This document shows positions 1 to 64,000 of a stretch of DNA of 64,000 nt, piece after piece. Below the pieces are notes generated by a model that was given only the letters and a program-made list of their open reading frames with translations, was not told the origin of the DNA and did no database searches. Both the position numbers and the translations under genes were made by a program. Every line of letters begins with the position of its first letter. The first letter of the stretch is position 1. The DNA is from Spirochaetia bacterium (lineage in GTDB: Bacteria; Spirochaetota; Leptospiria; Turneriellales; JAOUOS01). The DNA lies in the NCBI GenBank assembly GCA_029880265.1, contig JAOUOT010000008.1:43311-107310 (forward strand), written 5' to 3'.

Positions 1-123
1 GAATTTTGAGTTTTATGAAAAAAAGAGCAATAATAATATAAAGAATGAACCGTTCCCTTTACAATTTATACGCTGGTATTTAAGCGAGAAACAGGAAATT
101 AGCATAGACGGAGAAAGACTGAA

Positions 124-912
124 ATGGTATTTCAAAAAATCGCCGACAAGTTAAGCTATTATTATCGTATCGCGGCTACAGGGTTTTCTTTTTTTCACTT
201 TAGCGCGGGAGGTTTTTTTCTAGGCGTCGCTGTCTTCCCTCTGGTTATAGCGTGGCCCTCTAAAAAAACAAAGAAGAAAGCAAGAATTCAAAAAATTATT
301 CATTATTCTTTTCGATATTTTTTTTGGCAGATGAAAATCATGGGAATACTCAAGGTAAAAGTAGAAAATGCCGAGAAACTTAAAAGCGGAAAAAGCATGC
401 TGGTTATAGCCAACCATCCGACTTTAATTGATATCGTTTTTATTTTATCGCATATGCCCAGGGCCGATTGCGTCGTAAAGCTTCACGCATGGAACCATCC
501 TTTTTTTGGCAGGGTCGCGCGGGCGGCCGGTTATATAAAAAATGACGATCCTGTCGAGGTAATTGATCGCTGCGTTGAAAATCTTAATAAAGGAGATAAT
601 GTAATTATATTTCCCGAAGGCACCAGAACTTCCCCTGATGTAGTAATAGATAAATTTCAAAAGGGCGCCGCCAGAATCGCTTTAAAAAGCGGATGTAATA
701 TTTTACCTATTAAGCTTGACTGCCAGCCAAGAACTTTAACAAAAGACAAAAAGTGGTACGAAGTAGCGAAAAAACGCTTTCAATTATCAATGAACGTAGG
801 CGAACTTATAGATGTCGCGCCTGTTGTAAAAAACGCGAAAAATCAGTTTGCCGCCGTGAAAAAACTGACCAATTTTTTTAGAGACTACTATCTCAAAGAA
901 GTGGCCGTATAG
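124..912 (+). CDS. Lysophospholipid/glycerolipid acyltransferase (PlsC/LPLAT family), ApeD-like
   Basis: HX4D block (ANHPTLIDI) and FPEGTRT block in the 262-aa translation; first gene of a co-directional aryl-polyene-type operon. Confidence 0.8.
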   Translation: MVFQKIADKLSYYYRIAATGFSFFHFSAGGFFLGVAVFPLVIAWPSKKTKKKARIQKIIHYSFRYFFWQMKIMGILKVKVENAEKLKSGKSMLVIANHPTLIDIVFILSHMPRADCVVKLHAWNHPFFGRVARAAGYIKNDDPVEVIDRCVENLNKGDNVIIFPEGTRTSPDVVIDKFQKGAARIALKSGCNILPIKLDCQPRTLTKDKKWYEVAKKRFQLSMNVGELIDVAPVVKNAKNQFAAVKKLTNFFRDYYLKEVAV

Positions 913-945
913 TAATAAAAAAATATAAATAAAAGGAGAGATTTT

Positions 946-1203
946 GTGAAAGAACTTGAAGAAGAAATAAAAGAATTGATTATAGATTCGCTTGATTTAG
1001 AAGACGTTAAAGTTGAAGATATTGAAACAGACGCTCCTCTTTTCGGAGAAGGCCTGGGCCTTGACTCTATTGACGCGTTAGAGCTCGGGTTGCAGATTCA
1101 AAAAAAATATAATATCAAAATTGAGGCAAAATCGCAGGAAACCAGAAAGCATTTTGCGTCGGTAAAGAATTTAGCCGCGTTTATACAAGAATCTACAAAA
1201 TAA
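946..1203 (+). CDS. Acyl carrier protein (ApeE-like)
   Basis: 85-aa acidic protein with phosphopantetheine-attachment motif LGLDSIDALEL; GTG start behind AAAGGAGAG. Confidence 0.85.
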   Translation: MKELEEEIKELIIDSLDLEDVKVEDIETDAPLFGEGLGLDSIDALELGLQIQKKYNIKIEAKSQETRKHFASVKNLAAFIQESTK

Positions 1204-1241
1204 TTATTTTCTAATAAAAAGCAAAAAAAGGAAGGTTAAAC

Positions 1242-1490
1242 ATGACTAGAGATGAAGTTTTTAATGAGATTAAAAAAATTCTCGTTGATACATTCGAAAT
1301 TGAAGAAAGCAGCATTGTCGGGTCGTCAAACGTATATCAAGATTTAGACTTAGACAGTATTGACGCAATAGATTTGATAATAAAGCTGCAAGAGATAACG
1401 GGAAAAAAGGTCGAGCCTGAAGAGTTTAAAAATGTTCGAACTATTGACGATGTTGTCGATATCGCTCATAAAATTATTCAGCAAAAGTGA
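1242..1490 (+). CDS. Acyl carrier protein (ApeF-like), second tandem ACP
   Basis: 82 aa, motif LDLDSIDAIDLI; RBS AAGGAAGG upstream. Confidence 0.85.
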   Translation: MTRDEVFNEIKKILVDTFEIEESSIVGSSNVYQDLDLDSIDAIDLIIKLQEITGKKVEPEEFKNVRTIDDVVDIAHKIIQQK

Positions 1491-2068
1491 TACGAAAGAT
1501 TTTAAATATTTTAATTGGGGTTATCTTTGTACTGTACCCTTTGGGCGTTTTTTTAGGTTTTAATTATTTTGAACCAAGGTTTATAGGTATGCTTCTTTTA
1601 GTTTTTTTTACGCTCAGAGGGCTGTTTTTCATAAATAAAAACTTGATAAAAAACCTATATCAATTGGCTCCTATTGCCATTGCGGTTTTTGTAACTTCTA
1701 TGGCCGTAATTATTTTCAATGAAAATATCTTCTTAAGGCTGCATCCGGTCTTAATAAGTCTGGCTTTTTTATTTAGTTTTGGCTATACTCTGATTAAGCC
1801 TCCTTCAATGGTTGAGAGATTTGCGAGACTCAAAGACCCTCAGTTATCTAATGATGCGATTGCGTATACCAAAACCGTAACAAAAGTATGGTGCCTTTTT
1901 TTTATTCTTAACGGATCGGCGGCCGCATATACAACTTTTTACGCGTCTTTTGAAGTCTGGACAATTTATAACGGTCTGATTAGTTACATCTTAATGGGAA
2001 TTCTCTTTATAACCGAGTTTATCGTTCGACATTTTAAAATCATTTCAACAAAACAAAATACAATTTAG
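1487..2068 (+). CDS. Polytopic membrane protein of APE clusters (ApeG-like)
   Basis: 193 aa with several hydrophobic helices; 4-nt overlap with the preceding ACP gene; position conserved in APE-type operons. Confidence 0.55.
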   Translation: MIRKILNILIGVIFVLYPLGVFLGFNYFEPRFIGMLLLVFFTLRGLFFINKNLIKNLYQLAPIAIAVFVTSMAVIIFNENIFLRLHPVLISLAFLFSFGYTLIKPPSMVERFARLKDPQLSNDAIAYTKTVTKVWCLFFILNGSAAAYTTFYASFEVWTIYNGLISYILMGILFITEFIVRHFKIISTKQNTI

Positions 2069-2078
2069 AGTTATTAAT

Positions 2079-3827
2079 TTGGAAAGTTTTATACCGATTT
2101 CAAAAGTTCTTACAGAAAAATGTAATAGTTCTTCTATAATTGCGTTGCGCGAAAATAAAGAGATAACATGGCAAAAGTTTAGTCAAAGCGTTTGGCGTCT
2201 GGTTGAAAAAATTTCTTTATTAAATAAAGACTGCTGGGGTCTTTTTTGCGAAGACGCCTTGAGTTTTGCAATTGGTTTTTTTGCGTTGCTTCACTCTAAA
2301 AAAACGATTGTAATGCCGCCAAATATGCGCTCGGTCGCTATTAATGAAATTAAAGATAAAGTAGACGCTGTTATTACAGATACCAAACCGGTTATAAATT
2401 TAGAGACCGTATCTCCGGCGCTTATCACCGATAATTGCGAAGTTAAATTTGAAGAGCTTTTAGCTGAAGATTTAACAATTAATCTTATGACATCAGGTTC
2501 TACCGGAGTTCCAAAAAATGTCGAAAAAAAACTTGCATGTTTTGAAGAAGAAATAAAGGTCTTAGAGAATAGGTGGGGAGGTCTTCTCAGTAGCAGCCAT
2601 ATTGCGTCTACAGTTTCTCACCAGCATATCTACGGTTTGTTATTCAGAGTGCTGTGGCCGATGGCTGCCGGCAGAGTTTTTATTAGCGAAATTTATCATT
2701 ATCCCGAAGCGTTTGAAGAAGACGCAAAATCGTTTGAAAAGTTTGCCTTAATTTCAAGTCCGGCTACCTTGAAATACTGGCCCAAGTTAATCGATTTATC
2801 AAAAATAAAATCCAAAATCTCGGCTGTATTTTCGTCAGGCGGTGCCTTGTCTCAAGAGACGGCTCTTGAAATTAATCAAGCCTTGTCGTTTTCGCCTATG
2901 GAGATTTTAGGTTCGACAGAAACAGGCGGCGTCGCATGGCGAAGTTATGACGGTTCTGAAAAAAGTTTATCGTGGCGCCCCTTTAATAATGTTGAAATTA
3001 AAGTTTCAGAGCCCGATGAAAACCTTCTGGTAAAATCTCCGTTTACCGTAAAAACTGAAGATTTATATTTTAAGATGGGAGATACGGCAAAGCTTCAAGA
3101 CGACGGAAGTTTCTTGCTTCAGGAAAGATCTGATAGAATTGTCAAAATTGCCGAGAAAAGAATCTCTTTAATTGAAATGGAAAAGACTCTTATTAAAAGC
3201 GATTTTGCGACAGATTGCGCCATTGTAGTTCTGCCGCATAAAACTCAGCCAAATAGGAAAATTTTAGGAGCTCTTATTGTTCTCTCAAAAGAGGGTTTAG
3301 AATTTAAAAGAAAAAATAATGAAAAATTTCTAAATGAAGCGCTTAAAAAAGAATTATTAAAAAAGTTTGAATTAGTGACAATTCCAAAAAAATGGCGTTA
3401 CACAGAGTCTATTCCTGAAAATTCAGAAGGAAAAAGAACATATGATTTAATTAAAGGGTGTTTTATGGAAAAATTACAAAATGAAATCAGACAACCAGAG
3501 ATGATATCTCGTAAAATCAATGGCGATTTGCTTATTTTGAATCTGCGTATTCCCGAAGAGCTTCTTTATTTTAAGGGACACTTCTCAGAAGTTCCAATTT
3601 TGCCGGGAGTCGTACAAATAGATTGGGCAATATCTTTTGGCAAAGAGCATTTTGGCTCTTTAGGAGTTTTTTCTCGAATAGAGAACTTAAAATTTCAAAA
3701 TATCATCTTGCCGAATCAGGAAATTAAGTTGACCATTGAATGGAAAAAAGAAACAGGCAAGCTTTATTTCTCATATGAATCAGAAAAAGGCGTTCATTCT
3801 TCAGGAAGAGCGGTATTTGAAAACTAG
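2079..3827 (+). CDS. AMP-dependent synthetase/ligase fused to a C-terminal hotdog (FabA/FabZ-like) dehydratase (ApeH-ApeI fusion)
   Basis: Adenylation core motif TSGSTGVPK. The C-terminal ~110 aa carry FKGHFSEVPILPGVVQIDW, typical of hydroxyacyl-ACP dehydratases. TTG start. Confidence 0.8.
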   Translation: MESFIPISKVLTEKCNSSSIIALRENKEITWQKFSQSVWRLVEKISLLNKDCWGLFCEDALSFAIGFFALLHSKKTIVMPPNMRSVAINEIKDKVDAVITDTKPVINLETVSPALITDNCEVKFEELLAEDLTINLMTSGSTGVPKNVEKKLACFEEEIKVLENRWGGLLSSSHIASTVSHQHIYGLLFRVLWPMAAGRVFISEIYHYPEAFEEDAKSFEKFALISSPATLKYWPKLIDLSKIKSKISAVFSSGGALSQETALEINQALSFSPMEILGSTETGGVAWRSYDGSEKSLSWRPFNNVEIKVSEPDENLLVKSPFTVKTEDLYFKMGDTAKLQDDGSFLLQERSDRIVKIAEKRISLIEMEKTLIKSDFATDCAIVVLPHKTQPNRKILGALIVLSKEGLEFKRKNNEKFLNEALKKELLKKFELVTIPKKWRYTESIPENSEGKRTYDLIKGCFMEKLQNEIRQPEMISRKINGDLLILNLRIPEELLYFKGHFSEVPILPGVVQIDWAISFGKEHFGSLGVFSRIENLKFQNIILPNQEIKLTIEWKKETGKLYFSYESEKGVHSSGRAVFEN

Positions 3828-3829
3828 TA

Positions 3830-5533
3830 ATGAGCCCAAATACTTGCATAGTAATTCCGATTTTTAATCATAAAGAAGCCATTATAAACACAATTAAGGC
3901 TTTGAAAAAATATAAACTGTTCTGTTTCATTATTGACGACGGCAGCGAAATAGAAACAAAAAATACTCTTAAGAATATTGAAAAAAATGAAGATTGGGTA
4001 GAATGTTATCACTTCACAACGAATAAAGGCAAAGGCGCCGCGGTCAAGTTTGGCCTCTCATACGCAAAAAAAAAAGGATTTACGCATGCTGTTCAAGTTG
4101 ACGCCGACGGACAGCACGATCTTGGCTCTATAAAAAAAATGTTAGAAATCTCAAGCAAAAATCAAAACGCTTTTGTACTAGCTCAACCTAAATACGATAA
4201 GTCTGTTCCCAGATCGAGACTATACGCAAGATACATCACTCATTTTTGGGTAGGCATTGAAACGCTTTCATTCAAAGTACTTGATACAATGTGCGGTCTT
4301 AGAGTTTATCCTCTTGAAAGTATTACCAAAATAACCGAAAAAAAAAGACTAGGCGACAGAATGGATTTTGATACTGAAATTGTAGTCAGAAGCGTATGGA
4401 AGAACATTCCTGTTAGAACTCTTCATGTAAAGGTTCATTATCCTGAAGACGGTATATCTCATTTTAGAGTTTTTCATGATAATGTATTGAATTCAAAAAT
4501 GCATACTAAACTTTTTTTAGGCATGCTTATTCGCTTTCCCCTTCTTCTATTTAAAAAAATTTTTTATAAGAACAATGTAGAGCCTCACTGGTCAGAAAAA
4601 AAAGAAAGAGGGAGTTCCTGGGCGGTAAAGTTGATTGGATTTTCATATAAGGTTTTCGGAAAAACTTTCTGCAAATTGTTATTGTATCCGGTTATTACAT
4701 ACTTCTTTCTTACCGGAAGAAAAAGCCGCAAGGCGTCAAAGCTCTATTTAACAAGACTTTATGAAACTGAAGAAGGCAAGAAAATATTCAAAAAAAAGCC
4801 ATCGGCAATCGATAGTTACAAGCATTTTTTAGAATTCGGCAGAGCGATAATAGAGAAGATTTCGGCATGGATTGGCCATATAAAAATAGAAAATACTCAA
4901 TTTGATAACGCCGAAGAGTTTCTTAATTTGCTTCGAACAAAAAAGGGAGGGGTCGTAATCGGGTCGCATTTAGGAAACCTGGAGGTTATAAGGGCCCTTT
5001 CTGAACAGGTAGACGAAATTAAAATGAATGTATTGGCCTTAACAAAACACGCTGAAAATTTTAACAGTCTCTTGAAAAAGTTAAACCCTAATGTTGATAT
5101 TAAGCTAATACAAATCTCAGAAATGTCTATTGATACAGCTATTCTTTTAAAAGAAAAAGCCGATAACGGAGAAATTATTGTTATTGCCGGCGATAGAACA
5201 TCGGCGGTGTCTCAAGAAAGAATCAGTTATGTAAATTTCCTGGGGCATCCTGCGCCGTTTGCCCAGGGACCGTTTATTTTAGCCGCCTTATTGAAAACGC
5301 CCGTATACCTTTTATTTGCTCTGAGAGAGGGTAAAAAATATGTTTGTTATTTTGAAAAATTTTCTGACAAAATAGACTTGCCCAAAAAAAATAAAGAGCA
5401 GGCCCTTAAGGCCGAAATAGAGAAGTTTGCCGTCCGTCTTGAACATTATTGTTACAAGGCTCCGTTTCAATGGTATAATTTTTATAATTTCTGGCAAGAT
5501 GAAAAACCAAAAAAGGAACAAAATAAAGCATGA
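3830..5533 (+). CDS. Bifunctional family-2 glycosyltransferase / lipid-A-type (LpxL/HtrB-like) acyltransferase (ApeJ-like)
   Basis: N-terminal GT2 signatures (VIPIFNHKE, IIDDGS, VDADGQHD), central TM segments, C-terminal ~280-aa lauroyl-acyltransferase-like domain. Confidence 0.75.
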   Translation: MSPNTCIVIPIFNHKEAIINTIKALKKYKLFCFIIDDGSEIETKNTLKNIEKNEDWVECYHFTTNKGKGAAVKFGLSYAKKKGFTHAVQVDADGQHDLGSIKKMLEISSKNQNAFVLAQPKYDKSVPRSRLYARYITHFWVGIETLSFKVLDTMCGLRVYPLESITKITEKKRLGDRMDFDTEIVVRSVWKNIPVRTLHVKVHYPEDGISHFRVFHDNVLNSKMHTKLFLGMLIRFPLLLFKKIFYKNNVEPHWSEKKERGSSWAVKLIGFSYKVFGKTFCKLLLYPVITYFFLTGRKSRKASKLYLTRLYETEEGKKIFKKKPSAIDSYKHFLEFGRAIIEKISAWIGHIKIENTQFDNAEEFLNLLRTKKGGVVIGSHLGNLEVIRALSEQVDEIKMNVLALTKHAENFNSLLKKLNPNVDIKLIQISEMSIDTAILLKEKADNGEIIVIAGDRTSAVSQERISYVNFLGHPAPFAQGPFILAALLKTPVYLLFALREGKKYVCYFEKFSDKIDLPKKNKEQALKAEIEKFAVRLEHYCYKAPFQWYNFYNFWQDEKPKKEQNKA

Positions 5534-7083
5534 GCAAATTAGCAGATAACAAAAATCAAATTATTTTCGGAAATAATTTCATCAGCATACGAGATATTGT
5601 TGAAATAGCCTATCAAAATAAAGAAGCAGAACTGTCGCAAGATACGGGCTGGAGAAAAAAAATACAGAAGGGCGCAGAGTTTTTAAGCAGACTTCTAAAA
5701 GAAGAAGGCTCTATATACGGCGTAACAACCGGTTACGGCGATTCATGCACCGTTGCCGTTCCTATTGATCTTGTTTATGAACTTCCTCTTCACTTGTCTA
5801 GATTTCATGGCTGCGGTATGGGCAATACGCTTAGCGTTGAATTGTCTTTAGCCGTTTTGGCGGTTCGCCTAAGTTCTCTCTCGCAGGGATACTCGGGAGT
5901 TCGCCTTGAAATTCTCGAGACATTGGCGCAGTTGATTAATAAAAAAATAGCGCCGGTGATTCCTGAAGAGGGTTCGGTAGGGGCCAGCGGCGATTTGACG
6001 CCGTTATCGTATGTAGCGGCAGTTCTTATGGGAGAAAGAGAAGTTTTTTACAAGGGCAAGCGCGAAGAGACGTTATCGGTATTTAACAAAGAGGGAATTA
6101 CTCCGCTGAAGCTTGTGCCTAAAGAAGGCTTGGCCCTGATGAACGGCACGGCCGTGATGACGGCAATGGCTTGCGCCGCTTATGACCGAGCCGAATATTT
6201 GTGCCGGTTGGCAAGTCGAATAACCGCTTTGACCATAATAGCTACCGACGGTAATCCCTGCCATTTTAAAGAAAATTTATTTACCGTTAAGCCCCATATG
6301 GGTCAGGTAAAAGTCGCTGAATTTATACGAAACGATCTGTATGAACTTCCTCCTTCTAAAGAAAAGAACCGCCTGCAAGACAGGTATTCTCTCAGATGCG
6401 CGCCGCATGTTATTGGGGTACTGGTCGATTCGCTTGACTGGATGAAAAAATTTATAGAAACCGAAATTAACAGCGCTAACGATAATCCTATTATTGACGG
6501 CGAAAAAGAAGAAATACTCCACGGCGGTCATTTCTATGGCGGACATATTGCTTTTGTGATGGATTCAATGAAAAATGCCGTGGCCAATCTTGCCGATTTA
6601 ATGGATAGACAGCTTGCGTTATTGGTTGACCCTAAATTTAATCACGGTCTACCAGCAAATCTAACCGCCGCAAAAGGCAAACGCGCCTCTATAAACCACG
6701 GATTTAAGGCAGTTCAAATACTGGTTTCGGCTTTATGCGCAGAGGCCTTAAAACTTACGATGCCCGCCAGCGTTTTTTCGCGGTCGACCGAATGTCACAA
6801 TCAAGATAAGGTAAGCATGGGCACCATTGCGGCTAGAGACTGTTTAAGAATAATAGAGTTGACCGAGCAAATAGCCGCCGCCATGCTTTTGGCCGTCATT
6901 CAAGGGATCGATTTAAGGCTTGAGACAGCTAACGATTTAAATTTAAAAAAACATATATTAAATATGAAAGATTCAATTAGAGAGAAATTTGAACTTGTAA
7001 TAGAAGACAGACCGATGGAAAGCTCTTTAAGATATTTCGTTGAATTAATCAGAAAAAAAGAATGGAACCTTTATAACGAATAA
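5530..7083 (+). CDS. Aromatic amino acid ammonia-lyase (HAL/PAL/TAL family, MIO cofactor)
   Basis: MIO-forming Ala-Ser-Gly triad in GSVGASGDLTPLS (nt 5983-5991), GVTTGYGDS block, 517 aa; 4-nt overlap with the upstream gene. Confidence 0.9.
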   Translation: MSKLADNKNQIIFGNNFISIRDIVEIAYQNKEAELSQDTGWRKKIQKGAEFLSRLLKEEGSIYGVTTGYGDSCTVAVPIDLVYELPLHLSRFHGCGMGNTLSVELSLAVLAVRLSSLSQGYSGVRLEILETLAQLINKKIAPVIPEEGSVGASGDLTPLSYVAAVLMGEREVFYKGKREETLSVFNKEGITPLKLVPKEGLALMNGTAVMTAMACAAYDRAEYLCRLASRITALTIIATDGNPCHFKENLFTVKPHMGQVKVAEFIRNDLYELPPSKEKNRLQDRYSLRCAPHVIGVLVDSLDWMKKFIETEINSANDNPIIDGEKEEILHGGHFYGGHIAFVMDSMKNAVANLADLMDRQLALLVDPKFNHGLPANLTAAKGKRASINHGFKAVQILVSALCAEALKLTMPASVFSRSTECHNQDKVSMGTIAARDCLRIIELTEQIAAAMLLAVIQGIDLRLETANDLNLKKHILNMKDSIREKFELVIEDRPMESSLRYFVELIRKKEWNLYNE

Positions 7084-7105
7084 GATTATAAACCATAAGC
7101 CCTTT

Positions 7106-7543
7106 ATGAAAAATCTAAATAAATATGAAGAATCTGTAAATATAAAAATTCCGTTTCATGATATCGACTTGGCGCAGGTCGTTTGGCACGGAAATTACGT
7201 TAAGTATTTAGAAATAGCGCGGTCGGCGTTATTAAAAAAATTTGATTATGACATAACAGAGATGCTGCAGTCAGACTATGCCTGGCCCGTTATTGAATTA
7301 AAATGTCGTTTTACCAGAACTGTTCAGTATGGTCATGAAATAACAGTAACCGCTAAAATAATCGAAATCAAGAACAGATTGAAAATCAGCTATACAATAA
7401 TTGATTCAGATACTAAAGAGAGAGTTTGCAGGGCCCATACTATTCAAGTCGCCATAAATATGGTAAAACGCGAAATGTGCCTTGAGTCGCCCGAAATTCT
7501 TTTTGATAAATTGGGTGCAACAGAAGACGAAGAGCTGTTATGA
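7106..7543 (+). CDS. 4HBT-type hotdog acyl-CoA/ACP thioesterase (ApeK-like)
   Basis: 145 aa; N-terminal HDIDLAQVVWHGNYVKYLEIAR block typical of YbgC/4HBT thioesterases. Confidence 0.75.
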   Translation: MKNLNKYEESVNIKIPFHDIDLAQVVWHGNYVKYLEIARSALLKKFDYDITEMLQSDYAWPVIELKCRFTRTVQYGHEITVTAKIIEIKNRLKISYTIIDSDTKERVCRAHTIQVAINMVKREMCLESPEILFDKLGATEDEELL

Positions 7544-8157
7544 AAAATGCATTAACTCTTATAAAAAAACTGATTTTAACAAGAGTTCTGGCTTTTGTTT
7601 TTTTATTGGCTCAGTTTATCTCGCCGGTTTCAGGCGTCTATAACGAGAAGAATTTTGAGCAGGTTATCGGACAATTATCAAAAATAAAAAAAATAGCCAG
7701 CGATTTTAAGCAAATTAAAAAAATCAAAGCGTTAAAATCGCCGCTTATTTCAAAAGGAAGTTTTCTTTTTCATAAGAAAGAAAATAAAATTTCATGGAAC
7801 CTGAAAAGTCCGTTTGAAGTCTCTTTTGTCATTACCGATCAGGAAATTACCCAGAAAGAAAAGGGAAAAGAGCCGATACGAATAACGCCTAAAAACCAGC
7901 CTCTTATTTTTGAGTTTACCCAGGTTTTATTCTCTATATTCTCGGGTAACAGAGAAAACCTGAATAATTATTTTAACATAGATTTTAACGGCGGCCTAAA
8001 AAACTGGAATTTGACCTTAACGCCTAAAAATGAAAATATTCAAAAAATAATAAAGAAACTCGCATTATCGGGAGACAGTTCAATTCGAGAATTGAAGATA
8101 TTTGATCAAGGCGAAGATATAACGACCATTACTTTTATAAACACAAAAACAAATTGA
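7540..8157 (+). CDS. LolA-like outer-membrane lipoprotein carrier family protein (ApeL-like)
   Basis: 205 aa with signal peptide; LolA-like FKQ...SKGSF...W pattern; 4-nt overlap with the thioesterase gene. Confidence 0.55.
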   Translation: MKNALTLIKKLILTRVLAFVFLLAQFISPVSGVYNEKNFEQVIGQLSKIKKIASDFKQIKKIKALKSPLISKGSFLFHKKENKISWNLKSPFEVSFVITDQEITQKEKGKEPIRITPKNQPLIFEFTQVLFSIFSGNRENLNNYFNIDFNGGLKNWNLTLTPKNENIQKIIKKLALSGDSSIRELKIFDQGEDITTITFINTKTN

Positions 8158-8227
8158 TTATTAGATATTAAAGACGCTGTATAAAGACAAAATTTAATAT
8201 TAACGCATAGTATAGGCGCAGAGGAAC

Positions 8228-10588
8228 TTGCATATTTTAAAGAAATTTTCAAATATTTTCAACGCGGTAATCGTCGCAATTGTTATTTCTTTTGGCGTTC
8301 AGTTATATTCGGGTATTGAAGTCGAAACAAACATATTAAAGCTTCTGCCAAAGACAGAACAAGATCAAATTATTGAAGATTCAGTTGAAAAATTTATCAA
8401 TCAGTTTTCTCAAAAAGTTCTTTTCTTGGTAAAGCATAAACAAGAGAAAAAAGCCGAAGAGGGGGCTTATGAATTTTTTAAGCGCCTCAAAGAAGAAAAT
8501 ATTTTTAAAACTCTTAAGCTGAAAATTGATTCAGATGAATTAAAATCATATTATAAATTTTATTTTCCCTATCGGTTTCAGCTTTTAGGCGGCGGCGAGC
8601 GCGAATTGTTCTCAAATGAAAAAAATATTGAGAAATTCTTAAGCGTGCATATGCAAAAATTATACAGCCCTATGGCGCTTACAAATTCGGCTATTTTAGA
8701 AAGCGACCCTTTCTTTTTGTTTATTTCATTTTTACAGGATCTGCCGCAACCCGCAAATCTTTTAAATCTTAATAACGGACTATTGAAAGCAAACGTCAAC
8801 GATTATCACTATGTGCTTTTATCGGCCGATATCGGTGTAGACCCCTTCTCGTCAAAAAGCGTTCAAATTGTAGAGGCCATAGATAAAGCAAAAAAAGAGA
8901 CAGCCGGCAAAATCTCTGAAATAGAATTTGTTTCTACAGGCATGGTTTTTCACGCCGATATGGGCGCAAAGCTTGCTAAAAGAGAAATATCGGTTATCGG
9001 CTTTGGCTCTATTCTGGGAATTATTTTGCTTTTTATGGCGACCTTTAGAAGTCTTTTTCCTTTGTTTTTAGGCATGGCTCCTATTGTGGTAGGTATGTTT
9101 TCGGCCTTTGTTTTAGGGAATCTGGTTTTTGAAAAAATGCATATGCTTACGCTGGTTTTTAGCGCGAGTTTAATAGGCATTTCAATCGACTATTCATTTC
9201 ATTATTTTTCTGATCAATTGCTTGAAAAGAAAAATTGGAACGCCGAAAAGGGATTAAAGAATATTTTTTCAGGAATAACTTTAGGGTTACTAACGACCGT
9301 AATAGGCTACTTCGGTCTTTTCTTTGCTCCTTTTCCCGGTTTGATACAGATGGCTTTTTTTTCGTCTGTCGGATTAATCGCGGCCTATCTGACGGTTGTT
9401 TTTTGGTTTCCGGTTTTTGTAAAAAAAACAAGCAATCATAAAGAGCCGTTTTTTTTAAGTCGTCTTGAAACATATTTTTCTATTTGGCGCTTAAAAAAAT
9501 TCTCTGAAGTTCGCGTTTTACTGTTCGTTTTAATACCGATAATCTTTGTTATCGGGTTTACAAACTTAAATGTACAAGACGATATTCGCAGTTTGCGTCC
9601 TGAAATAGATTTTTTTACCGAACAAGAAAATGAGTTCAAGCAGATAGCCGGTAGAATAGAAAACTCGCATTTTTTAATTGTTAAGGGAAAAAATGAAGAA
9701 CAAGCCATTCAAAGCGAAGAAGAAATCGCTCCAGAGCTAGAGAAGCTGATTGAAAGTAAAGATCTAGCGGGATATCAGGCTGTTTCAAAAGCGGTTCCTT
9801 CAATAAAAAGGCAGAAGCAGAATTTTAGTTTACTGTCGAATTTTTTTAATAAAAATAAATCGAGAATAAAAGAATATATGAACGATTTAGGGTTTTCAAA
9901 AAAATCTTTTGATTATCTGAAAACCATTTCAACTAAAAAAAATATAGAATATCTGACGACAGAAAAGTGGGTTTCTGATTTGCCGCAGCACTTTCTGCAA
10001 AATTTACAGATTGAAAAATCGAATCAGGCTTTTACTTCGGTAATACTATTAGAAAATCTTAAAAATTCTGAGATATTGTCGACTATTGTAAAAAAACATT
10101 CAAATATTACCTATGTCAACAAAGTTTCACAAATTTCAAATCTAATGAAAAAATATCGCAAAATGGCCGGAATTCTGGTTTGTATTTCATATATTTGTAT
10201 TTTTCTCTTTTTAATGGTTCGCTACGGTTTTATCAAATCGTTTTTAATAATGACGCCCCCTGTCATGGCCGCTTTATTGACGATAGGTCTCTTGGGAACA
10301 TTTTCGATAGATTTTAATTTATTTAATACTCTTGCTTTACTGCTTATCCTTGGAATAGGAATTGACTATACGTTATTTTTAGAAGAAGCGAAAGAGCAAA
10401 AAAGAGCTACAATGTTGGCAATTTTTCTTTCAGCCTTGACGACTTTACTATCGTTTGGTCTTCTCGCTTTAAGTAAAACGCCGGCTTTAAGTTCTTTTGG
10501 CCTGACAATATTAATGGGCATTAGTTTTGCGTTTTTATTGTCTCCTTTCTCTGTCGCTAAGATAAAAAAACAAAAAAAAGTATCTTAA
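8228..10588 (+). CDS. MMPL/RND-superfamily exporter (ApeM-like)
   Basis: 786 aa, two blocks of ~6 TM helices separated by large soluble loops; TTG start. Confidence 0.75.
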   Translation: MHILKKFSNIFNAVIVAIVISFGVQLYSGIEVETNILKLLPKTEQDQIIEDSVEKFINQFSQKVLFLVKHKQEKKAEEGAYEFFKRLKEENIFKTLKLKIDSDELKSYYKFYFPYRFQLLGGGERELFSNEKNIEKFLSVHMQKLYSPMALTNSAILESDPFFLFISFLQDLPQPANLLNLNNGLLKANVNDYHYVLLSADIGVDPFSSKSVQIVEAIDKAKKETAGKISEIEFVSTGMVFHADMGAKLAKREISVIGFGSILGIILLFMATFRSLFPLFLGMAPIVVGMFSAFVLGNLVFEKMHMLTLVFSASLIGISIDYSFHYFSDQLLEKKNWNAEKGLKNIFSGITLGLLTTVIGYFGLFFAPFPGLIQMAFFSSVGLIAAYLTVVFWFPVFVKKTSNHKEPFFLSRLETYFSIWRLKKFSEVRVLLFVLIPIIFVIGFTNLNVQDDIRSLRPEIDFFTEQENEFKQIAGRIENSHFLIVKGKNEEQAIQSEEEIAPELEKLIESKDLAGYQAVSKAVPSIKRQKQNFSLLSNFFNKNKSRIKEYMNDLGFSKKSFDYLKTISTKKNIEYLTTEKWVSDLPQHFLQNLQIEKSNQAFTSVILLENLKNSEILSTIVKKHSNITYVNKVSQISNLMKKYRKMAGILVCISYICIFLFLMVRYGFIKSFLIMTPPVMAALLTIGLLGTFSIDFNLFNTLALLLILGIGIDYTLFLEEAKEQKRATMLAIFLSALTTLLSFGLLALSKTPALSSFGLTILMGISFAFLLSPFSVAKIKKQKKVS

Positions 10589-11173
10589 ATGAGATTGTTA
10601 ACATTAGTAAATATAATTTTATTTTTGGGCTGTTCTGTAAATAAAAGCGCGGTACAGTCTGTTTATATAACACAAGATCAAAAATATTCTATCGCGAACC
10701 CCAGAGATTTAGGCGTTGAAATTACGGCGGCTCAAAGCTTTACGGGAAATTATCAAGATAAAGTATTTTCATTTCACTGCCATCTTGAAATTGATTCGAC
10801 CCAATTAACTGTTATCGGGCTTTCAGCAATAGGAAATAAAATATTTACCTTAAAACAAACCGACAAAAATATAGAGTTTGATATGGGCCCCATGGTAAGA
10901 ACTCCTTTTCGCCCTGAATATTTTTTAATGGATTTTCAACTGACTTATCTGCCCCTTTCTGTTTTAGAGAGCATATTTGATAATACCGAAATCAGATTTG
11001 AAGAAATAAAAAATACCGGTTTAACCAGAAATATCTACGACAAAGAAGAACTAATCGTTAAAATAAAATATGAAGGGCAAGATAAGTGGAACAGCAATTT
11101 AAGGTTTGAAAACCTGAAACGAAACTATTCTTTTACCATTGAGCCTGCCGAAGTAAAAATAAAAAATATTTGA
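10589..11173 (+). CDS. Lipoprotein (DUF3261/ApeN-like)
   Basis: Signal peptide plus canonical lipobox LFLGC; start abuts the exporter stop codon. Confidence 0.5.
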   Translation: MRLLTLVNIILFLGCSVNKSAVQSVYITQDQKYSIANPRDLGVEITAAQSFTGNYQDKVFSFHCHLEIDSTQLTVIGLSAIGNKIFTLKQTDKNIEFDMGPMVRTPFRPEYFLMDFQLTYLPLSVLESIFDNTEIRFEEIKNTGLTRNIYDKEELIVKIKYEGQDKWNSNLRFENLKRNYSFTIEPAEVKIKNI

Positions 11174-11182
11174 TTTATAAGA

Positions 11183-12376
11183 ATGAAAAAAACAAGAACA
11201 TTTTTAAATGCAATGGGTATGGTAAACGCTTTAGGCGCATCTGTTTCAGAGATAAGAGAAAAACTTTATCTTGGCTCTAACGATCACATACAAAAAGAAT
11301 CGAATTTTATACCAGATGAAACGGTTTGCGTCGCAAGAGTAACATCCGCTATGTCAGAAATACCTAAAGAACTATCTGAATACGATAGTCGCAATGACCG
11401 TCTTCTGATGACGGCTTATGAACAAATAAAAGATTCGGTACAGGCGCAAATTGAAAAATATGGGGCCCATCGCGTAGGGGTCGTCTTGGGGTCTAGTACA
11501 TCGGGAGTTTTAGAAACCGAAGAGGCTCTTAATGAAAGAAAATTAAAGGGTTCTTATTTAAAAGATTATAGTTATTTAAAACAAGAGATGGGAACGGTCA
11601 GCGAATTTATTGCTAAAGTATCAAAAGCCGAGGGAATTGCCTATACCATATCTACGGCATGCTCGTCTAGCGCGAAAGTATTCGGTTCGGCTAAAAGCTT
11701 AATTGAAATGGGTATCTGTGACGCTGTTATCACCGGCGGGGCAGACTCTTTATGTAAGCTTACGCTTAACGGATTTTGGTCTTTAGAATCTGTTTCAAAA
11801 GATAAGTGTAATCCTATGAGTAAAAACCGATCAGGCCTTACCATAGGAGAAGCGGCCGCTTTATTTGTTTTAACAAAAGACGAGTCTAAAATAGAGCTTT
11901 TAGGGGTAGGAGAATCTAGCGACGCTTATCATATATCGTCTCCCGAGCCTGAAGGTCTTGGGGTAGAGCAGGCGGTTAAAAAAGCGCTTGCCGACGCTTC
12001 TCTTAAACCCGAAGATATCGATTATATAAATTTGCACGGAACTGGCACCGAAAAAAACGATTCGATGGAAAGCAGGGCAATGAAAAGAATTTTCGGAAGC
12101 GAAACCCCGTGCAGCTCTACAAAATCTCTGGTGGGTCATACTTTAGGCGCGGCCGGCGCAACGGAAACCGGTTTTTTATGGCTTTCATTAGGCGACGAAG
12201 ACAGGCTGCCTCCTCATGTTTACGATAACGAGTATGACGACACTCTGCCTAAGATACGCCTTGTGTCTGTTAATGAAAAAATCGCAAAAAAAACAAACCG
12301 TCGATATATGAGCAACTCTTTCGCCTTCGGCGGAAACAATTGCTGCGTAATAATTGGAGAAAACAATGGAATTTAA
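11183..12376 (+). CDS. Beta-ketoacyl-ACP synthase (ApeO-like KS)
   Basis: Active-site Cys in ISTACSSS, His motifs HGTGT and GHTLGAAG. Confidence 0.9.
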   Translation: MKKTRTFLNAMGMVNALGASVSEIREKLYLGSNDHIQKESNFIPDETVCVARVTSAMSEIPKELSEYDSRNDRLLMTAYEQIKDSVQAQIEKYGAHRVGVVLGSSTSGVLETEEALNERKLKGSYLKDYSYLKQEMGTVSEFIAKVSKAEGIAYTISTACSSSAKVFGSAKSLIEMGICDAVITGGADSLCKLTLNGFWSLESVSKDKCNPMSKNRSGLTIGEAAALFVLTKDESKIELLGVGESSDAYHISSPEPEGLGVEQAVKKALADASLKPEDIDYINLHGTGTEKNDSMESRAMKRIFGSETPCSSTKSLVGHTLGAAGATETGFLWLSLGDEDRLPPHVYDNEYDDTLPKIRLVSVNEKIAKKTNRRYMSNSFAFGGNNCCVIIGENNGI

Positions 12377-12836
12377 TATAAAAGATTATACCGTCATAGA
12401 CTTGCTGCCGCACGACCCTCCGATGGTTGTTGTTGACGAGCTTGTTTCTTTTCAAGACGATTCGGCTGTCGGGGCGGTCGCAATAAATTCAGAATCCATG
12501 TTTTTAAACGAATCAGGAGAGGTTCCGAGCTGGGTGGGAATTGAATACATGGCCCAAACCATCGGGCTATATGTGGGAGCTTTGGCCAAAAAAAATAAGA
12601 AACCTATTAAGCTTGGTTTTTTACTGGGAACAAGACGTTATGAAGCATCTATACCCGCATTTAAAAAAGGGGTCAAATACAAAATAGAAGCAAAAGTATT
12701 GGTTCAAAAAGACGGTTTAGGAGCGTTTGAGTGCATTATTTTTAATGACAAGATGAATGAAAAACTAATTACTGCGCAAATAAATGTTTTTCGACCTGAG
12801 AATATTGAAGAATTTTTAGAACATTTTAAGAAATAA
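12354..12836 (+). CDS. Hotdog-fold 3-hydroxyacyl-ACP dehydratase (ApeP-like)
   Basis: 160 aa, LLPHDPPMVVVDELV N-terminal block; overlaps the KS gene by 23 nt. Confidence 0.6.
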   Translation: MEKTMEFNIKDYTVIDLLPHDPPMVVVDELVSFQDDSAVGAVAINSESMFLNESGEVPSWVGIEYMAQTIGLYVGALAKKNKKPIKLGFLLGTRRYEASIPAFKKGVKYKIEAKVLVQKDGLGAFECIIFNDKMNEKLITAQINVFRPENIEEFLEHFKK

Positions 12837-12837
12837 C

Positions 12838-13560
12838 ATGAAAAGAGTATTAGTAACAGGCTCTAGCAGGGGCATAGGCCGCGCTATCGCCGTAAGACTG
12901 GCTGAAGAAAAATTTGATGTCGTTCTACATTGTAGAAGCAATCTAAGCAAAGCGCAGGAAGTCGAAAAAGAAATCGCAGATTTAGGGCAAGATTGTAAGA
13001 TACTTCAATTTGATATATCAAATCGTGAACAGTGCAATGAAATAATCAGCAAAGATATTGAAGAAAACGGCGTTTATTTTGGGGTGGTGTGTAACGCTGG
13101 TATCGCCAGAGACAATCCTTTTCCCGCTTTAGAGGGCGACGAATGGGATGATGTAATTCATACTAATTTAGACGGTTTTTACAATGTGTTAAAGCCGGTT
13201 ATCATGCCTATGATTCAGAGCAAACAAGAAGGCCGAATTGTTACGCTTTCTTCTGTTTCGGGAATAGCGGGCAACCGCGGACAGGTTAATTACAGCGCGG
13301 CCAAAGCAGGCATTATCGGGGCGACAAAGGCTCTGGCCGTAGAATTGGCAAAACGTAAAATTACCGTAAACTGTATCGCCCCCGGTTTAATAGAAACAGA
13401 AATGATTGAAAGTGCGCCTGTCGAAGAAATAATAAAGCATATTCCGGCAAGACGTCTTGGCCAGCCCAAAGAGGTCGCCGCTTTAGCGGCATTTTTATTT
13501 TCAGACGAGGCGTCATATATAACGAAACAAGTCATATCTATCAATGGAGGAATAGTTTAA
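12838..13560 (+). CDS. 3-oxoacyl-ACP reductase, SDR family (ApeQ/FabG-like)
   Basis: TGSSRGIGRAIA cofactor motif, catalytic YSAAKAG, 240 aa. Confidence 0.9.
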   Translation: MKRVLVTGSSRGIGRAIAVRLAEEKFDVVLHCRSNLSKAQEVEKEIADLGQDCKILQFDISNREQCNEIISKDIEENGVYFGVVCNAGIARDNPFPALEGDEWDDVIHTNLDGFYNVLKPVIMPMIQSKQEGRIVTLSSVSGIAGNRGQVNYSAAKAGIIGATKALAVELAKRKITVNCIAPGLIETEMIESAPVEEIIKHIPARRLGQPKEVAALAAFLFSDEASYITKQVISINGGIV

Positions 13561-14786
13561 TGAAAAGGGTAGTTATTACAGGAATGGGAGGAGTCTCTCC
13601 TTTAGGAGATAATTGGGAAGACGTATTTAAAAATTTAAAAGCGAAAGAAAATAAAGTGGTACAGATGCCCGAGTGGGATAAATACAAGGGCTTAAATACA
13701 CGATTGGCGGTACCTGTTCCTTATTTTGAGACGCCCGAGCATTATACCCGAAAACAAATTCGAAGCATGGGAAGAGTCTCTTTATTGGCGACAAGAGCAA
13801 CAGAGCTTGCGCTTATAGACGCCAACCTTATTGATAATAAAGAGATTAAAGACGGCTCTATGGGAATCGCGTACGGCTCGTCTTCGGGAAGTCCCGACGC
13901 AATAGGCAATTTTATGATGATGCGAATTAACGGCGAAGTGAAAGGCGTAACGGCAAATACATATGTTCAATTGATGAGCCATACAGCGGCGGCTAATGTA
14001 GGCATATTTTTTAATCTAAAAGGCAGAATTATACCAACATGCAGCGCCTGTACATCGGGCAGCCAGGGAATAGGTTATGCGTATGAATCTGTCAAATTTG
14101 GCAGACAGGTAATGATGGTGGCGGGCGGCGCAGAAGAACTGTGCGCCACAGAAGCGGCAGTTTTTGATACTCTTTACGCCGCCAGTATAAAAAACGACAC
14201 GCCAAAGCTGACGCCAAGGCCTTACGACAGAGATAGAGACGGTCTGGTAGTAGGCGAAGGCGCGGGAACTATGGTCTTAGAAGAATTATCTCACGCCCAG
14301 GCTCGCGGAGCCCATATTTACGCAGAAATAATAGGCTATGGCACGAATTCTGACGGATATCACAGCACCCAGCCTATAGCAGAGACCATGCAAGGCGCAA
14401 TGAAGCTAAGTCTTGCCGACGCGAAATTAAAACCGGATGCAATCGGCTATATAAACGCTCACGCTACGTCAACTAGTGTCGGAGATGTAGCAGAGAGTCG
14501 CGCAACCAATGCTTTATTCGGAAATAAAATTCCTATCAGTTCTTTAAAAAGCTACATGGGTCATACCTTAGGGGCATGCGGAGCGTTAGAGGCATGGATG
14601 ACCATTCAAATGATGAACAATGACTGGTATTCTCCCACTATAAACCTTGACAACGTAGACGAAGAATGCGCCGAATTAGACTATATTATGGGCGACGGCA
14701 GAGAAATGCAAAATGAATATGTCATGACGAACAATTTTGCCTTCGGCGGAATCAATACATCTTTGATTTTCAAACGCTGGCGGTAA
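13560..14786 (+). CDS. Beta-ketoacyl-ACP synthase I/II-like (ApeR-like KS)
   Basis: Active-site Cys in CSACTSGS, HATST and GHTLGACG motifs, 408 aa. Confidence 0.9.
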   Translation: MKRVVITGMGGVSPLGDNWEDVFKNLKAKENKVVQMPEWDKYKGLNTRLAVPVPYFETPEHYTRKQIRSMGRVSLLATRATELALIDANLIDNKEIKDGSMGIAYGSSSGSPDAIGNFMMMRINGEVKGVTANTYVQLMSHTAAANVGIFFNLKGRIIPTCSACTSGSQGIGYAYESVKFGRQVMMVAGGAEELCATEAAVFDTLYAASIKNDTPKLTPRPYDRDRDGLVVGEGAGTMVLEELSHAQARGAHIYAEIIGYGTNSDGYHSTQPIAETMQGAMKLSLADAKLKPDAIGYINAHATSTSVGDVAESRATNALFGNKIPISSLKSYMGHTLGACGALEAWMTIQMMNNDWYSPTINLDNVDEECAELDYIMGDGREMQNEYVMTNNFAFGGINTSLIFKRWR

Positions 14787-16134
14787 ATATTTGTTGATTT
14801 TGAACCATGGCGTCAAGATTTTGATGCTGCCAAAGCGGACCTTTAAGCCCTAAGTGCCTTAGATAACGAAACATTTTATAGTTAAAGTTAATTCCTAATG
14901 TTGGTATTATCCATCGGGGGAACTTGTCTTTAAGTTCATACAATAAATCTTCAATCTCTTTTCGAAAAGCCCGTCTTTCCTGGGCCAAACTAGGCTCTAA
15001 CAGTTCATAGTCGTCTTTCCAAATCATAAGTATTACCGAAGCAGGATTCATCTCTATAATAAAATCAATAGTTCTTTTAACATGATCAAGCGTCTCAGTG
15101 GGCGTTCCCAGCATAAAGGTATGACAATCTTTTAATTGGTTTTTTTTGCATATTTGCGAAAGGTTAAGAATTTGCTTTGTATCAAAGCCTTTATTAAGCT
15201 TCTTTAAAATATCGTCGCAGCCAGAGTCGCTGCCGCACTCAAAACCGGCGCAGTTCGCCTTGACCATAAGTTCGGCCAGCTCTTCGTCAAAACCAATCGG
15301 GTTTACATAAGCTGTCCATGGGATATTAAAATTTCTGCTTATCATTTCTCTGCAGATATCTTTTGCGTGCTCTAAGGGCAGATTAAAGACAGAATCAACA
15401 ATGAAAAAATGAGCAATCTGCGGATTTTTATCAGCCGTATTTATCAATTCGTCTACTATCAGCTTTGCGTCTCTGGATCTTTTTTGTCTTCCCTCAATTA
15501 TGGGATATGTACAATGCTCGCATTTCAATGGACATCCCCGGTTTGTTTGAATTGAATCGGTGCCCGAAAATTCATAATATCGTTTATCTACCAGAGACTT
15601 GTCGGGAGCTTTTAATTCATTTAAATTCAAAAATTCTTTTTTAGTATTGCTATGAAGCTCATTATTTTCAAACCAGTGCAGGCAGTGAATATTATTCAGA
15701 TTTTCAAGTTCTTTTGACTCTATCGTGTTAAGCAATTCGGCAAAAGACTTTTCTCCTTCTCCCGATATGCCGTAATCTGGCCTTAATACGTTCATAAGTT
15801 TTTCGGGCATTACGCTGAAAGCCGAACCCCCTAAAATAATAACAGCTTTTGATATTTGACGAATACCCGAGATAGTATCTTTATAATAATTTATGTTTTC
15901 AGCCGAGTCTGTATATGTGCTATTTTGTAAATTACGAATGCCAATAGCTATAATGTCGGGCCTAAAATTTTCAATTTTCTGTTTGATATACTCAATTGGT
16001 TTTTTTTCAAAGCAAACGTCCCATAACTCTTTTTCATGATTTTGCGGGGTATTTGCCATTACATACAAAAGGCCCAAGGGCACGACAGGAGAAGGCATTT
16101 TTTCTTGATTTAATGAGATAAAAGCAATTTTCAT
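14770..16134 (-). CDS. B12-binding-domain radical SAM protein
   Basis: N-terminal B12-binding-like region (IAFISLN...PLGLLYV) and CX3CX2C cluster motif (GCPLKCEHCTYP); 454 aa. Confidence 0.75.
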   Translation of the reverse strand: MKIAFISLNQEKMPSPVVPLGLLYVMANTPQNHEKELWDVCFEKKPIEYIKQKIENFRPDIIAIGIRNLQNSTYTDSAENINYYKDTISGIRQISKAVIILGGSAFSVMPEKLMNVLRPDYGISGEGEKSFAELLNTIESKELENLNNIHCLHWFENNELHSNTKKEFLNLNELKAPDKSLVDKRYYEFSGTDSIQTNRGCPLKCEHCTYPIIEGRQKRSRDAKLIVDELINTADKNPQIAHFFIVDSVFNLPLEHAKDICREMISRNFNIPWTAYVNPIGFDEELAELMVKANCAGFECGSDSGCDDILKKLNKGFDTKQILNLSQICKKNQLKDCHTFMLGTPTETLDHVKRTIDFIIEMNPASVILMIWKDDYELLEPSLAQERRAFRKEIEDLLYELKDKFPRWIIPTLGINFNYKMFRYLRHLGLKGPLWQHQNLDAMVQNQQIFTASV

Positions 16135-16802
16135 TTTTTAAACTTTTCATGGGAGTAAAACGAATAGCCCACTCCAAGGGAATAATCGTTCCATCCTAAA
16201 TTTTTATCGGCGGTGTTGCCGTTAGATAAATGATGTATTTTAACGCCAAGCTGCAGATTATCTCCTAAAAATTTATAGCCTATGCCAAATTCTGAAAAGA
16301 AGTTAACCCTTGCCGAATTTTCGGGAAAATAACGCGAGTGCCATATAAGGCTTATTCCCAGTTCTACATAAACCCCGCTTTTATTTTGGCTATTGGTAAA
16401 ATAGCGGTTTGTAATGCCTCCCCCGAAACCGTAAATTAATTTATCTGAAAAATATAAAAACAAAGGGTAACCGCGAACTCCCATTGTAAACGGATGAAAA
16501 ATATTCCATTCATATTCAATTGTTCCGGTAATGTTTTGATTTTTCAATCTGACGCCCCGGCCCGAGAAAACGTCTGAAACCATGAGTTCTGTTTTTATTC
16601 GAGATTCGTCAAAATTTGATCTTATTAAAGCATAATTATTCTCGGCGTAAAATACTGAAAAAAATAAAATAGATACTATACAAAAATGATATAACCAATT
16701 TTGCCTTTTTCGCATAATCAAAACATATAATAAAAAGCGTATTGTTTTGTCAATCAATTGAGGGTGCGGATTAATAATAAATTTTCCATAAACAAAAGTC
16801 AC
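16131..16802 (-). CDS. Acyloxyacyl hydrolase / lipid A 3-O-deacylase (PagL)-like outer-membrane beta-barrel
   Basis: C-terminal HHLSNG motif and alternating beta-strand pattern ending in aromatic residues. The real start is probably the internal Met at 16715 (MRKRQNW plus signal peptide). Confidence 0.45.
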   Translation of the reverse strand: MTFVYGKFIINPHPQLIDKTIRFLLYVLIMRKRQNWLYHFCIVSILFFSVFYAENNYALIRSNFDESRIKTELMVSDVFSGRGVRLKNQNITGTIEYEWNIFHPFTMGVRGYPLFLYFSDKLIYGFGGGITNRYFTNSQNKSGVYVELGISLIWHSRYFPENSARVNFFSEFGIGYKFLGDNLQLGVKIHHLSNGNTADKNLGWNDYSLGVGYSFYSHEKFKK

Positions 16803-16931
16803 ATTTTCAATGTTTCATGTGGCTAAAGCCTTGACTGCGCGTGTTCGAAGGTGAATTAAAATTGAGCATTATTTTCTGAGATTATTGCGCCTTTTTTATA
16901 AGTTATTTTTTTAGAAAATATTTTTATATAA

Positions 16932-18329
16932 ATGTATACTCTTATAAATAGAGAAATATCAATGTCTACTTCTTCTATAAAATTAGATTACGGCAATTTA
17001 TTAAATATTTTAAGCGAAGAAGAAATATTTTCTATACAGCCGGCAATTAACGAATGTCATAATAAACTTTATAACCGAACAGGCTCAGGAAGCGACTATT
17101 TAGGCTGGGTAACTCTGCCGAAGAAAATCAGAGAAGATGAAATTTCAGAAATTCAATCTGCGGCAAATTTTATCAGAAATGAAGCTGAAGCGCTCATTGT
17201 AATAGGCATTGGCGGTTCTTATCTGGGCGCAAAAGCCGTTATAGAAGCATTAAGCCACTCTTTTTATAACAGTTTTTCAGAAAATCTTCAGGTTTTTTTT
17301 GCGGGACACCATCTTGATTCAAGATACCATACTCATCTTTTTCAATTTTTAGAGAATAAGAAATTCGCGATTATTGTAATTTCAAAATCGGGAACGACAA
17401 CGGAACCTGCAATTGCCTTCAGGTTTTTAAAAAACTTGCTTGAGAAAAAAATCGGGAAAGAAAAATCAAAAAATTATATTTTTACGGTAACCGACAAAGA
17501 CAAAGGAGCCTTAAAAAAACTCTCTATTCTCGAAGGTTATAAAAGTTTTGTCATACCCGATGACGTCGGCGGAAGATACTCTGTTTTCACGCCGGTAGGA
17601 CTTCTGCCCATAGCGGCCGCCGGTATTGATATTACCGAATTTATTAACGGAGCTATCTTTTCTCAAAATAGATACGAAATGCCTGAATTAGAGAATAATT
17701 CGGCCTATTTTTACGCCGCCTGCAGAAATTTGCTTTATCGAAAAAATAAAAAAATTGAAATCTTGATCAATTATTCGCCCGCCCTGCAGTATGTATCAGA
17801 ATGGTGGAGGCAGCTCTTCGGCGAAAGCGAGGGCAAAGACCATAAGGGGATTTTTCCGGCGTCATGCAGTTTTACAACCGATCTTCATTCAATGGGGCAA
17901 TGGATTCAAAACGGCGAAAGAACAATTTTTGAAACCATACTTGAAATTGAAAAATTATCAGAAATTTTAACCATTGAAGAAGACAACGGCAATCTTGATA
18001 ACCTGAATTTTCTTGTCGACAAAGATCTTGGTTACATAAACGGTCAGGCAATGCGGGCAACCGCTATGGCGCATCTTGAAGGCGGTGTTCCTAACATGAA
18101 AATTAAAATTCCCGAATTAAACGCCTTTCACATAGGCGGGCTCCTTTATTTTTTTGAAAAAGCGTGCGGTTTAAGCGGATATCTTCTTGGGGTAAATCCT
18201 TTTAATCAACCGGGAGTCGAAGACTATAAAAGAAATATGTTTGCATTACTGAAAAAGCCGGGATTCGAAAAAGAGAGAGAAGAACTTTTAAGCAAAATGC
18301 CAAAACCAGATGAAGAAAAAATTGTATAA
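16932..18329 (+). CDS. pgi: Glucose-6-phosphate isomerase
   Basis: GIGGSYLGAKA, SKSGTTTEP, GGRYSV and GESEGK blocks; start may be Met11 at 16962. Confidence 0.9.
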   Translation: MYTLINREISMSTSSIKLDYGNLLNILSEEEIFSIQPAINECHNKLYNRTGSGSDYLGWVTLPKKIREDEISEIQSAANFIRNEAEALIVIGIGGSYLGAKAVIEALSHSFYNSFSENLQVFFAGHHLDSRYHTHLFQFLENKKFAIIVISKSGTTTEPAIAFRFLKNLLEKKIGKEKSKNYIFTVTDKDKGALKKLSILEGYKSFVIPDDVGGRYSVFTPVGLLPIAAAGIDITEFINGAIFSQNRYEMPELENNSAYFYAACRNLLYRKNKKIEILINYSPALQYVSEWWRQLFGESEGKDHKGIFPASCSFTTDLHSMGQWIQNGERTIFETILEIEKLSEILTIEEDNGNLDNLNFLVDKDLGYINGQAMRATAMAHLEGGVPNMKIKIPELNAFHIGGLLYFFEKACGLSGYLLGVNPFNQPGVEDYKRNMFALLKKPGFEKEREELLSKMPKPDEEKIV

Positions 18330-18466
18330 TTATTGACTATTTTTCTTGTCGCTTTTGGCGCGCCTTTCTGGCAGAAAATTCTTAACGCGTTTTTCGCCGT
18401 CAAAACCGGTTTAAAAAAGGAAGAGTCTTAATTTTATGAATAACCCTGATTGAGGTATGAGTTAAT

Positions 18467-18496
18467 AAAAAAGCCCGCTTAAATGCGGGCTTTTTT
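18467..18496. terminator. Bidirectional rho-independent terminator between pgi and icd
   Basis: A6-GCCCGC-TTAAAT-GCGGGC-T6. Confidence 0.7.
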
Positions 18497-18524
18497 AGAC
18501 TCGTTTCGATTTAACGTAAATAAA

Positions 18525-20777
<2,253 letters not shown>

Positions 20778-20813
20778 TTAAAGTTCCTTTCTTTTATAAA
20801 AAGCGCATATGCA

Positions 20814-20857
20814 CTTGAGGGGTATGAAGCCGGCAAAGCGTCTGCATACCCCTCAAG
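20814..20857. other. 13-bp perfect inverted repeat (hairpin) in the icd / cytochrome divergent intergenic region
   Basis: CTTGAGGGGTATG - 18 nt - CATACCCCTCAAG, GC-richer than its surroundings. Confidence 0.5.
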
Positions 20858-21093
20858 TAGTTTGAGCGTGCGCTCTTTATTATTTTGAAGGCCTATCTAT
20901 TAAACCGATTCAAAACGTATATACTTTTTTCGGGAAAAAAGTATCACTCGATTTTTTTTAGAAAATATAATTAAAGTTCTTGATTGCACATTGTTTTTAA
21001 ATTTTATGGTTTTCAGATCGTGATTAGCTTTTTTATTTTAAAAAATGGAAAATGAAAAATAAGATCTAATATTCTCGCCCAAGGGGAAAAAAC

Positions 21094-21807
21094 ATGAAAC
21101 AAACTAAGAAAATTATAATTTTATTTGCCTTGTTAGGCGCCGTATTGTTTTCTGCGCAGATATTTGCCAAGCAGATCATGAAAGGGGTGCCTCAGGAGCA
21201 TGGAATTTCAGATATTGGCTTTCAAACCAGAGAAAGACCATTTTGTGAAGAATGTCATGGCGAAGCGTTGGCAGATACTCACCACGCTACGGTAGATGCA
21301 GAACAGGGTAACTGCGTTAAATGTCACCCTGTGCAAGAAAATAATGCGGGAGTTAAACTTCCGTATTTACAGAGAAATTGTCTTAAATGTCACATAGAAA
21401 GTCCTCACCATAAGACTCAAGCTGCGTTGAATAATGAATGTAACGAATGTCATGATACGGGAATCAGTGATTTTAAAACAAGTATACCAACTTATGAAGC
21501 AAGCATGGTAACGCCTACGGCAAAAACTTGTTCAAATTGCCATATTACAGCTGAAGTAAACGGTCAAAAGGTTTCGGGTCCCAAAGACACACACCATGAT
21601 ACCGGGTTAAAAACATGCGAAGCTTGTCATGCCGAAAAAAGAGAAGACAAGAATGTTAGAATATGCGAAGCATGTCATAATCCTGATGCGCTTCATAGTA
21701 TAGAACCGCATGTGGTCAAAGAAAATTGCGTTGGATGCCATGATATTGAAGCCGCAAAAGGTGGCACAGAGCCTGCGCCAACAAATAATCCGCCAAAAAA
21801 GAAATAA
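21094..21807 (+). CDS. Secreted octaheme c-type cytochrome
   Basis: Signal peptide plus eight CXXCH motifs (CEECH, CVKCH, CLKCH, CNECH, CSNCH, CEACH, CEACH, CVGCH) in 237 aa. Confidence 0.85.
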   Translation: MKQTKKIIILFALLGAVLFSAQIFAKQIMKGVPQEHGISDIGFQTRERPFCEECHGEALADTHHATVDAEQGNCVKCHPVQENNAGVKLPYLQRNCLKCHIESPHHKTQAALNNECNECHDTGISDFKTSIPTYEASMVTPTAKTCSNCHITAEVNGQKVSGPKDTHHDTGLKTCEACHAEKREDKNVRICEACHNPDALHSIEPHVVKENCVGCHDIEAAKGGTEPAPTNNPPKKK

Positions 21808-21828
21808 ACTAATTTCAGAATAATGGCG

Positions 21829-21859
21829 AAAAAAAGGACGGTTTATAACCGTCCTTTTT
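21829..21859. terminator. Bidirectional rho-independent terminator
   Basis: A-run, GGACGG-TTTATAA-CCGTCC, T5; lies between convergent genes. Confidence 0.65.
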
Positions 21860-21906
21860 ATTTGTCATAAGTTTATCTATAATCGTTGATCTAGACGTTT
21901 ATTAAT

Positions 21907-22272
21907 TTAAATCCATTTTTTTATAATATCAGAAATTTTATCAATACTGTACGGCTTTGATAAAAAATCAGTCATTCCAGCGTTTTGCCAGTCTGAAAAT
22001 TTATTATCGGGTTCGTCTCCCGACATTGCGATAACGGGCATTGATTTGCCATTGTCTCTGATTTTTTTTGTCGCTTCAATGCCGTCAAGCTCTGGCATAT
22101 GTATATCCATAAAAATAATATCATACTCATTTTTTAGCGCCAAATCTAAAGCCTCTAAGCCGTTTGAGGCAATGTCTACGGCATGCTCAAGTTTTTCAAG
22201 AAGAGCCTTTGCTAGTTTTTGATTAATTACAGAATCGTCTACTACCAGTAATTTCAATTTCTTTTCATTCAT
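21907..22272 (-). CDS. Single-domain response regulator (CheY-like receiver)
   Basis: LLVVDDS, phospho-acceptor context [13 protein letters not shown], 121 aa; 4-nt overlap with secA. Confidence 0.85.
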
Positions 22273-24830
22273 CTTTTTCTACGGTTGCTTTTTCTTCTTG
22301 AGCCGCCGCCTGACGTTTTTACGGCGGCTAAACTTTCTGAAGATTTTGGTTTTGGGCTTGGGGCAGGCGCGGCGCTCATTGACTGTCTCTTTACGGCGCT
22401 GGCTACCCCATATGACTGCGTATCGTCATGAATCGCCTCGCCAACCGCTGAATATTCTTCGGGCTCTTCTTCTGTTATTTGGCCCTCAACATGCGCTCTA
22501 AGTAAAAATTCAAGCGTATCTTCTTTTATCAGGGTAACCATTTCTTCAAAAAGTCTAAATGACTCAAACCTGTATTCTACAAGGGGATTTTTTTGGGCAT
22601 ATCCCATTGTCCAGATTCCTTCTTTTATGTGGTCCAAAGAATATAAATGTTCCTTCCATTTTTGATCAATTACCCGAAGAGCTATCATTTTTTCAATTAA
22701 TACCATTGTTTTTTCGCCCAACTTTTCTCTTTTTTCGGCATAGGCTCGTTTTATAATTTCTAAAACTTTTTCTTCAATACTATTTAGCGGCATATTAGCC
22801 GCCTCTTCGTTTGAAAATTCCCACTTTAAATTCAAAGTAGTTTCAAGCCAGTTTTTTAACGCCTCAATATCCCACTCTGTCGAAGATTTTGAAGGTAAAA
22901 AGAAAGATAAGCGACTTAAAACGGCGTCATTAAAAAACTCTTCAATTAATTCTGAAATATTATCGTTTTCTAAAATCTCATTACGCATTTGATAAATATA
23001 AGTTCTCTGCTTGTTCATTACATCGTCGTATTCAAGAAGATGTTTTCGAATATCAAAGTTATGCGCCTCTACGCGTTTTTGAGAGCGTTCTATGGCCTTT
23101 GTAACCATTTTATGTTCAATGGCCTCACCTTCTTCCATTCCCAGCTTTTGCATAAGCGGACCTATTCTATCAGAGCCGAATATTCTCATAAGGTCGTCTT
23201 CTAACGATAAGTAAAAACGAGAAGAACCGCTATCGCCCTGTCGGCCTGACCGTCCCCGAAGCTGGTTGTCAATTCTTCTCGATTCATGCCTTTCTGAACC
23301 GATAATATGAAGCCCACCCAATTCTCTGACTTCGGCGCCTAAGACAATGTCTGTTCCTCTGCCCGCCATGTTTGTGGCAATGGTTACCCTGCTTTTTTGT
23401 CCGGCGTCTTTTACAATATCAGCTTCTTTCCCGTGATACTTTGCGTTTAATACAGAATGGGGAACCCCAAGCTGATTTAATAATTTTGAAAGCTTTTCAG
23501 AATTTTCAATAGATACGGTGCCTAATAATACGGGCTGACCCTTTAAATAGCACTGTTTAACTTCTTCGGCAATGGCGTTAAATTTTTCTTTTACTGTTCG
23601 GTATATTTTATCGGGATGATCTTTTCTCACCAGAGCACGGTTAGTTGGTATCACCATGACGTCTAAATTGTATATTTTCTTAAACTCTTCGGCTTCGGTA
23701 TCTGCCGTACCCGTCATACCGGCAAGTTTTTCATACATTCTAAAATAATTTTGAAAGGTTATGGTTGCAAGCGTTTGCGTTTCTTGTTTGACAGAAACTC
23801 TTTCTTTGGCCTCAAGGGCCTGATGCAGCCCGTCTGAATAGCGCCTGCCTTCCATAAGGCGGCCCGTAAATTCGTCGACAATAATAACCTCGCCATTTTG
23901 AACCACATAATCAACGTCTCGCTGAAATAACGTATGCGCTTTTAAACTCTGGTGAACATGATGTACCAGATCGACATTGTTAGGAGAATATAAATTTGTT
24001 ACATTAAGAAGCTTTTCAACTTTTGAAACGCCGTATTCGGTTAATAATACATTTCTTGCTTTTTCATCGACCTCATAATCTTCTTTATCTCTAAGCTGAG
24101 GAATTATTTTATTTACCTGAACATACACGTCTGTGCTTTGATCTGCCGAACCGCTTATAATCAAAGGCGTTCTGGCTTCGTCAATTAAAATAGAATCTAC
24201 CTCGTCTACGATGGCATAAAAATGGCCCCTTTGTACTTTTTGGCTCTTATGCTCTACCATGTTATCTCTTAAGTAATCAAAGCCAAATTCGTTATTTGTG
24301 CCGTAGGTGATATCGGCCAAATAGCTTTTTTGCCTGTCTGTATAGGCCATATTTGATATAATGGAACCGACAGATAATCCTAAAAAATCATATATAGGCT
24401 TCATCCAGTTGGCGTCTCGAGAGGCCAGATAGTCGTTAACTGTAACAACATGCGCGCCTTTGCCCGCCAGAGCGTTTAAGCAAACCGACAATGTCGAAGT
24501 TAACGTTTTTCCCTCGCCGGTTTTCATCTCGGCGATTTTGCCTTCATGAAGAGCGATGCCTCCCATTAGCTGTACGTCAAAATGTCTCATGCCCATCGTT
24601 CTTTTTGAGACTTCCCGCACAACGGCAAAAACCTCGGGTAAAAGTCTTGTCAACTCTTCGCCTCTGCCGATTCGCTCTTTAAATTCTATGGCTTTAGATT
24701 TTAGCGATTCGTCTGCCAGAGACTCTGTCTCGGGCTCTAATGAATTTATTTTTGTAATAATAGGCTTAAGCCGTTTAATATCCCTTTCGTATTTTGAGCC
24801 GAATATCAGGTTTAAAATAGGATTAATCAT
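22269..24830 (-). CDS. secA: Preprotein translocase ATPase SecA
   Basis: 853 aa; MKTGEGKTL Walker [30 protein letters not shown] blocks. Confidence 0.97.
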
Positions 24831-25012
24831 GAAAACTCCAGAGCCATTAAAAAAAATTTAATTACAATATTACTAAAATTAAGACGAATGCTGTGCGTAA
24901 AGCATAAAACAGGCCTATTTGCGTTTTGTAAGAGTTCCTGCTCTGCAAGCGGTGCCTGAACAATAAAATCAATTTAGCCTTGACGCAGTATAACATGCTT
25001 TAATCTTGCAGG

Positions 25013-25891
25013 ATGAAATTTTTAATTACTTTATTTTTTTTAAGCGGCGTACCTTTCTTAGGCTGTGAATATGACGGAGGGTTTATCACTTTCCCTTTTT
25101 TAGGCTCTAGTTTTTCATGGCTTAAAATATCTACCTACGGAATCATGATGGCTTTAGGTTTTTTAACCGCCAACTTTTTGTTACAAAAAGAATTTCATCG
25201 ACTAAATATAGATCCTAAACTGGCTGATAATATTATCATTTTAGCCGTAGTAGGAGGCATCGTAGGCGCAAAAGTTTTTTTCTTATGGGAGTCTTCTTCG
25301 CAATGGCATGGTTTCAGCGGTTTTACAAAAATGGCGTTTTCAGGCGGAGGGCTTACATGGTATGGCGGATTTATAGGCGCGGCTGTCGCGATTATCGCGT
25401 ATATTTTGAAAAAAAATCTCTCTTTACCTTTAGTTAGCGACGTTCTTACGCCAATATCTGCCTTAGGCTATACGTTTGGCAGAATGGGTTGTTTTGTATC
25501 GGGCGACGGCTGTTACGGAAAAATTTGCGATATAAGCATGCCCTTTCCTCTGTGCGCGAGTTTTCCTCATGGCGCCGTGCCTTCGACAGAGATGGTGTAT
25601 AATACTCCTTTTTATGAAGGTTTATTTTCGTTATTATTATTTTTTATTTTCTGGCAATTGCGTACCAGAACATGGCCTGGCGGTTTACGTTTTCCAATGT
25701 TTTTGATTTTTCATTCTATTGCCAGATTTCTTGTCGAATTTATCAGGGTAAATCCAAAAGATGTTTTTGGCATAACGCAGGCTCAATTTGTATCGCTGGC
25801 TATATTCATAGGTTCTATAGTATATTTTGTTGTCAAAAGGAACGATTTAACTATATTATTAAGTAAAGGGAACAAAAATGTCAGAAATTAA
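25013..25891 (+). CDS. lgt: Prolipoprotein diacylglyceryl transferase family protein
   Basis: 292-aa polytopic membrane protein with an Lgt-like GRMGCFVSGDGCYG block. Confidence 0.6.
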   Translation: MKFLITLFFLSGVPFLGCEYDGGFITFPFLGSSFSWLKISTYGIMMALGFLTANFLLQKEFHRLNIDPKLADNIIILAVVGGIVGAKVFFLWESSSQWHGFSGFTKMAFSGGGLTWYGGFIGAAVAIIAYILKKNLSLPLVSDVLTPISALGYTFGRMGCFVSGDGCYGKICDISMPFPLCASFPHGAVPSTEMVYNTPFYEGLFSLLLFFIFWQLRTRTWPGGLRFPMFLIFHSIARFLVEFIRVNPKDVFGITQAQFVSLAIFIGSIVYFVVKRNDLTILLSKGNKNVRN

Positions 25892-26072
25892 TTCAGTAAA
25901 CGCATACACGCCGCCGCCAATGATCGAACAGCCTGAGGCGAATAGCCGAAACAGTGGAGATATCGAGCAAAATATAGCTGAAAACGCTTCTGTTGAACAA
26001 GCAGACACCGGCAGCAGCGGAACGTCTTCGCCCGTTCCAGATTTTCCCGGAAGCGTTAATTTTACGGCATGA
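25878..26072 (+). CDS. Hypothetical 64-aa acidic/Ser-Pro-rich ORF, in frame with the next ORF across one TGA
   Basis: ATG behind AAAGGGAAC. Same reading frame as 26091..26894, separated by TGA at 26070-26072 plus 6 sense codons. Confidence 0.25.
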   Translation: MSEINSVNAYTPPPMIEQPEANSRNSGDIEQNIAENASVEQADTGSSGTSSPVPDFPGSVNFTA

Positions 26073-26090
26073 GATACCGAAAATGTATAC

Positions 26091-26894
26091 ATGGCGGTTG
26101 ATGCTGCAACAAAAAAAGAATTTAACAACAATATAACTGAGCAAAAAAAAAATATAAGCGAAATGGATAAAGATATTGCCGCTTATAAAAAGGCAATGTC
26201 GCAAGATAAACAATTGACGCCGTTTTTTCATCTTGGGATGGCGTCAAAATATATTCAGCAGATAAACTTATATTTAGATATGAATGCCTTATCAGAAAGA
26301 CTGATGGGAGTTAAAAACAGCACTTATCTAGATACTTCAAAAAAATTGTTTTCAAAGATTTTTACCGAACTTGAAAAAGTTGTAACGCTGGGTTTAGACG
26401 AACCTCTTAATCATAATAAAGAAGAGCTTATGAGGCTGAAGCCCTTTAATCCTAAACAGCGGCTAAATTTATGCATGCATTTAAAAAAATCTTTAGACAA
26501 ACTCATTCAAAGTTACGGCGAAAATACGAAATGGAAATGGTCGTTTCCCGAATTCTGGGGTAAGCTCGCTGTTATCGCTAAAAATATGTTAGATTATCGA
26601 GAGCTTCAGGCAATAAGAGATCCGAATGAAACTTATTATTACGATCGCCAGGAGATGTTAAAATTCATTAAAGAAATTCTTCTTGACGCATCGGGGCATA
26701 TGCGCGATAAATTTGAGCTCTCTACAAAATCGACTGTAGATTTAATCTTTGCTATTAGATTACTGGAAGATCTACGTCGTATTTCAAGTCTTACCGGAGA
26801 CCCCGAGCTTGTGAAAAAGAGCAAAAGCGGAATAGACTCATACCAGTCTCGGTTAGAAAGTATAGAAAAAGACAAAAAAGAAAAAAAGAAATAA
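26091..26894 (+). CDS. Hypothetical protein (helical, Lys/Glu-rich)
   Basis: 267-aa ORF with no recognisable motif. Confidence 0.5.
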   Translation: MAVDAATKKEFNNNITEQKKNISEMDKDIAAYKKAMSQDKQLTPFFHLGMASKYIQQINLYLDMNALSERLMGVKNSTYLDTSKKLFSKIFTELEKVVTLGLDEPLNHNKEELMRLKPFNPKQRLNLCMHLKKSLDKLIQSYGENTKWKWSFPEFWGKLAVIAKNMLDYRELQAIRDPNETYYYDRQEMLKFIKEILLDASGHMRDKFELSTKSTVDLIFAIRLLEDLRRISSLTGDPELVKKSKSGIDSYQSRLESIEKDKKEKKK

Positions 26895-26923
26895 AATTTT
26901 TATTTCTTTTTTTCTTTTTTGTC
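26871..26923. terminator. Long A/T inverted repeat spanning both convergent stop codons (probable bidirectional terminator)
   Basis: GACAAAAAAGAAAAAAAGAAATAAAA pairs with its reverse complement immediately downstream. The stop codons TAA 26892-26894 (+) and 26900-26902 (-) lie near the apex. Confidence 0.55.
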
Positions 26924-28006
26924 GATAAAAGACATAAAGACCGATGAATCAGAATAATAATGTCGAATTGGAGATCTCATAACCCCACGTTCGCCTTTTT
27001 GCCGTATAATAAGTTCCAAAGCCGCCGATGACGAAGAAAACTCAATTTGACCTTCAATCTCATTTAAGGGTAGTTTGTTTTCAACAGGAAAATGAAATCT
27101 TCCTTCCAGAATAAGATTATCTTTGGAGACATCCCATTTCCATAATAAAAGGTTTTCATTAATCTTATTTTGTTGTTTTTTCATAGTAATCGGTTTCTTT
27201 ATATGCAAATTTTCAATGCCGTATACTCTTTTAAATTCTTCGTCGAATTCAAAGTAAAGAGAAAAGTATGTTTTTTTTATAAAAGGGGCGATATTAAAAA
27301 TAAACGCCATGCCTTCTAAGTAGGCTTTGCCCTTTGTTTTTTTATCTATTGCCGAGCCGCAAGACGACCATATATATTTTTTATAAAGAAAGCTTTTATG
27401 AAATTCTCCTAAATAAAGCGAAGAATCTTTATGTTCTATTTTTTTTACGTTTCTAATTTTCTCTTCTTTTCTTTTATTATTATGTATTGTTATTTTTCCG
27501 CCTCCTTTATATTTGCCCATATTAGAATAAAGTGATAATGGAAAGGGTCGATTTTCAAATAAATTTTTTATTTGTTCCAGAAAGGCGCCCGGTTCATTTC
27601 TATTTTGAGCGACAAAATTATATTGTATTTTACGCGAATTTTCATCTTTAATTATTCCTTTAATATGAAGAGAATTATTATTAATCGTCATTTCAAAGAG
27701 CTTTTCTATCTGAACCCTTACTTCATGGTTATTTCTTTTTATTTTAACGCTGTCTATTGATACTTCTTGAACTATAAAAAAAGGACGATTTTTTTTATAG
27801 GCTCTGGTGTTTTCTATGTAAATGGCCCTTATAAGCAATTTTTCCCGAGATTCTTTCTCAGAATTAGAAGTTCTAAGCTCAATAATAAAAGCCTGTTTTT
27901 CTCTCAGGCAGCTTGAAATAAACGTGAAATTTTCAAAGTCGGCCCTAAAGATCTTTGGCAGTTTTATACCGTATATTTTTTCGCGTTTTTTAAAAAGTAA
28001 ATTCAC
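26900..28006 (-). CDS. Hypothetical protein
   Basis: 368-aa ORF, 4-nt overlap with the upstream TPR gene; no recognisable motif. Confidence 0.5.
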   Translation of the reverse strand: MNLLFKKREKIYGIKLPKIFRADFENFTFISSCLREKQAFIIELRTSNSEKESREKLLIRAIYIENTRAYKKNRPFFIVQEVSIDSVKIKRNNHEVRVQIEKLFEMTINNNSLHIKGIIKDENSRKIQYNFVAQNRNEPGAFLEQIKNLFENRPFPLSLYSNMGKYKGGGKITIHNNKRKEEKIRNVKKIEHKDSSLYLGEFHKSFLYKKYIWSSCGSAIDKKTKGKAYLEGMAFIFNIAPFIKKTYFSLYFEFDEEFKRVYGIENLHIKKPITMKKQQNKINENLLLWKWDVSKDNLILEGRFHFPVENKLPLNEIEGQIEFSSSSAALELIIRQKGERGVMRSPIRHYYSDSSVFMSFIDKKEKKK

Positions 28007-28725
28007 AGCTCGTTGTCTTCTATGAGACCTCGGGTAGCGTTATCTGTTTTAATTTCTTCGTGTCCGGCTTTATCGTCTGTGGTATCGGCTGAAGAAGGCT
28101 CTATGATGCCGCAAAAAAGAAGAGCGTCTTCTAGCGAAGCGCTCTCGTTTTTTTGAGGAATTTTTAATTTAGGATCTTCAAGGCATCTTAACGCTGACTT
28201 TATCTTTTCGTTTTGAGGATCATTTACCGCTTCAGCAACAAAGCGGCTCCAGCTTTCTATCGCTTTTTGTTTGTCTCTATTTAAAACAAGTTCAACAAAG
28301 CCTATTTGATACAAATTGATTTTCATTGACGGCGCATATTGAAGGGCTTTTTGAAACGCATTAACGGCTTCCGTCGGTTTGTTTTGCTTAGTATAGATTT
28401 GCCCCATGCGAAAATTCTCAATAGCGGGAGACGCCGAAAAAGGCTCTGCCCTTTTGTAATAATCTAGCGCTGTATAATAATCTTTTCTAAAAAGAAAGAT
28501 ATCGCCTATTATAGAAAGGGCCTCGCCGTGATTTGGTTTAGAGTTTATAACTTTTAAAAGCGCTTGTTCGGCGGCCTCGTATCTTTTCTCGAAAAAATAT
28601 TTTTTCCCTTGGTTGAATTGTTCTTCAGACGCGTCAGAAACCGACGAAAAATTATTTTGCGCCGCTATAGAAGATATTGTTAAAATGATTATAAGAAATC
28701 TTTTCACCCATTTTCTTTTCGACAT
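28003..28725 (-). CDS. TPR-repeat secreted protein
   Basis: Signal peptide followed by several 34-aa TPR-like repeats (AEQALLKVI, ALDYYKRA, AVNAFQKALQYAP). Confidence 0.6.
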   Translation of the reverse strand: MSKRKWVKRFLIIILTISSIAAQNNFSSVSDASEEQFNQGKKYFFEKRYEAAEQALLKVINSKPNHGEALSIIGDIFLFRKDYYTALDYYKRAEPFSASPAIENFRMGQIYTKQNKPTEAVNAFQKALQYAPSMKINLYQIGFVELVLNRDKQKAIESWSRFVAEAVNDPQNEKIKSALRCLEDPKLKIPQKNESASLEDALLFCGIIEPSSADTTDDKAGHEEIKTDNATRGLIEDNEL

Positions 28726-29123
28726 TATTTTATATTCTCTTTAATATTTTAGCGTTAAACAATAAATTATAATTTTAAATCTTTTCTCTCAGGCAGTTTT
28801 GGCGAATTTTCTTTAATATTGACGCAACTATTCATTAATTTACAGTTTTTTTATTATTTTTACAATAAAAAGTGGCTGCTTATATGAACCCTTTAATAAT
28901 ATTATAATGTTTTTAAGATCAAATTTTACTATAGGGTGACTCTAGTTTGTGGGTTTATTATTAGGCTTTGCGTTTAATGCCATAAAATTGCGATTACCCC
29001 TTTAGCCGGTTTATATTGAATAATTGTTTACTTATAAACTTATAGATAAGATATGGTCTTATAAATATACGATAATTGTTAGCTAAAACTTTTATCTTAG
29101 TATATCATAAGGAGATTTAAAAG

Positions 29124-29273
29124 ATGAAGAAACTTTTAATGTTAATTATGCTCATGATAGCGAGCATTTCAGTTATGAACTGCGGTTCAGGACAAACTAA
29201 AGAAGACGCTCCAGCTGCAGAATGCGCTGAAGGCGAAGAGTGCCCAAAAGCTGAAGAAGCTCCAGCAGAGTAA
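29124..29273 (+). CDS. Unannotated 49-aa probable lipoprotein/secreted peptide
   Basis: Below the ORF-track cutoff. AAGGAG Shine-Dalgarno 7 nt upstream. MKKLLMLIMLMIASISVMNCGSGQ... is a signal peptide followed by Cys. Followed by a strong terminator. Confidence 0.5.
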   Translation: MKKLLMLIMLMIASISVMNCGSGQTKEDAPAAECAEGEECPKAEEAPAE

Positions 29274-29303
29274 TCTAATTTAATAAAATTAGAATAAATT
29301 TTT

Positions 29304-29336
29304 AAAAACCTGAATATAATATTCAGGTTTTTTTTT
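29304..29336 (+). terminator. Rho-independent terminator
   Basis: ACCTGAATAT-A-ATATTCAGGT perfect 10-bp stem followed by T8. Confidence 0.65.
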
Positions 29337-29424
29337 AAATATCGCTTTGATTATCTCTCTTGACAAACAGTGAAATTTGTAGAATATAACCAATTAAAAA
29401 TGAAGAAAAAAATAAGGAGAACAT

Positions 29425-30501
29425 ATGGCTTCTAAGTTAAAATTACAATCCGGCGTTCTTTCGGGAGAATCTCTTCAAGAAGTTTTTCAATTTTGCAAAG
29501 AAAATGAATGCGCCCTTCCGGCCGTTAATGTTATAGGCAGTCACGGTATAAGCGCGGCCATGTTTGCTGCAAAAGAAGCAAAGAGTCCCATTATTATACA
29601 ATTTTCTAACGGTGGAGCTCATTTTGCAGCCGGCAAATTCTTGAAAAATGACGATGAAAAGGCCGCTATCGCGGGGGCCGTATCAGCCGGTCATTTTATT
29701 AGGGTTTTATCAAAATATTACGAAGTACCTGTTATTTTACATACCGATCACGCGGCAAAAAAACTTTTACCTTGGGTTCAAGGTCTTATTGATTACAGCG
29801 AAAAATTCAAAGAGAAACACCGCGCTCCGCTTTACAGTTCGCATATGCTTGATTTATCTGAAGAACCTCTTGAAGAAAACCTTGATATCTGCAAACGTAT
29901 TTTAACAAGAATGAAGCCTTTAGGCATGCTTTTAGAAATGGAGCTTGGCGTAACAGGCGGCGAAGAAGACGGCGTCGATAATACAGGCGTTGACAATTCA
30001 AAATTATACACCCAACCTTCAGAAGTATTAGCGGCCTATGACGCCCTGCAACCGGCCGGGCAGTTTACTATAGCGGCTTCTTTCGGCAATACTCACGGCG
30101 TCTATAAACCGGGCAACGTTATTTTAACCCCTAAAATATTGAGAAATTCTCAGGAACTCATTGAAAAAGAGAGAAATACTGATAAAAAACCTGTAAATTT
30201 TGTTTTTCACGGCGGTTCGGGTTCAAGCGCCGAAGAAATCAGAGAAGCGGTATCTTACGGCGTTATAAAAATGAACATTGATACCGATACGCAATGGGCC
30301 TTTACAAAGCCTATTAAAAACTATATGGACGAGAAATCTGATTATTTAAAATCTCAAATAGGAAACCCCGAAGGCGAAGATAAGCCGAACAAAAAATATA
30401 TAGACCCCAGACAATGGGTACATTTAGGCGAAAAAGAAATGGCAAATCGTCTTATTCAGGCTTTTAAAGATTTAAATTCTTATCAAAAATTTGATTTTTG
30501 A
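29425..30501 (+). CDS. fba: Class II fructose-1,6-bisphosphate aldolase
   Basis: 358 aa; PAVNV, HTDHA, GVTGGEEDGV, FHGGSGS blocks. Confidence 0.92.
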   Translation: MASKLKLQSGVLSGESLQEVFQFCKENECALPAVNVIGSHGISAAMFAAKEAKSPIIIQFSNGGAHFAAGKFLKNDDEKAAIAGAVSAGHFIRVLSKYYEVPVILHTDHAAKKLLPWVQGLIDYSEKFKEKHRAPLYSSHMLDLSEEPLEENLDICKRILTRMKPLGMLLEMELGVTGGEEDGVDNTGVDNSKLYTQPSEVLAAYDALQPAGQFTIAASFGNTHGVYKPGNVILTPKILRNSQELIEKERNTDKKPVNFVFHGGSGSSAEEIREAVSYGVIKMNIDTDTQWAFTKPIKNYMDEKSDYLKSQIGNPEGEDKPNKKYIDPRQWVHLGEKEMANRLIQAFKDLNSYQKFDF

Positions 30502-32747
30502 AAACATACAAAATTCATATAACCGGCGTTGTTCAAGGCGTCGGTTTCAGGCCTTTTCTTCATAAAATAGCCAAAGAAAATAAAATTTTAGGATACGCCT
30601 TTAATTATACCGGGGGGGTTATTGTTGAAATTCAGGGTGATGAAAAAGCAAAAAGAAAATTTATCGATGATATTAAAGAAAAAAAACCGCCTTTGGCCCA
30701 AATAAATTCTCTTTCTTTTACAGAATGCGACTTAAAAACTATATTTTCTGACTTTGAAATTCGTTTATCTCAAGCCGCGGCCGAAGGCGCATCAGAAAAG
30801 GTACCTGCATTATTGCCGCCCGATATGGCCGTTTGTGAAGACTGTCAAAAAGAGATGAGTTTATCTTCTGATAAGAGATCTTTTTATCCTTTTATTAATT
30901 GTACCAATTGCGGCCCCAGATATACCATATTAAACCGCCTGCCTTATGACAGAAAAAATACCTCTATGGCCGAGTTTGCTATGTGTTCCCGGTGCAATAA
31001 AGAATATACCGATATTCTTGACAGACGCTATCATGCCGAACCGACCTGCTGCCCCGAGTGCGGCCCGCAGGTTTTATTAAAAGATAAAAACGATAAAACA
31101 ATCGGGCTATCTCAAGAGGCGATAAATCATTTTGTTCTAAAAATTAAAGAGGGATGCATCTTGGCCCTAAAGGGCATAGGCGGTTTTCATTTGTTATGCG
31201 ACGCGTCAAATAATGACGCTGTTAAAAAACTGCGCGCGCGAAAAAAAAGAAGCGACAAACCTTTTGCCGTCATGTTCCCTTCAATAGAAGTATTAAAAGA
31301 GCATCTGGTTATAAATGAAACAGAAGAATCATTTATACTTTCAAGGCAAAGGCCCATTGTGATCTTAAAGAAAAATCAAAAATCAAATTTGGCGCAGAAT
31401 ATTTCGCCCGGTTCAGATACTATCGGGGCTTTTTTGCCTTATTCTCCGCTTCATATTTTAATCTTAGACAAATTTAACGATCCCATTGTGGCAACCAGCG
31501 CGAACATAAGCGAAGAGCCAATCATTAAAGATTATGAACTCCTAAAAACCAGGCTAAACGGCGTGTTTGACTATGCTCTTGATCATAACCGAAAAATTCT
31601 TCACGGCTGCGACGATTCTGTTATGCGCGTGTCAGAAAAAATTCCTATTGTGATGAGAAGAGCAAGAGGTATGGCTCCGGGTTTTTTTCACCTGCCCCGA
31701 AAATTACAGAATAATGTGCTGGCTGTAGGGGCTCAGCAAAAAAATACTATAACATTTGGCATTGAAGATAAGGTTATCATGACCCCTCATATAGGCGATC
31801 TCGGGAGTTACTTTGCCGATAACTTTTTTAAAGATAATTACAACGCTTTAAAAAATATTTATTCTTTTGAACCCGATCTTATCGTTTGCGATAAACATCC
31901 GCGTTACTTTACCACAGAATGGGCGCAAACGCAAAATATACCGATGGTCTCTGTTCAGCATCATTATGCTCATGCGCTTTCATTGATGCTTGAAAATAAT
32001 ATTAAAGAAGATGAAACTTTATTTTGCGCCGTCTTTGACGGCACCGGTTACGGCGACGATGAAAATATCTGGGGAGGAGAATTCTTAAACTGCTCTTATA
32101 AAGATTTTACAAGAGAGACATATTTTCATTATTTCAGACTTTTGGGCGGCGAGAAGGCGGTTAAAGAGCCGCGGCGTGTCGCCCTTTCTCTTTTATTTCA
32201 GCTTTATGAAGAAAAATCTCTGCAAATGCCCGAGATTCAAAAATTTAACTTTTCAGAAAATGAAATAGCCGCGCTTTATTCAATGTTTCAAAAAGGAATA
32301 AACTCGCCCTTAAGTTCGTCAGCAGGAAGGCTCTTTGACGCGGCTGCGTCATTGATGAATCTTAGACAAAACATTTCTTATGAAGGCGAAAGCGGGCTTT
32401 TAATTGAAGATCTTTATGACTATAAAGACGAATCTTCTTTTCAATATCATATTGATAAAGGCATTATTTCATGGCAAGGCATTGTCGAGGGTTTAATTGA
32501 AATTAAAGATGAAAAAAAAGCGGCAACCATGTTTATCAATACCCTGGCGCAGATAATTGTTGAACTGGCAAAACCATATGAAAAATTCGGCATTTCGGGA
32601 GGGGTTTTTCAAAACAGCGCTCTTGTTTGGCGCATAAATAAGTTAGCCGAGAAACATCGACTGAAGCTTTTTACCCATATTCATTATCCGCCAAACGACG
32701 GAGGTATCTCTTTGGGGCAAATTGCCTCGCGCCTTTACAGCCATTGA
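30498..32747 (+). CDS. hypF: [NiFe]-hydrogenase maturation carbamoyltransferase HypF
   Basis: Acylphosphatase domain (VQGVGFRPF), two CXXC-X18-CXXC zinc fingers, YrdC-like and Kae1-like domains; TTG start overlapping the fba stop. Confidence 0.92.
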   Translation: MKTYKIHITGVVQGVGFRPFLHKIAKENKILGYAFNYTGGVIVEIQGDEKAKRKFIDDIKEKKPPLAQINSLSFTECDLKTIFSDFEIRLSQAAAEGASEKVPALLPPDMAVCEDCQKEMSLSSDKRSFYPFINCTNCGPRYTILNRLPYDRKNTSMAEFAMCSRCNKEYTDILDRRYHAEPTCCPECGPQVLLKDKNDKTIGLSQEAINHFVLKIKEGCILALKGIGGFHLLCDASNNDAVKKLRARKKRSDKPFAVMFPSIEVLKEHLVINETEESFILSRQRPIVILKKNQKSNLAQNISPGSDTIGAFLPYSPLHILILDKFNDPIVATSANISEEPIIKDYELLKTRLNGVFDYALDHNRKILHGCDDSVMRVSEKIPIVMRRARGMAPGFFHLPRKLQNNVLAVGAQQKNTITFGIEDKVIMTPHIGDLGSYFADNFFKDNYNALKNIYSFEPDLIVCDKHPRYFTTEWAQTQNIPMVSVQHHYAHALSLMLENNIKEDETLFCAVFDGTGYGDDENIWGGEFLNCSYKDFTRETYFHYFRLLGGEKAVKEPRRVALSLLFQLYEEKSLQMPEIQKFNFSENEIAALYSMFQKGINSPLSSSAGRLFDAAASLMNLRQNISYEGESGLLIEDLYDYKDESSFQYHIDKGIISWQGIVEGLIEIKDEKKAATMFINTLAQIIVELAKPYEKFGISGGVFQNSALVWRINKLAEKHRLKLFTHIHYPPNDGGISLGQIASRLYSH

Positions 32748-32959
32748 GTTTTGCAGAAGTTTAACCCTTTATCTGAAATTTCAAAATAATCTTCTTCGGG
32801 TTCAAGAACAAAGCCCTTTGATTTTAGGTTTTCAACAATGTTTCTTATCATAAAGATACTGATTCCCAGGGTTTCATTTAAACCATAAATTGATAAAAAG
32901 CAGTTTGCGGATGTCTTTTCGTAGATTTCAAGCAGTACAAGTTTATCCGGCTCTTTCAA
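32735..32959 (-). CDS. Small hypothetical protein, possibly winged-helix
   Basis: 74 aa, 4-nt overlap with the upstream polyferredoxin gene; its 3' end overlaps hypF convergently by 13 nt. Confidence 0.35.
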   Translation of the reverse strand: MKEPDKLVLLEIYEKTSANCFLSIYGLNETLGISIFMIRNIVENLKSKGFVLEPEEDYFEISDKGLNFCKTQWL

Positions 32960-34596
32960 AATCTATTGATTCCTTCGGCAGATTTTGGCGTTGTCACTCT
33001 AATGGCCCCGTCGCCCGGTACGGGACATTTGTTTTCGCATATACCGCAGCCGATGCATAACTCTTCAATAACATAAGGCAGCATGACTTTGACTTTTTCA
33101 TTTTTTTTGTTAAACGATATTTCGTTTCGAAATTTAATAGCCTTATCGCTTGTGGGGCACATTTCTTCGCATACTATACAATTGATTGACTCTGCCCATG
33201 GGATGCACCTGTCTTTATCAAAATAAGCGGTGCCGATAATATATTTTTCTTTATCGGTTTTTTCATATTTTTCAAGAGCGTCTGTAGGGCAGATTTTTGA
33301 GCATAAATTACAGTTTTTCTCGCAGTAACCCAGGCGTGGTATAAGGCGAGGGGCAAACATGCCCTCAATGCCCGTTTCTAAAAAAGCCGGATGAAGGGCG
33401 TTTGTGGGGCATACCTTCATGCACTGGGCGCATCGAATACATTTTTGTAAAAAGTCTTCTTCGTCTCTTGAGCCCGGCGGACGTATTATATAAAAACTTC
33501 CAATTTTTTTATTCGCGTTTACTTTCAAAAAAGGAATAAAAAATAAAGAGGCCAAAAAACCCTGCAATATTGTTTTTCGGGTAATTTTTGTATGCTGATT
33601 TTCTGTTTTTTGTACCGTTATTTCGGGTTTTAAGATTTTATTTTTAATAAAGTCGGGCGCGGTAAACTTAAAAGCAGCCGCCTGCGATGGGCATACCTTT
33701 AAGCATTCAAAGCATTTTATGCATTCTTCTTCAAGCGTTTTTTGACCGTTATCAAAAATAGCGCTCATGCGGCAGCTAATCTGGCACTTTTTACAGCTAT
33801 TGCATTTTTTGGGATCGACAATTCTTCGAAATATAGAAAATTTTGAAGATATGGCAAAAACCGCGCCTAACGGGCACAACGATTTGCACCAGAATCTTTT
33901 GTTTATTATAGACAATAAAAGTACGGTTAAAAAAACAAAAAAAACGGGAACATGTTCATAGTAGGTAACGCGGTTAAAATCAAGAAAATGATCTTTAAAA
34001 AAATCAAAAACCGGCTCTGATATAACATTAACCAAAGGAACATAATATAAACCTTCAAAAATAATTCTAATAAGTCTGTCAAAATAAGCGTATAGAGTAA
34101 CCGCATATGATCTGTAGGCCATAGACAAAGGGTCAACAACCCCCGAAATATGCACCCCCGCCAATGCCGTTAAAAGAGATATAATTAAAACGGCATACTT
34201 TAGACTTTTTAACTTTGCCGCTTTTTTATCATATTCAAAAGACGATGATTTTTTTCTTATAAGGGCCCTATCAGAAGCGTCAATGGTAATTCCCATGGGG
34301 CAAATCCATCCGCAGAAAAAACGTCCAAAAAATATTACCGTTAATAAAACGACAAAAGATATAAAAAATGTTTCAGCAAATTTCATGGTCGCTAAAGAAA
34401 CGCTTAACGACAAATGAAAAGAAAGCGTTGTAAAAAGATTATAAAAAGAAGGTTCGTCAACAGGATCTCGGGCGTAAATTAAAAAAGATATAAAAAAAAG
34501 CCAGAAAAGAAACTGGCCAAAAGCCCGCATTTTAGACCAATAAGAAGCGTTCATATTATTATACGGAGAAAATATAAAATATGCCGGCGTAAGCAA
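32956..34596 (-). CDS. Membrane-bound polyferredoxin (NapH/MauN-like N-terminal domain plus multiple 4Fe-4S domains)
   Basis: CGWICPMG and WCKSLCPLG membrane-domain motifs; six CX2CX2CX3C(P)-type motifs (e.g. CIKCFECLKVCP, CIRCAQCMKVCP, CIGCGICENKCP). Confidence 0.75.
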   Translation of the reverse strand: MLTPAYFIFSPYNNMNASYWSKMRAFGQFLFWLFFISFLIYARDPVDEPSFYNLFTTLSFHLSLSVSLATMKFAETFFISFVVLLTVIFFGRFFCGWICPMGITIDASDRALIRKKSSSFEYDKKAAKLKSLKYAVLIISLLTALAGVHISGVVDPLSMAYRSYAVTLYAYFDRLIRIIFEGLYYVPLVNVISEPVFDFFKDHFLDFNRVTYYEHVPVFFVFLTVLLLSIINKRFWCKSLCPLGAVFAISSKFSIFRRIVDPKKCNSCKKCQISCRMSAIFDNGQKTLEEECIKCFECLKVCPSQAAAFKFTAPDFIKNKILKPEITVQKTENQHTKITRKTILQGFLASLFFIPFLKVNANKKIGSFYIIRPPGSRDEEDFLQKCIRCAQCMKVCPTNALHPAFLETGIEGMFAPRLIPRLGYCEKNCNLCSKICPTDALEKYEKTDKEKYIIGTAYFDKDRCIPWAESINCIVCEEMCPTSDKAIKFRNEISFNKKNEKVKVMLPYVIEELCIGCGICENKCPVPGDGAIRVTTPKSAEGINRF

Positions 34597-34651
34597 GAGA
34601 TTTTTTAAGCATTGAAATAAAAAAGCTGAATACAGACATGAGCTTCTAAGC

Positions 34652-34720
34652 GGCCACAGAGTTCACAGAGCGCACAGAGAAATTTATCTGTAAACTCTGT
34701 ATTCTCTGAGTTCTCTGTGG
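34652..34720. repeat. Triple CACAGAG 9-mer array mirrored by three CTCTG(A/T)G copies (imperfect long hairpin)
   Basis: GCCACAGAG TTCACAGAG CGCACAGAG ... CTCTGTA TTCTCTGAG TTCTCTGTGGC; outermost 9 bp pair perfectly. Confidence 0.6.
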
Positions 34721-34759
34721 CTTCAACTAAAACCGCCTTCCTATGTATAAATTAAATAC

Positions 34760-34792
34760 AAAAAAAGCCTCCGTTAAAAAAAACAGAGGCTT
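34760..34792 (-). terminator. Rho-independent terminator of flaB
   Basis: Minus strand reads GCCTCTG-TTTTTTTTAA-CGGAGGC followed by T7. Confidence 0.6.
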
Positions 34793-34798
34793 ATCGAA

Positions 34799-35650
34799 TC
34801 AGAAAGTATCAAGAAGTTTCAAAACCAGCTTTGACGAAAAATTCGCCTGAGCCAGCATCGCCGTACCACTCTGAAGTAATATCTGATTCTGAGTGAACTC
34901 GATCATCTCTTCGGCCATATCGGTATCGCGTATTCTTGACTCTGCCGCGACCATATTTTCATAACCCGATCGAAGAGCGTCAATGGTGATGGCCATTCTG
35001 TTATATGACGCTCCAAGATCGGCTCTTTGTTTGTTCAATATGTCTAATGCCTGATCGACAACGCCAATCATACTGTTAGCCTCTCCCACGGTAGATATAG
35101 AGGTTCTTTTGCCCCCGTTATCTACCAGGCTAAAAGCCTGAGCATTCATTGTCGCGACATATGCCCTTATTCTTTGGTTTTGATTCGGACCGACATGAAA
35201 AAATATCGTGCCGGTTTTGCTTCCCCGCGCTAAATTTCCGTCAAGAATTTTTAGGCGGTTAAACTCAGCCTGCGTTGAAATTCTGTTAACTTCATCGATT
35301 AGCTGTGAAACCTCAACCTGAATTTGGGACCTGTCGGCCTGGGAATAAATTCCGTTAGCCGCCTGAACCGAAAGCTCCCTGATGCGCTGTAAGATATCGT
35401 TTACCTGTCCCATGTTGCCTTCGGCAACCTGAATAAACGAATGTCCCATAAGCGCATTTCTTTCGGCTTGTTTAAGCCCGCGAATTTGCGTGCGTATTTT
35501 TTCCGAGACGGCCAAATTTGTGGCGTCATCCCCGGCTTTATTGATACGCATACCGGTGGCCAGTTTTTCCGTTGAACTCTGCAGCCGCGTATATGTCTGG
35601 TGCAGCTGCCTATTCACGAACATGGCCGAAATATTGTGTCGAATCTGCAT
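34799..35650 (-). CDS. flaB: Flagellin, spirochaetal FlaB (core filament) type
   Basis: 283 aa. N-terminal MRINKAGDDATNLAVSEKIRTQIRGLKQAERN, central RIRELSVQAANGIYS..DRSQIQVEVSQLIDEV and C-terminal QILLQSGTAMLAQAN blocks. Confidence 0.88.
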   Translation of the reverse strand: MQIRHNISAMFVNRQLHQTYTRLQSSTEKLATGMRINKAGDDATNLAVSEKIRTQIRGLKQAERNALMGHSFIQVAEGNMGQVNDILQRIRELSVQAANGIYSQADRSQIQVEVSQLIDEVNRISTQAEFNRLKILDGNLARGSKTGTIFFHVGPNQNQRIRAYVATMNAQAFSLVDNGGKRTSISTVGEANSMIGVVDQALDILNKQRADLGASYNRMAITIDALRSGYENMVAAESRIRDTDMAEEMIEFTQNQILLQSGTAMLAQANFSSKLVLKLLDTF

Positions 35651-35655
35651 CTTTT

Positions 35656-35692
35656 CCCTCCGTGTGGTTTTACGCCCTTTTTGACCTCCTTG
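35656..35692 (-). promoter_or_regulatory. Two GGA-containing motifs in the flaB leader (candidate CsrA sites, one overlapping the SD)
   Basis: Minus strand CAAGGAGG (35685-35692) and CACGGAGGG (35656-35664), the latter 5 nt before the ATG. Confidence 0.3.
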
Positions 35693-35932
35693 TTTGTCAG
35701 TCTTAAAGTTTCCTTTAATTTAAGGGGCGTTTTTGACCCATTTTCTTAGGGTCAAAGAGAAAACGGAGATTCCGCAGTCTCTTTAACCCCAAGAGGGGGG
35801 TAAAACCTTTCACAGCGAGAAAAAATGCTTTATATGTCAAAGAGCAAAGGCCAGCTCGAATATTGAGAGGGCATGAACGCGGGCCGGCCCGCAAATCGAA
35901 AACCCGCCCATTTTAAGAGCGTATTTTTATCC

Positions 35933-35957
35933 TTATCGTATAGATCTCGGATTTTTA
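35933..35957 (-). promoter_or_regulatory. Candidate sigma-28 (FliA)-type promoter far upstream of flaB
   Basis: Minus strand TAAA-N13-TACGATAA versus consensus TAAA-N15-GCCGATAA. Spacing is 2 nt short and it would give a ~280-nt leader. Confidence 0.25.
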
Positions 35958-36076
35958 AACTATTAAACTGAATATAGATTATTTTATCTTATTTAAAGAT
36001 AGGGCGCGTTATTTAACGCTACATTATGCCTCATGGAGATATGAGGGGTATTTGCTTTTTTTTTGTTTTTTTTTAA

Positions 36077-36535
36077 TTATTTTGCGACACGAAGATACGT
36101 ATCAACAATATTTTTTATAGGCTCTATCGCTTTAGGCGACGATTGTTCTTCAAGCCATAAAGCTAACTGTACCGATAAATTGTGATTTTTATTAAATTCG
36201 TGTTTTAATACATACTCGGCTAACGGATATTTAATAATCTCAAAAAGCTCTTCAGCTACATTAAGATATTCAGGATCTGAGCCAAGGTAAGAGGCAATGC
36301 ACGCAATTAATTCATGCTTTTTCATGTCGGCTATTTCTTTAGAAATAGCGGTTTCGTTGTCTCCCTCTATTTTATCGTCAAAACCCGAGCAAAAGTTACA
36401 TCTTAATTTTGCTTTGGCGCTTTTATCAACTGTATTAGACTGGTATGTATTTTCGGTAATTTTTTTTCTTTCTTTCATAAGATTTCCTTTATGCGCGGTA
36501 ATTCTCTTAATATTTATATTTTTTACAATATTCAA
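36077..36535 (-). CDS. Hypothetical protein
   Basis: 152-aa ORF, no motif recognised; start may be an internal Met. Confidence 0.4.
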   Translation of the reverse strand: MNIVKNINIKRITAHKGNLMKERKKITENTYQSNTVDKSAKAKLRCNFCSGFDDKIEGDNETAISKEIADMKKHELIACIASYLGSDPEYLNVAEELFEIIKYPLAEYVLKHEFNKNHNLSVQLALWLEEQSSPKAIEPIKNIVDTYLRVAK

Positions 36536-36593
36536 TTTAATACTATAAAATTAAAAATAATTCGTCAAAAAATTTACGTTTTTTTTAAATTTA

Positions 36594-36622
36594 TTTGACA
36601 ATATTAGTAATTTATAATATAC
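36594..36622 (+). promoter_or_regulatory. Sigma-70-like promoter of the Trx-TrxR / peptide-module gene string
   Basis: TTGACA (36594-36599), 17-nt spacer, TATACT (36617-36622), ~85 nt before the first ATG. Confidence 0.4.
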
Positions 36623-36708
36623 TTTTTATCATAAGAATATATGCTTGGTTTAATAAAAATTCAATAAAAATCGAGTTTTTTATATATACTTAAATATGAG
36701 ATAAAATT

Positions 36709-38001
36709 ATGGTTAAAGAGATAACGTCTGAAGAATTTGAAAATATAGTATTAAAAAGCGGGCAGAGCGTTGCCCTTGATTTTTATTCGACAGAATGCCC
36801 CCCGTGCGAGTCGTTGGCGCCAAAATATGCAGATATTGCAGATCGTTTTTCAGAAAAAATAACTTTTTATAAAATGTTCAGGCAAGAAAACCGCGATTTG
36901 GCCCTGAAACTTGGGGTTACATCGAGCCCTACCGTATTATTTTTCAAAGACGGTCAAGAAACAGGCGAAAGACTTTCGGCTGCCGTTAAAAAAAGAGAAA
37001 TTATAAACGAGCTTGAAAAAATGCTTGAGCCGGCCGATTTTGAAAAATTAAATCAAAAAAGACCTCTTGAAAAAAAACAGGCCGATTTGCTTATTTTAGG
37101 CGGAGGTCCGGCGGGGCTTTCGGCCGCTTTATACGCGGCCCAGGCGAAGTTAGATACCGTACTTATTGACGAGGGCCTTGCGGGCGGGCAGGTAAGCACC
37201 ACTCATATGATTTCAAATTATCCGGGAACCGGCAAGCCGATAGCGGGATACGCATTGGCCCACAGCATGAAAGTTCAAGCCGAAGAGGCGGGGGCCAAAA
37301 TTATTTCTGCCGTAGACGTAAGCCGGGTTGAATTTTCTGAAACGGAGCAAAATCATAAAATTACTTTTGACGACGAAATTGAATATGAGGCGAAAGCCGT
37401 AATTTTAGCGATGGGCGCCGAACCGAGACTCTTAGGAGTAAACGGCGAAAAAGAGCTCAAGGGTAAGGGTATTTCATACTGCGCCACATGCGACGGAAAG
37501 TTTTATGAAGATTTAGAGCTTGTCGTAATAGGCGGAGGTAACTCGGCCATTGAAGAGTCGCTTTTTTTAACAAAATTTGCGTCAAAAATTACCATTATAC
37601 ACCAGTTTGCCGAACTTCAGGCAAATAAATTGGCCCAGGAAAAAGCTTTTGAGAACGGCAAAATAAACTTTATTTTTGAGGCGGAACCCAGAAAATTTGA
37701 AAAGAAAGAAAATAAAATGATTGTTACGTTTGAAAATTTAAAAACAAAAGAGACATCAGAAATTATTACTGACGGAGTATTCGTTTTTGTGGGCATGTCT
37801 CCTAAGCTTGGCTCAATAGCCGAAAAGCTTAATACAAACGGCAACGGATATATAATTACAGACGAAGATATGCAGACAAATATCAAGGGCGTTTACGCGG
37901 CCGGCGATATAAGGCAAAAGTCTATTAGGCAGGCGGTTACAGCGGCTTCAGACGGATGTATCGCCGCGATAACGGCTGAAAGATATATTAATAAACATTA
38001 A
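36709..38001 (+). CDS. Thioredoxin-thioredoxin reductase fusion protein (N-terminal Trx domain, C-terminal TrxB)
   Basis: N-terminal Trx fold with a CPPC active site (STECPPCESLAP). TrxR part with GGGPAGLSAALYAAQ, redox CATCDG and GGGNSAIEESLFL. Confidence 0.85.
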   Translation: MVKEITSEEFENIVLKSGQSVALDFYSTECPPCESLAPKYADIADRFSEKITFYKMFRQENRDLALKLGVTSSPTVLFFKDGQETGERLSAAVKKREIINELEKMLEPADFEKLNQKRPLEKKQADLLILGGGPAGLSAALYAAQAKLDTVLIDEGLAGGQVSTTHMISNYPGTGKPIAGYALAHSMKVQAEEAGAKIISAVDVSRVEFSETEQNHKITFDDEIEYEAKAVILAMGAEPRLLGVNGEKELKGKGISYCATCDGKFYEDLELVVIGGGNSAIEESLFLTKFASKITIIHQFAELQANKLAQEKAFENGKINFIFEAEPRKFEKKENKMIVTFENLKTKETSEIITDGVFVFVGMSPKLGSIAEKLNTNGNGYIITDEDMQTNIKGVYAAGDIRQKSIRQAVTAASDGCIAAITAERYINKH

Positions 38002-38005
38002 AAAA

Positions 38006-38656
38006 ATGGGAGAAAAAATGAACGAAGGTACGTTAAGCGAAAAAATTCAAATTAGATACTTAAAAGAAGCCGGCTCAAACTGCTGTTTATCATGCGGGGG
38101 AGCGTTAGATTTCGCCGATTTAAAAGAAGGCGAAACCATGATAGATTTAGGCAGCGGACGAGGTCACGATGTGATAAAAGCGGCCGACATGGTAACGCCT
38201 TCAGGCCATGTTTACGGCATTGATTTTACCGATGAAATGATAAAAACAGCCGAAAAAAACATAGAAAAGTTAAAAATAACAAACGCTAAAATTCTTAAAA
38301 GCGATATTTCTAACATTCCGCTTGAATCTGAAACTGTAGACGCCGTTATTTCAAATTGCGTTATAAATCACGCTCTTGATAAAGAAAAAGTATTTCGCGA
38401 AATTTTCAGACTGCTAAAAACTGGCGGCCGTTTTATCGTATCAGACGTTATAAGCGAAAGCGAACTTCCCGAAGAAGTTAAAAACGACCCTGAAGCATGG
38501 GCAAAATGCTATGGGGGCGCGATACCAAAAAATGACTATTTTAGCGCCGTTGAAAACGCGGGTTTTAACAATATTGATATTCTTGAAGAGTCGAATTCTT
38601 ATGAAAAAGGCGGCGTCTTGGTAAGAAGCATTACAATACGATCATATAAAAAATAA
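38006..38656 (+). CDS. ArsM-like SAM-dependent methyltransferase
   Basis: GSNCCLSCGGALDF..GETMIDLGSGRGHD SAM-binding block and C-terminal AKCYGGAI..AGF block resembling arsenite/thiol methyltransferases. The likely true start is ATG 38018, behind GGGAG. Confidence 0.75.
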   Translation: MGEKMNEGTLSEKIQIRYLKEAGSNCCLSCGGALDFADLKEGETMIDLGSGRGHDVIKAADMVTPSGHVYGIDFTDEMIKTAEKNIEKLKITNAKILKSDISNIPLESETVDAVISNCVINHALDKEKVFREIFRLLKTGGRFIVSDVISESELPEEVKNDPEAWAKCYGGAIPKNDYFSAVENAGFNNIDILEESNSYEKGGVLVRSITIRSYKK

Positions 38657-38683
38657 AACAAACAAAACAAAACAAAACAAAAA
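38655..38683 (+). repeat. AAAAC pentanucleotide tract
   Basis: AAAAC AAAC AAAAC AAAAC AAAAC AAAAA between the methyltransferase stop and the GGAG of the small ORF. Confidence 0.6.
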
Positions 38684-38692
38684 GGAGAAAAG

Positions 38693-38833
38693 ATGAAATC
38701 GCTTGTTAAGAAAATTGAAGAAAAAAAGAACACCACCAAAATAGATAAGAAAGAAAATAAAGAAGAAAAGCCAAAGACGGCGGCGCAATGCTGCGCCAAG
38801 ACATCGAAAGTTATTTCGGGCTGTCACGATTAA
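38693..38833 (+). CDS. Unannotated 46-aa Cys-rich peptide, candidate RiPP/cofactor precursor
   Basis: GGAG 5 nt upstream of the ATG. Translation MKSLVKKIEEKKNTTKIDKKENKEEKPKTAAQCCAKTSKVISGCHD. Immediately upstream of a radical SAM/SPASM gene. Confidence 0.45.
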   Translation: MKSLVKKIEEKKNTTKIDKKENKEEKPKTAAQCCAKTSKVISGCHD

Positions 38834-39002
38834 TTTTTTTACTTTATGGGTGGGGCTGTGTAAAAAGTCCATGATTCTTCTCGACTTTGCATGCCAGTGG
38901 CAACTGCGTAACGAAGAACATTGATTTACTGCACCCTGAACGGCCTCGAAAGGCGCGATTTGTAAGTTACTGCACAACTCCATCCATAAACCAAGTTTTC
39001 TA

Positions 39003-40343
39003 ATGAAAAAATCAAAATATACGTTTACAGTTAACAAAAATGACGGTCTGGTTTTAATGAACTATATGTCAGGCGCGGTCGACAAGATTGAAAAAGACGA
39101 GGCCGAAGAGTTCCTGAAAAGATATGAATCTGATAACTGGTCAGATTATGAACATATGGTCCATTTGTATAAAAACGGATATTTGTGTAAAGACGAAACA
39201 GAAGAAAACCAAAATATCCGCAAAAAGTATATTGAATTTTCTGAAGAGTATGAAAATACGCCGGTACAGCTTATTTTTTCAACCACGTATGCCTGCAATT
39301 TTTCGTGCTCTTACTGTTTTCAATCTGACTATAAAGAAGACAATGTTTTATTAAATAATGAAATTATCAATAGTTTTTTTAACTATATTGAAAAACGATT
39401 TAATGACGAAAGTCAAAGGCCCTATATTACTTTATTCGGGGGCGAGCCGCTGCTTAACGGAAAAACCTACAAAGACGCTCTATTGTATTTCTTAAAAACC
39501 GCTAGAGATAAAAACTATGAAATCGCTATCGTAACCAACGGATATACCCTGTCTGAATATGCGCCTATTTTTAAAGAAGAAAATATAAAAATCAAAGAAA
39601 TACAGGTTACCTTAGACGGCGATAAAAATATGCATGACGGGCGAAGAAAAACAAAAACCGGCGGCGAAACTTTTGAAAAAATCGCGGCGGGCATTGACGC
39701 CGTTTTAAAATTGGGATACCGCGTAAATTTAAGAACCATCATTGATAAAGAAAATATTAGCAAACTGCCTTATCTTGCCCAATACTGTGAAGATAAAGGC
39801 TGGCTTGGTTACGGCTCAAAATACTTTGAAAGCACAGTCGGCAGAAACTATGAATTATACGGCTGCGGCAAAGGCGCCAATTTATTTGACCGCTTAACAA
39901 TGTGGCAGGAGTTTATAAAGCTTGCCGAAGAAAATCCTATACTAAAAAGATTTCACAAACCTCAATTTCACGGAATACGTTATTTGTCAGAAAACAAAGA
40001 GCTTCCCATGCCGGTTTTTGACGCCTGCCCCGCCGGTAAAAAAGAATGGGCCTTTGACGCAAAAGGAAATATATACGGATGTACCGCCTCTGTTGGCGTT
40101 GAAAAATATAAACTGGGCAGTTTTTTAGACGAAAATGAACCTTTAAATACCGATCAAATTGAACAATGGGCCTCAAGGGACGTTTTAACGATAGAAGCCT
40201 GTAAAAACTGCGCGGTCAGCTTATCTTGCGGCGGCGGGTGCGGGGTTATCGCCTGCAACGAAACCGGCAAAATATTAAGCGAAAATTGCCGACCTGTAAA
40301 AGAATTGATTAAATTAGGGTTAGAATATTATAACATAATCTAA
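39003..40343 (+). CDS. Radical SAM/SPASM-domain peptide-modifying enzyme with N-terminal extension of RRE size
   Basis: CX3CX2C at residues 98-105 (CNFSCSYC), GGEPLL. Complete SPASM Cys pattern: C342, C360, C400-X2-C403-X5-C409-X3-C413, C418, C429. Confidence 0.85.
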   Translation: MKKSKYTFTVNKNDGLVLMNYMSGAVDKIEKDEAEEFLKRYESDNWSDYEHMVHLYKNGYLCKDETEENQNIRKKYIEFSEEYENTPVQLIFSTTYACNFSCSYCFQSDYKEDNVLLNNEIINSFFNYIEKRFNDESQRPYITLFGGEPLLNGKTYKDALLYFLKTARDKNYEIAIVTNGYTLSEYAPIFKEENIKIKEIQVTLDGDKNMHDGRRKTKTGGETFEKIAAGIDAVLKLGYRVNLRTIIDKENISKLPYLAQYCEDKGWLGYGSKYFESTVGRNYELYGCGKGANLFDRLTMWQEFIKLAEENPILKRFHKPQFHGIRYLSENKELPMPVFDACPAGKKEWAFDAKGNIYGCTASVGVEKYKLGSFLDENEPLNTDQIEQWASRDVLTIEACKNCAVSLSCGGGCGVIACNETGKILSENCRPVKELIKLGLEYYNII

Positions 40344-40356
40344 AAGAGAGTAAAAA

Positions 40357-40521
40357 ATGAAAAAAACAATAACAATAAAAGAATTCAGCGAAGAACTAAA
40401 GGTTCGAATTGAAAAAGATCAGACAATTGACTGCTGTAAAGACGAGATTCTTAAACTGGCCGAAGTTGCAGCCGATAAAATTGGCTCTCAAGAGATTGAA
40501 GTAACCTGGCAAGAAGCTTAA
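40357..40521 (+). CDS. Unannotated 54-aa ORF with a CC pair (second precursor or accessory protein)
   Basis: ATG 13 nt after the rSAM stop. MKKTITIKEFSEELKVRIEKDQTIDCCKDEILKLAEVAADKIGSQEIEVTWQEA. Only a weak AGAGAG RBS. Confidence 0.3.
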   Translation: MKKTITIKEFSEELKVRIEKDQTIDCCKDEILKLAEVAADKIGSQEIEVTWQEA

Positions 40522-40663
40522 GAATTTATCGTTTTCATGCTTGCTACGAGCGTGTGAAGAATATAGATACGCGCAGAGATTAAACAATTATCAATAAAAA
40601 ATGGCTTTCTAAACAGTCTTGATTATAATATTTACCATTGAATAATTTAGAGGAAGTAAACAA

Positions 40664-41017
40664 ATGGCGTTATTGGTACTTTTAAATAACTGGATGCACG
40701 ATTTTAGCGCGGCAGGCTGGATTTTTTCAACCTTTGTTATCATGAAACTTATACAGCATTATCAAAAAGACGATAAATTAAAAAACGCAATAGTTCCCGT
40801 GTTAAAAACCATGAAACTTTTAATGCATTACTCGCTGGCTGGCATCGTCATTTTCGGAATAGGAAGAGCCCTCGCTTATAAAGAATATGAATGGAGCGAA
40901 GAAGCGGGAGACAGCCAGCTTATTTTACTTGCGGTAAAGCATGTTGTATTAACGGCGGTTTTTATATGGGGGGTTATTTATTACAGAAAAGCTTTAAAAA
41001 TTATAAAAAGCTCTTAG
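40664..41017 (+). CDS. Small polytopic membrane protein
   Basis: 117 aa, 3-4 hydrophobic helices, RBS AGAGGAAG upstream. Confidence 0.5.
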   Translation: MALLVLLNNWMHDFSAAGWIFSTFVIMKLIQHYQKDDKLKNAIVPVLKTMKLLMHYSLAGIVIFGIGRALAYKEYEWSEEAGDSQLILLAVKHVVLTAVFIWGVIYYRKALKIIKSS

Positions 41018-41049
41018 AGTTTTGTATAAATTTAATATCAGGTAAACTT

Positions 41050-41475
41050 ATGATGGTTGAATATTATAAATGGTTTAGAATTTTACATTTCACCGGCGTC
41101 ATTTTCTGGATGACAGGCGTCTATTCATGGCTTAAGCTGGCCGAATTAATCGAAAAAAAAGAATATACGCCGGCCGATCATGAAACCTTAAAAAGGGTTT
41201 TCGGCAATGTCTTTATACTGGGCATTCACGCGGGAATTATCATGGCTTTATCGGGCGGCATCGGCATGCTGTTAACCAATATAAACCTTTTATCGCAAGG
41301 CTGGATCTACATTAAATTCTTAACGCTTACCATGATGATTTTAGTTTCAATATTTCAAACAGTCGGCGTTTACAAAGGCGACATAACCAAGCCTTTCGGT
41401 TATGCCGCTTATCACAGCATTATAGGCATGGGCATTATGATAATCTTGGCCATGGTAATATTCAGGCCGTTTTGA
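41050..41475 (+). CDS. HemJ/UPF0093-like small membrane protein
   Basis: 142 aa from ATG 41050. WFRILHFTGVIFWMTGVY N-terminal helix resembles HemJ/CopD-like proteins. The track ORF start at 40891 overlaps the upstream gene and is rejected. Confidence 0.45.
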   Translation: MMVEYYKWFRILHFTGVIFWMTGVYSWLKLAELIEKKEYTPADHETLKRVFGNVFILGIHAGIIMALSGGIGMLLTNINLLSQGWIYIKFLTLTMMILVSIFQTVGVYKGDITKPFGYAAYHSIIGMGIMIILAMVIFRPF

Positions 41476-41531
41476 GTATGACAAAAACTATACTTTACGC
41501 CGTATAAACTATTTTAATACTACCGATCAAA

Positions 41532-42779
41532 ATGAACGAAGTAGGCACGAATACATTGGGTCTGGTTTTTTTGGGCGGCTTAGCGGCCTCTTTGAGCGCC
41601 TGTGTTTACCCTTTAATTCCGATTATTACCGCCATTTTTGGCGCCGCTCAAATTAAAAGCTGGCATAAAAGTTTATTTTTATCGGTAATTTATGTAACGG
41701 GAATGTCTATTACTTATATGGCGCTGGGCATTGCGGCAAGTCTTGGTGGCTCTGTTTTTGGCTCATATATGGGTAACAAGTGGTTTATTATAGCCTTCGG
41801 ATGCATTTTCTTCTTTTTAGGTTTATGGTTTATGGGCATTTTACCCATAAAATTACCAAATTTTGCCGATAAATTACAAGTTAAGAAAAACAATAAGATT
41901 CTATATCCGCTTATTATGGGTATTTTTTCAGGCTTTATCGCAGCTCCCTGTACGGCCCCTTTATTTGGCGCCGTTTTAGCCGATATTGCCGTCAAAGCCG
42001 CAGAAAATCAAAGCATCATACCCGGTACAATGATGGCTTTGGCGTTTAGTCTCGGCATGGGTATGCCCTTTATTTTAATAGGGGGTTTTGCCGTTAGACT
42101 TCCTAAACCCGGCAGGTGGATGCAGGCCGTTAAATATTTCGGGGCCGCAATATTGTTCACAGCCGGATTTCATTATTTTCAAGATTTAGGTTTTGACTTT
42201 CCTCCGGCGAAGGCTGAAATATCCTTGGCAATTACCGGTTTTTTTATTTTTATTGTCTTTTTTATTCTTGCAGAGCCGCTGGTTGATCCCGAAATGGATA
42301 AGACCGTGAAGAAATCTCATGTTTTAACTTTTTTATTAATTGCCGCTTTTGGCCTCTTTATGGCCACATCGCCTTTAGCAAGCCGATCATCGGGCGAGAT
42401 TGAAAAATCTCCCCTTTCATGGAAAACTTCTCTAGAAGACGGGTTAAATTCTGCCGAAGATAAAAATTCAATATTATTGATAGATTTCTGGGCAGAATGG
42501 TGCGTAGCCTGTCACGAAATGGATAAAAAACTTTTTGCCTCTGACGAATTTATTGAACTGGCCAACAAAACCAACGTAGTCTTAGTAAGGCTTGATTTTA
42601 CCGACGAAAGCGATAATAATTTAAACCTGGCCCAGAAATATGATATAAAAGGGCTGCCTACAGTCGTCATTACCAACTCAAAAGGCGAAAAACTTGAAGA
42701 TCTAATAGGTTTTCATTCTAAAGAACTTTCTTTATCTGAATTAATCAAGTTTTTTGAAAAACACGCCGGTAAAAAATAG
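41532..42779 (+). CDS. DsbD/CcdA-type thiol:disulfide transmembrane electron transporter with C-terminal thioredoxin domain
   Basis: TM-embedded Cys motifs CVYPLIP and APCTAPL; C-terminal Trx fold with WCVAC. Confidence 0.8.
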   Translation: MNEVGTNTLGLVFLGGLAASLSACVYPLIPIITAIFGAAQIKSWHKSLFLSVIYVTGMSITYMALGIAASLGGSVFGSYMGNKWFIIAFGCIFFFLGLWFMGILPIKLPNFADKLQVKKNNKILYPLIMGIFSGFIAAPCTAPLFGAVLADIAVKAAENQSIIPGTMMALAFSLGMGMPFILIGGFAVRLPKPGRWMQAVKYFGAAILFTAGFHYFQDLGFDFPPAKAEISLAITGFFIFIVFFILAEPLVDPEMDKTVKKSHVLTFLLIAAFGLFMATSPLASRSSGEIEKSPLSWKTSLEDGLNSAEDKNSILLIDFWAEWCVACHEMDKKLFASDEFIELANKTNVVLVRLDFTDESDNNLNLAQKYDIKGLPTVVITNSKGEKLEDLIGFHSKELSLSELIKFFEKHAGKK

Positions 42780-42791
42780 GCGGCGGCGCTG

Positions 42792-43763
42792 ATGGTAAAG
42801 AGCCTTTTTTCTAAAAGTTCTAAAACATTAAAATCAACAGGTAAAACAGGCGGATGGTTTGATATTCACGAAAGCTATTTTGGCCTCGATAGAAAACTGC
42901 CCTATCTGGTGGTTTACGGTAAAAAAGACGGCCCTAATTTTATTGTTACTTCTTCAATTCACGGCGACGAGTTAAACGGCATTGGTCAAATTCATCATGT
43001 TTACAATTCAATTGATCCTGAAAATTTCAGGGGGCGCATGGTTATGCTGCCGGTTGCCAATATTCCCGCTTTTCAAATTCAAAACCGATATTTGCCCGAC
43101 AGGCGAGATTTAAACAGACTTTTTCCCGGTAATTCTGAAGGCTCTGAAGGAAGGCGCCTTGCCAATATCATATGGAACACTTCAATAAAAGACGCCGATT
43201 TCGGTTTAGACCTGCATTCGGCAAGCTATAACCGCTGGAACTTCCCTCATATTCGGGGGAACATGAGATTAGAAAGGGTAAGGTATATGGCAAAATCTTT
43301 TGAGGCGCCAATTGTCATGCACAGCCAGGGGGTGTTAGGCTCTTTAAGACGCGAGGCGACAAAAAGAAATATACCCTTTGTTTTATTTGAAGCGGGGCAG
43401 ATTAACCGCTTTGAAACCCGAGCCTTTGAAGCGGGCATTTCGGGAATCTGGAACCTCTTGCACGCTCTTGATATGATAAGCGTAATTCCCGAACAGGTGC
43501 ATAAGAAAAAAGGCGCGCATAAATATTACAAAAGATCAACATGGATGCGAGCCTCTTGCGGCGGATTGTTTTACGCTCTGGTAAAACCAGGCGATGTCAT
43601 AAGAAAAGGTCAAACTCTGGGTAAAATATATTCTCTGTTAGGCGAGTTGAAAGACGAAATAAAGGCAGAAATAAGCGGCAGAATTTTAGGGTTTAATCTT
43701 CACCCGCAGGTAATGCCCGGCAGAGCGTTGTTTCATATTTGTTATGAGAAGTATCCGCTTTAG
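42792..43763 (+). CDS. Succinylglutamate desuccinylase/aspartoacylase (AstE/AspA) family zinc hydrolase
   Basis: SIHGDELNG zinc-binding block, DLNRLFPG, LDLHSA blocks; 323 aa. Confidence 0.7.
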   Translation: MVKSLFSKSSKTLKSTGKTGGWFDIHESYFGLDRKLPYLVVYGKKDGPNFIVTSSIHGDELNGIGQIHHVYNSIDPENFRGRMVMLPVANIPAFQIQNRYLPDRRDLNRLFPGNSEGSEGRRLANIIWNTSIKDADFGLDLHSASYNRWNFPHIRGNMRLERVRYMAKSFEAPIVMHSQGVLGSLRREATKRNIPFVLFEAGQINRFETRAFEAGISGIWNLLHALDMISVIPEQVHKKKGAHKYYKRSTWMRASCGGLFYALVKPGDVIRKGQTLGKIYSLLGELKDEIKAEISGRILGFNLHPQVMPGRALFHICYEKYPL

Positions 43764-43852
43764 CGCAGCGGGTATTTTACCTGCATAGAAGCGAAACAGA
43801 CGGCTCTTTTTTTTCTTGACAAAGAGTTGTTTCTTTATTTAATTTTACAAAG

Positions 43853-44881
43853 ATGATTTTAGAGAATCCTCGCAATAATAAGATTGTATTTTTAAAATTA
43901 TTTTTCGGTATTATTTTCTTTCCATTATTAATTACGATTATTTCATATTTATTATTATCTTTTAATATAAATGAACCCTATATTAATATTCTTTCTATAG
44001 GGGTTACTTATGATTTATTAATTTTCGTTCCGATTATCTATTTAATTCTAATTTGGAACTCTTCAGTTCCCAAGACTACAGTAATTCCTGTTTTTTTTCT
44101 GGTCATTTTAATTGCCTCGTATATTATTCCGTCAAACAATCAAACGCACCTGAGTTTTATAAAAACATGGGGTCTGCCAGTAATTGAAATTATCGCTTTT
44201 TTAATCATCTTTAGAAAAGTTCTAAAGATAAATGATTTATATAAACTTAAAAAAGACAAAGACGTTGATATCTTTTCAATTATTAAAAATGTTATTAACA
44301 GTATTTTTCCGGGCACTGTCGGGGCCTATCTTTCTTTTGAAATGGCTTCTATATATTATGGTCTAATCTGTTGGCGAAAGACTAAAAATGATTTTATAAA
44401 ATTTTCATATTCTAATAGCGGTATAATGCCTGTAATTTCTATTTTCATTTTTTTATTGGTATTAGAAACTACAATTTTACATCTTTTGCTTCATAAATGG
44501 AACAACTTTATTGCATGGGTTCTAACAGGCTTAAGTTTATATACTTTTATTCAAATAATCGCAGTATTAAAGTCAATTATATTCAGACCAATTGAAATAA
44601 GGCACAATAATCTTCATTTAAATTATGGAATTCTTCGTAATTCAAAAATTCCTATCGAGAATATAGAAAAAATTGAATTAGAAAAATCTATTCATATTGA
44701 TTCTTTCTCTCCATTTAAAGACTTTGAAGATACAAATATAATTCTTTTTTTGAACAAAAAATGCAAGCTCTATGGTTTATTTGGTTTTATTAAAGAGTAC
44801 GATTCAATGTCAATCTTTGTTAATAATCCGCAAGAATTTAAAAATATAATTTCTGAACAAATAAAAGGCATTAGAGTTTAA
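43853..44881 (+). CDS. Hypothetical polytopic membrane protein (AT-rich islet)
   Basis: 342 aa, ~8 hydrophobic helices plus a soluble C-terminal ~90 aa; composition visibly more AT-rich than the flanks. Confidence 0.45.
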   Translation: MILENPRNNKIVFLKLFFGIIFFPLLITIISYLLLSFNINEPYINILSIGVTYDLLIFVPIIYLILIWNSSVPKTTVIPVFFLVILIASYIIPSNNQTHLSFIKTWGLPVIEIIAFLIIFRKVLKINDLYKLKKDKDVDIFSIIKNVINSIFPGTVGAYLSFEMASIYYGLICWRKTKNDFIKFSYSNSGIMPVISIFIFLLVLETTILHLLLHKWNNFIAWVLTGLSLYTFIQIIAVLKSIIFRPIEIRHNNLHLNYGILRNSKIPIENIEKIELEKSIHIDSFSPFKDFEDTNIILFLNKKCKLYGLFGFIKEYDSMSIFVNNPQEFKNIISEQIKGIRV

Positions 44882-45083
44882 TAAATCGTATATTCAAAAC
44901 CGAAATGCCTGTTAATATCTTAAATCCTTTGTCTAATCGCCGCCAGCTGCGCGATTATTCGGGGCGAATGCGGCAATTAATGGAGATTTTTCTATGCAAA
45001 TATAGATTTATGGGAACATGAAATGTTCTTGATTATGGTTTCTCTGGTTTTTTGTTTCTACTAAAATATAATAGTTAAATATA

Positions 45084-45389
45084 TTGACGACTTATAACAA
45101 TAATTTCATTTTGTCAATTGTTGCAATGCGAGAGGTTCCAGTAAATTATTATAATGCGCCTTGTGGCAAGTCGTTAAAAATTATTACAATACTAGCTTCT
45201 CTTTTGTTAATTGCGGGAAGTATAAAACATTTTCTTGATTCGTCGGGTAATGAAAAATATTCTAATTTGATTGGCTTACTTTTAATTATTCTTCTTTTTG
45301 GATGCTCTTTATTTGCTATACGAGGTTATTCAATAACTCTTGAAAGGCCAAAAGAGTTTTTATCATATCTTGATATTAAAAGAAGATGA
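45084..45389 (+). CDS. Hypothetical small membrane protein
   Basis: 101 aa, TTG start, two hydrophobic helices; weak support. Confidence 0.3.
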   Translation: MTTYNNNFILSIVAMREVPVNYYNAPCGKSLKIITILASLLLIAGSIKHFLDSSGNEKYSNLIGLLLIILLFGCSLFAIRGYSITLERPKEFLSYLDIKRR

Positions 45390-45426
45390 CGCCAATTGAG
45401 TATTAAAATTTTATGAGAGAACAGAT

Positions 45427-46020
45427 ATGCAGAAAATAGTGAACATTAGACCAAATATAACCTATCAATTGAAGATTACTTTAACAGACGTTAATCCGCC
45501 AATATGGAGAAGATTTACGGTAAACCCTGAGATAAAATTTCCTGATTTTCATAAGGTTTTACAAACAATAATGGGCTGGACGAATACACACTTGCATCAA
45601 TTTCGATTTAATGATTTAATTTATGGTTACGATGAAGAAGAACTCGACGATGATATTATAGATTATCGAAATATAAAACTTAACAAATTAATTAAGCATG
45701 AAAAAGAAAAGATAATTTATGATTATGACTTTGGAGACGGATGGGAACACGCTATAATTTTAGAGAAAATTATTGATAACAAATTAAATCAGCCGCCGTC
45801 GCCAACATGTATTGACGGCGAAAGAAGTTGTCCTCCTGAAGATTGCGGCGGTCCATATGGTTATGAAGAACTTTTAACCGCGCTTAATAACCCTAAGCAT
45901 GAAGACCATGAAGAAATGCTAGATTGGGTTGGCGACGAATTCAATTCTGAAAAATATGATATTGAATATGTAAATAAAATGCTGAAGATGAAAAACTTTG
46001 GTTGTATCAGTTTTACTTGA
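45427..46020 (+). CDS. Plasmid pRiA4b ORF-3-like (PRiA4_ORF3 family) protein
   Basis: Family hallmark YQLKITLTDVNPPIWRRFTV...LQTIMGWTNTHLHQF and C-terminal CPPEDCGG. Confidence 0.85.
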   Translation: MQKIVNIRPNITYQLKITLTDVNPPIWRRFTVNPEIKFPDFHKVLQTIMGWTNTHLHQFRFNDLIYGYDEEELDDDIIDYRNIKLNKLIKHEKEKIIYDYDFGDGWEHAIILEKIIDNKLNQPPSPTCIDGERSCPPEDCGGPYGYEELLTALNNPKHEDHEEMLDWVGDEFNSEKYDIEYVNKMLKMKNFGCISFT

Positions 46021-46112
46021 AACTTTAATCTAAAAAAATATAAATCTATCCCTCAAAAATAGATTGAAAAGCTGAGACAATATTATACTTTAAAGCGTCA
46101 CGGCAAAACAAG

Positions 46113-48425
46113 ATGAATTTAGAACAAATTATTGAACAATTTGAAAGCGACCGGGAATTCAATAAAAATATATCATATGAATATACCGTTGAAGAAAAAA
46201 ACGCTGTTTACGAAAGTTTTCCAGAAGAGTTAGACGCTAGATTAAAAACGGCTCTTGAGCAAACAGGCATTCATAAACTTTATTCGCACCAGAAAAAAGC
46301 TTTTGATTTTTATCGAGAAAAGAAAAATTATGTGATTACCACCCCTACGGCTTCGGGTAAAACTCTGGCGTATTTTTTGCCCATTGTTCAAGACAAACTT
46401 GAAAACAAAGAGGGCAAGCATTTGTTTCTTTTTCCTACAAAGGCCCTCTCAAGAGATCAGGAAAATTTATATAAAAACTGGAAAAATCTTCTTCAAGAAA
46501 ACTGGAACATGAATGTTTTTGACGGCGATACCGCGCCCGACGAAAGAAGAACCGTTAAAAAAGCCTCTGACTTTGTTCTTACGAATCCCGATATGCTGCA
46601 TTCGGGAATCATGCCGCATCATACATCGTGGAAAGATTTTTTCAATAACATTAGAACCATTGTCATTGACGAAATGCACATCTACAGGGGCGTATTCGGA
46701 TCTCATGTCGCCAATGTTTTCAGGCGTTTAAACAGACTGCTTAAACATTACAAGGCAGACCCTATTTATATTTTTGCTTCGGCTACGATAAAAAATCCTC
46801 TTGAATTGGCTTCTGGGCTTTCTGAAAAAAAATTTGAACTCATCGACGAATCGGGGGCCTCAAGCGGCGGCAAAAAAATCATATTTTATAACCCCCCTTT
46901 AATTGGCTCTGAAAATATCAGAAAAAACTCTTATGAAACCGCCGCAAATATAGGAGAGATTCTTATTCAGAACAATATTTCGGTTATTTTTTTTGTTCGC
47001 TCGAGAAACCGGGCCGAGCTTTTATCTTACTTAATAAAAAGCAAACTGCCTGGGTCATACCAGGAAAAAATAAAAAGTTATCGCGGGGGATATCTTCCCA
47101 GTGAAAGAAGAGAAATTGAAAGACAGTTAAGAGAAAACGAAATTACCGCCGTAATTTCAACCAACGCTCTCGAGCTGGGCATTGATATTGGCATGTTAAA
47201 AGCCGTCGTTTCGGTTGGGTATCCCGGCAGTTTCAGCTCGCTTATGCAGCAGTTCGGCAGGGCCGGAAGAAAAAACGAAAAAGCTCTGGCGTTTTTAATC
47301 GGAAAGTCAAACGCCCTGGATCAGTATATTTTGAGTCATCCTGATTTTATCATAAACAGCAAGGGCGAAGAAGCGGTGATCAATCCCGATAATTTAATTA
47401 TTTTTATGGATCACTTAAAATGCGCCGCTTATGAAACCCGTTTTCATGAATCTGACGTTTTCGGCGAGATACCCGTTAAAGAGCATTTAGATTATCTGGC
47501 TGAAAATGACGTATTGCTTTCAAAAGACGAATATTATTTATGGATGAAAGATATTTATCCGGCTTCTTCGGTTTCTCTGCGCTCGGCGGCTCAGGATAAT
47601 TTTGTTATCGTCGATAAAACAAAAGCGGGAAGCGAAACCGTAATCGGCGAAGTGGATAGTTTTTCGGCGCCGACTTTAATTCATGAAGAAGCCGTTTACC
47701 TGCATCAAAATAGACATTACTACGTAAACCGGCTTGACTGGGATAAAAAAAGAGCCGAAGTTACCGAAATTAAGTCTGATTATTTTACTGACGCGCATTC
47801 AAAAACAAACATTAAAATTCTCTCAAAAGATGAAACTAAAAATCGCAATAATATCGTATTAAATTACGGAGAAGTAACCGTTACGACTAAAACTATTTTA
47901 TATAAGAAGATAAAATTGACAACCGGCGAAAATTTAGGCTGGGGCAAAGTTTATACGCCTGAAATTACTATGCATACGCAGGCCGCTTGGATTGAGTTTG
48001 ACGATGAACTAAGGCATACAATGCCCGAAAAAGGAAGAGGGGGCATATTAAACCGCGCCGCTTATCTGCTAAAGCAAATGTCAATGCTTGTGGCTCTCTG
48101 CGATAAAAACGATATATCAGTCTTAGGCTTATGCGAAGAGCCTCAATTTAAGCGTTATGCGCTGGTTTTTTACGATAAGTATCCGGGGGGGGTCGGGCTT
48201 TCTTATAAGCTTATGTCAAACATAAAAACAGTATTAGAGCTTTCTTTAGAGGCGTTGAAAAAATGCTCTTGTTCTGAAGGATGTCCTTCTTGCGTCGGAG
48301 TATGGGAGATACCGCCTATTGACGAAGCCAATTATACTGAGCGTATAGAGCGCGAACAGATACAAGAAATTGCATTTAAAAAAGAAAGCTTAAAGCTTCT
48401 AGCGACTCTTCTTGAGCAAATCTAA
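46113..48425 (+). CDS. DEXH-box helicase with C-terminal DUF1998 zinc module (YprA/MrfA-like)
   Basis: Motif I TPTASGKTLAY, motif II DEMH, SAT, QQFGRAGR; C-terminal CSCSEGCPSCVG four-Cys cluster. Confidence 0.85.
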   Translation: MNLEQIIEQFESDREFNKNISYEYTVEEKNAVYESFPEELDARLKTALEQTGIHKLYSHQKKAFDFYREKKNYVITTPTASGKTLAYFLPIVQDKLENKEGKHLFLFPTKALSRDQENLYKNWKNLLQENWNMNVFDGDTAPDERRTVKKASDFVLTNPDMLHSGIMPHHTSWKDFFNNIRTIVIDEMHIYRGVFGSHVANVFRRLNRLLKHYKADPIYIFASATIKNPLELASGLSEKKFELIDESGASSGGKKIIFYNPPLIGSENIRKNSYETAANIGEILIQNNISVIFFVRSRNRAELLSYLIKSKLPGSYQEKIKSYRGGYLPSERREIERQLRENEITAVISTNALELGIDIGMLKAVVSVGYPGSFSSLMQQFGRAGRKNEKALAFLIGKSNALDQYILSHPDFIINSKGEEAVINPDNLIIFMDHLKCAAYETRFHESDVFGEIPVKEHLDYLAENDVLLSKDEYYLWMKDIYPASSVSLRSAAQDNFVIVDKTKAGSETVIGEVDSFSAPTLIHEEAVYLHQNRHYYVNRLDWDKKRAEVTEIKSDYFTDAHSKTNIKILSKDETKNRNNIVLNYGEVTVTTKTILYKKIKLTTGENLGWGKVYTPEITMHTQAAWIEFDDELRHTMPEKGRGGILNRAAYLLKQMSMLVALCDKNDISVLGLCEEPQFKRYALVFYDKYPGGVGLSYKLMSNIKTVLELSLEALKKCSCSEGCPSCVGVWEIPPIDEANYTERIEREQIQEIAFKKESLKLLATLLEQI

Positions 48426-48520
48426 TAAAAAATTTTAATGATTATTCTAAAAATTGAAGCGGGACGCAAAAAGGTTGACGTCGTCAATTATGATTCTGTA
48501 TTGCCATATTAAGGGTTAAA

Positions 48521-49408
48521 ATGAGTTCTGAAATGCAAAAAATTGAACTGCCGCCGATGCCGCAGGTAGTGTCAAAAATTATTCAGATGGATGAAAATAA
48601 TATTGACTTATCTTCAAATCAGATTCAAAATATTATTTCAGTAGATCCTGGTTTAACGGCAAAAATCTTAAAGCTGGCCAATTCTGCCTTTTATGCCCGA
48701 ACGAAAAAAATTGATAACCTTTCGCAGGCGGTGACGCTTTTAGGGTTTAAAACCATTAAAAGTCTTACTCTTCTCGTTTCTGTCGCAGGCGCAATCGGCA
48801 AAAGCGGCAGCCAGTCAGAAATGCAAAAAGAGCTATGGATACAAGCCGTACTCACCGCTTATATATCTAAAATAATTGCCGGAAAATGCGAATATGCAAA
48901 GCAGCAAGAAGAGGCTTTTTTATACGGTTTATTAAAAAATATCGGCAGACTAATCATACACAACCGCTTTCCTAATTCTTATCAAACAATTTATAAAAAA
49001 AGTTTTAACGGCCTTTATATCGAACAGCTTATAGAGGCTGAAAAAGAAACATTTGGCTTTACCAGCGCCGAAATAGCGGCCGAGGGCATGAGAAACTGGA
49101 ATTTTCCCGAAAACTTAAGCAAGGTTTGTGCTTTAACAACCAATGAATACGATAAAGTTTTTGAAGAAGCCGGTATATTTGCCGTGATTGCGGTTTTAGC
49201 TGAAATTATTGTTCTCTTGCAAAGCATTTCTAAAGATGAAAATCAATTAGAAAAAGATGTTTCTGATAAGCTTGAGGCTATTTTTAAAGAATACGCAAAA
49301 AAACTGAACTTAAATGAAACAACGATAACCTACCTAAGAGGAAATCTCAAAAAACATATTCAACAAGACGATTTTTTTCAGTTTTGCGAAGAAATTTTTA
49401 CAATGTAA
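48521..49408 (+). CDS. HDOD-domain signalling protein
   Basis: LPPMPQVVSKII...DPGLTAKILKLANSAFY...LSQAVTLLGFKTIKSL. Confidence 0.8.
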   Translation: MSSEMQKIELPPMPQVVSKIIQMDENNIDLSSNQIQNIISVDPGLTAKILKLANSAFYARTKKIDNLSQAVTLLGFKTIKSLTLLVSVAGAIGKSGSQSEMQKELWIQAVLTAYISKIIAGKCEYAKQQEEAFLYGLLKNIGRLIIHNRFPNSYQTIYKKSFNGLYIEQLIEAEKETFGFTSAEIAAEGMRNWNFPENLSKVCALTTNEYDKVFEEAGIFAVIAVLAEIIVLLQSISKDENQLEKDVSDKLEAIFKEYAKKLNLNETTITYLRGNLKKHIQQDDFFQFCEEIFTM

Positions 49409-49441
49409 AGTCTAAATTTTCTTTTAAACGATTAAATGAAC

Positions 49442-49978
49442 TTAATTTATAGAGTTTATTTTATTGTTTAGAACTTTAATTTTTTCTGAAACCGAATTGC
49501 TTGTTTCATCGTCAGCGTCAGAAGATATAATTTGTCTGTAAATTATCAAAGCTTCTTTATATGAGCCCATTGAAGCATATATATCCGCTTCTTTTTGCAT
49601 ATATTTTATTCTTTTTTTCTCGTCTTGAATTTCTGCCTGCAACCTTTTATATGAAGAAGCCGCCATTTCGTATTTGTACAGTTTTTCTTGTATAATGGCT
49701 ATTTTCTCAAGAACATAAGAGGTATGACCGCTTTCAGGATATAATTCTAAAAAATCCTGATAATAAGAATAGGCTCTTTTAATCAAATCGTCTTTAAGCA
49801 TATTGTCTGCGACGCTTAAATAAATTTGCTGTTGTTTTTCAAGTACGCTTTCGGGTTGTTTTTCATTCTGCGAAAAAACAGTGTTTTGATTAAGTAAAAA
49901 ATAAACGCTTAATAAAAGAATAAATTGAATGAAACCGTATTTTTTTAATATATAACTCATAAAATATTTATCGGACAA
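49442..49978 (-). CDS. Secreted TPR/YbgF-like protein
   Basis: Signal peptide plus helical-repeat pattern (AYSYYQDFLELYPES, ALIIYRQII). Confidence 0.45.
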   Translation of the reverse strand: MSDKYFMSYILKKYGFIQFILLLSVYFLLNQNTVFSQNEKQPESVLEKQQQIYLSVADNMLKDDLIKRAYSYYQDFLELYPESGHTSYVLEKIAIIQEKLYKYEMAASSYKRLQAEIQDEKKRIKYMQKEADIYASMGSYKEALIIYRQIISSDADDETSNSVSEKIKVLNNKINSIN

Positions 49979-50003
49979 GAAAAAAACTTATAAAACTTTT
50001 TTT

Positions 50004-50534
50004 ATGTCCGATAAGAAAAATATGAACACTATAAACCCGCAAATACAAGATTATATTTTGCAAGAAAAGACTTCGCCTCGAAAAATTAAAAATTTAATTC
50101 TGATAAAGAAATTTATCGATAGAATGGCCGATAAATTATTTCTTCCCGAAGAAGAAATCGCTAAGATTGAGAAAAAATACGGTGTGAAACCAGACTTGCA
50201 GTCGTGGGGAGATTATTTTCAAATAGAAATTATGCGAGACCATCACAAAAAAACAGACGAAGAATTTGAAAAGATTATTCAAACGGTAATTTTTGACGTA
50301 ATCGCCTCAATTTTAATTTTTACCGGTAAACAGAAAAATTTTATAGATCATATTAAAGAAAGACAGTTAGAGGCTTCGCTGAAAAATTCTCAGGAGTTGA
50401 CGGCAGACGACGAAGAGTCTTTACATATGGGAATTCTTTTACAGTACTTTCAAGAAATGGGGCTTTCTATCGACAATATGACCCGCGAAGATTTCACGTT
50501 TTTTGAAGAATTTTCGACAAAACAGGCGATGTAA
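50004..50534 (+). CDS. Hypothetical protein
   Basis: 176-aa ORF, no motif recognised. Confidence 0.4.
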   Translation: MSDKKNMNTINPQIQDYILQEKTSPRKIKNLILIKKFIDRMADKLFLPEEEIAKIEKKYGVKPDLQSWGDYFQIEIMRDHHKKTDEEFEKIIQTVIFDVIASILIFTGKQKNFIDHIKERQLEASLKNSQELTADDEESLHMGILLQYFQEMGLSIDNMTREDFTFFEEFSTKQAM

Positions 50535-50718
50535 AGCCGCTGTTTTAATTTGAGGGGCTATAATTTTTTGAAATCACAAAGCCTGTATAAAACTTTTAAA
50601 AGAAAAAAAAGTTTGACAGAGCTTTAAGTTTTTTTTAGTGGGTATTAGTTCATAAATTTGGCAAAAAGAAAATAAATTCTTATCTTAAGAACCGAAAGAT
50701 ATCAAAGAGGTAAATAAA

Positions 50719-51063
50719 ATGGAAAATATTAAAATAAAAAATGTAGACGATAATAAGGCCGTCGTAAATCTTACCGGCAGGTTAGATGTCGCTATATCGG
50801 GCCAGATTGAAGAAACTTTGTTAGACGTAATTGAGAAGCAATCTATTAAATATATGGTTTTAAATATGGAAGACGTCGAATACATGTCTTCGTCGGGGTT
50901 TAGAGTAGCAATCGCTCTTTTAAGAAAATTAAGAGATAATGAAGGCGTTTTAAAAATTTGCAGCCTGAAACCGGCCGTAAAAAGAATCTTTGACGTAATA
51001 GAGTTGACCTCTCTTTTTGAGATTTACGATAACGAAGAAGAGGCCCTTGCTTCATTACAGTAA
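50719..51063 (+). CDS. Anti-sigma-factor antagonist (STAS/SpoIIAA family)
   Basis: 114 aa; phosphorylatable Ser context EYMSSSGFRVAIALLRKL. Confidence 0.8.
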   Translation: MENIKIKNVDDNKAVVNLTGRLDVAISGQIEETLLDVIEKQSIKYMVLNMEDVEYMSSSGFRVAIALLRKLRDNEGVLKICSLKPAVKRIFDVIELTSLFEIYDNEEEALASLQ

Positions 51064-51880
51064 TGAAATTATTAAACTAATTCTGAAACAAATATTAATT
51101 TCGCTCTTATTGTCTTGTATCGTCATTAATAATTCATGCGCTGAGAGCGAAGGCGAAAATAATAAAACTGAAGAAAGAATTACCAAATCTGAAATTGAAC
51201 TGTTACGGGGAAGATATAACCCGAAAACATCTGAAAATTTTGTAAAAATAACTTCTGATTACGCGTTAAAAAAGTCTCTTTATTTAAATAAAGAGGCTTT
51301 TGAGGCCTTTTTAAGAATGGCCGAAGCCGCAAAAAAAGATAGTATTAACATTTATATTTTATCGGCAACTCGCGATTTTAACGCTCAGAAATCTATATGG
51401 GAGGCAAAATTTAACGGCCAAAGGAAAGTCGGGGGCAAAAATTTAAAAAAATCTATTATAAATAAAAAAGACAGAGCTTTAAAAATTCTGGAATATTCTT
51501 CAATGCCTGGCACGAGCCGGCATCACTGGGGCACCGATTTTGACATTGCCTATTCAAATAAAAACTACTCAAAAGCCCTTACCAATGAGGCCTATGAAAG
51601 CGCAGAAGGCAAGGCATTATATCTTTGGCTGGAAAAAAACGCGCATAAATACGGTTTTTGCCAGCCTTACCAAGATTCTCCGGAAAAGAGAAACTCTAAT
51701 ATTAAAAGAGGATATTTTGAAGAAAAATGGCACTGGTCGTATGTTCCTTTGGCAAAAAAGTATTTAATATTATATAAAAATAATAAAGACTTATTCAAAC
51801 CCGTAGGCTTTGAGGGCGATTCTTTTTCTGAAGAATTTTATATGGATTTTGTTTTAAACATCAGCGGCGATTGTTTATAA
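51017..51880 (+). CDS. M15-family D-Ala-D-Ala carboxypeptidase (VanY-like) lipoprotein
   Basis: SRHHWGTDFD zinc/catalytic block, signal peptide with LLLSC; the ATG start overlaps the STAS gene by 47 nt. Confidence 0.7.
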   Translation: MRFTITKKRPLLHYSNEIIKLILKQILISLLLSCIVINNSCAESEGENNKTEERITKSEIELLRGRYNPKTSENFVKITSDYALKKSLYLNKEAFEAFLRMAEAAKKDSINIYILSATRDFNAQKSIWEAKFNGQRKVGGKNLKKSIINKKDRALKILEYSSMPGTSRHHWGTDFDIAYSNKNYSKALTNEAYESAEGKALYLWLEKNAHKYGFCQPYQDSPEKRNSNIKRGYFEEKWHWSYVPLAKKYLILYKNNKDLFKPVGFEGDSFSEEFYMDFVLNISGDCL

Positions 51881-51915
51881 AGAATGAAATATCAAATTAA
51901 ACCCGCAGGTTATGT

Positions 51916-53472
51916 TTATGGATTTTCAATCCAAACGGTGGTGTTATTGTCTTCAATAAGGTATTCTTTTATGATTCTTTGTATATCTTCTTTTTTTACT
52001 TTTTGCAAATTTTCAATATAAGAAAATAATTGCGTATAATCATTCATTAAAAGTTCATAGTATGTTAAAGAATCGGCTAAGCCGGCGTTTGAAGCCAGCG
52101 AATGAACCATTGCCGCCGTAACATTATTCTTTATTTTTTCAAGCTCTTCTTCAGAAGGACCTTCATTTGCAAGTTTTTCAAGTTCTTCTTTAATAATTTT
52201 CTCAAAAGGCTGATATGATTTTTCGTCATAGGTTCCGGCAAAAATACTAAAGCTATTAGGCAGCTTTTTACCGGGGTTGCCGTTGTAGGCAGAGACATAT
52301 GAAGCCAGCTTTTCTTCAATGACAAGACGTCTGGTAAGGCGCGAAGTCTGTCCGTCGGTTAAAAGGCGCTCTAAAACTTCAAACACAATATCGTCTTTAT
52401 GATTAATGCTCGGTTTGTGCCATCCTGTTATTATATAAGGTGAGTTCTTAACTTTTAATACGGCTGTTTTTCGCCCTTTTTGCGTTTCAAAAGATATCGG
52501 CGGAAATTCAGGCTCTTCTTTGGCGGGTATCTTTTCAAAATAGTTTTTTATGACTTCCAGGGCGGCTTCAAATTCAATGTCTCCTATAACGGCAATAACC
52601 ATGCGCGAAGGTATATAGTTTTTTTCAAAAAACTCTTTTGTTTCCCGCCATTTTAAAAGCGGTATATTGCTCATAAATCCTATTACGGGTTTACCGTAAG
52701 GGCTCATGCCATAAGCCGTTTTTAAATACATTTCATACAAAAGAGACGACGGTCTCGATTCATATCGCATTTTTCTTTCTTCGACTATAACATTTCTTTC
52801 TTCGTAAAACTCTCTAAATACGGGATTTAGAAACCTTTCGCTTTCAAGCCACGCCCATAACTCAAGTCTGTTTTTCGGAAGTTTTATCTGGTAATTTGTT
52901 ACATCGGCCGAAGTGTAGGCATTGTAACCGGCCTGACCGGCTAAGGAATAAACTTTTGAATCTTCTTCGCTTAGTATAAACTTTTGAGAAGCTTTTTTTA
53001 CAAAATTTTGTCTTCGTGAAATATGCTCTAATTTATCGTTTAATTCTTTCTTCTGGTCATTTGTTAAAAGAGGATCTTTTAACGATCTTTTCAGATGGTC
53101 TATTCTTTCTCCGTCTATTTTAATTTGCTCTAAATAAGTTTTTTCGCGGTTATAATCTAATGTGCCGAGTTTTTTTGTGCCCTTAAACAACAAGTGTTCA
53201 AGAAGATGCGCCGTACCCGCCTGATCAAAAGGTTCGTTACTGGAACCGACCCCTACTTTTAAGTAAGCGGCAATAGTAGGAGTATAACCGTTTTGCATAA
53301 GTATTACACGAAGCCCGTTTTTTAGGGTATATTTGCGTATTCTTTTTGAAAATTCTTCTTGCAGTTTATCTATCTTAATAGTCTCTTTTGCGCTTTCGTT
53401 TGAGAATATATTATTGTTGTATAATACCGTTAATATTATACAAAGAGCAAAGGTTTTAGCTGTTTTTTTCAT
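51916..53472 (-). CDS. M16-family (pitrilysin/insulinase) zinc peptidase
   Basis: Inverted zinc motif HLLEH in GTAHLLEHLLFKGT, signal peptide, 518 aa. Confidence 0.85.
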   Translation of the reverse strand: MKKTAKTFALCIILTVLYNNNIFSNESAKETIKIDKLQEEFSKRIRKYTLKNGLRVILMQNGYTPTIAAYLKVGVGSSNEPFDQAGTAHLLEHLLFKGTKKLGTLDYNREKTYLEQIKIDGERIDHLKRSLKDPLLTNDQKKELNDKLEHISRRQNFVKKASQKFILSEEDSKVYSLAGQAGYNAYTSADVTNYQIKLPKNRLELWAWLESERFLNPVFREFYEERNVIVEERKMRYESRPSSLLYEMYLKTAYGMSPYGKPVIGFMSNIPLLKWRETKEFFEKNYIPSRMVIAVIGDIEFEAALEVIKNYFEKIPAKEEPEFPPISFETQKGRKTAVLKVKNSPYIITGWHKPSINHKDDIVFEVLERLLTDGQTSRLTRRLVIEEKLASYVSAYNGNPGKKLPNSFSIFAGTYDEKSYQPFEKIIKEELEKLANEGPSEEELEKIKNNVTAAMVHSLASNAGLADSLTYYELLMNDYTQLFSYIENLQKVKKEDIQRIIKEYLIEDNNTTVWIENP

Positions 53473-53487
53473 TGTGGGTATGATTAT

Positions 53488-54450
53488 TTAGTCTCTTACG
53501 TGAAACTTAAAGGTTAAAGGCTTCTTTTGTCTCTCAAGTTCGATAATTAACTGAGACGGAGGATTTGTTTTTATCGTCTTCCATAGTTCAAACATTCTTT
53601 CGGTATCTGACAGAGAGTGCCCGTTTACCGAACGTAAAATGTCTCCGGCGCGGGCGCCTAAACTGTAAAAAACATGGGTAGGCTTTAATTTATGCAATCT
53701 GTATCCGGTTATTTTACCGTTTTCCATTTTGGGGCCAAAGGCGGCTCCCTGGTAAATGGCGGCTTCGTTGCCGAGTATTTTACTTTTTAGTTCTTCTTTT
53801 GATATTATTTTTTCAATTGTACCAGCGCTCTGTGACGAAGCGGCCGGCGCAGCCGGTTGGCCGGGCATATTTTTTTCGCCGACTTCTATTTTGCTGACGA
53901 CTCCGCCGCGTCTGACTTTAATGTATTCTCTGCCGATATAGATAACGCGCGCCGTGCCTATTTTTTCGCCTATGCCATATTCTTTATTAGACTCTTTAGA
54001 GCCCGTGATATTTACTACCGCGCGGGCGAAAACCGCGGGACCTTCAAGCGTGCCTATTAAGGTAAAGGCCTTGTCTTCTTCAACAGCAATGTCTGCGCCT
54101 TTCGTTTGTATCGAAACCTCTGGTTTTTCAAACATTGTTCCGCCGACAATCTGCGTCGGATCGTAAACCGCTCTTTTATTGGCGACTTTTGCGGCTCTTA
54201 ATTTATTTTTAGGCTGCATAGATACGGTATCGGGATCTGTTTCGCTGATATAATGTACGGCAACGGCGTCAGTTAAACGCGCAGAACCCAGCCCAAAGAG
54301 TATAGCCGCGGCATAAGCCGTAAGACTTTTATTTTGTCTTATTTTCTCAAAAAAACTGATTAAATGCTGCTTAATTTGATCAGGCGATATCTGCATATTT
54401 ATAATATAGAATAAGCGATTAAGCCTGTCAAGATATTTTATTTTCCTCAA
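53488..54450 (-). CDS. PDZ-domain membrane protein (GspC-like)
   Basis: N-terminal TM helix, C-terminal PDZ-like [23 protein letters not shown]; the real start is probably an internal Met. Confidence 0.55.
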
Positions 54451-55582
54451 AAACGAAATTTCTTCGTTTGGCTAGAAATCCGGCTTTTTGAATAAAATCT
54501 TCGGCTTCTTGAATACTTTTTAACCCATGCGATCTTAAGACGTTTTCTTCGATAACCGGCGAATTTATATCATCGGCGCCCCAGTAAAGTGCAAGTTCGC
54601 CTATTTTTGGCCCAGCCACCAGAAGAGACGTTTCTATATGAACAATGTTATCTAAATATAACCTGCATAAGGCGACCATCTTCAAATATTCATTTGCCGA
54701 GACGTGTCTCGTTTTAAAGTTTTTTGTCTGCGGTTGAAATGTCCACGGTACAAAAGAAAGCAAACCGCCTGTTTTATCCTGAAGATTTCGAATTCGACTT
54801 AAATGATAAATCAGTTCTTCGTCATATTCTTCAGAGCCCCAGACTATATTCGCCGAACCCGGAAGTCCGTTTTCATGAGCTTTTTTCATTATCATTACCC
54901 AGTCGTCGGGGCTTATCTTCTTTTCGCTTAATATGTTTCTCATTCTGTCGGTTAATATTTCGGCTCCCGCTCCGGGAAAGCTATCCATGCCGGCGTTTTT
55001 TAGTTCCTGAAAAATTTCTTCAAAACTTTTTCCTGTTTGTTTTTGCATGTATAAAATTTCTACGGGCGAAAACGCTCTTATATGAATATCAGGATATTTG
55101 TTTTTTACCGCAGAAAGCGCGTCTAAATAATAAGAAAAAGGCAAATTGAGATTTACGCCGCCCTGTAAAAAAAGTTGTTTTGCGTCAAGAGCATAGGCTT
55201 CTTTAACTTTTTCAAGAATCTCGTCTGGCGATAAAGTATATCCTTTTTCTTTTTCGGGCCGCGAGACAAACGAACAAAAATTACATTCGATTACGCATTG
55301 GCTGGTATAATTTACAATTCTAAAAACGGTATATGTGACAACATCGGGGGATGTTTTTTCTTCTCTGATAGAGTGGGCGGCTATGCCCATTTTTCGAAAA
55401 TCTGCGTATCTCCATAGAAACAAGGCTTCTTCGGCAGAGATTCTTTCTTTACGAAGACATTTGCCTAGAATCTCGTCTTCTAATTCTTTTATCGCTCCAT
55501 CGGTTTTATTTTTATCTTTTAAAATATCTTTATATATTTGTTTATCTAAAGGGGGAGCGCTTGATGTGGGTATTAAACTCAT
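54428..55582 (-). CDS. MqnC/MqnE/CofH-family radical SAM enzyme (futalosine-type menaquinone pathway likely)
   Basis: [16 protein letters not shown] (CX3CX2C), [29 protein letters not shown] blocks. Confidence 0.7.
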
Positions 55583-55713
55583 ATTTCTTGAAATGATTTA
55601 TTAAAGATATAATAGAAAAATATTTTGAGCCGGAAAGTGTTTTTTTGCGCCGCTCGTTGCCGATAAATATATATGATATGGCGGCCTGGTAAAATTAGGG
55701 TCTTTATTTAATT

Positions 55714-56643
55714 ATGAAAAATAAGATTTTATATTCATTGATAATTATTTACGCTTTCACTTCATTAGAAAATATCTTTGGATACCATTTTAAATGGGAA
55801 AAGAAAGCAAGCGAACCCGAATTTGAAATTGACATCCCCTCAAACTGGCAGTATACTTATATAACCAAAAGAAACGGAACCGTCGTTACTATCACAGACG
55901 GTATTGCCGTTATAGAGGTTCGAAGCGTTCAACTTGATAAGGCTTTAACGCAAAAAGAGCTTATTAATTTAAAAGCGGCGAGAATGTCGGCTCGTTTTAG
56001 TTATATTCGCCTTTTATATCAAAGAAAGGCTGCCAATCATCGCGAAAGATACATTGCCGCCTGGAAGGTTGTTCATAAAAACAAACAATATACCGAAAAA
56101 ACGGCTTTTGTTTTATTAGAAGACAAACTTTTAGCTTTATCTTGTCTTGTTTTGTCAAAAGATTTCTCAAATTATCGCGTTATTTTTGATAACGCCGCAT
56201 ACTCTCTTGACTTTTCTGAACAGAAACCCGTTCCCGAGCCTGTTGCTGAAGAAACTCAGGAACCCGAAGAAATAAAAATTCCTCCCGAAGACAAGTTATA
56301 TTTTACCGAAGATTATTTATATTTTAACCGGCCAAACAGTATGTATCAGGTATTAAACCCTAAAAACGGCAACCGCACAGTTAAAACCGGTTATGAAATA
56401 ACAGAAGAGAAGCCTCCCGAACCCCCAAAGCCTGTTGTTCCTGAACCGACTTTTGTTCAACCGATACAATTGCCTGAAGCGGCCCCTATTCAATTGCCTT
56501 TTGATGAAGAACCGACAGTATCGCCCGCAAAGCCTCAGGTATCTCAGCCGCAACCTGAGATGCCGTCGTTTGAACCGGCTAGCGAGCCTTCGTTTGAGCC
56601 TGTAGAACCCATTGAAGAAGATACCTTGGCCCCAATGCATTAA
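55714..56643 (+). CDS. Hypothetical secreted protein with Pro/Glu-rich C-terminal tail
   Basis: Signal peptide; the last ~130 aa are PEP/PVP/PQ-rich low complexity. Confidence 0.5.
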   Translation: MKNKILYSLIIIYAFTSLENIFGYHFKWEKKASEPEFEIDIPSNWQYTYITKRNGTVVTITDGIAVIEVRSVQLDKALTQKELINLKAARMSARFSYIRLLYQRKAANHRERYIAAWKVVHKNKQYTEKTAFVLLEDKLLALSCLVLSKDFSNYRVIFDNAAYSLDFSEQKPVPEPVAEETQEPEEIKIPPEDKLYFTEDYLYFNRPNSMYQVLNPKNGNRTVKTGYEITEEKPPEPPKPVVPEPTFVQPIQLPEAAPIQLPFDEEPTVSPAKPQVSQPQPEMPSFEPASEPSFEPVEPIEEDTLAPMH

Positions 56644-56700
56644 AAGTCTTTTTAAGTAATTTGAAGAAGTTCAATTGCCGATAATAACATAAGTTTATTT

Positions 56701-57792
56701 ATGAAGAAATATAAAGTAAAAATTCTTGCCGTTTTAATTGTTTTTATTCAATTGGGCCATTTAGCGGCTGAAGAAAAATCCCAAAAAATACATCCTCAAC
56801 ATATTGATTTCAATACTCTGGCCCTGAATATTAACGAGCTTTGGGCGGCAAAAGATTGCGGTTATCATATTTCAAATGATTCGGGGTATATGATGGTGTC
56901 ATTTGCCTGCGAAGAGGGATATAACGCTTTTGATAGAAAAAATTTCTTGGATATATTATTCTCAAACGGATTTATTTTAAAAAAAGAAACGTACCAAATT
57001 GAAAAAAGACAGGGAATTTACCTGTATAAAATGGAATTTCCCGCTTATAGCGGTCAATTCATTTATTTTAAGATTTTTTTTAGAGACGCCTCTTATTTAT
57101 GGCCCAAAACCCCAATAGAACGAAAATTAATAGCTATTTATGCGCATGACTTGTATCGGCACGACGATTTAATTCGCTGGCAGACTCTTGGCATTCCCAT
57201 ATCTTACGGAGTTTTAGCCGATAAGCCCGAAACAAGTTTAATCTGCGAGAAAATCAGAGAATATGAACAAGAGCTATGGCTTGCTCTTCCTTTAGAGCCT
57301 CTTGTTATATCGCCCGATAAAGGCGAATTTATATCTGTTGAAGAAGCGCATGATAAAGAGAAACTTAAAAGCTATTTAGACGAATCGTTAAAACAAACCG
57401 GAAAGGTTTTAGGCTTCAGCAATAAGATGGGCTCGAAATTTATGAGCGAAATATATGTTGTAAGACAACTTTTAACGCTGATGAAAGAACTTGATATTCA
57501 TTATTTTCTTGATACATGGACAACAAAAGACAGCAGAGGACATGAAAGCGCGGCTATCATGGGCATGAACTCATATAAGCGCGATATTATACTCGATCAC
57601 AGGTTGTCTGACGAAAATCTTCAAAAACACTGGCAATGGTTTGAAAAAGCGATAGGTCAGAATGAAACCGGAATTATTGTTGTTCACGCCGGTCATCTGA
57701 GAGCTTTTGAGTTTCTAAAAGAGAAAATAGAATCTCTCAAAGATAAGGTAGATTTTGTATGGATAAGCAAACTGCCCCGGCTCGAAAAATAA
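56701..57792 (+). CDS. Secreted protein with C-terminal divergent polysaccharide deacetylase (YibQ-like) domain
   Basis: Signal peptide; LWLALPLEP block resembling the H/L-PMEP block of YibQ-family proteins. Confidence 0.45.
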   Translation: MKKYKVKILAVLIVFIQLGHLAAEEKSQKIHPQHIDFNTLALNINELWAAKDCGYHISNDSGYMMVSFACEEGYNAFDRKNFLDILFSNGFILKKETYQIEKRQGIYLYKMEFPAYSGQFIYFKIFFRDASYLWPKTPIERKLIAIYAHDLYRHDDLIRWQTLGIPISYGVLADKPETSLICEKIREYEQELWLALPLEPLVISPDKGEFISVEEAHDKEKLKSYLDESLKQTGKVLGFSNKMGSKFMSEIYVVRQLLTLMKELDIHYFLDTWTTKDSRGHESAAIMGMNSYKRDIILDHRLSDENLQKHWQWFEKAIGQNETGIIVVHAGHLRAFEFLKEKIESLKDKVDFVWISKLPRLEK

Positions 57793-57805
57793 ATACTTAA
57801 GTTAA

Positions 57806-59443
57806 TTATTGGGGTTTTTCAAAAAGCAGTCGAAGTCTTATAAGTTTTGCGTCTTTATCTTCATTAGAAAAAGACGCGGCCGACAGTTCAACCGACCATT
57901 TCAAGTTAATATTTTCTTGAATCGAATTTGCCGATAAATCTTTAATATCAAACGTCAGCTTGGCTTTGCCCGATATATTTAACGTTAACGCTTCATTCTC
58001 GTAAGAGATACGAAACCCGTTATTTAAATATGTAATGGGGCAATTAAAAGGATTATCGTTTTCTCGAATATCGTAAACGTCTCCGGGTTTTAAGAGCATA
58101 GAGAAACTGCCCTGAATACCCTCTTTGATGCGTTTTTTCTTTCTAGACAACCTTAAAAATATAATTATTGCGATAGCTATGAAAGATAAAGTAGCTATTA
58201 AAATATAGATTCTTTGGCCTTTTGTTTTATCAAAAAGGGAACGAAGACTGATTTGACTTTTTAGAATAACGGGAACTTCAAAATAGGTTATATTTTCGTC
58301 GGCTTTGATTTTTAAGACGCCCTCAAATGAAGAGCCCTGCGCCGCCTTGTATGTTAAGATAATTTCATTTTTATGATTGTCAAACGTATATTTTTTAGGG
58401 TTGTTTTTTACATCGGGAACATAATAAATATTTTTATTAGATAGATATATCCATTTTTTATTTTCTGAAAAAAAATCTGGCCGCGAGCCTTCAACGTAGA
58501 TTTCTTCAATTATAACTTCAGCGTCTGATAAAGAGATATCTGATTTAATTTCAATTTTTTGGGAGCTTACTTTCTCGCCGGTTGAAAAATGGCCAAATAT
58601 TCTTTTTTTTGAGGCGGTTATTTTTGGTCTGATAAATTCAAAAAAGATAACCGAATAAATTCTTCTTTTTTGCGCGTAAGAGTATATATCTAAAACGCAT
58701 GCCTTTTGACCAAATTGAATCTTGTATTTTTCTATTTGGGCCTCTGTTAAGATTTGAGCTTCAATATCGCGCTTAGTTGTATAGTTTATCTGAAAATGGC
58801 GAAAACTTTCGGGGTCTTTTGCGCCTGAAAAACATTCATAATTAAATAGCTTTATTTTCGGATAACTGAATTTTTTTTTATTGTCAGAAATTTTTATCTC
58901 CCCCGCGTTTGTAATTTCTGTTTGGGGCCTTAAAATTTTAATGATATCAAAAATATTCTTTTCTTCAATAATTCTGTATTCCGAAAAAATATCCGCGAAA
59001 TTTGAAATAAAATGCAAAGTATTTCTTTGGTATTGAATAAAAATAATTTGATATTTATATTTTTCATCAATCAGGCGGGCAGTTTTTTTCAGGCTATCTA
59101 TGTACTTATCTCGTTTAAAAACCCCTGAATATTCGCGGGGGAACGAGGCGCGAGTTAAAATAAAAATCTTTTTTGGCTTATCTTTTATCTCTTGTAAAAA
59201 ATCTGGAAGAGCTTTTGGCAGCGAATCTTCTAAAAGATGATTTGTAATTTTTATCTTATTCTTTTTCGTTATTTTGTTTAATATTGAATTTAATAAATTA
59301 TATTTTTCGTCGGGTTCTATTTCATTTTCAATAATGAAATAATATTGGTCGCTAAAACGCTTTTTACTTGACGCCTCAATAGAGTTTAGCGAGAATAAAA
59401 TTATAAATAGGGTCAAATAGATGCGCATTAGAATACAGCGCAA
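57806..59443 (-). CDS. Large hypothetical membrane-anchored protein
   Basis: 545 aa: signal peptide, ~400-aa extracytoplasmic region, one TM helix (IYILIATLSFIAIAIIIFL), ~110-aa cytoplasmic tail. Confidence 0.5.
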   Translation of the reverse strand: MRCILMRIYLTLFIILFSLNSIEASSKKRFSDQYYFIIENEIEPDEKYNLLNSILNKITKKNKIKITNHLLEDSLPKALPDFLQEIKDKPKKIFILTRASFPREYSGVFKRDKYIDSLKKTARLIDEKYKYQIIFIQYQRNTLHFISNFADIFSEYRIIEEKNIFDIIKILRPQTEITNAGEIKISDNKKKFSYPKIKLFNYECFSGAKDPESFRHFQINYTTKRDIEAQILTEAQIEKYKIQFGQKACVLDIYSYAQKRRIYSVIFFEFIRPKITASKKRIFGHFSTGEKVSSQKIEIKSDISLSDAEVIIEEIYVEGSRPDFFSENKKWIYLSNKNIYYVPDVKNNPKKYTFDNHKNEIILTYKAAQGSSFEGVLKIKADENITYFEVPVILKSQISLRSLFDKTKGQRIYILIATLSFIAIAIIIFLRLSRKKKRIKEGIQGSFSMLLKPGDVYDIRENDNPFNCPITYLNNGFRISYENEALTLNISGKAKLTFDIKDLSANSIQENINLKWSVELSAASFSNEDKDAKLIRLRLLFEKPQ

Positions 59444-59450
59444 ATAATAT

Positions 59451-60044
59451 TTGATAAATTGTCAATGTATTTCAAAAAAAATGAAATTTAAAACGTTTAT
59501 ATTATCCGCTCCGTCGGGAGCCGGCAAAAATACAATTATCAATGAAATCTTAAAAAGAAGAAACGATATACTTTATTCTATTTCAACGACTTCGCGAATT
59601 CCAAGAGAAAATGAAATAGACGGCTCTCATTATCATTTTATAAGTAAAGAAGAATTTAAAAAAAAAATCGCCGCCGGCGAATTCTTAGAGTGGGCCCTGG
59701 TTCTTGATAATTATTATGGAACTTTTAAAAGCGAAATAGACAAAATATTCTCGCGAAAAAAACACGCCATTCTTGATTTGGATATACAAGGCGCTCTTAA
59801 GGTTAAAGAAGAAAATTCTGAAGTCGTTCTTATATTTGTGATGCCGCCGAATATGAATGAACTAAAAAAGCGTCTTCAAGAAAGAAGAACCGATTCTGAG
59901 GCCGAAATTGAAAAAAGATTAAAATTAGCCGAAAAAGAAATGGAAGCAAGACAGAAATATGATTATATTCTGGTCAATAAAAATTTGAATGAAACTGTTG
60001 AAGAGCTTGACAGTATAATTTCTGAATGCGCAGTAGTACCATAA
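59451..60044 (+). CDS. gmk: Guanylate kinase
   Basis: SAPSGAGKNT P-loop, TTSRIPRENEIDGSHYHF, EWALVLDNYYGT; the true start is probably Met at 59481. Confidence 0.9.
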   Translation: MINCQCISKKMKFKTFILSAPSGAGKNTIINEILKRRNDILYSISTTSRIPRENEIDGSHYHFISKEEFKKKIAAGEFLEWALVLDNYYGTFKSEIDKIFSRKKHAILDLDIQGALKVKEENSEVVLIFVMPPNMNELKKRLQERRTDSEAEIEKRLKLAEKEMEARQKYDYILVNKNLNETVEELDSIISECAVVP

Positions 60045-60991
60045 TGAAAGAAAAAAAACCAGTATTTATACTTACCGGCCCCACTGGATGCGGCAAAACC
60101 GAAATAATCGAAAATCTGCCCGATGATCTGCCTATTGAGATCATCAGCGCCGATTCAAGACAGGTATATAAATTGCTTAAAATAGGAACGGCGATGCCGT
60201 CTGACGAGGTTCAAAAAAAATACCCGCATCATTTATTGAATTTCTTATCTTTAAGAGAACGTTTCTCGGCGGGTAAATTTGTAAAAGAATCATTAAAGCT
60301 TATTCTAGAAATTCACGAACGAAATAAGATACCCGTGGTTGTAGGCGGCACTTTTTTCTATATACTTTCTTTATGGGATGGTCTTTTAAAAGAACCCGAA
60401 ATTCCCATTATCTTAAAAAATGAAGTCGAAGATATGACATATCGTGAAGCATGGGAAGAGCTTTCAAAGTTAGATCCCATTTCGGCCGAAAAAATAGGAA
60501 AGAATGACGTGTATAGAACCAAAAGAGCGCTTCTTATCACCATGGCTTCAGATAAGCCTTTTTCAATGCATTTTCGAGAAGGGGGCATTTATAACGAATT
60601 TAATTTTACGGGCTGGTATCTTGATTTGCCGCGCGAAGAGTTATATGAGCGCATAAATAAACGAGTTTATAAAATGTTTGACGACGGTCTTTTAAATGAA
60701 ATAGACGAAGTCTTTGCGCATAAGTATTCATCTGTCGATCCGGGGCTTAGAACTATCGGTTATAGAGAAATTTTAAGATTTTATGAAAGATTAAACCCCA
60801 AGCCTTCTTCAATAACTAAAATATTGCCTGTCGTATTAAACGATATAAAAGAATTAATTTCAATAAGTACAAGAAGATTTGCCAAAAGGCAGTTGACATG
60901 GTTTAGAAACGAAAGCAGACTGATTAAGCTTGAAAAAAAAGACGCTCTGCAGACCGTTGAAAATGCGATAAAAGCGGCAATCGTCTCGTAA
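60026..60991 (+). CDS. miaA: tRNA dimethylallyltransferase
   Basis: GPTGCGKTE P-loop, SADSRQVYKLLKIGTAMPS, RQLTWFRN. Confidence 0.9.
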   Translation: MRSSTIMKEKKPVFILTGPTGCGKTEIIENLPDDLPIEIISADSRQVYKLLKIGTAMPSDEVQKKYPHHLLNFLSLRERFSAGKFVKESLKLILEIHERNKIPVVVGGTFFYILSLWDGLLKEPEIPIILKNEVEDMTYREAWEELSKLDPISAEKIGKNDVYRTKRALLITMASDKPFSMHFREGGIYNEFNFTGWYLDLPREELYERINKRVYKMFDDGLLNEIDEVFAHKYSSVDPGLRTIGYREILRFYERLNPKPSSITKILPVVLNDIKELISISTRRFAKRQLTWFRNESRLIKLEKKDALQTVENAIKAAIVS

Positions 60992-60993
60992 GT

Positions 60994-62061
60994 TTACTCT
61001 TTTTTGCCCTGAATAACGCTAATAAGCGTATTAAGAATCATTAATAATATAGACAGAACATTGCCCAGCCCAAAAAACATCCGAAGTGATGCGTCAGAGG
61101 CGATATCGGCATAAATTCTGCCAGCGATTGTTATTTGCAGCAAAACCAGATGAATATAAAATCGGCCGCTGTATTTTACTGGCTGTCTAAAAACCGCCGA
61201 AAACACAATGGGAGCATGCACAAAAATCATGCTGAATACAAAACCTAGAAATATAGAATGCAGGAAAGCGTCATAAATAAACCCCGCTTTTTGAAAATCA
61301 TATTTGAGAATAATTAAGCTTCCCGCGATCGACCAGAAATATCCGAAGACCAGACCAACGGCGGTAAACCGGGTTTGGCCCGAAAGCTTGATTGTTTTTT
61401 TAATGATATCGTTAAAAGAAAACCATATTGCCAATAATATTAAGCAGACGCTGAAAACAATAGAAGCTGTCTGTAATGAAAAAATTGAGTAAAAAATTGA
61501 CGCTGAAAAGATTGTTATTAAAATTTGAAAAATAATGATATGAGTTCGGGAAACCGGCAGCATGCGCGTCAACTCTAAGCGCTCGCCCAAAATGGTTACT
61601 ATGAGAAAACCCATCCAAAATAAAATGACAGGAGAAAAAGAATAACCGGCGGTTAAAAAAACATTTCCAAGAAAATAAATTAAGGCGCCGAGGGCCATCG
61701 TTTTATTAAAAAGTTGATTTTGAAGATATGTTAAGTAGACCATTCCCAGAAAGTTAACAAGGCTTCCCGCGGTAAGAATTAGAATTCCTAATTCTTTTAA
61801 CGAAGGCGTTAAGGCTAAAAAACTGCCTGCCGCGATTAAAATGGGCGCAAAAAATATCCATCTTTTATTTAACGCCGTCGCTCGTTCTAATGAGATAAGA
61901 GTTCCCAAAAAACCTGTTATCATCAAAGGCCCGTGATTTATAAGATCAATGGGTATTGCTGGCAATTGCCATCCTAAACGCTGTAATGAAGTATAAAGGG
62001 CGCCTAAAAATAAAATAAATATAAAAGGCAGAAAAAATATATTTTTTTTCATGAGCCCCAT
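60994..62061 (-). CDS. Polytopic membrane protein of unknown function
   Basis: 355 aa, ~10 hydrophobic helices. Confidence 0.5.
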   Translation of the reverse strand: MGLMKKNIFFLPFIFILFLGALYTSLQRLGWQLPAIPIDLINHGPLMITGFLGTLISLERATALNKRWIFFAPILIAAGSFLALTPSLKELGILILTAGSLVNFLGMVYLTYLQNQLFNKTMALGALIYFLGNVFLTAGYSFSPVILFWMGFLIVTILGERLELTRMLPVSRTHIIIFQILITIFSASIFYSIFSLQTASIVFSVCLILLAIWFSFNDIIKKTIKLSGQTRFTAVGLVFGYFWSIAGSLIILKYDFQKAGFIYDAFLHSIFLGFVFSMIFVHAPIVFSAVFRQPVKYSGRFYIHLVLLQITIAGRIYADIASDASLRMFFGLGNVLSILLMILNTLISVIQGKKE

Positions 62062-62351
62062 CCTAATTTTTTTCTGGCGTCAGCGCTCATTTTTTCAGGG
62101 CTCCATTCAGGTTCCCATACTAAATTTGTTTCGACATTTACAATGTTCGTATGTTCTTTTTTCAGGGCCTTGACAATTTCATCGCAAATATGCTGATGCA
62201 TAGGGCACCCGCGCGAAGTCATCGTTAAATCAATAGATATTTCATTTTCTTTAATCTCTACGTTATAGATTAACCCTAAATCGACAATATTTATCCCGAT
62301 TTCAGGGTCTATGACATTTTTTAGAGAATTGAGTATTTCTTCGGTTTTCAT
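62049..62351 (-). CDS. DUF59/SufT-like Fe-S assembly protein
   Basis: 100 aa; VIDPEIGINIVDLGLIY and conserved Cys context SRGCPM. Confidence 0.75.
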   Translation of the reverse strand: MKTEEILNSLKNVIDPEIGINIVDLGLIYNVEIKENEISIDLTMTSRGCPMHQHICDEIVKALKKEHTNIVNVETNLVWEPEWSPEKMSADARKKLGWGS

Positions 62352-62411
62352 TTCTATTTTCCGATTTCTTTATTCTTTACAGCGGGTCAAGAAAACAATT
62401 TTTTACCGTCA

Positions 62412-63926
62412 ATGGAAGAATTAAATCCCTCTGAATTATTAAAGCAGCGTCTTCAAAAATTAAATAATATTAAAAGCTTAGGTATTGAGCCGTATCCTAA
62501 TTTATTTGAAAAAGAAAAGACAATATCTCAGATCACTAAAGAATACTTTTCTTCAGAATCTGTTCCAGAAGTTTCAGACGTTAAAATCGCCGGAAGAATT
62601 ACGGCAAAACGCCCGATGGGAAAAGCCGGCTTTCTGCAGATTACCGATATCTCGGGGAAAATGCAAGTTTACGCGAATGACAAAACATTACCCTCAGAAG
62701 AACATGAAGTTTTCATGGAACTCGATATTGGCGATATCATAGGGGCCTTAGGCGAGCCGTTTAGAACCAAAACAGGCGAAGCAAGCATAAGAGCCCGCGA
62801 AATAAAGCTTTTGGCAAAAAACCTTTCGCCGATTCCGGTTGTTAAAGAAAAAGACGGCAAGGTGTTTGACGCTTTTGCCGACATAGAAACAAGATACAGG
62901 CAGCGCTATCTCGATCTTATTGTAAACTCTGAAGTAAGAAATACGTTTCTAATGCGATCAAAAATAATTTCAGAAATTAGAGATTTTATGAATTCAAAAG
63001 GTTTTTTAGAAGTTGAAACTCCTATGATGCAAAGTATTGCCTCGGGAGCCGCCGCAAAACCTTTTAAGACTCACCATAACGCTCTTGATATACCGCTTTT
63101 TATGCGAATTGCTCCCGAACTTTATTTAAAAAGATTATTAGTGGGCGGTTTTGAAAAAGTTTATGAACTAAACAGAAATTTTCGAAACGAAGGCATCAGT
63201 ACAAAGCATAATCCCGAGTTCACTATGATGGAAGTCTATCAGGCTTATGCAGATTATTCGCATATGATGAAGCTTGTAGAAGATTTATTTTTGCGTTTAG
63301 CCGAAAAAGTTGCGGGGGGGCATGAAGTAAAGTATGGCGAGCATACAATCTCCTTTAAAACCCCATGGCCGCAAAAAACCTATCTTGGCATTATTAAAGA
63401 AAAAACTAATATTGACTTTAGCGTTTATCTGGGCAATGAAAATCCGCCGTTAGAAGAAGCTAAAAAACACGCCGAAGCCGTCGGTGTAGATACAAAAAAA
63501 TGCGCCGAATTCTGGGAAGTTGTTGACGAGGTTTTTTCAGAAAAGGTTGAAAATGAATTAATTCAACCCATTTTTATTACAGAATATCCGAAAGCGATGT
63601 CACCGCTTTCAAAAAACATACCTGGGAATCCCCATCTTGTAGAAAGGTTTGAGCCGTATATTGTCGGCAGAGAAATGGGTAACGCATTTTCAGAGCTTAA
63701 TGACCCCATTGAGCAAAACGAACGATTCAAGCAGCAGCTGCAATTGAAAGCCGAGGGAGCTCATGAAACCATTGAAATGGATGAAGATTATATTGAGGCC
63801 CTAAAAGTCGGAATGCCTCCGGCGGGCGGTTTAGGAATAGGAATTGACAGACTTGTTATGCTTTTTACAAATTCTTCGTCTATTAAAGATGTAATTTTAT
63901 TTCCGTTGCTTAGGCCGAAGGCTTAA
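62412..63926 (+). CDS. lysS: Lysyl-tRNA synthetase, class II
   Basis: 504 aa; OB-fold N-terminus, YRQRYLDL, class II motifs (FRNEGIS, GLGIGIDRLVM). Confidence 0.95.
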   Translation: MEELNPSELLKQRLQKLNNIKSLGIEPYPNLFEKEKTISQITKEYFSSESVPEVSDVKIAGRITAKRPMGKAGFLQITDISGKMQVYANDKTLPSEEHEVFMELDIGDIIGALGEPFRTKTGEASIRAREIKLLAKNLSPIPVVKEKDGKVFDAFADIETRYRQRYLDLIVNSEVRNTFLMRSKIISEIRDFMNSKGFLEVETPMMQSIASGAAAKPFKTHHNALDIPLFMRIAPELYLKRLLVGGFEKVYELNRNFRNEGISTKHNPEFTMMEVYQAYADYSHMMKLVEDLFLRLAEKVAGGHEVKYGEHTISFKTPWPQKTYLGIIKEKTNIDFSVYLGNENPPLEEAKKHAEAVGVDTKKCAEFWEVVDEVFSEKVENELIQPIFITEYPKAMSPLSKNIPGNPHLVERFEPYIVGREMGNAFSELNDPIEQNERFKQQLQLKAEGAHETIEMDEDYIEALKVGMPPAGGLGIGIDRLVMLFTNSSSIKDVILFPLLRPKA

Positions 63927-64000
63927 TCAAAATAAAATTTGCCGAAAAATAAAAATTAATATAAAATAAAAAAGGACATAAGTATGGGAAAAATTTCTAA

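Follow-up and report, generated by a model that had tools for sequence, protein, structure and literature searches.

Does a short Cys-rich open reading frame (ORF) lying between an ArsM-like methyltransferase gene and a radical SAM/SPASM gene mark a peptide-maturation pathway, and if so, of what kind? The question was raised by a 64,000-nucleotide stretch of DNA from a Spirochaetia bacterium (GenBank assembly GCA_029880265.1, contig JAOUOT010000008.1, positions 43,311 to 107,310; here called the window), in which a sequence-only reading had picked out these genes as a candidate module. Every detail of the observation holds up, the module is genuine, and the interpretation put forward with it is supported. 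The operon encodes a thioredoxin/thioredoxin reductase (Trx-TrxR) fusion, a methyltransferase, a peptide, a radical SAM enzyme, and a small CC protein. It is probably an undescribed, widespread, intracellular peptide-maturation cassette of the SCIFF/ranthipeptide kind. The best reading ties the cassette to thiol or metalloid chemistry, the chemistry of the product being predicted. The features are as follows (positions in the window).

36595..36623, + strand: candidate sigma-70-like promoter, TTGACA-17-TATACT (consensus match only, 11 of 12 positions)
36709..38001, + strand: thioredoxin/thioredoxin reductase fusion (Pfam and NCBIfam profiles)
38018..38656, + strand: class I SAM methyltransferase, probably a short form of the ArsM family, 212 amino acids (aa) (alternative ATG at 38006)
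38693..38833, + strand: precursor-like peptide, 46 aa (conserved core, N-terminal motif)
38834..39002, + strand: spacer between the peptide and radical SAM genes, with a predicted long-range stem (folding prediction)
39003..40343, + strand: radical SAM/SPASM peptide maturase with a predicted RRE-like N-terminal domain, 446 aa (profiles, structures, motifs)
40357..40521, + strand: 54-aa accessory protein in which an IDCCK motif is invariant (homologues)

The candidate promoter lies about 85 nucleotides (nt) 5' of the first cassette gene and is the top-scoring site within positions 36000 to 43000. The closest relative (L081) has a gene order identical to that of the window, the 54-aa ORF included. 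The spacer upstream of the radical SAM gene folds with a minimum free energy of -50.2 kcal/mol (z = -3.07) and contains a weak terminator-like site at 38853-38870. Its predicted stem is possibly an attenuator or a stabilizer, a function that is doubtful because the spacer is not conserved in L081.

The Cys-rich 46-aa ORF that had been pointed out downstream of the methyltransferase gene is present in the sequence, starting 36 nt past the methyltransferase stop codon with an AGGAG upstream. Its Cys residues are at positions 33, 34, and 44 (CC-X9-C). The peptide is built from an MKSLVKK leader motif, a Lys/Glu-rich linker, and an invariant core (AQCCAKTSKVISGCHD-stop). Members of the family are 31 to 46 residues long and are almost never annotated. 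They share an N-terminal consensus, MKSL[TVI][KR]K (motif kept in 78 of 83 copies), and a C-terminal consensus with fixed spacing, A-Q-C-C-[AS]-K-x-S-x4-G-C-H-[DN]-stop. A recognizable cleavage motif was not found in the leader. Among 81 sources, 77 have the core, encoded by 78 different DNA sequences, a recurrence far beyond chance. Mean per-site entropy within the core is 0.42 at codon position 1, 0.37 at position 2, and 1.39 at position 3. The third positions are saturated while the first and second are fixed, and the peptide is therefore translated and under strong purifying selection. A profile search of 1.84 billion representatives returned 67 small-peptide clusters. Four representative peptides had no match in NCBIfam or Pfam even at an E value of ≤10, the SCIFF precursor model TIGR03973 included, and neither database has a family covering the peptide.

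For comparison, we used 80 species-level genomes from Spirochaetota, Bacteroidota, Bacillota, Myxococcota, and Ignavibacteria, whose loci are the best of the radical SAM relatives. When all relatives at an E value of ≤1e-3 are counted, a scan of 185,579 species genomes gives at least 438 that encode one. The small peptide accompanies the radical SAM/SPASM gene in 76 of the 80 genomes, and 59 copies lie ≤400 nt 5' of that gene on the same strand. Methyltransferase, peptide, radical SAM enzyme, and Trx-TrxR fusion are all found within 8 kb in 65 of the 80; incomplete sets mostly reflect contig ends. Across the five phyla, the recurring gene order is methyltransferase-peptide-radical SAM-TrxR or, as in the window, one with TrxR first. 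Essentially every syntenic locus in these phyla has the CC-X9-C ORF, together with the methyltransferase and the Trx-TrxR fusion, and the four-gene set varies little among the anaerobic bacteria that have it, which span at least five phyla. No copy of the cassette was found on plasmids. The claim that no described family combines these genes agrees with our full-text literature search, which found no description of the cassette. The cassette is probably new, and its radical SAM/SPASM maturase and substrate make up a new family.

The radical SAM enzyme had been described as having an N-terminal extension of RRE size and a complete SPASM signature, and both are seen. The cluster-binding CX3CX2C motif (C98/C102/C105; Pfam Radical_SAM, 7.5e-18) is invariant across 24 homologues, as are all seven SPASM Cys residues (C342-x12-G-x4-C360, C400-x2-C403-x5-C409-x3-C413, and C429) in the 24-sequence alignment. 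In the AF2 model (pLDDT of 91.2), residues 7 to 84 form three strands followed by three helices (pLDDT of around 90), and this domain is predicted to be RRE-like (a PqqD-like winged helix). Sequence comparison with solved structures matched residues 15 to 426 to CteB (5wgg; E value of 7.5e-27). Foldseek also ranked CteB first, over the full length and with the N-terminal domain included, and then anSME, SuiB, TigE, SkfB, and ChlB. CteB, a SCIFF thioether synthase, is the closest solved relative by both sequence and fold.

Profile matches likewise bear out the proposed sacti-/ranthipeptide-type architecture, the top ones being maturases of Cys-rich peptides (CefB, TIGR04463, Clo7bot, PapB, and the SCIFF maturase). 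The best NCBIfam score was to CefB NF038107 (149.1 bits; cutoff, 600), with lower scores to TIGR04463 (137 bits; cutoff, 525), PapB/ranthipeptide NF047865 (110.5 bits; cutoff, 340), SCIFF maturase TIGR03974 (102.9 bits; cutoff, 425), and CcpM (74 bits; cutoff, 500). Because the enzyme reaches none of the NCBIfam equivalog cutoffs, its chemistry is not confidently transferable from CteB. SPASM enzymes are also known to make C-C and C-O links. Identity as an anaerobic sulfatase maturase was rejected: the enzyme does not fall with these maturases in the subfamily profiles (TIGR03942 score of 81 against a cutoff of 349), and it both has an RRE-like domain and is encoded beside a peptide. MftC and PqqE were absent from its top 25 profile matches.

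Like the SCIFF system CteA/CteB (TIGR03974; PDB 5wgg and 5why), the cassette pairs an enzyme of RRE, radical SAM, and SPASM domains with a short, highly conserved Cys-rich substrate peptide encoded beside it. Both lack an exporter and a protease, and both are distributed among anaerobes. Unlike SCIFF, which has six core Cys residues, the cassette peptide has three and matches no SCIFF model, and the cassette enzyme stays at 103 bits against the TIGR03974 cutoff of 425. We know of no SCIFF locus with an ArsM-type methyltransferase or a Trx-TrxR fusion. CefB, TIGR04463, PapB, and CcpM resemble the cassette in enzyme class and in the pairing with a Cys-rich precursor but differ in the precursor motif and in the methyltransferase and reductase partners. 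To our knowledge, neither an ArsM-type methyltransferase nor a Trx-TrxR fusion was known before from a RiPP pathway.

The methyltransferase ORF spans 38006..38656. Of its two ATGs, the one at 38018 is the likelier start; a GGAG precedes it by 7 nt, and the resulting protein of 212 aa is as long as the one called for L081. The earlier assignment to ArsM-like class I methyltransferases is supported by Pfam Methyltransf_31 (1.7e-37) and by the NCBIfam arsenite methyltransferase NF008823 (221 bits; E value of 2e-65; cutoff, 263), the latter match spanning only positions 57 to 235 of the 272 in the model, with the C-terminal domain missing. NCBIfam matches from the ArsS and ArsL pathways were also obtained. 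When the enzyme is aligned with the solved ArsM structures 4kw7 and 4fr0, its residues C30, C118, and C168 correspond to C72, C174, and C224; among 74 cassette methyltransferases, at least 99% keep them. The CC pair at residues 26/27 shows lower conservation (85% and 72%) and is absent from the Carboxydothermus copy; it lies 2 residues from C30, compared with about 28 for the fourth N-terminal Cys of ArsM (C44 equivalent). In ArsM, the C44-equivalent residue is required in the first methylation step. Judged by its sequence, the enzyme probably belongs to the ArsM family, and methylation of As(III) can be predicted at most.

With ArsM (CmArsM, 4fr0/4kw7), ArsM plus ArsS, and ArsM plus ArsL, the cassette shares the C72/C174/C224 equivalents and a radical SAM partner and, by analogy, would share the need for a thiol reductant. 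The cassette methyltransferases are shorter than ArsM (212 to 216 aa), lack the C-terminal domain, and stay under the NF008823 cutoff. Their partner is a SPASM peptide maturase instead of ArsS or ArsL, and an ars operon context was not found around the 80 loci. A metagenomic survey of arsenic cycling would score them as arsM. If they work on or through the peptide, arsM-based inferences for paddy soil, sediment, gut, and other anaerobic habitats would have to be reconsidered.

The Trx-TrxR fusion joins an N-terminal Trx (motif CPPC) to a C-terminal TrxR (motif CATC), with CxPC and CATC being conserved. It matches the Thioredoxin (9e-21) and Pyr_redox_2 (1.8e-54) profiles and scores 333 bits against TIGR01292 (cutoff, 343). 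The HRRxxxR NADPH motif of TrxR is replaced by H-Q-F-D in most copies. A fused homologue lies within the cassette at most of the 80 loci.

The sequence-only reading had also counted a second ORF with a CC pair, 13 nt past the radical SAM stop codon, among the parts of the module. Its 54-aa product has no Pfam or NCBIfam match but has homologues (P0126, P0127, and ORFs in L009 and L073), of which P0126 is 70% identical and encoded directly 3' of the radical SAM gene in L081. The protein is thus a genuine, conserved, lineage-restricted accessory. It is not a core component, because it was found at only 2 of the 80 loci.

How might these parts work together? We propose that the 31- to 46-aa peptide is the substrate and that it docks, by its MKSL[TVI][KR]K motif, onto the RRE-like domain, as fold, adjacency, and conservation suggest. 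The radical SAM enzyme would cleave SAM reductively, abstract a hydrogen from a core residue, and couple the carbon of this residue to a Cys sulfur held at an auxiliary SPASM cluster. Homology to CteB suggests that the product would be an intramolecular crosslink, most likely a thioether, inside AQCC[AS]KxSxxxxGCH[DN]. The target of the ArsM-type methyltransferase would be either this peptide, still tethered by its leader, or a soft ligand, such as As(III) or a comparable metalloid or chalcogen, that is bound between the thiols of the peptide and the invariant Cys triad of the methyltransferase. We infer this step because L004 has a natural methyltransferase-RRE-radical SAM fusion and the ArsM Cys residues are retained. 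By analogy with the ArsM disulfide cascade, the Trx-TrxR fusion may re-reduce disulfides of the methyltransferase and/or the vicinal CC pair; in the disulfide-cascade mechanism of the Rosen laboratory, ArsM reportedly needs a thiol reductant. The product appears to be intracellular, with a conserved role that would lie in thiol, redox, or metalloid handling and not in antibiosis.

The two halves of this model constrain each other. If all three Cys residues were thioethers, nothing would be left for reduction by Trx-TrxR or for metalloid binding, and the thioether half and the redox/metalloid half may therefore not both hold. Also against the model, no peptidase is present for leader removal, and ars genes are not recurrent neighbors. 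In a search of the neighbors of the 80 loci that covered ArsR-like regulators, ArsB, and Grx-type ArsC, ArsR-like regulators were found at two loci, 6 kb away, and ArsB and Grx-type ArsC were not found.

It is possible, if unlikely, that the cassette is instead a self-contained system for the methylation of arsenic (or Sb/Se/Te) or for organo-metalloid synthesis in anaerobes without glutathione. The tri-thiol CC-X9-C peptide would then chelate As(III) and present it to the ArsM-type enzyme, Trx-TrxR would recycle the ArsM disulfide, and the radical SAM enzyme would rigidify the carrier or form a carbon-metalloid bond. ArsD chelates As(III) via C12/C13/C18, and in ArsD, ArsI, ArsP, and some ArsR proteins a vicinal CC is the motif that binds As(III)/MAs(III). 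Vicinal CC pairs throughout the system fit this explanation, as do the retention of the As(III)-binding Cys residues in at least 99% of the methyltransferases, the strong NF008823 match, and a dedicated Trx-TrxR suited to the reductant need of ArsM. An ArsP_1 permease lies 4 to 6.5 kb from the cassette in four loci, and ArsM and radical SAM enzymes are already paired in two known pathways (ArsS and ArsL). However, no recurrent ArsR, ArsB, Grx-type ArsC, or ars-like cluster was found at the 80 loci, and any regulators encoded close by are of the MarR, Crp, DUF134, TetR, or XRE type. The methyltransferase being under the ArsM cutoff without a C-terminal domain also argues against it, as does a radical SAM enzyme of the peptide-crosslinking type and not of the ArsS/ArsL type.

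We consider it improbable that the matured peptide is a small dithiol/disulfide redox carrier or a peptide-derived cofactor comparable to mycofactocin or PQQ, with the Trx-TrxR fusion as its dedicated reductase and the methyltransferase adding a tailoring methyl. The mycofactocin pathway does have a tailoring methyltransferase. As in MftA/B/C and PqqA/D/E, the precursor is small and invariant with a fixed C terminus (here ending at H-[DN]-stop with fixed spacing), the radical SAM/SPASM enzyme comes with an RRE, and the product is apparently intracellular. Unlike in those systems, no peptidase that could free a small cofactor recurs at the 80 loci, and the core is based on Cys instead of Tyr/Glu. 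The patchy, accessory distribution (a radical SAM relative in at least 438 of the 185,579 genomes) would be unusual for a core redox buffer, and simple tailoring leaves the conservation of the ArsM Cys triad unexplained. Genes for thioredoxin-fold proteins, OsmC, rhodanese, DUF302, and a CC/Se selenoprotein are often nearby, which is consistent with a redox role, and the loss of the usual NADPH motif in TrxR suggests a specialized electron route.

More speculative, and distinctly improbable, is that the cassette builds a ribosomally templated organo-metalloid. Peptide thiols would hold As(III) or another soft metalloid or chalcogen, which in place of sulfur would capture the peptide carbon radical made by the SPASM enzyme. 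The ArsM-type enzyme would methylate it, and Trx-TrxR would close the redox cycle. If true, this would be the third pathway of ArsM plus radical SAM, after arsenosugars and arsinothricin, and the first that is peptide bound. In a weaker form, the unannotated peptide would be the physiological arsenic carrier needed by anaerobic ArsM enzymes. Such a carrier would explain why pure cultures of anaerobes that have arsM genes are poor at methylating arsenic.

A secreted antimicrobial sacti- or ranthipeptide is very improbable: clusters for such peptides do, as a standard, place a small Cys-rich peptide beside a CteB-like radical SAM/SPASM enzyme, but the core is near-invariant over five phyla, whereas bacteriocin cores diverge fast, the leader has no recognizable cleavage motif, no plasmid copies were found, and, as the remark on the missing leader protease and ABC exporter anticipated, no exporter, leader protease/peptidase, or immunity gene recurs among the neighbors of the 80 loci. 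A near-invariant core across phyla is the pattern of cofactor-like or SCIFF-like peptides and not of hypervariable bacteriocins.

The radical SAM enzyme has relatives in several hundred bacterial species or more. The 80 best of these relatives carry, with few exceptions, a micro-gene that is skipped by annotation pipelines and whose product is conserved like a cofactor precursor. With four small genes and natural fusions as guides, the cassette is an easy biochemical target, and it may reveal how organisms without glutathione handle soft metalloids or thiol stress. Fusions of the radical SAM enzyme to DUF5714 also exist. CC motifs are present in the methyltransferase, the peptide, the 54-aa protein, the C-terminal tails of the radical SAM enzymes, DUF5714, and the neighboring CC/Se selenoprotein.

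The sequence-only reading had placed four open reading frames (ORFs) here, for an ArsM-like methyltransferase, a small Cys-rich peptide, a radical SAM (rSAM)/SPASM enzyme and a 54-aa protein, and their positions were confirmed on the sequence. Together with a thioredoxin-thioredoxin reductase (Trx-TrxR) fusion, they are arranged in the window as listed.

Layout of the cassette in the window
36595-36623: candidate sigma-70-like promoter (TTGACA-17-TATACT, 11 of 12 consensus matches), upstream of the first cassette gene
36709-38001: Trx-TrxR fusion, its stop 16 nt ahead of the likelier methyltransferase start
38018 (likelier start): methyltransferase, GGAG 7 nt upstream; 212 aa, as also called in the closest relative, locus L081
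38693-38833: peptide ORF, 46 aa, 36 nt past the methyltransferase stop, with AGGAG in front
38834-39002: spacer between peptide and rSAM gene, 169 nt, with a predicted long-range stem (MFE -50.2 kcal/mol, z -3.07)
39003-40343: rSAM gene, preceded by the 169-nt spacer
40357-40521: 54-aa ORF, starting 13 nt past the rSAM stop

To learn how widely this arrangement is shared, we scanned one genome per species for the rSAM protein, which has thousands of relatives in databases. At least 438 of 600 pattern-matching stretches encoded a relative (E <= 1e-3), and the best 80 of these at least 438 were analyzed. The loci belong to Leptospirales and other Spirochaetota, Bacteroidota, Bacillota, Myxococcota and Ignavibacteria; cultured carriers of the cassette include Desulfosporosinus metallidurans, Sinanaerobacter chloroacetimidivorans and Carboxydothermus pertinax. 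Among these best 80 loci, the methyltransferase was matched in 76, the Trx-TrxR fusion in 73 and the peptide in 75, a count that a motif scan raised to 76; the expectation that peptide and methyltransferase would accompany rSAM homologues was thus borne out. Within 8 kb, 65 of the 80 have all four genes, and a contig end cuts about half of the other 15 loci. Most often, the methyltransferase comes first, followed by peptide, rSAM and Trx-TrxR. The reductase comes first in the window and in L001, L002, L028, L051 and L086, and L081, whose rSAM enzyme is 73% identical, has exactly the gene order of the window, 54-aa ORF included. One Bacteroidia locus (L030, 1-5610) encodes the rSAM enzyme, Trx-TrxR and NifX-like, DUF1847 and DUF6132 proteins without the ArsM-like methyltransferase and the upstream peptide, and may be a cassette that has decayed or been rearranged. 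No carriage on plasmids was found, the best plasmid matches being other rSAM families at 27 to 29% identity. Horizontal transfer was also rejected on GC content, in which cassette and flanks agree.

The peptide is strongly constrained. Over 83 copies, its length ranges from 31 to 46 aa (median, 32 aa). An N-terminal motif, M-K-S-L-[TVI]-[KR]-K, is present in 78 of the 83; L019 and L068 keep it after an alternative start codon, GTG or TTG. A variable, basic linker follows, with an additional CC pair in 24 copies. The last 16 residues form a core of unvarying length, A-Q-C-C-[AS]-K-x-S-x-x-[VI]-x-G-C-H-[DN], after which the ORF stops at once. Across 78 versions that differ in DNA sequence, the core positions A and S that the search pattern had left free were invariant too, and mean entropy was 1.39 at codon position 3 versus 0.42 at position 1 and 0.37 at position 2. 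This difference indicates that the ORF is translated and under strong purifying selection. Two Myxococcota loci, L004 and L021, carry two copies each.

The gene calls of two NCBI assemblies omit the peptide ORF, and because it is rarely called, a word-indexed protein database returned only 4 clusters. Searching 1.84 billion representatives with a profile gave 67, each a free-standing peptide of 31 to 62 aa. Pfam and NCBIfam, lenient thresholds included, gave nothing meaningful for the peptide. A 243-aa database protein, P0152, with four tandem look-alikes (VATCC[VA]KTPT..SGCRD) was set aside, as it probably represents a DNA repeat in translation rather than a relative. A selenocysteine (UU) variant was absent from the 80 loci, and its two matches in metagenomes were both chance ones inside unrelated reading frames.

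The rSAM enzyme has the hallmarks of a peptide maturase. Its radical SAM cysteines (C98, C102 and C105) and a complete seven-Cys SPASM motif are invariant in 24 homologues. Its best NCBIfam matches were maturases of Cys-rich peptides (CefB, 149 bits; TIGR04463, 137; Clo7bot, 111; PapB, 110; SCIFF maturase, 103), all far under their cut-offs of 340 to 600. The anaerobic sulfatase maturase profile, an alternative assignment, scored 81 against a cut-off of 349. By family profile, the best solved relative is CteB (5wgg; E = 7.5e-27, residues 15 to 426), in a match that takes in the N-terminal domain. An AlphaFold model (pLDDT, 91.2) places three strands and then three helices ahead of the barrel, and Foldseek ranked CteB first (E = 1.5e-17), followed by anSME, SuiB, TigE, SkfB and ChlB. 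The cysteine motifs, the sub-cut-off maturase matches, the CteB match and the fold together make the enzyme a new family among the RRE-rSAM-SPASM peptide maturases. In Bacillota, it is fused to or followed by a Cys-rich DUF5714 with a GGPRCCKR motif (the fusion P0094 gave an AF2 model with a pLDDT of 79). Several homologues (P0003, P0044, P0107, P0094, P0069 and P0110) have CC-rich tails or linkers, such as …EVCCC, …VLCC, …AACCS… and …KSCCCS, which echo the CC pairs in the peptide and the methyltransferase.

The methyltransferase resembles ArsM. The arsenite methyltransferase family NF008823 is its best match (E = 2e-65; 221 bits against a cut-off of 263), which spans only the central 179 of 272 model positions, the C-terminal domain being missing. 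Residues C30, C118 and C168 align with C72, C174 and C224 of solved ArsM; among 74 cassette methyltransferases, at least 99% keep these three, and the CC pair at 26/27 is conserved in 85% and 72%, respectively. This conservation indicates that cysteines without a role in plain methyl transfer are selected here, as in ArsM. In L004 (7218-9353), methyltransferase, RRE-like segment and rSAM/SPASM domains form a single 711-aa protein; L021 (7100-9877) has a comparable fusion, apparently with DUF5714 added, in an ORF interrupted by frameshifts. Such fusions argue that the two enzymes would act on the same tethered substrate. In the reductase, the CPPC of the Trx domain and the CATC of the TrxR domain are both intact. 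Most cassette TrxRs have H-Q-F-D-x-[LF]-x-A where the NADPH-binding HRRxxxR motif belongs, a replacement suggesting that the fusion may draw on NADH or a different electron donor.

We propose, as the reading with the best support, that the RRE-like domain would bind the N-terminal heptad of the peptide, which is very probably the rSAM substrate. The rSAM/SPASM enzyme would then crosslink the invariant core intramolecularly; judged from CteB, the likeliest link is a Cys thioether, to which we give an even chance. The ArsM-type enzyme probably acts on the same peptide, still tethered, or on a soft ligand that its own Cys triad shares with the peptide thiols, and Trx-TrxR likely serves to re-reduce the disulfides so formed. 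The product would remain intracellular. The cassette would work like SCIFF/ranthipeptide systems, with an ArsM-like methyltransferase. It falls under every family-level cut-off for named equivalogs. The sequence-only reading knew of no described family with this wiring; a full-text literature search also yielded no paper on the cassette, and we could not find its partners described together.

That the ligand is a metalloid is possible but doubtful. If true, the cassette would represent a new category of chemistry, in which an organo-metalloid is ribosomally templated, and the interpretation of arsM genes in anaerobes would be affected as well. A dedicated system for methylating arsenic-type metalloids, with the peptide as carrier, would fit the ArsM likeness but seems unlikely. 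Queries with Escherichia coli ArsR, ArsB and ArsC found none of the three recurring in the 80 loci, and the only matches were two distant ArsR-like genes, 6 kb off, each beside an ArsP_1 permease. A peptide redox cofactor or thiol surrogate, with the Trx-TrxR fusion as its own reductase, is also rather improbable. Both the unvarying core and the lack of export genes contradict a secreted bacteriocin, which is very hard to credit: as had been noted for the window, no leader protease or exporter is adjacent, and none recurs among the neighbors of the 80 loci.

Other parts are optional. The 54-aa ORF, which had been counted in the module, is a genuine small protein with an invariant IDCCK (P0126, P0127, L009 and L073), for which Pfam and NCBIfam gave nothing meaningful even at lenient thresholds; it is not a core part, as just 2 of the 80 loci have it, besides the window and L081. 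Further neighbors recur as follows.

Optional neighbors of the cassette (loci out of 80)
DUF1847: 24
DUF302: 15
DUF6132: 14
Zn-ribbon protein: 11
NifX-like protein: 8
OsmC: 4
ArsP_1 permease: 4
chromate transporter: 4

Some Bacteroidales have additional thioredoxins between methyltransferase and peptide. The cassette of Carboxydothermus pertinax has as its neighbors a second methyltransferase, a thioredoxin, a ferredoxin, a CC/Se selenoprotein, CcmH, a rhodanese and a glutaredoxin-like gene. The selenoprotein gene (L085, 6827-7114, equivalent to L084, 11686-11973) lies just 3' of Trx-TrxR and has an in-frame TGA (…AYGGG-U-C-PVQQ…); one assembly calls it in two pieces, and its product weakly resembles HesB/IscA. 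Vicinal CC or UC pairs are the theme of the whole system. CC/UC-type selenoproteins and Cys-pair families are mostly implicated in mercury and arsenic biochemistry (review, PMC13188914).

The 169-nt spacer also contains a weak terminator-like hairpin (38853-38870). It is structured in the window, but the L081 spacer is shorter and unrelated, and a conserved RNA was rejected; an Rfam scan of the whole window gave 0 matches, and a tRNA scan found none. Upstream of the cassette, the minus strand encodes a membrane polyferredoxin of 546 aa, rich in 4Fe-4S motifs (32956-34596), an ORF called flagellin-like from its translation (34799-35650) and a 152-aa ORF (36077-36535) without a family match. The polyferredoxin and the flagellin-like ORF, taken with the rSAM relatives, suggest that the DNA comes from a spirochete-like anaerobe. 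On the same strand as the cassette and 3' of it (40664-42779) are three genes, the first for a 117-aa membrane protein, the second (41041-41475) for a membrane protein like HemJ/UPF0093 and the third (41532-42779) for a DsbD/CcdA-thioredoxin fusion. In L020, a DsbD-like gene directly adjoins the peptide gene, and in L004 one lies near the second peptide copy.
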